Source: Candidatus Latescibacterota bacterium
GTDB taxonomy: Bacteria > Latescibacterota > UBA2968
Length of the DNA: 18,165 nt
Assembly: GCA_038279365.1 (NCBI GenBank)
Contig: JAYODI010000102.1
Location: 1-18,165 of the forward strand
Direction: 5' to 3'
The translations under genes and the position numbers were made by a program. The notes under the pieces are model-generated. The model worked only from the letters and a program-made list of their open reading frames with translations, was not told the origin of the DNA and ran no database searches. Below are positions 1 through 18,165 of the stretch, piece after piece; the first letter of the stretch is position 1, and each line of letters begins with the position of its first letter.

Positions 1-2
1 TG

Positions 3-140
3 CGAATCGACGAAACTGCGAATCAGCGAAACTGCGAAACCACGAATCAACGAAACTGCGAATCAAAATCTTTGCGTCCATTCGCCTATTCGCCTATTCG
101 CCTATTCGTCCATTCGTCCATTCGTCCATTCGTCTATTCG
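3..140. repeat. Two oppositely oriented octamer tandem arrays: 8 x CGAAnnnn (3-66) and 8 x nnnATTCG (77-140)
   Basis: Left units: cgaatcga, cgaaactg, cgaatcag, cgaaactg, cgaaacca, cgaatcaa, cgaaactg, cgaatcaa. Right units: tccattcg, cctattcg x3, tccattcg x3, tctattcg. The left array may extend beyond the window edge. Confidence 0.95.
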
Positions 141-148
141 AAATCTTT

Positions 149-562
149 CTACGTGAGTTCTTGTCTTGCACCCAGTGTCCAGGCACGGGGGTGGTGATCA
201 AATCCGATATGGGGATAGTACTCGGCAGCGGCAGGGGCGGCAAGTAGAATTAAGCCTGCTGTGGGTTCGAGTGCGGCTTGGGTGCGGCGAATAAGTTCTT
301 TGCCAATGCCTTGTTTTTGATGCGTTTCTCTTACGGCAAGGTCAGAGAGATAGGCACAAAAATGAAAATCGGTGACGGTGCGTGAGATGCCAACAAGGAG
401 GTTCTCGTCCCAGGCGGTGACGATGAGGTTGGCATGTTCGATCATACCTGCCATGCAGGTTCTGTTGTCTATGGGGCGACGTTCGCCCAGCGTGGATGCT
501 TTGTAAAGTTCGATAACCTCATCGAGGTTGAGGTCATTGCCTATTTGATAGGTGATGGGCAT
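149..562 (-). CDS. GNAT family N-acetyltransferase
   Basis: 137 aa. Acetyl-CoA-binding motif A (YLSDLAVRETHQKQGIGKELI) and C-terminal AAEYYPHIGF. Start abuts the upstream gene's stop, with an SD-like AAGGAG upstream. Confidence 0.92.
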   Translation of the reverse strand: MPITYQIGNDLNLDEVIELYKASTLGERRPIDNRTCMAGMIEHANLIVTAWDENLLVGISRTVTDFHFCAYLSDLAVRETHQKQGIGKELIRRTQAALEPTAGLILLAAPAAAEYYPHIGFDHHPRAWTLGARQELT

Positions 563-1033
563 TTAGTTGAGAGCTCCTTCTTCTAACCATTGGGTGAGTT
601 GGGTCATGAGGTCTTCGTTTGGGAGTGCTTCGCGCAAGGGTTCTGTGAAGTTAAGCCGATAGCCGTTGGGGTCTATGATGATGACTTCACGTGTGTTCCA
701 AGGGCGATTGTGTTGTCCTGAGATTTGCAATTCGTTGTGTTTGCGGGCGCGTGTGGCAATGGCATCTACCGATTCGCGCAGGGCCGAAAAATTGAGTGTG
801 ACGCCGGTTCCTTTTGTGAGGGGTGCGGGGTGGGTGTGGTTTTCTTCTATGAGCATGATATCGGCATGAGGCGCCCAGCGCAAGTGCGATACAAAGGGTT
901 GCCCATTGGGCCCTGGCATTTGTGAGATAAGTGAAAAACCGAGAATGTCACAATACCAGCGTGTTGAGTGGTGCAGGTCTGTGACCAAGAGGGTGGTGTA
1001 GGCCGGCATTTGGTAATCGTATTGCGTATCCAT
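563..1033 (-). CDS. VOC family (glyoxalase/bleomycin-resistance-like) protein
   Basis: The likely real start is the ATG at 1033 (MDTQYDY..., 156 aa), preceded by AGAAAGGGG. VOC motifs: LLVTDLHHSTRWYCDILGF and RPWNTREVIIIDPNGYRLNF. The longer 349-aa ORF call overlaps the MFS gene. Confidence 0.88.
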   Translation of the reverse strand: MDTQYDYQMPAYTTLLVTDLHHSTRWYCDILGFSLISQMPGPNGQPFVSHLRWAPHADIMLIEENHTHPAPLTKGTGVTLNFSALRESVDAIATRARKHNELQISGQHNRPWNTREVIIIDPNGYRLNFTEPLREALPNEDLMTQLTQWLEEGALN

Positions 1034-1065
1034 AGATCCCCTTTCTGTTGGGCAAACAGAAGATT

Positions 1066-2242
1066 TTAGACCGTTTCTAATGCGATGGGCGATTTTTGTG
1101 CGCGTCTTAAGAGGGTGAGAAGAGAGATGCCTGTGAGTGTGATGACGCCGACAATCCAGTAGGTTGCGATGGTGCCGTTGTGGTCGAGATACATGCCCAA
1201 GAGGGGCGAAAAAAATGCAAAACTTAAGTTGCCTGATAAGCTGACAATGGATATGACTGTGGCGCGATTTTGATCTTTTATTTGTCGGTTGATATAGCCT
1301 GTAAGCGTGGGGCGATAAGCACCGCGCACAATTTGTTGGAGAGCTAAAAAAACGATTGCAACTGGCATAATAAAGAATGTGGGCAATAAAAATGAGAGTG
1401 CCAAAAGCAGACCCATGACGAGTAAAGCAATGCGATATTTTTTGATGTGGTTGACCAATACTTTGGCCGAAAAGGCAGCAATGATGTTGAAGAAACAAAA
1501 GATGGCACCAAACCACACAATGTCGATGCTGACATGTGTGAAGTAGGGTTCGTAGAGCCAAAAACCACTTCGGCTTGCAAAACCGATAAGGGCTGACAGC
1601 CCCATGACCCAAAGAATGCGGGGTGATTTGATGACAAGGTGTAGATTTTGAAGAATGTGTGCCTGATAGCTTTGGGTGCTTTTTTCTCTTTCAATTTCGA
1701 CAAAGCGCATGGCCAATGCACTGGCAGTAAAAGCACTGCCCACGCTGATCCAAAAAGGGGAGGTTGGGGTTGAGCGTGTAAAGCAAACTGCTGATAACAA
1801 CCCCTACGGCTTGTCCGGCAAAGATGAATGAGGCGGCACGCCCGTCGATGCGGGCATATTCGTCTTCGCGGCCCAAACGATGAAGGCTTTCATATAACAA
1901 GGCAGAGTCTGCACCACTGCCAAAGGTGAGCCCCAGACCAAAGAGGGCTTCGGCAAACGCAAAGGCGTAGAAAGATTGTGTGTGGATGTAGATGGTAAGT
2001 GCGATGCCGAGGCACAGACCAGCACAAAGCAATGAAAGCCGACGCGAAATTTTGTCGGCAACAACACCCGTGGGCACTTCAAAGATCACAACGGATAATG
2101 CGGCAATGGATTGTAGCCACATAATTTCGGTATAACTCAAGCCTTTCCATCGGAAATAAGGCGTGATGACGGGGCCGATGATGAGCATGCCGTAGAAGAA
2201 TCGATAGAGGGTGTAGTTTTGTATGTTGCGTTCGTAGGACAT
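1066..2242 (-). pseudogene. MFS transporter interrupted by a single-base frameshift (pseudogene, slippage site or sequencing error)
   Basis: The N-half (1691-2242) has MFS motif-A-like FEVPTGVVADKISRR and GSGADSALLYESL. The C-half continues in another frame. Removing one base from CTC CCC TTT TTG G (plus 1752-1760 aaaaagggg) gives ...NPNLPFWISVGSAF..., a 391-aa hydrophobic MFS. Confidence 0.88.
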
Positions 2243-2250
2243 GGTTAAGA

Positions 2251-2280
2251 AGCGGTCAGCTTTCAGTTTTCAGCGGTCAG
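2251..2280. repeat. Heptamer tandem repeat AG(C/T)nnTC x4
   Basis: agcggtc agctttc agttttc agcggtc ag, located 9 nt upstream of the MFS start codon. Confidence 0.8.
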
Positions 2281-2330
2281 TAAAACTTACATTGACGCAC
2301 CTTTGTGGTGATAGAGAATGGGTTTTAACA

Positions 2331-2366
2331 AATAAAAAACCCGCCGAAGCAAGGCTTCGGCGGGTT
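2331..2366 (-). terminator. Intrinsic terminator in the leader of the MFS operon (attenuator)
   Basis: Minus strand AACCCGCCGAAGC-CTT-GCTTCGGCGGGTT is a perfect 13-bp stem running into a U6 tract (UUUUUUAUU). It lies about 90 nt upstream of the MFS ATG. Confidence 0.9.
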
Positions 2367-2416
2367 CAAATCAATGGATGTGCGTTTGTTTATATCCGTA
2401 TGAATGCCCGCCGAAG
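2355..2416 (-). promoter_or_regulatory. Antiterminator hairpin competing with the terminator
   Basis: Minus-strand CTTCGGCGGG (2416-2407) is identical to part of the terminator 3' arm, so it is perfectly complementary to the terminator 5' arm CCCGCCGAAG (2364-2355). TTCA/TGAA and GGAT/ATCC pairs extend the stem inward. Confidence 0.75.
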
Positions 2417-2557
2417 TAGCTTTTTATGTCCTTCATTCTTAATCGTGGCAGATGAATTACGACCAAGACCCATATTGGAGCGTACATGACCATTGGCCAC
2501 GATAGCTGAAGCTGTCGCGGTCATGGGTTTGTTATGTTGGCGGGTAAAGATGGTCAT
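2390..2557 (-). CDS. Putative leader peptide, 55 aa: MTIFTRQHNKPMTATASAIVANGHVRSNMGLGRNSSATIKNEGHKKLLRRAFIRI
   Basis: Translated by hand from ATG 2557 to TAA 2392-2390. Weak SD AAGAGA upstream and an alternative in-frame ATG at 2524. It lies between a promoter and the terminator and contains the antiterminator arm. Confidence 0.6.
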   Translation of the reverse strand: MTIFTRQHNKPMTATASAIVANGHVRSNMGLGRNSSATIKNEGHKKLLRRAFIRI

Positions 2558-2598
2558 GTTGATTCTCTTGAGTTTTAAATGATTTGTTACCGAGGCTG

Positions 2599-2637
2599 AA
2601 GATAGGTCGGTTGGGTGAGTGATGTCAAGTTTTTTTT
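2599..2637 (-). promoter_or_regulatory. Sigma70-type promoter for the leader-MFS-VOC-GNAT operon
   Basis: Consensus -35 TTGACA (2628-2623), 18-nt spacer, -10 TATCTT (2604-2599), and an upstream A-tract resembling an UP element. Confidence 0.65.
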
Positions 2638-2818
2638 AGAAAAAAGATTCGCATATGGAAATAGATTTGTGATAAGTGCAATTAAAATAATTGTATATGG
2701 TTCGTCATTTTGTTATGAGGTTTGTATTGATATCGTGCTCTTGATAAAGATGTGTTTTGGGTTAATATCTGAATGTAAGTGTTACATTATTGGGTGAATA
2801 ATCAGGCAGGTTGGTTGC

Positions 2819-3115
2819 TCAAACCGAGGATAGTTCGGAGATACCTTTTAATTGCTCACCCATGTTTTTTTCGGTGATCTTAAGATCGTAGTCTACTTGC
2901 AGGTTCAGCCAATATTGTGGTGATTGACCAAAGGCACGGCCAAATAAAAGGGCCAATTCTGCTGTTATGGGGCGTGTACCATTTATCACATGCGATACGC
3001 GCATAGGTGAAATGCCAATTGTACGGGCGAATTTTGCCTGAGAAATATTTAATTCTTCTATGATTTCACGCAAGAATGATCCTGGATGTATGGGGGGTAA
3101 GCCGTTCTTAATCAT
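2819..3115 (-). CDS. higA: HigA family addiction module antitoxin (HTH-XRE)
   Basis: Motifs PPIHPGSFLREI, ISQAKFARTIGIS, RPITAELALLFGRAFGQSPQYWLNLQ. ATG 3115 is preferred over 3121 because of AGGAG spacing. Confidence 0.93.
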   Translation of the reverse strand: MIKNGLPPIHPGSFLREIIEELNISQAKFARTIGISPMRVSHVINGTRPITAELALLFGRAFGQSPQYWLNLQVDYDLKITEKNMGEQLKGISELSSV

Positions 3116-3127
3116 GGGCATCTCCTA

Positions 3128-3409
3128 TTAATGATAATCAACAATTTCAACATCTATTGCATTGCCATCTTCAAAGCGGAAACAAATGCGCCATTGGTTA
3201 TTGATGCGGATACTCCACTGACCAAGTCGGTTGCCTTTTAAGGGCTCCAAACGATTCGATGGTGGTAATCGGAGGTCGTTTAAACGTGTTGCTGCGTTTA
3301 GTTGTGTGAGTCGCATTGCTGCACGGATATGTATAGAGGGAGGATATCGGCGCGATTTTCCCGTTAAAAAAAAGCGTTGCGTTTCTGCGTCTGAAAATGA
3401 GCAAATCAT
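3128..3409 (-). CDS. higB: HigB family (RelE/ParE superfamily) toxin
   Basis: MICSFSDAET..., DLRLPPSNRLEPLKGNRLGQWSIRINNQWRICFRF, ending in VDYH. The toxin precedes the antitoxin, as in higBA. Start placed at ATG 3409 (93 aa). Confidence 0.93.
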   Translation of the reverse strand: MICSFSDAETQRFFLTGKSRRYPPSIHIRAAMRLTQLNAATRLNDLRLPPSNRLEPLKGNRLGQWSIRINNQWRICFRFEDGNAIDVEIVDYH

Positions 3410-3419
3410 AAGCAATAAA

Positions 3420-3448
3420 AAAGTAAACAAAATGTTTATGTTTGGCAA
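3420..3448 (-). promoter_or_regulatory. higBA promoter with palindromic operator
   Basis: -35 TTGCCA (3448-3443), 17-nt spacer, -10 TACTTT (3425-3420). The inverted repeat TAAACA-N3-TGTTTA (3424-3438) lies in the spacer. Confidence 0.6.
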
Positions 3449-3485
3449 ATTGTATTTGGTTGTCTCTTGATTGGTATTTTATGTG

Positions 3486-4676
3486 TCATTCTGGCAGGGA
3501 GATGGTCATCATATCTGCATTGCCAAAGTAGTCGGAGCCAAACAGTACGCGTTGTCCATCGGGGCTGAAGTTTTGGTGTGGATGTGCGGGACCACCACGG
3601 GGATGATGCCCTGCGGTGAGAAGTTTACGCCCCCCATTGACGAGGTCTATGAGGTAGATGTCGCCTTTGTGAGAGTCGCCAATGGCACGTCTGCGGTCTG
3701 GTGTGGCGGCGCAATGCCAGTAGGAGGCCACGGGAATTTGATCGTGAAACATCACTTCATTTGTGCGCACGTTGATGGAGGCGATGCCGTGTGGTTTGAG
3801 CCTGCGTGGGTCGGTGGGTTTTTGACCACCTGAGATGTTGAAGAACACATAATCTTCGGTGACCCACACTTCGTGTGTGATCCACTCGGTTGGGGCTTCT
3901 TGATAGAGGGGGTGGTTGTTGCTGCCATCGGCATTGACGAGCCACATACGTTGTGGGGCATCGCCACCTGTTTCGTGGCAGTAGAGAATTTCGCCAGACT
4001 TAAAGGGATTGGCTTGTACGTGGCCAATGCGAAAAGGCAAGTCGATGACGGTGGAAATGGCACCGGTTTTGAGATCGACACTTTGGAGCGCGTAGGTGGT
4101 ATCGGTTTTGTTGGGGGTGGTGCGAATGCCCACATAGGCGTGGGTTTCGTTGGCATCGAGGCTGAACCCGCCAGATTGGTTTGTGTTTTTGGGAAAGGTG
4201 GCAATGACTTTATTGTAGGCACTTGGTTTTTTAACTTTGCCAGTGGCACTGTCGCCCAATAGGGCACCTATGTTGGTGGCGACAAGTGAAGGCGATTCGT
4301 TTCGTTTGCCTTGCAGAGTGTACATGGTGGCTTCTTTGCGTGATAAAAAAACAGGGCCAACAGGGGCTTGGGTGAGTTGGATCAATTCACCCGTGGCTTC
4401 GGAATACGCAAAGTATTGGTAGCTGCCTGTGCGGTTAGATCGAAAGACAATATATTGGCCATCATGCGTCCATTGAGGGTGGGTTTGATAGGTTTTCATA
4501 TCTGAGGCGGGGTCTGTGGTTAGGGCTGTGACGGTGATACCTGTGAGTGAATCGACAAATGTTTTTCGTTCGGAGGGAAATCTGCGCCCCACTTCGGATG
4601 CATAGATTGTTGTGGCCAGTAAGAGGGGCAGGAGCCCGATAGTCAAGTAAGTGCGTACACGATTAGGGTGGAACAT
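3486..4676 (-). CDS. Oligogalacturonate lyase family (PL22-like) beta-propeller protein with signal peptide
   Basis: 396 aa. Motifs YQTHPQWTHDG, GHVQANP, YCHETGGDAPQRMW, ITHEVW and HPHQNFSPDGQRVLFGSD match the Ogl pattern. Hydrophobic N-terminus ending IYA. SD AAGGAG. Confidence 0.8.
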   Translation of the reverse strand: MFHPNRVRTYLTIGLLPLLLATTIYASEVGRRFPSERKTFVDSLTGITVTALTTDPASDMKTYQTHPQWTHDGQYIVFRSNRTGSYQYFAYSEATGELIQLTQAPVGPVFLSRKEATMYTLQGKRNESPSLVATNIGALLGDSATGKVKKPSAYNKVIATFPKNTNQSGGFSLDANETHAYVGIRTTPNKTDTTYALQSVDLKTGAISTVIDLPFRIGHVQANPFKSGEILYCHETGGDAPQRMWLVNADGSNNHPLYQEAPTEWITHEVWVTEDYVFFNISGGQKPTDPRRLKPHGIASINVRTNEVMFHDQIPVASYWHCAATPDRRRAIGDSHKGDIYLIDLVNGGRKLLTAGHHPRGGPAHPHQNFSPDGQRVLFGSDYFGNADMMTISLPE

Positions 4677-4685
4677 TGCAACTCC

Positions 4686-5405
4686 TTAGGTTGAGACAAG
4701 TGCGTTAAAGTGTGCGGGCACTTTTGTGTCGAAAGTCATTTCTGCTTTGGAATAGGGGTGTGTGATGGTAAGTGAAGCGGAGTGCAGCATGAGTCGTTTG
4801 ACGCCTTTTCCTTTTTGGCCATACGATTTGTCACCCACCACGGGAAAGCCTTTTTCGGCAAAGTGAACACGAATTTGATTTTTGCGCCCAGTGATGAGAT
4901 CGACTTCGAGCAAGCTGAAGTCGGCAGATTCTTTCAGCACTTTGTAACCTGTTTTGGCCAGTTTTCCTTTTTTAGGATCGCTTACTGAAAAGACTTTGAA
5001 GACGCTGTTTTCTGCCAAGTAAGATGTGATAACATCTTCTTTTTGGGGTAAGATGCCGTGCACGACTGCATAATATTTTTTCTTAAAGTTTTTCCATTCA
5101 TCCTGAAGATGACGTTTGGCTTCTTCGGTTTTGGCAAAGATGATAACACCCGATGTGTCTCTGTCGAGGCGGTGTACGACAAAAACGCGGTTTTTGGATT
5201 TTGAATTGCCTTTTTTGACATATTCGTTGAGGCGATAGTAGGCGGTTTCTTCTGTAATGCGATCCGTGCTGACGGTGAGGAGACCATTTATTTTATTGGC
5301 AACCAAAATGTCGCGATCTTCGTAGAGTATGGGTAGGCCTCTGGGTTGATATTTTTTGGGAGGTGGTTTAAAGTTTTTTACTTTGTCTTGCGGGGATTGG
5401 TTCAT
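4686..5405 (-). CDS. RluA family RNA pseudouridine synthase
   Basis: ILYEDRDILVANK, catalytic VHRLDRDTSG, ITGRKNQIRVH, PVVGDKSYG, RLMLHS. No S4 domain. Confidence 0.95.
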   Translation of the reverse strand: MNQSPQDKVKNFKPPPKKYQPRGLPILYEDRDILVANKINGLLTVSTDRITEETAYYRLNEYVKKGNSKSKNRVFVVHRLDRDTSGVIIFAKTEEAKRHLQDEWKNFKKKYYAVVHGILPQKEDVITSYLAENSVFKVFSVSDPKKGKLAKTGYKVLKESADFSLLEVDLITGRKNQIRVHFAEKGFPVVGDKSYGQKGKGVKRLMLHSASLTITHPYSKAEMTFDTKVPAHFNALVST

Positions 5406-5738
5406 TGTATGCCTGTTTGTAAGAGTTGATATGGTTTGTGCTAAGGCTTAGAATATAGGACAGATTTCATTATGAAAAATAATATTTTTATACGTTCTGG
5501 AAGGATGGTCATATAGGCAGTCAAATTTATTGTTCGACGGTGAAGATTGTAGATGCGGGGATTGACCCGGTGAGGCTCTTTTGAATTATAGGCGAGAGAA
5601 ATGGTGGGGTAGGTGAAAGATGCGATTGTGGCCTTGGGTGCGGTGGTGGGCTTTTGCGTAGTATGCCGTACGGTGGAATGGCGTGAAAAATCGGTGAATG
5701 TTTTTTGTGATGGATGAATCGCTTTTATGTTTTACGAC

Positions 5739-6206
5739 TTAATTTAAATAAAAAATGGAGAAGTTTAATACAGAAGCAAAACTGACCCACACGAAATAGG
5801 GAATAAGTAAATAAGATGCAGCTTTTGATTTTTGATAGAAGAACAATATGTTAAGCAAGATAAATAACCAAAGGACGATGATTTCAATGAATGCTAAGAA
5901 TGGGCTTTTTAAACCAAAAAATAAGAGTGACCATAAGGTGTTTAAGCCCAGTTGAACAAAGAAAACAATTCGAGCTGATTTTGTGTCTTTGTCAACGTTG
6001 TTCCAAATGAGGTAAAGAGAAATACCCATGAGAAAATAAAGGGTTATCCAAACGGGTCCAAAAAGCCAACTGGGTGGATTGAAAAAGGGTTTGTTTAAGG
6101 TGACATACCAAGTAGAGACGGATGATACTGTAAAAAACGATCCAATAACGCCTGCCAATTGGCAAATGACAATTGAGAAGATGAGTTTAAAATAATTGAT
6201 GTTCAT
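5739..6206 (-). CDS. tspO: TspO/MBR family tryptophan-rich sensory protein
   Basis: WYVTLNKPFFNPPSWLFGPVWITLY, QLGLNTLWSLLFFG, LLIPYFVWVSFASVLN. Five hydrophobic segments. Confidence 0.95.
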   Translation of the reverse strand: MNINYFKLIFSIVICQLAGVIGSFFTVSSVSTWYVTLNKPFFNPPSWLFGPVWITLYFLMGISLYLIWNNVDKDTKSARIVFFVQLGLNTLWSLLFFGLKSPFLAFIEIIVLWLFILLNILFFYQKSKAASYLLIPYFVWVSFASVLNFSIFYLN

Positions 6207-6411
6207 TGTGTTTACCTATGGGTTTTAATCAATTGGAGCAGGCTTTTACTGTATTTGAAGGCGTGTTTCTAATGGTCACCAACAACATGGATCGGATGGA
6301 GCAAGTTGCCAAATAGTGCAAGGCGTTGTCCTGAGATATCGCCAGGTCCACAGGTTTGGAGCGCGTGTCATAAAGTGCGGATCTATCCTTGTTTCGACCA
6401 TTTTTTTAATG

Positions 6412-7344
6412 TTAGTGGGTGGATACGTATTGACGCCATTCGGCCAATTGTGCAAGGGTGACACCTACACCGCCACAAACAATGACAATGATGTTTTGTT
6501 TGTTGTTTAGAAATTCACAGTTGTTATAAACGGCAGATAAACTGGCTCCACAGGCAGGTTCGACCATGATTCTGTGGTCTTCGAGAAAGCGGTCACACGC
6601 AAGAACGGCGTCTTTGTCTGTGACCACATGGCTGATGATGGGGTGTGCGTTGCGCAATTCAAAAGCTTGTTGGGCCACCTTTTTGGCACCGAGTGATGTG
6701 GCGATGCTTGTGATGTGATCAATGCCCACATGTTTGTTTGCCAATGCGGCAACTGCGTATGCATCTGCGCCTTTGGTTTCTACGGCCAATATGGGCACTT
6801 TTTTTAAGTTGTTTCGTTGTAAACCTTCTACAACCCCGCACAAAAGCCCGCCTCCACCCACCGATAAGATGATTGCATCGGGTGTGATTCCTGTTTCAGA
6901 TATTTCATCAATCATCGAAGCGTGACCTGTCCACGTGAGGGGATCGTCAAAGGGATGGATGTAGGCCGCGCCTTCTTTTTGGGATAAGGCTGTTGCATAA
7001 CTGTGTGCGGCATCCCAATTTTCGCCCGTGACGATGACGTTTGCACCTTCGCTTTTGATGAGGTCTATGGCGCGCTTTTTGGTGGTTATGGGAACGACGA
7101 CGGTGACGGGAATGTTGAGGCGGCGACCCGAATAGGCAACAGCCAAACCAGCATTGCCACCAGATGATGTAACGAGTGCTTGGGCACCTTTTTGGACATA
7201 TTGTTGACAAGCATATCCCATGCCTCTGGCCTTGAAAGATCCACATGGTTGCAGGGCTTCCATTTTGAGCCAGATGTGTGCATTGGGGTTGTTGCTTATG
7301 TGCAAAGATTCGATGAGCGGTGTTTGAATATGTAAGTGTTTCAT
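6412..7344 (-). CDS. PLP-dependent (fold type II) L-serine/L-threonine dehydratase, SDS/CHA1-like
   Basis: LKMEALQPCGSFKARG (PLP lysine), SSGGNAG, HPFDDP, SVGGGGLLCG, VEPACGA, IVCGG. Start set at ATG 7344 (MKHLHIQTPL, 310 aa) to avoid overlap with the upstream gene. Confidence 0.88.
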   Translation of the reverse strand: MKHLHIQTPLIESLHISNNPNAHIWLKMEALQPCGSFKARGMGYACQQYVQKGAQALVTSSGGNAGLAVAYSGRRLNIPVTVVVPITTKKRAIDLIKSEGANVIVTGENWDAAHSYATALSQKEGAAYIHPFDDPLTWTGHASMIDEISETGITPDAIILSVGGGGLLCGVVEGLQRNNLKKVPILAVETKGADAYAVAALANKHVGIDHITSIATSLGAKKVAQQAFELRNAHPIISHVVTDKDAVLACDRFLEDHRIMVEPACGASLSAVYNNCEFLNNKQNIIVIVCGGVGVTLAQLAEWRQYVSTH

Positions 7345-7357
7345 GGTGCCTTTGGTT

Positions 7358-8236
7358 TTATTTGACGGAAATTTCAAATGTGCGTTCGTCTTCATTACCC
7401 CAGTGATAACTTTTAAGTGTGGGGTGGTTTTCGTCAATAGATCGATCTGGATTCATGGCATCGTCTAACCAATTGGGAATGTCTGGTAAACGATGGGTGG
7501 TGACGTTTATTTTGTATCCGGTAAATTCGAGAATGCGATAACAACAGGTGGCTAAGCCTACAGAACCCGTGACAACTTGTAGGGTGTCGCCAATTGGCAT
7601 TTTGCTGTTGATGTGTTGGTGACCACAAAAATAAGCACGCACGTGGGTGTCGTTTTGCTCAATGAGTTCGGTGAGTGCTGGAATGACATTTTTGATTCTG
7701 CTGTAGCCCCATTCGTGACAAAAGCCACCTTTGCGCGAAGGCACAAGTGGATAGTGGCAGATAATGAGTGTGGGTTTGGGGCGGGTTAATTGCCGAGAAA
7801 GCCAAGCCACTTGTTCGTCTGTGTCTTCGTCGCGAATGGAGAACAAAACGAGTTGCCATGTGCCCATATGCACAACCGAGCGAATGCCTGCTTTGCCAAA
7901 AACTTGCCCAAAGTTGGTTTTTTCTAAAGGGCAGTCTTCCATGTCTTCCATGCCGGGGTAGCGTTCGGCAAAGGCTTTTGACGGTGCAATGTCGTGATTG
8001 CCTGCCACAACATGATAGGGCAAACCCGTGGCTTCCAATTGGGCATGCATCCAACGGATTTCTTCAATTTCTGCGCCACCTCGGTTGACACAATCACCAC
8101 CGATCACAACACGATCTACGCCGTGTGGATTTTCTTTGAGCATTTCGAAGAATTTTGGCACGGCGATTTCTGTTTTTGGGTAGTGTGCTGGAAATGGGCC
8201 TGACGCGTGGAGGTCATTGGCGTAAAGAATTTTCAC
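7358..8236 (-). CDS. Calcineurin-like metallophosphoesterase
   Basis: All five motifs are present: NDLH, GGDCVN, GNHD, CHYP, GHQH. GTG start 3 nt after the sulfatase stop. Confidence 0.9.
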   Translation of the reverse strand: MKILYANDLHASGPFPAHYPKTEIAVPKFFEMLKENPHGVDRVVIGGDCVNRGGAEIEEIRWMHAQLEATGLPYHVVAGNHDIAPSKAFAERYPGMEDMEDCPLEKTNFGQVFGKAGIRSVVHMGTWQLVLFSIRDEDTDEQVAWLSRQLTRPKPTLIICHYPLVPSRKGGFCHEWGYSRIKNVIPALTELIEQNDTHVRAYFCGHQHINSKMPIGDTLQVVTGSVGLATCCYRILEFTGYKINVTTHRLPDIPNWLDDAMNPDRSIDENHPTLKSYHWGNEDERTFEISVK

Positions 8237-8239
8237 TTT

Positions 8240-9721
8240 TTAAACCTGTCGAGAGTCGGGTTGATGAGGAAGCACATCACCTGTGTGCATGAAGAAATCT
8301 AAAAGGTGTGTTTCCATCTGGTGCTCTATGTTTGCATATGCTGTGTGACCGCTCAAGTTTTGTGTTTCATGTGGGTCTTTTTTGAGATCAAAGAGTTCAT
8401 GGTGGCCTGTGTAATAGCGGCGGATATATTTGTATTTTGGGGTACGACACATCACAGCGTGAGAGCCTTCTTTGTGAGAGGGGATTGCGGATCGGCTTTG
8501 GCGTGCGTAAAAGCTGTTGGGTGGCATTTGGTCAACATCTGTGTTGATGAACGCATCTTCGCCTTTTCGAGCACCCACTTCTGCAAAAACGGCTTCGTGA
8601 ATGGGTGTTTCATCACCGGATAGTGAATCACGCAATGAGGTGCCTTGATGGGCATAACCGGGATCTATGTCTAAGAGATCGTAGAGTGTTGCGGTGATAT
8701 CTAAGAGTTCGGTGAGGTGTTGGCGGTTGCCATTTTGAACGGGCACATTGGCTGGTGGTTTGATGACGAGCGGCACGTGAAGGAGACAGTCTTGTAGGGT
8801 ACTGTGTGTTTTTTCGGGGAGAGAATAATCGCCCGTAAAGTCACCGTGGTCCGAAAAGAAGAAGATCCACGTGTTGTCGTATAAACCTTGTTCGATGAGG
8901 GCATTGACCACTTTGCCAAAGAGGTCGTCCATTTTGGCACACATGGCATAATAGATGCGTTTGACATCGCGCCACATGTCTTCTGTGATGTTGTCGCTTT
9001 GAAACCCTTCACGTAAGGCATCGAGAATCTTGGGAAGGTTTGCCTCTTGGGACGGTGTGGGAATGCGTGGTGGGAGTTTGTTTGGGTCGATGGCGTTGTA
9101 AAAGTCTTCTTCGGCGTAATAGGCTGGGTGAGGTTTGCCAAGGGGTAAATAACAGACAAAGGGTTGATCGCTTGATTGGTTTTTGATCATGTCAACTGCG
9201 CCGAGCACACACGCGGTGTCTGCATCCCAATGTTGTGGGCCATCCCCTTCTTTGGGGAGTACGCCGCGATAGAATGCACCGTGTCGTGGATCATCTGCTT
9301 GTAGGGGTGGGGCTTGTTTGTATGGCATGTGTTCGGTGTATTTGCCTTTGGGTTGAAACTTGGTGTCGCAATAGTGGAGGTAGTCTTCTGGTTTTTGAAC
9401 GCGCACAAGATCGTTTTTGCCCCCCCACCAAATGTGATACCCTTCTTTTTTGAGGACAGACAGAAGATTGGGTTCGTGTTCTTTGAGCATATTGCGCATG
9501 GACCGATGGCCGTGAACATGTGTGTACCAGCCTGTCATAAAGGAACATCGGCTGGGTGTGCAGACGGGATTTTGTGCAAAGGCATTGCTGTAGGAAACGG
9601 CATCGGACGCGACCAAGGCATCCAGATTGGGTGTGACGGCTGCTGGATTGCCTTGGTGGTTGAGCACATCGCCCCGATAGGAGTCAGGAACAAAAAGTAC
9701 AATGTTGGGTTTGTTTTTCAT
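8240..9721 (-). CDS. Formylglycine-dependent (S1, Cys-type) sulfatase-like hydrolase
   Basis: KPNIVLFVPD, TPNLDAL, NPVCTPSRCSFMTG (CxPxR), KPHPAY, FFSDHGD, ELFDLKKDPHETQNL. Start ATG 9721 (493 aa); no evident signal peptide. Confidence 0.92.
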   Translation of the reverse strand: MKNKPNIVLFVPDSYRGDVLNHQGNPAAVTPNLDALVASDAVSYSNAFAQNPVCTPSRCSFMTGWYTHVHGHRSMRNMLKEHEPNLLSVLKKEGYHIWWGGKNDLVRVQKPEDYLHYCDTKFQPKGKYTEHMPYKQAPPLQADDPRHGAFYRGVLPKEGDGPQHWDADTACVLGAVDMIKNQSSDQPFVCYLPLGKPHPAYYAEEDFYNAIDPNKLPPRIPTPSQEANLPKILDALREGFQSDNITEDMWRDVKRIYYAMCAKMDDLFGKVVNALIEQGLYDNTWIFFFSDHGDFTGDYSLPEKTHSTLQDCLLHVPLVIKPPANVPVQNGNRQHLTELLDITATLYDLLDIDPGYAHQGTSLRDSLSGDETPIHEAVFAEVGARKGEDAFINTDVDQMPPNSFYARQSRSAIPSHKEGSHAVMCRTPKYKYIRRYYTGHHELFDLKKDPHETQNLSGHTAYANIEHQMETHLLDFFMHTGDVLPHQPDSRQV

Positions 9722-9743
9722 GGGGGATTGTCTTTGCTTGATC

Positions 9744-11855
9744 TTAGAGTTTTGTGTGTACGGATGAACCTGCATTGAGTCCTGTGGGCAGTGACATACT
9801 GATCTGACGAGCGGTTTCATTGTTTTGTTTGACTGTTAAGTTGAGTGTACCCTCACCGGCGGTTGGGTCGGCTGCTGAAAGTGTCCACACATTGTCGGTA
9901 TGGCGAAGCAGTATTACACAGGGTTGGTCTGCTGTGATGTGCCAGTTTGCGGCATGGATTTGACTGGGTTGATAAAATACGATGCCCAGTGTTTGATCTT
10001 CTTCGGACCAGACGGCTTGTTGCTGTGCCGAATTTGCAATGATTTCAAAGGGGGCTTTATTTGCCAAATTGGGCATTTCTTTGGCATCTATGTTTGGGTA
10101 AATGGCATACGCATACGCTTTTTCTTTTGGGCTGGCACCGTGGGGAATGGTGAGGGTGAAGACACTGTCTGTTACGGTGGCATCAGATCGTTGTGCGCTG
10201 ATGCGTGTCCACGCGCCCGTACGTATGCCTGTGGCTAAGTGGGCTTGGGTTTCTTTGGGAAACAGATATCCGATGCCATCGTGGTGAACCCATTCTACGT
10301 TTTGGAGGGTTTCGCCTTCGGGGAAGGTTTCGGAGGTTTTGCCTTTGCCTAATGTGACATCTCCTGCCAAGCGGCATTGGTTGACTGTGGTGATTACATC
10401 GTATTTTGCGGTATTGTTGATGTTTGTGCCCAAACACACGACCATGTTGTTAAAAAAGAACCACGCTTTTTGTGCGCTGAGTGTTTCCCGCTTGAGGTCG
10501 AAAGTGGCAACACCCATTGTGCCATCTGATGTGCCGCCCACAAATGCCGATTCGCCTTGTCGTTTGGGTTCTCCGGGGATGTGGGGTTCCAGTGTTACGG
10601 TGGTACCTGGAATGCGTTGCCAATCCCACACAGGATAAAGCCCTCCGTATTCGTTGCCGTGTTGCATGATGCACATGGCGCCTTCGGCTAAATAATGACT
10701 GAGGAGGCCATCATCGGTTCCTGAGAGACCGTCTGTGTTGAAGGTGCGGGTGGAATACATTCGGGCTGATGCGTACCAATTGTCGCGATGGTGCACCATC
10801 ATATCACTTCGGTAGAAATGTTTGTTGCCGACAAGTGGGGGCGCTGGCTTTCCTGCTACACGATTGGCCAAGGCTTGAAATTCTTCTTCGCGCCCAGTTG
10901 GTAATGTGAGCATGCCTTCTGCGGCTGGGCCAAGATATTCGGCAGATCGCCTGCCTCGGCGAGGAACGGCAATTTCTCGACCTCGGGCACCAAAATCGCC
11001 TTGACCATTGTGTGACAACCATTGTGAGCCGTCTAAGATATAGTGCGATAAAAGTGCAATTTTTTCTGGTGCATAGGCAAATGCTGTTCCTGCTGTGAGA
11101 TTGGCCAGTCGCACATTGTCACGGGTGAAACCAGCTCCGTAACCATGGTTATAAATCACCTGTTTGTGCTGGTGAAATGAGAAATCGGGCTGGATGCCTT
11201 CGTCGTCACTGATGCGAATTTCGGAGGCGATGAGTTCAAATGCGCGACGTAGAAGATCGGCATCGCGCTGTAATACGGCGCGTCGGGCGGTGATTTCGGC
11301 TTGCCACACCAAGTTTTGACCCGTTGTGCCAAGGATGGCACGTTCGAGATTTTGACCGCCTTTGGTCATTTGAAAATCGCTTAGATGGCCGTCGCGCATG
11401 AGCATGATCTGTGAGAGCATGCCGGGTGCACCAATGGCATCCCACCACCACTTGCGGCGCGGGTCTTTGTGCAACCAATAGTCGAGGGCGGTGTTGATTT
11501 GTTTGTCCAATTCGGGATTTTGGTATAGGGGAGAGTCGGGAGAGAACCACGCCTGTGTGAGTCTGAGCAAACGACTGAGGTGTTGTGCTGGCTCCCAAGA
11601 AGTTGTGGCGGTTCCTTCGTAGTTGACTTCTTCCCAGTGCCCATCGGGTTGGAGCGTTTGACGGTAGTCTGTGACACGATCCATGTCGGGGGCTTCTTTG
11701 AAGGGGGCCAACATGCGTTCTTTGATGATGATCATATCGTTTTCGTAATTTTTAGGTGTTGTCATGTTGTTCTCCTCGGCTGGGATTCCCTTTGTGGGGA
11801 GTATCAATCCTACCAAAATCCACAACCAATATGTGTTATATGTTCCATTTCTCAT
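9744..11855 (-). CDS. Polysaccharide lyase family 8 (chondroitin AC/hyaluronate/xanthan lyase-like), secreted
   Basis: WWWDAIGAP, TGQNLVW, EGIQPDFSFHQH (His), YNHGYG (Tyr), RGREI (Arg), WDWQRIPGTT, AQKAWFFF. Start at ATG 11855 (703 aa) with a signal-like N-terminus. Confidence 0.9.
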   Translation of the reverse strand: MRNGTYNTYWLWILVGLILPTKGIPAEENNMTTPKNYENDMIIIKERMLAPFKEAPDMDRVTDYRQTLQPDGHWEEVNYEGTATTSWEPAQHLSRLLRLTQAWFSPDSPLYQNPELDKQINTALDYWLHKDPRRKWWWDAIGAPGMLSQIMLMRDGHLSDFQMTKGGQNLERAILGTTGQNLVWQAEITARRAVLQRDADLLRRAFELIASEIRISDDEGIQPDFSFHQHKQVIYNHGYGAGFTRDNVRLANLTAGTAFAYAPEKIALLSHYILDGSQWLSHNGQGDFGARGREIAVPRRGRRSAEYLGPAAEGMLTLPTGREEEFQALANRVAGKPAPPLVGNKHFYRSDMMVHHRDNWYASARMYSTRTFNTDGLSGTDDGLLSHYLAEGAMCIMQHGNEYGGLYPVWDWQRIPGTTVTLEPHIPGEPKRQGESAFVGGTSDGTMGVATFDLKRETLSAQKAWFFFNNMVVCLGTNINNTAKYDVITTVNQCRLAGDVTLGKGKTSETFPEGETLQNVEWVHHDGIGYLFPKETQAHLATGIRTGAWTRISAQRSDATVTDSVFTLTIPHGASPKEKAYAYAIYPNIDAKEMPNLANKAPFEIIANSAQQQAVWSEEDQTLGIVFYQPSQIHAANWHITADQPCVILLRHTDNVWTLSAADPTAGEGTLNLTVKQNNETARQISMSLPTGLNAGSSVHTKL

Positions 11856-11946
11856 CTTGAAAACGCCCTCACCGTGTTGCAAAAAAGTCCACTTTTTAAA
11901 GTGTTTTAACTTCGATGTTGTATGACTTGACTGGGTTTTGTTTGCC

Positions 11947-12996
11947 TTATTCGGGTGTGTCTTTCCAATTGACCTCGCTTCTGTCAATGACCCAAGGATC
12001 GTTGTAGAGTTCGCGACTGTGTTTTTGCATGGCAGGTGACCATCCCCCACTCCAAGAGAGCCAGTAGGCACTTTTGGGCATGTGGTTTTTGATGAGGGCG
12101 ATGATTTCGCGGGCGTCTTGTGTGTTGGGTTCTGGTTGGCCTGTATCGGTCCAGCCTTCTTCGGCCACGGCAAAAACTTTGTTGGGATGGTTTTGAGTCA
12201 TGGTGTTGTAACTGGCAATGCGGGGATTTGTGGCCGATTTGTCTGTGACATAATCGGAGAAGCCGATCATATCGACATAGGCATCGCCGGGGTAGCGGTC
12301 TTGGAATTTGTCACCGCCGCTGTTTGCGGCACAAAACCAAATGAGATTGTGGAGGCCTTGGGTTTGTGTGAAATATTCAAAGGTCCATATCCATAGCTTT
12401 TTCATATCCTCATCTTCTATTTCTTTAAAGTATTCCAATTCTTCGTTATACGGTTTAAAGATGAGGACGACGCCTTTTTCTTGAAGCCATTTCATGTGGG
12501 GTACATAATAGGTTTCAAAGTGTGCGAGCAGTTTGTTGTTTTTGGGTGTGCCTGTTTGCCATATGTCTGACCACGGGCCGGGTTCTTCTTTGACACCAGA
12601 GTGTCTTACAATGAGTTTCGCCCAAATGCTGATAAGCCCACCTTCGTTCCAATAATCTAAAAAGAGTTGTCGCCTTTTTTCATTTTCGGCATCGCTGTTG
12701 TCGGCCCCTTGACAATAAAAATAATGTTCAAGAATGGCGGGCCATTTGCCTGTTTGTTCAAATATGCCCACACAGTTTCCTGTGGCGTGATAGTGGTGGC
12801 GAAATTGCCCACTGAGCACTTTGTCTTGGTCGGCAATGTGCCCCAGATAAGCCAATACCTTTTTGACATCGGCTGTGGCATTTGGGTCGGCGGGGGGATC
12901 GTATGCAGGGGTTGGTTGGTGTGCCATAAATAAAAAACCAATGATGAGGGTGGGTTGAATGAGTGGATTTAAAATTTTTTTGGATATCACATTCAT
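11947..12996 (-). CDS. Glycoside hydrolase family 26-like protein (atypical), probably secreted
   Basis: PADPNAT..KKVLAYL, LSGQ, TGKWPAI, GVVLIFKPYNEE (acid/base region), GLHNLIW, YPGDAYVDMIGFSDY, KVFAVAEEG (nucleophile), WLSW. Confidence 0.8.
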   Translation of the reverse strand: MNVISKKILNPLIQPTLIIGFLFMAHQPTPAYDPPADPNATADVKKVLAYLGHIADQDKVLSGQFRHHYHATGNCVGIFEQTGKWPAILEHYFYCQGADNSDAENEKRRQLFLDYWNEGGLISIWAKLIVRHSGVKEEPGPWSDIWQTGTPKNNKLLAHFETYYVPHMKWLQEKGVVLIFKPYNEELEYFKEIEDEDMKKLWIWTFEYFTQTQGLHNLIWFCAANSGGDKFQDRYPGDAYVDMIGFSDYVTDKSATNPRIASYNTMTQNHPNKVFAVAEEGWTDTGQPEPNTQDAREIIALIKNHMPKSAYWLSWSGGWSPAMQKHSRELYNDPWVIDRSEVNWKDTPE

Positions 12997-13002
12997 TGTG
13001 GT

Positions 13003-15807
13003 TTATGCGCTCCAAGTGGTTGTGACTGGTATTTCCCATCTTGTGGCGTGACGGGCTTCAAATCCTTGGTGATTGTGTTTGGTGAAGACTCGGCAACCGG
13101 TATTTGTGGGTTCAATGTGACGAATAGGATAACCGTGCTTATTTGTATCGTCTATGGCGAAAAGGGTTTGACCTTGTAGGTTTTGAATGTGTGGCAGGTT
13201 GCTGTCGAGATCAAAATAAGAATTGCCATTTAGGGATTCGTTTGAAAGGATACGCCCGCTTAATGTGGCATTGGGTGCGGTGAGTTCGATGTTGGTTGTC
13301 GAGAGGTTTGTCCCCCCGGTGAGACTGGCAGAAGATGGTGAGCCATTGTTGATTAATAGGGTGGCGAGGCGTGCATCTGTGGTGATGTCTCCCACTTCTG
13401 TAGATAGGGTGATGGGGGTTGTTTGCAATTGACTGACGACGATGTCGGTGCCGTGGGCGGTTTGAACGGCAATGGCGATTGCATCTTGGGGTGCGTTGCT
13501 GGGTAAGGGAAGCACCTGAATGGATTTGACCAAGGTCTGTTTGCCTTGGTTGCCGACAAAAGCGGAGACAAATATGTCTTTTCTGTTTTGTCCTTCAACG
13601 CGACGAATGACGTAGGGCAGTGTGGCTCCTACATCGGTGTTGCGGTGGTCGCGCTGGCCCCATCCGTTGCCAATGAATATGGATTCGTTTGCGCTTCCTG
13701 GAGCGAAGGCTTCGAAGGTGTACCCGTCATCATATGTATAAGAGATGTGCCACGGGTTTTGTTGCTGCGCGTGATGGATATCTGTGAGATCGAGCCCATT
13801 TTCGCCAAAGTTGACGGGTTGTGAGGGGGTGAGATTAAGCCCGTTGACTTGGTAGGTGTTGGTGGGACCATGAAAGATGTAGTCGGCGGTTTGGCCACCT
13901 GATGCGCGAAAGATGTCGAGCAGATAAGAACCCGCACTGCCGTGGTCTATTTGGACAAGGGTTCGTTGATAAGTGGATTCTGAGCCGTAACCATCGGAAG
14001 AAGCTTCCATGGCTTTGATGGTGGGCGTGACGGAGAACAAATGAAAGGTGCCGTGCCGACCGCGTGAGAGCTGGTCTTTGCCATCGATCATGACAAGGTT
14101 GTGGGCACCTGTGCGTGCGGTTTGGTATTTGTCGGGGTGATCCCAGAGATAACCGAGGTCTGACAAGAGTTCGCGCCCATCTTTCCAATAATAAAGGCCG
14201 AGGCCATCTATATGATGATGGTTGGCGTGGTCTGCCGCGTTGAGGGAGACGAGGCTCTTACGCCCATCGTCTCCGGTGTGTAAATACCCTTGCGAGAGAT
14301 ACGGAAAGACCACATCGGGCAAATTGAGTGGGGGCGCGGTTTGGTTTGCAAAATGGGGATCGCGGTTGAAGATGGCTTGATCAGCACCTTCTGATGGATC
14401 TTTGGCGGCAAGTTCTTTGAGGAGTGCAATGTGTGTATTTGTAGGGTAAGCAAGTGTGAGCAGGTCTGCAAAGGAGACGCTGATGGTGGTGGATTGATAC
14501 GAGTCGGCAGAGGGCGGGAAGTGAAGATCGCCTTGTAAGGTGTAGATGAGGGCTTGCCAACAATCGCCATAGAGGGTGTCTCTGCAAGCATTAAAGTGAT
14601 CGAGCCGTATACCTGTAGATGTTTGATAACCTATGGGGTCGCTGTAATCGCGAAAGGCGAGTGCAAAGGGTTTGATGCCGTTCATGGTCATCATGGCGTA
14701 AGCGGGAGATTCGGATGTACCACCATCGGGTAAAAACCAATCGTTCACGGTTTTGACAAACCCGTCGAGACCAAAGTGAACAAGGCCCGGATGCCCGACA
14801 CACATGCCCACAACGGCGGCGCCTGCACGGTTGCCAACCGATTTGTTGTTAATGGATGTGTCACAGGCGGCGAGGTAAGTGCTTTCGAGGAGGAGGTCGC
14901 GTTCTATTTTAAGGCGTTCCTCGTGGGTGTAGATGGGTTTGCCGTTGTCTTGTGCGGTGCACGTGAGGCTGTAGGCATCGGCCATGCGCACAACCCAGCC
15001 GCCGTCCATACCCGAAGTGCCAATGCGACTGGCGGCCCAATATCCTGCAAAGATTTTTCGGTCGGGTGTGTTGGGTGGGTAAACGAGTTCATCTTGAGGG
15101 AGGTCGAGAATGTGTTCGGCGGCAATTTTGGGATCCATGCCTGCGTATTCGCCATATCCATAACCTGCGCGAACGAGGTAGGTTGGAAACACGTGGGCAA
15201 AACGTAGGAGGATGGTTTTGGCGGCGTGTGCATAACGCGTGTCGTTTGTGAGCACATAGGCTCGGGCAAGGTTTTGTAATTGGCTGGAGATGTGTTGCAC
15301 TTTGCGCACACGTGTGATGCCTGAGATGCTGGGGCGGGCTTGGTGATAAGCAAAACATTTGAAGGTATCACCGCCGACAAAGGTGAAGGTTTGCTCAACA
15401 CCTCCCCACGTGGATGTGATGGCGATGTCTTCGGGAAATTCGGCATTGGGGAAGACGGTTTTGCAAACAGAACACTGAAGGTTGTTGGGTTCTTCGGGTG
15501 ACCACGACCATTGCCCATTGGGGTGCCACGGCAGGCCTTTGGCTCGGCAGGCTGGACAAGGGCCTACACAGCCAGGTGTGGTGGTTTCGATCATGTTATC
15601 GAGATACGCGGGCGAGATTTGTTGGGCAATCTCTTCGGCTGTTTCGCGCAACGTATCGGTGTAACTTTTTGCCCAATCGTGTTTTTGAATATTCTCTTGG
15701 GCGCGTGCGATATCTTCGGGTTTGATGGTGGTGGCTGGGTGAATGACCTGATCACGGTATTTTTCCCAATCGGACCAGTCTTTTGGATTGATGGTGTTAT
15801 CAGACAT
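13003..15807 (-). CDS. Heparinase II/III-like domain protein (alpha/alpha-barrel plus beta-sandwich lyase-like)
   Basis: 934 aa. LARAYVLTNDTRYA, PDGGTSESPAY, HANHHHIDGLGL..LLSDLGY and TGAHNLVMIDG are typical Hepar_II_III motifs. No signal peptide. Confidence 0.8.
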   Translation of the reverse strand: MSDNTINPKDWSDWEKYRDQVIHPATTIKPEDIARAQENIQKHDWAKSYTDTLRETAEEIAQQISPAYLDNMIETTTPGCVGPCPACRAKGLPWHPNGQWSWSPEEPNNLQCSVCKTVFPNAEFPEDIAITSTWGGVEQTFTFVGGDTFKCFAYHQARPSISGITRVRKVQHISSQLQNLARAYVLTNDTRYAHAAKTILLRFAHVFPTYLVRAGYGYGEYAGMDPKIAAEHILDLPQDELVYPPNTPDRKIFAGYWAASRIGTSGMDGGWVVRMADAYSLTCTAQDNGKPIYTHEERLKIERDLLLESTYLAACDTSINNKSVGNRAGAAVVGMCVGHPGLVHFGLDGFVKTVNDWFLPDGGTSESPAYAMMTMNGIKPFALAFRDYSDPIGYQTSTGIRLDHFNACRDTLYGDCWQALIYTLQGDLHFPPSADSYQSTTISVSFADLLTLAYPTNTHIALLKELAAKDPSEGADQAIFNRDPHFANQTAPPLNLPDVVFPYLSQGYLHTGDDGRKSLVSLNAADHANHHHIDGLGLYYWKDGRELLSDLGYLWDHPDKYQTARTGAHNLVMIDGKDQLSRGRHGTFHLFSVTPTIKAMEASSDGYGSESTYQRTLVQIDHGSAGSYLLDIFRASGGQTADYIFHGPTNTYQVNGLNLTPSQPVNFGENGLDLTDIHHAQQQNPWHISYTYDDGYTFEAFAPGSANESIFIGNGWGQRDHRNTDVGATLPYVIRRVEGQNRKDIFVSAFVGNQGKQTLVKSIQVLPLPSNAPQDAIAIAVQTAHGTDIVVSQLQTTPITLSTEVGDITTDARLATLLINNGSPSSASLTGGTNLSTTNIELTAPNATLSGRILSNESLNGNSYFDLDSNLPHIQNLQGQTLFAIDDTNKHGYPIRHIEPTNTGCRVFTKHNHQGFEARHATRWEIPVTTTWSA

Positions 15808-15851
15808 GTGAACCCTCGTGACAAAGCGTGTTTGAAATTGCGTTAGAGATA

Positions 15852-15867
15852 TGATAAACGTTTGCCA
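15852..15867. promoter_or_regulatory. LacI/GalR-type operator TGATAAACGTTTGCCA
   Basis: Palindrome TG-NN-AAAC|GTTT-NN-CA with a central CG. It overlaps the predicted transcription start of the glycan operon. Confidence 0.7.
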
Positions 15868-15869
15868 AC

Positions 15870-15898
15870 ATAGTAATTGACGGCGTTTTATATTGCAA
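15870..15898 (-). promoter_or_regulatory. Sigma70-type promoter of the glycan-degradation operon
   Basis: -35 TTGCAA (15898-15893), 17-nt spacer, -10 TACTAT (15875-15870). Confidence 0.7.
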
Positions 15899-16027
15899 CT
15901 GTTCTTAAGAGGGATGTCTGAGAGATTATGGTTTTAGGGCATTGTTAGATAGGATCAGATTTTTATGGAAGATTTTTTGATGCGTGGTTTTTGGGTAAGA
16001 TGGGGTAAGCGGTTTATGAGGTAGATA

Positions 16028-16924
16028 TTATGCGGTGTATTTGTGATCTGCGAGGATAGCGTGGATGATGTTTTGGATGTCTGTTGGATCTACAGCTGGA
16101 CCGTTTATGTGTTGTGCCAGCGTGATTAAGGCTTTCCACAAAGCCCAACCACGTGCGCGTGCCCACATTGCATCGTTTGCCTGAATGGTTTTGCGAAAGG
16201 TTTCGCGGCTTTTTTCGGATAAAAATGTGTAGGCAATGGTGAGGTCACAGGCCGGATCGCCTACGGCAGAACTTCCAAAGTCGATAACGGCAGAGAGGTG
16301 ACCGTTGTGGACGAGCAGGTTTCCTGCACTGACATCACCATGGAGCCAGACGGGTGTGCCTTGATAGGTGGCATTGAGGGCGGTTTCCCAAACGGCGGTT
16401 GCTGTGTGGGTGTCTATTTGGCCGTGTAAGGCAGTGAGTGCGTTACGGGTTTCGGTGTCGTAAATGGTGAGTGGACCGCCGCGATAAAAATTGTGTGTGC
16501 CAGGTGGCGGACCGTCTGTGGGATCTGTTTTTTGGAGTTGAATGAGGAAGTGTGCCAGTGTGGTTGCAAACTGAGTGTGATCGGAAATGTTTTGGTGGGT
16601 GGGGTTTTCGCCATCGAGCCATTTGTAGATGGACCATGGATAGGGATAGGTTTGGGAAGGGGTGCCCATTGCGATTGGGGTGGGTATAGGAAGTGGTAAG
16701 TGAGGCGCGAGCTTGGGCAACCACGTTTGTTCTTTGGCCACTTGCTCAATGTAGGCTTTGGCACTGGGGAGACGTATGCTCATGGTTGTGCCGAGGTGAA
16801 ATGTTTTGTTGTCCCACCCACTTTTTGCAACGGGTTTGATGGGCAGGTGTGCCCACTGGGGAAATTGTGTGGCGACCAACTCGCTTACGAGTGATTGGGT
16901 AATGTTGAATTTTGCGTCTGACAT
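16028..16924 (-). CDS. Aminoglycoside phosphotransferase (APH/choline kinase-like) family protein
   Basis: SGWDNKTFHLG, KEQTWLPKLAP, Brenner motif WLHGDVSAGNLL, AVIDFG, GDPACDL, RARGWAL. Confidence 0.92.
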   Translation of the reverse strand: MSDAKFNITQSLVSELVATQFPQWAHLPIKPVAKSGWDNKTFHLGTTMSIRLPSAKAYIEQVAKEQTWLPKLAPHLPLPIPTPIAMGTPSQTYPYPWSIYKWLDGENPTHQNISDHTQFATTLAHFLIQLQKTDPTDGPPPGTHNFYRGGPLTIYDTETRNALTALHGQIDTHTATAVWETALNATYQGTPVWLHGDVSAGNLLVHNGHLSAVIDFGSSAVGDPACDLTIAYTFLSEKSRETFRKTIQANDAMWARARGWALWKALITLAQHINGPAVDPTDIQNIIHAILADHKYTA

Positions 16925-16927
16925 GGG

Positions 16928-17500
16928 TTATCGTTTTTCGAGTGAGATGTGTTTCAGCTCTCGGATGGGGGGCAAGGATAGGCTTATGGCTTGGTTTAAC
17001 ATGTTCCAACCGACTTGGCCATAGGGTTCGATGTGATGGCGTAGGTGTTCGACCATTGTGGTTGTGGCTGAACGTGCCTCGGTGGCTTCTTTGGGAGGAA
17101 TGAGACCTGCGTTACAGGCGTCGCTAAATTCGTCTTCGTCTTCAACGATAATGCGCCCATTGGAGAATGCAATGGGATCGAGTTCAAGGTCGGTGTAATG
17201 CCACTCATCATCAATGCGCGTGGGAGGTGTGCAGATGTCGATGGCGATATGGTCCACACACCAAGTGGCGATCCACCAGGCTTTGTTTGGGATGAGGTGC
17301 ATCACGTGGAGACCTGCGTCACGGTTGCCTTGCCCCACTTCACATTCGCCAATCACTGCCCCTTTTTGACTTCTAAAGAGGGTGCCTTTTGGGCTGTAGA
17401 GCCATTGGCCGTAACGATCTTTGTTGATGATGTAAGCAGACCAACGCGCGATGCCTTCGGGGCGTTTGATTTTGCGAATAATGGTTGTTGGGTAGGTCAT
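16928..17500 (-). CDS. DUF402 (FomD-like) domain protein
   Basis: DRYGQWL, IDICTPP, acidic motifs YTDLELD and VEDEDEF. Start set at ATG 17500 (190 aa); the longer call overlaps the DUF2442 gene. Confidence 0.72.
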   Translation of the reverse strand: MTYPTTIIRKIKRPEGIARWSAYIINKDRYGQWLYSPKGTLFRSQKGAVIGECEVGQGNRDAGLHVMHLIPNKAWWIATWCVDHIAIDICTPPTRIDDEWHYTDLELDPIAFSNGRIIVEDEDEFSDACNAGLIPPKEATEARSATTTMVEHLRHHIEPYGQVGWNMLNQAISLSLPPIRELKHISLEKR

Positions 17501-17526
17501 TGAGATTGAATCTCTGATTATTGTGG

Positions 17527-17772
17527 CTAAGCGTGTGTTGTCATGTTGCATTTGTTGTACACGAATTCTGGGTCGAGATCTACACCAGAATCCCATTCAA
17601 TTGTATCAAATGACACGCGAACACGTTTAAAATGTTCATAATCCGATATTTTTTGGAAAACACCAAAGCTGAGATGGGGTTTCATATCGAGAATACCTTC
17701 TTCACCATTGTCAAATATGATAGCAAGTGTGAAGTCTTCGTTGGGCGATACATTTTTTACTGATGGATACAT
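17527..17772 (-). CDS. DUF2442 domain protein (putative antitoxin)
   Basis: 81 aa. VKNVSPNEDFTLAIIFDNGEEGILDM...FKRVRVSFDTIEWDSGVDLDPEFVY. Strong SD AAGGAGG. Confidence 0.88.
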   Translation of the reverse strand: MYPSVKNVSPNEDFTLAIIFDNGEEGILDMKPHLSFGVFQKISDYEHFKRVRVSFDTIEWDSGVDLDPEFVYNKCNMTTHA

Positions 17773-17786
17773 GTTTCATATCCTCC

Positions 17787-18053
17787 TTATTGCAGTGGTT
17801 GAATTTTAAATGGATTTTCTCCATTCATAACCAAATCCCAATCTGCCATCAGTTCTTCTTGATGAAGCTCTGCCCAGGCCAGAGTTAATTTCTGTTGTTT
17901 ACGGGGCAGATTGCCTTCTATCATTTCACACGTGCGAATGTCTACAGTTGCTTTGTAATCATTGTAGTAGACGTGAAAATGTGGTGGATTGTGTTCTCCT
18001 GGCGCGAAATACATTCGAACTATGATGCCGTAAAACATAGATATGGTTGGCAT
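17787..18053 (-). CDS. DUF4160 domain protein (putative HicA-like toxin)
   Basis: MPTISMFYGIIVRMYF..EHNPPHFHVYY...WAELHQEELMADW...KIQPL. Start ATG 18053 after AGGGAG (88 aa). The pairing with DUF2442 is canonical. Confidence 0.9.
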   Translation of the reverse strand: MPTISMFYGIIVRMYFAPGEHNPPHFHVYYNDYKATVDIRTCEMIEGNLPRKQQKLTLAWAELHQEELMADWDLVMNGENPFKIQPLQ

Positions 18054-18165
18054 TGCATGCTCCCTGTGTTGCAAATATATCCGTTTTTTTATTCATGGGC
18101 TACTGCTAAACCTTGTTCAAGGCTTCCTGTAAATTACTTATTGATTATGCTTTTGTTACGTCGCG

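Follow-up and report, generated by a model that had tools for sequence, protein, structure and literature searches.

A conserved element located directly ahead of an MFS transporter gene on the minus strand of contig JAYODI010000102.1 (a MAG labelled Latescibacterota; the window, as used below, is the whole 18,165-nt stretch of DNA that was analysed) is, on balance, probably a ribosome-mediated (leader-peptide) transcription attenuator controlling an MFS-VOC-GNAT operon. A sequence-only reading of this DNA had proposed such a control element, and the anatomy it described, comprising a leader ORF, an intrinsic terminator and an antiterminator exclusive of it, was present and was kept as a unit before the MFS gene within the genus. 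The antiterminator and terminator are mutually exclusive because they share the terminator 5' arm. The DNA under study (G000) was compared with G001 and G002, the sole further genomes of its genus, and the conservation counts given below rest on these three related DNA sequences, which are not independent.

The operon consists of the MFS transporter gene (1066..2242), a VOC gene of the glyoxalase/bleomycin-resistance fold (563..1033, 156 aa) that starts 32 nt past the MFS stop, and a GNAT acetyltransferase gene (149..562, 137 aa) with its start codon immediately after the VOC stop. The MFS gene is split into two frames in the present assembly by one extra base near 1752-1760; one base is missing from the DNA contigs of run X2 (at 1757) and run X5 (at 1752), and the gene is intact in G001. 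Drug-binding and acetylation roles of the VOC and GNAT products would follow only from generic Pfam matches with weak database hits behind them, and the operon is presumed to have a resistance role. Among the RNA-library contigs, two runs gave one contig each within the MFS gene (1477-1745 and 1803-1977), for which ends, strand and level were not readable and DNA carry-over is possible, and none lay over the leader.

BLAST aligned the element to G002 over window positions 2649-2330 (query 12-331 of 418, 74% identity) and to G001 over 2645-2325 (query 16-336 of 418, 73% identity). The neighbouring genes have similar nucleotide identities (MFS 75-79%, GNAT 79%), while the flanks, upstream of the promoter and from the terminator to the MFS start, did not align. 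The promoter hexamers, the antiterminator 5' strand (region 2) and both terminator arms were invariant or nearly so in the three genomes, and in all three the unit stood directly ahead of the MFS start with its orientation unchanged. On its upstream side G000 has higBA, whereas G001 and G002 have a divergent aldo/keto-reductase-like ORF, and no regulator gene was a conserved neighbour across the three genomes. The spacer between terminator and MFS start (2243..2333) was about 90 nt in G000 versus 28-30 nt in G001 and G002, and consensus scans found no sense-strand promoter-like site within it in any of the three. The G000 spacer also holds a 9-nt direct repeat (2280-2272 and 2259-2251).

The whole element was identified by BLAST in three of 41 relatives, three of 31 family genomes and three of 53 order genomes, as a single copy in each genome, and no genome outside the genus carried it among these relatives, family and order genomes. 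Remaining BLAST matches were at most 44 nt long and were either terminator-like or at the MFS start; pieces from a sister genus were rejected as copies of the element as they represent an unrelated conserved terminator. One further genome (G038) gave a weak peptide match (E 0.0023) within a 136-aa frame. BLAST of the element against a plasmid collection gave no match and a gapped pattern of the element had 0 matches in metagenome_contigs. A scan of genome_contigs with the invariant 16-mer was of no use because it returned only chance matches in unrelated phyla. The leader was also sought with DNA and peptide profiles at 24 MFS-orthologue loci and was found at one, which is G001's own contig. 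Upstream regions were surveyed visually and for terminators at 23 of these loci, L163 being excluded because it is without upstream DNA, and a simple terminator finder was positive at 11 of the 23 and missed L145 and L161. An unrelated 42-codon ORF and an imperfect terminator abut the MFS start at L161 (62% MFS identity), and a 31-codon ORF and a terminator are located at L145, L155 and L156, which are identical in sequence. Folding of L161 and L145 gave no clear antiterminator, which counts neither for nor against an attenuator.

It is conceivable, though unlikely, that the unit is instead a gene in its own right, whose product is a 55-aa protein, a small RNA some 260 nt long or the two together, with the operon transcribed through constitutive leakage of the terminator and the repeat of the terminator 3' arm serving the RNA's own fold or function. 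A promoter of its own, a strong terminator and conservation as a block would suit such a gene, as would retention of the unit in G002, where the MFS and VOC genes are remnants, and some attenuators are known to yield RNAs and peptides that act independently, among them rnTrpL and peTrpL (PMC7968998). Against a free-standing gene stand the single copy in each genome, its unvarying place and orientation right at the MFS start, and the lack of another promoter for the MFS gene in the consensus scans.

Transcription of the element would begin at a sigma-70-type promoter-like site (2599..2628), composed of TTGACA (2628-2623), an 18-nt spacer and TATCTT (2604-2599), as the sequence-only reading had suggested. 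This site matched 10 of 12 consensus positions and was the best of six found in a consensus scan of window positions 1-5000. Six sites are no excess over the 6.3 expected by chance, and the promoter call is supported by conservation, G001 and G002 having the same hexamers at the same distance, rather than by the site count. An A-rich invariant block is located immediately 5' of the site. The predicted 5' untranslated leader (2558..2598, from a presumed transcription start) is A/U-rich and largely unpaired in predicted folds, and includes the invariant sequence AAGAGAA (2569-2563), 5 nt ahead of the leader start codon. The leader start is without a Shine-Dalgarno site, which is normal here because an AGGAG-like motif precedes just three of the 14 other gene starts in the window. 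A 10-bp helix across the G000 leader start codon was set aside, its partner not being conserved in G001 and G002.

The leader ORF (2390..2557) was confirmed as 55 codons with an ATG start and a TAA stop. In G001 and G002 it is open with a GTG start, and the sole indel is an in-frame 3-nt difference. The leader frame contained no stops in the three genomes and the other five frames contained one to five stops each. The leader stop codon is located in a 16-nt block, TCATACGGATATAAAC, that is invariant in all three. Three further database peptides from other assemblies, in which gene callers had annotated the homologous ORF, matched the leader (P0002, P0003 and P0004, of which the latter two are 54 aa with an ATG start), although a database that stores called ORFs alone will favour open frames. 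Given the observed substitutions, the probability that a stop-free frame persists by chance was 0.35 and 0.26 in the two genomes. Leader dN/dS was 0.45-0.70 in frame versus 0.55-1.06 in two off-frames, values far above those of the real genes (GNAT 0.19, MFS 0.10), and differences by codon position were 15/13/21, 15/18/19 and 8/13/15. These patterns may weakly suggest selection on the leader peptide, and the ORF is presumably translated; the nearly even spread of substitutions across codon positions would also agree with the RNA being the product of a separate gene.

The peptide had no amino-acid run, consistent with the earlier description of a leader not enriched in one amino acid, and neither a candidate stalling codon nor a known arrest motif could be recognized in it. 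It does include an Ala/Ser/Thr-rich stretch followed by a conserved core, G-[HY]-V-R-P-x-M-G-L-D-L-N-S. Neither a Pfam or NCBIfam family nor a longer related protein was found for the peptide, the latter being weak evidence, and both argue against a protein gene standing by itself. Each of the final nine leader codons is a minority choice for its amino acid (family fractions 0.03 to 0.29), although this usage yields no separate inference because the RNA structure fixes the same bases. It is doubtful that, over and above any gauging of translation speed, the conserved core and the Ala/Ser/Thr-rich stretch constitute a nascent-peptide arrest module that stalls the ribosome in response to a particular small molecule or antibiotic class and induces the matching efflux, sequestration and acetylation operon; were this reading true, it would represent a new arrest-peptide family in an uncultured phylum.

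The intrinsic terminator (2334..2367) comprises a 5' arm (2367-2354), a loop of 3 nt (2353-2351), a 3' arm (2350-2337) and a U-tract to 2334. The GC-rich hairpin with a U6 tract that had been reported was thus recovered, with a stem (2367-2337) of 14 pairs, nine of them G-C, arms that are 100% complementary over 13 nt, a T-rich tail and a predicted energy of -25.4 kcal/mol when folded by itself, and it was conserved in G001 and G002. The antiterminator 5' strand, region 2 (CUUCGGCGGG, 2407..2416), is located within leader codons 48-51. In these Leu-Arg-Arg-Ala codons CTTCGGCGGG (2416-2407) was found as previously noted, and it recurs as the terminator 3' arm (2349-2340) and is the exact complement of the 5' arm (2364-2355). 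With one mismatch or fewer, CTTCGGCGGG had three matches in the window versus 0.79 expected. Region 2 was the best upstream-leader duplex partner of the terminator 5' arm in all three genomes, matched by 0, 0 and 1 of 1000 shuffles. A switch needs the 5' arm to have this partner at the end of the ORF, whereas a plain small RNA does not.

The antiterminator encloses an inner GGAU/AUCC hairpin (2376..2397) around the leader stop codon (2392-2390), in which 2397-2394 pair with 2379-2376; this part of the proposed hairpin held, as all four pairs were invariant in the three genomes. A TTCA/TGAA extension of the helix was valid for G000 and was replaced in G001 and G002, which pair GGGUU(C) with (G)AACCC instead. 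Nascent RNA cut before the terminator 3' arm folded into the antiterminator in all three genomes, with energies of -22.6, -22.4 and -20.4 kcal/mol versus -25.4, -26.3 and -24.0 kcal/mol for the terminator. When a ribosome footprint was masked on the stop codon, as the sequence-only reading had recommended, the terminator was predicted. The whole-transcript energies favoured the terminator state by about 15 kcal/mol, so that a switch must be kinetic, and a kinetic choice between the two folds is assumed in what follows.

The prospect of a conserved and covarying leader in MFS homologues was realized in part: the ORF and both folds were present in the three DNAs of the genus, and covariation was seen at none of the 17 antiterminator pairs. 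Antiterminator pairing was kept in 92% of cells, through sequence invariance only. Two changes in G001 introduce one A-C mismatch and one G-U pair in the antiterminator, where the terminator gains just a G-U pair, and are predicted to weaken the G001 antiterminator. A 1:2 anti-antiterminator (ACCCGCC/GGCGGGC) was not relied on, being weak and broken in G001 (five of seven pairs). Leader sequence without the terminator gave folding z-scores of -1.5, -0.7 and -2.0, which indicates that the leader body is predicted not to be a highly structured RNA, and this lack of unusual structure also counts against an independent small RNA.

The conservation of both alternative structures would be expected as well if a real switch responded to a ligand or to a factor acting in trans, be it a metabolite, an RNA-binding protein or a small RNA, and not to the ribosome, with the ORF being incidental. 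Such control has a rather low probability, slightly below that of a separate gene. It is favoured by the weak evidence for selection on the peptide and by the invariant block containing the stop codon and a further block, ACATCC, invariant in all three genomes, which together exceed the needs of a stop codon and could be a binding site. It is disfavoured by the ordinary folding energy of the leader body, by the lack of a conserved neighbouring regulator gene, and by the reading frame, which all known copies keep open, with the start codon retained and the indel in frame. A stop codon within the antiterminator loop is a prediction of a ribosome-sensing design, and its position here fits ribosome sensing. 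The Rfam search that had been called for gave no match at gathering score over the whole window, and the 12 sub-threshold hits, of which the best on the correct strand reached 20.2 bits against a gathering score of 49.5, offered little to a ligand-based switch as they cover the terminator. The sole cis-regulatory leader models among the 12 were His_leader (RF00514; 19.6 bits versus gathering 49, E 1.2) and rnk_leader (RF01771; 17.1 versus 50, E 5.2), which overlap the terminator region on the correct strand, and membership in either family was rejected as the scores were far under gathering.

That there is no regulation at all, only an ordinary or decaying terminator, possibly with a relic duplication of its 3' arm, and a chance reading frame, is very improbable, since the chance-level count of promoter-like sites, the statistically uncompelling survival of the ORF and the damage to the operon in the G000 assembly and in G002 are set against a block of gene-like identity between unalignable flanks, its invariant or nearly invariant hexamers, region 2 and terminator arms, the lack in G001 and G002 of a same-orientation upstream gene needing a terminator, and the absence of the G000 frameshift from contigs of two other runs.

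Under ribosome-mediated attenuation, transcription would start at the conserved promoter, about 35 nt ahead of the leader start codon, and the RNA would take one of two forms: region 2 paired with the terminator 5' arm, enclosing the stop codon, or the terminator. A pacing ribosome at the last codons or the stop (P site at 2395-2393) would cover the 3' part of region 2 and the inner hairpin and would stop short of the terminator 5' arm (2367 onward), so that the terminator would form and a transcript of about 260 nt would be released. A ribosome that lags or stalls upstream of about codon 42, or that is missing altogether, would leave region 2 free to pair with the newly made 5' arm, which would preclude the terminator and let RNA polymerase continue into the operon. 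Being without amino-acid bias, the long leader would act, in the manner of bmrB, as a general gauge of translation speed rather than as a sensor of a single amino acid. Induction by a ribosome-targeting drug, as had been suggested, would be possible under this scheme and is pure conjecture.

The switching logic proposed here is that of the trp attenuator. In E. coli trpL, a ribosome at the leader end masks region 2 and the 3:4 terminator forms, while an earlier stall allows region 2 to pair with region 3. The trpL leader has 14 codons, tandem Trp control codons and a strong 1:2 helix. The present leader, in contrast, has 55 codons, no control-codon run and a weak 1:2 helix, and untranslated RNA is therefore predicted to read through.

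A closer likeness was found to bmrB of Bacillus subtilis, whose 53-aa leader begins with GTG, has no amino-acid bias mentioned in the published account, precedes the bmrCD multidrug ABC transporter operon and is described as a ribosome-mediated transcriptional attenuator responsive to several translation inhibitors (Reilman et al. 2014, PMC4191407). The suggestion that the present leader is unusually long and of an undescribed class consequently did not stand, bmrB being known already. As described, both systems feature a long leader (53 aa there, 54-55 here), a GTG start (there and in G001 and G002) and an intrinsic terminator with an alternative antiterminator ahead of a drug-transporter-type operon, and read-through is set there by leader translation efficiency, as is proposed here. 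In bmrB the terminator is described as inside the coding region, whereas here the ORF ends 22 nt before the terminator stem and the coding sequence includes the antiterminator 5' strand only. An anti-antiterminator was predicted there, whereas the candidate here is the weak one broken in G001. The transporters (ABC there, MFS here) and the hosts (a Firmicute there, a Latescibacterota-labelled MAG here) also differ, and the comparison is one of descriptions.

Leaders of the vmlR, tlrB, ytbDE and lmo0919 type are short. The uORF attenuators of vmlR, tlrB and ytbDE in B. subtilis and ABC-F leaders such as that of Listeria lmo0919 are described as induced by ribosome stalling under translation inhibitors (PMC13689557, whose references include the Term-seq work of Dar et al. 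2016). They share with the present element a uORF and a terminator/antiterminator before resistance-type genes, and according to that source several of them add a Shine-Dalgarno-sequestering layer and NusG/NusA-dependent pausing. They differ in the genes regulated, and the present element is known from sequence alone.

A limited search of the literature found no paper on attenuators in Latescibacteria, and specialists would find little to surprise them in a mechanism already in the textbooks. If confirmed, the element would add an uncultured marine lineage, labelled Latescibacterota, to the Firmicutes and Proteobacteria in which transporter and resistance-type operons are under ribosome-sensing attenuation, and in genomes beyond culture it would allow stress-induced genes to be recognized by a simple marker in the sequence.

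The sequence features claimed in the sequence-only reading, namely a promoter-like site, a 55-codon ORF, a terminator and a repeated decamer, were all present on the minus strand. The promoter-like site (TTGACA-18-TATCTT, 2628-2623 and 2604-2599) matched 10 of 12 consensus positions and was followed by some 35 nt of A/U-rich 5' leader, the leader ORF (ATG at 2557 to TAA at 2392-2390) and, 22 nt past the leader stop, a strong intrinsic terminator (2367-2337) with a stem of 14 pairs (nine G-C), a 3-nt loop and a U6 tract, which in isolation had a folding energy of -25.4 kcal/mol. The decamer CTTCGGCGGG formed the terminator 3' arm (2349-2340) and occurred a second time within leader codons 48-51 (region 2, 2416-2407), where it is an exact complement of the terminator 5' arm.

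Whole-genome searches placed the element in 3 of 41 relatives, 3 of 31 family genomes and 3 of 53 order genomes, counts that include the genome holding the window (G000), besides which only two genomes of the same genus (G001 and G002) carried it. The alignable block began about 20 nt before the -35 hexamer and ran through the terminator U-tract (2649-2330 and 2645-2325, at 74% and 73% identity); the adjacent genes were similarly conserved (MFS 75-79%, GNAT 79%), and the DNA ahead of the block and the spacer behind it were unalignable. Little or no variation was seen among the three genomes in the two promoter hexamers and the distance between them, in the AAGAGAA block 5 nt ahead of the leader start codon, in region 2, in 16 nt surrounding the leader stop codon or in the two arms of the terminator. 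Six promoter-like sites were found in window 1-5000 against 6.3 expected, a count not above chance, and the case for a leader promoter is therefore built on conservation; the site at 2628-2599 ranked best among the six. A separate MFS promoter past the terminator was sought by consensus scan and no sense-strand site was found between terminator and MFS start in any of the three genomes, the room there being only 28-30 nt in G001 and G002, so that the MFS-VOC-GNAT operon appears to depend on read-through of the leader terminator. In G000 this spacer (2243-2333) was about 60 nt longer and contained a 9-nt direct repeat (2251-2259 and 2272-2280, plus strand).

When the transcript was cut just ahead of the terminator 3' arm, region 2 was predicted to pair with the 5' arm in all three genomes, forming an antiterminator of 10-13 bp that encloses the stop codon and an inner GGAU/AUCC hairpin. 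Predicted energies were -22.6, -22.4 and -20.4 kcal/mol for the antiterminator and -25.4, -26.3 and -24.0 kcal/mol for the terminator. No other segment of the upstream RNA paired as well with the 5' arm as region 2, whose score was equalled by 0, 0 and 1 of 1000 shuffles. Covariation in the antiterminator was absent, with none of 17 pairs changed on both sides across the three genomes and 92% of cells pairing, and two G001 changes weakened it by introducing a mismatch and a G-U, against a single G-U gained by the terminator. The TTCA/TGAA extension of this helix proposed earlier was present in G000 but peculiar to it and does not generalise. The leader body without the terminator had ordinary folding energy (z = -1.5, -0.7 and -2.0), indicating that the whole-region z of -4.9 comes mainly from the terminator. 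No Rfam riboswitch or other family matched at gathering score, and sub-threshold matches sat on the terminator.

The leader ORF is probably maintained, judging from the comparison of three DNA sequences, all of one genus, in which its frame was stop-free and the other five frames had 1-5 stops each. The start codon was ATG in G000 and GTG in G001 and G002, and the sole indel within the ORF was of 3 nt and kept the frame. A profile search of 5.8 billion proteins matched only the leader peptide family, including two 54-aa peptides with ATG starts from other assemblies (P0003 and P0004) and a G001-like variant (P0002); no longer relatives and no Pfam or NCBIfam family were found. The coding signature of the ORF is nonetheless weak. 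Differences by codon position were 15/13/21, 15/18/19 and 8/13/15, dN/dS was 0.45-0.70 in frame versus 0.55-1.06 off-frame and 0.10-0.19 for the MFS and GNAT genes, and random placement of the observed substitutions left the frame open in 35% and 26% of trials. Constraint on the peptide is slight over most of its length, as would be expected of a leader whose translation, not product, matters; a leader acting as a non-coding RNA is also compatible with this pattern. The leader ORF had no Shine-Dalgarno motif, which is no argument against its translation because such a motif preceded just 3 of the window's 14 other gene starts. The last nine sense codons (2390-2419) were all minority codons in G000 (fractions 0.03-0.29 within the amino-acid family), and the RNA structure fixes these bases as well. 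A perfect 10-bp helix (2484-2493 with 2550-2559) was predicted that could sequester the start codon in G000, its partner strand not being conserved in G001 or G002.

The genes downstream form a tight operon on the minus strand, comprising the MFS transporter (2242-1066, Pfam MFS_1), whose best NCBIfam match was distant and TetA(P)-like (57 bits against a cut-off of 750), a VOC/glyoxalase-fold protein (1033-563, Pfam E = 9e-9, best solved relatives only E = 0.005) and a GNAT acetyltransferase (562-149). A drug-resistance operon is thus plausible but rests on generic family assignments. In the window assembly the MFS reading frame is split in two by an extra base in a C-run near 1752-1760. Two other runs, of different studies, yielded DNA contigs with one base fewer at 1757 and 1752, and the gene was intact in G001, so the frameshift is a strain variant or assembly error and does not characterise the lineage. 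In G002 (locus L002, 1850-2620) MFS was down to about 35 codons and VOC to a 70-aa remnant, with leader and GNAT gene intact, and the leader RNA or peptide may therefore have an independent role.

A terminator serving a same-orientation upstream gene is contradicted by G001 and G002, where the upstream neighbour was a divergent aldo/keto-reductase-like ORF and not the higBA-type toxin-antitoxin pair (3448-2819) of G000. The higBA region (2733-3459) looks like a polymorphic insertion; in run X2 a DNA contig joined 2732 to 3460, the shorter side of the joint being just 26 nt. The element was kept within the genus but absent from more distant MFS orthologues, only G001's own contig being positive among 24 loci. 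In certain of these orthologues the promoter was positioned such that the mRNA would be nearly leaderless, and others had the terminator of an upstream gene. At L141/L149 and L144/L165 (about 2955-2995), the arrangement TTGACA-17-TAG(T/C)CT, whose -10 hexamer precedes the start codon by about 6-8 nt, suggests nearly leaderless MFS mRNAs. L161 and the L145 group had an unrelated small ORF and terminator with no clear antiterminator on folding. At L161 (256-456, a metagenome contig with a 62% identical MFS protein) a 42-codon ORF preceded an imperfect hairpin with U8 directly abutting the MFS ATG, which could be an independent, analogous leader; part of the G000 spacer was similar to this imperfect terminator.

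Elsewhere in the window, positions 1-140 contained two tandem-repeat arrays (8/16/24 nt, with units CGAAACTG and CGTCTATT) at a contig depth of about 88 versus about 6 elsewhere in run X2; many contigs ended or diverged there, and the sequence is probably a repeat present in several copies at which assemblies break. Positions 8240-15807 and 16028-16924 covered a glycan-degradation cluster (sulfatase, PL8 lyase, GH26 enzyme and heparinase II/III-like protein) with genes for an APH-family phosphotransferase and a DUF402 protein after it.

Attenuation is the most economical reading of the element, held with slightly better than even confidence. A ribosome whose A site is occupied by the stop codon would have its P site at 2395-2393; with a footprint reaching about 15 nt to either side, it would cover the region 2 3' end and the inner hairpin, short of the terminator 5' arm at 2367. 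The terminator was the predicted fold once this footprint was masked. A ribosome keeping up with RNA polymerase would thus bring about termination, and if it is slowed, stalled or absent upstream, region 2 would be free to pair with the 5' arm ahead of synthesis of the 3' arm, and transcription would read through. Whole-transcript energies at equilibrium favoured the terminator state by about 15 kcal/mol, which means that kinetics must decide between the folds, as in classical attenuators. A putative 1:2 helix was weak and broken in G001, so untranslated RNA is predicted to read through.

The closest precedent is bmrB of B. subtilis, a 53-aa, GTG-initiated leader ORF with intrinsic terminator and antiterminator; how efficiently it is translated governs read-through into the transporter genes bmrCD, and it responds to several ribosome-targeting antibiotics (PMC4191407). 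A 2026 paper lists bmrCD, vmlR, tlrB and ytbDE as having one uORF-attenuation design in common (PMC13689557). The bmrB ORF contains the terminator whereas the present ORF ends ahead of it; here the anti-antiterminator is weak, the regulated genes differ and the host belongs to another phylum. A limited literature search found no paper on an attenuator in Latescibacteria. Given the bmrB precedent, the length and unbiased composition that had suggested an undescribed class are no grounds for one. A long leader with no amino-acid bias would suit a general gauge of translation speed. The element is not a new kind of sensor; it is probably a new member, in an uncultured lineage, of the known family of ribosome-mediated attenuators.
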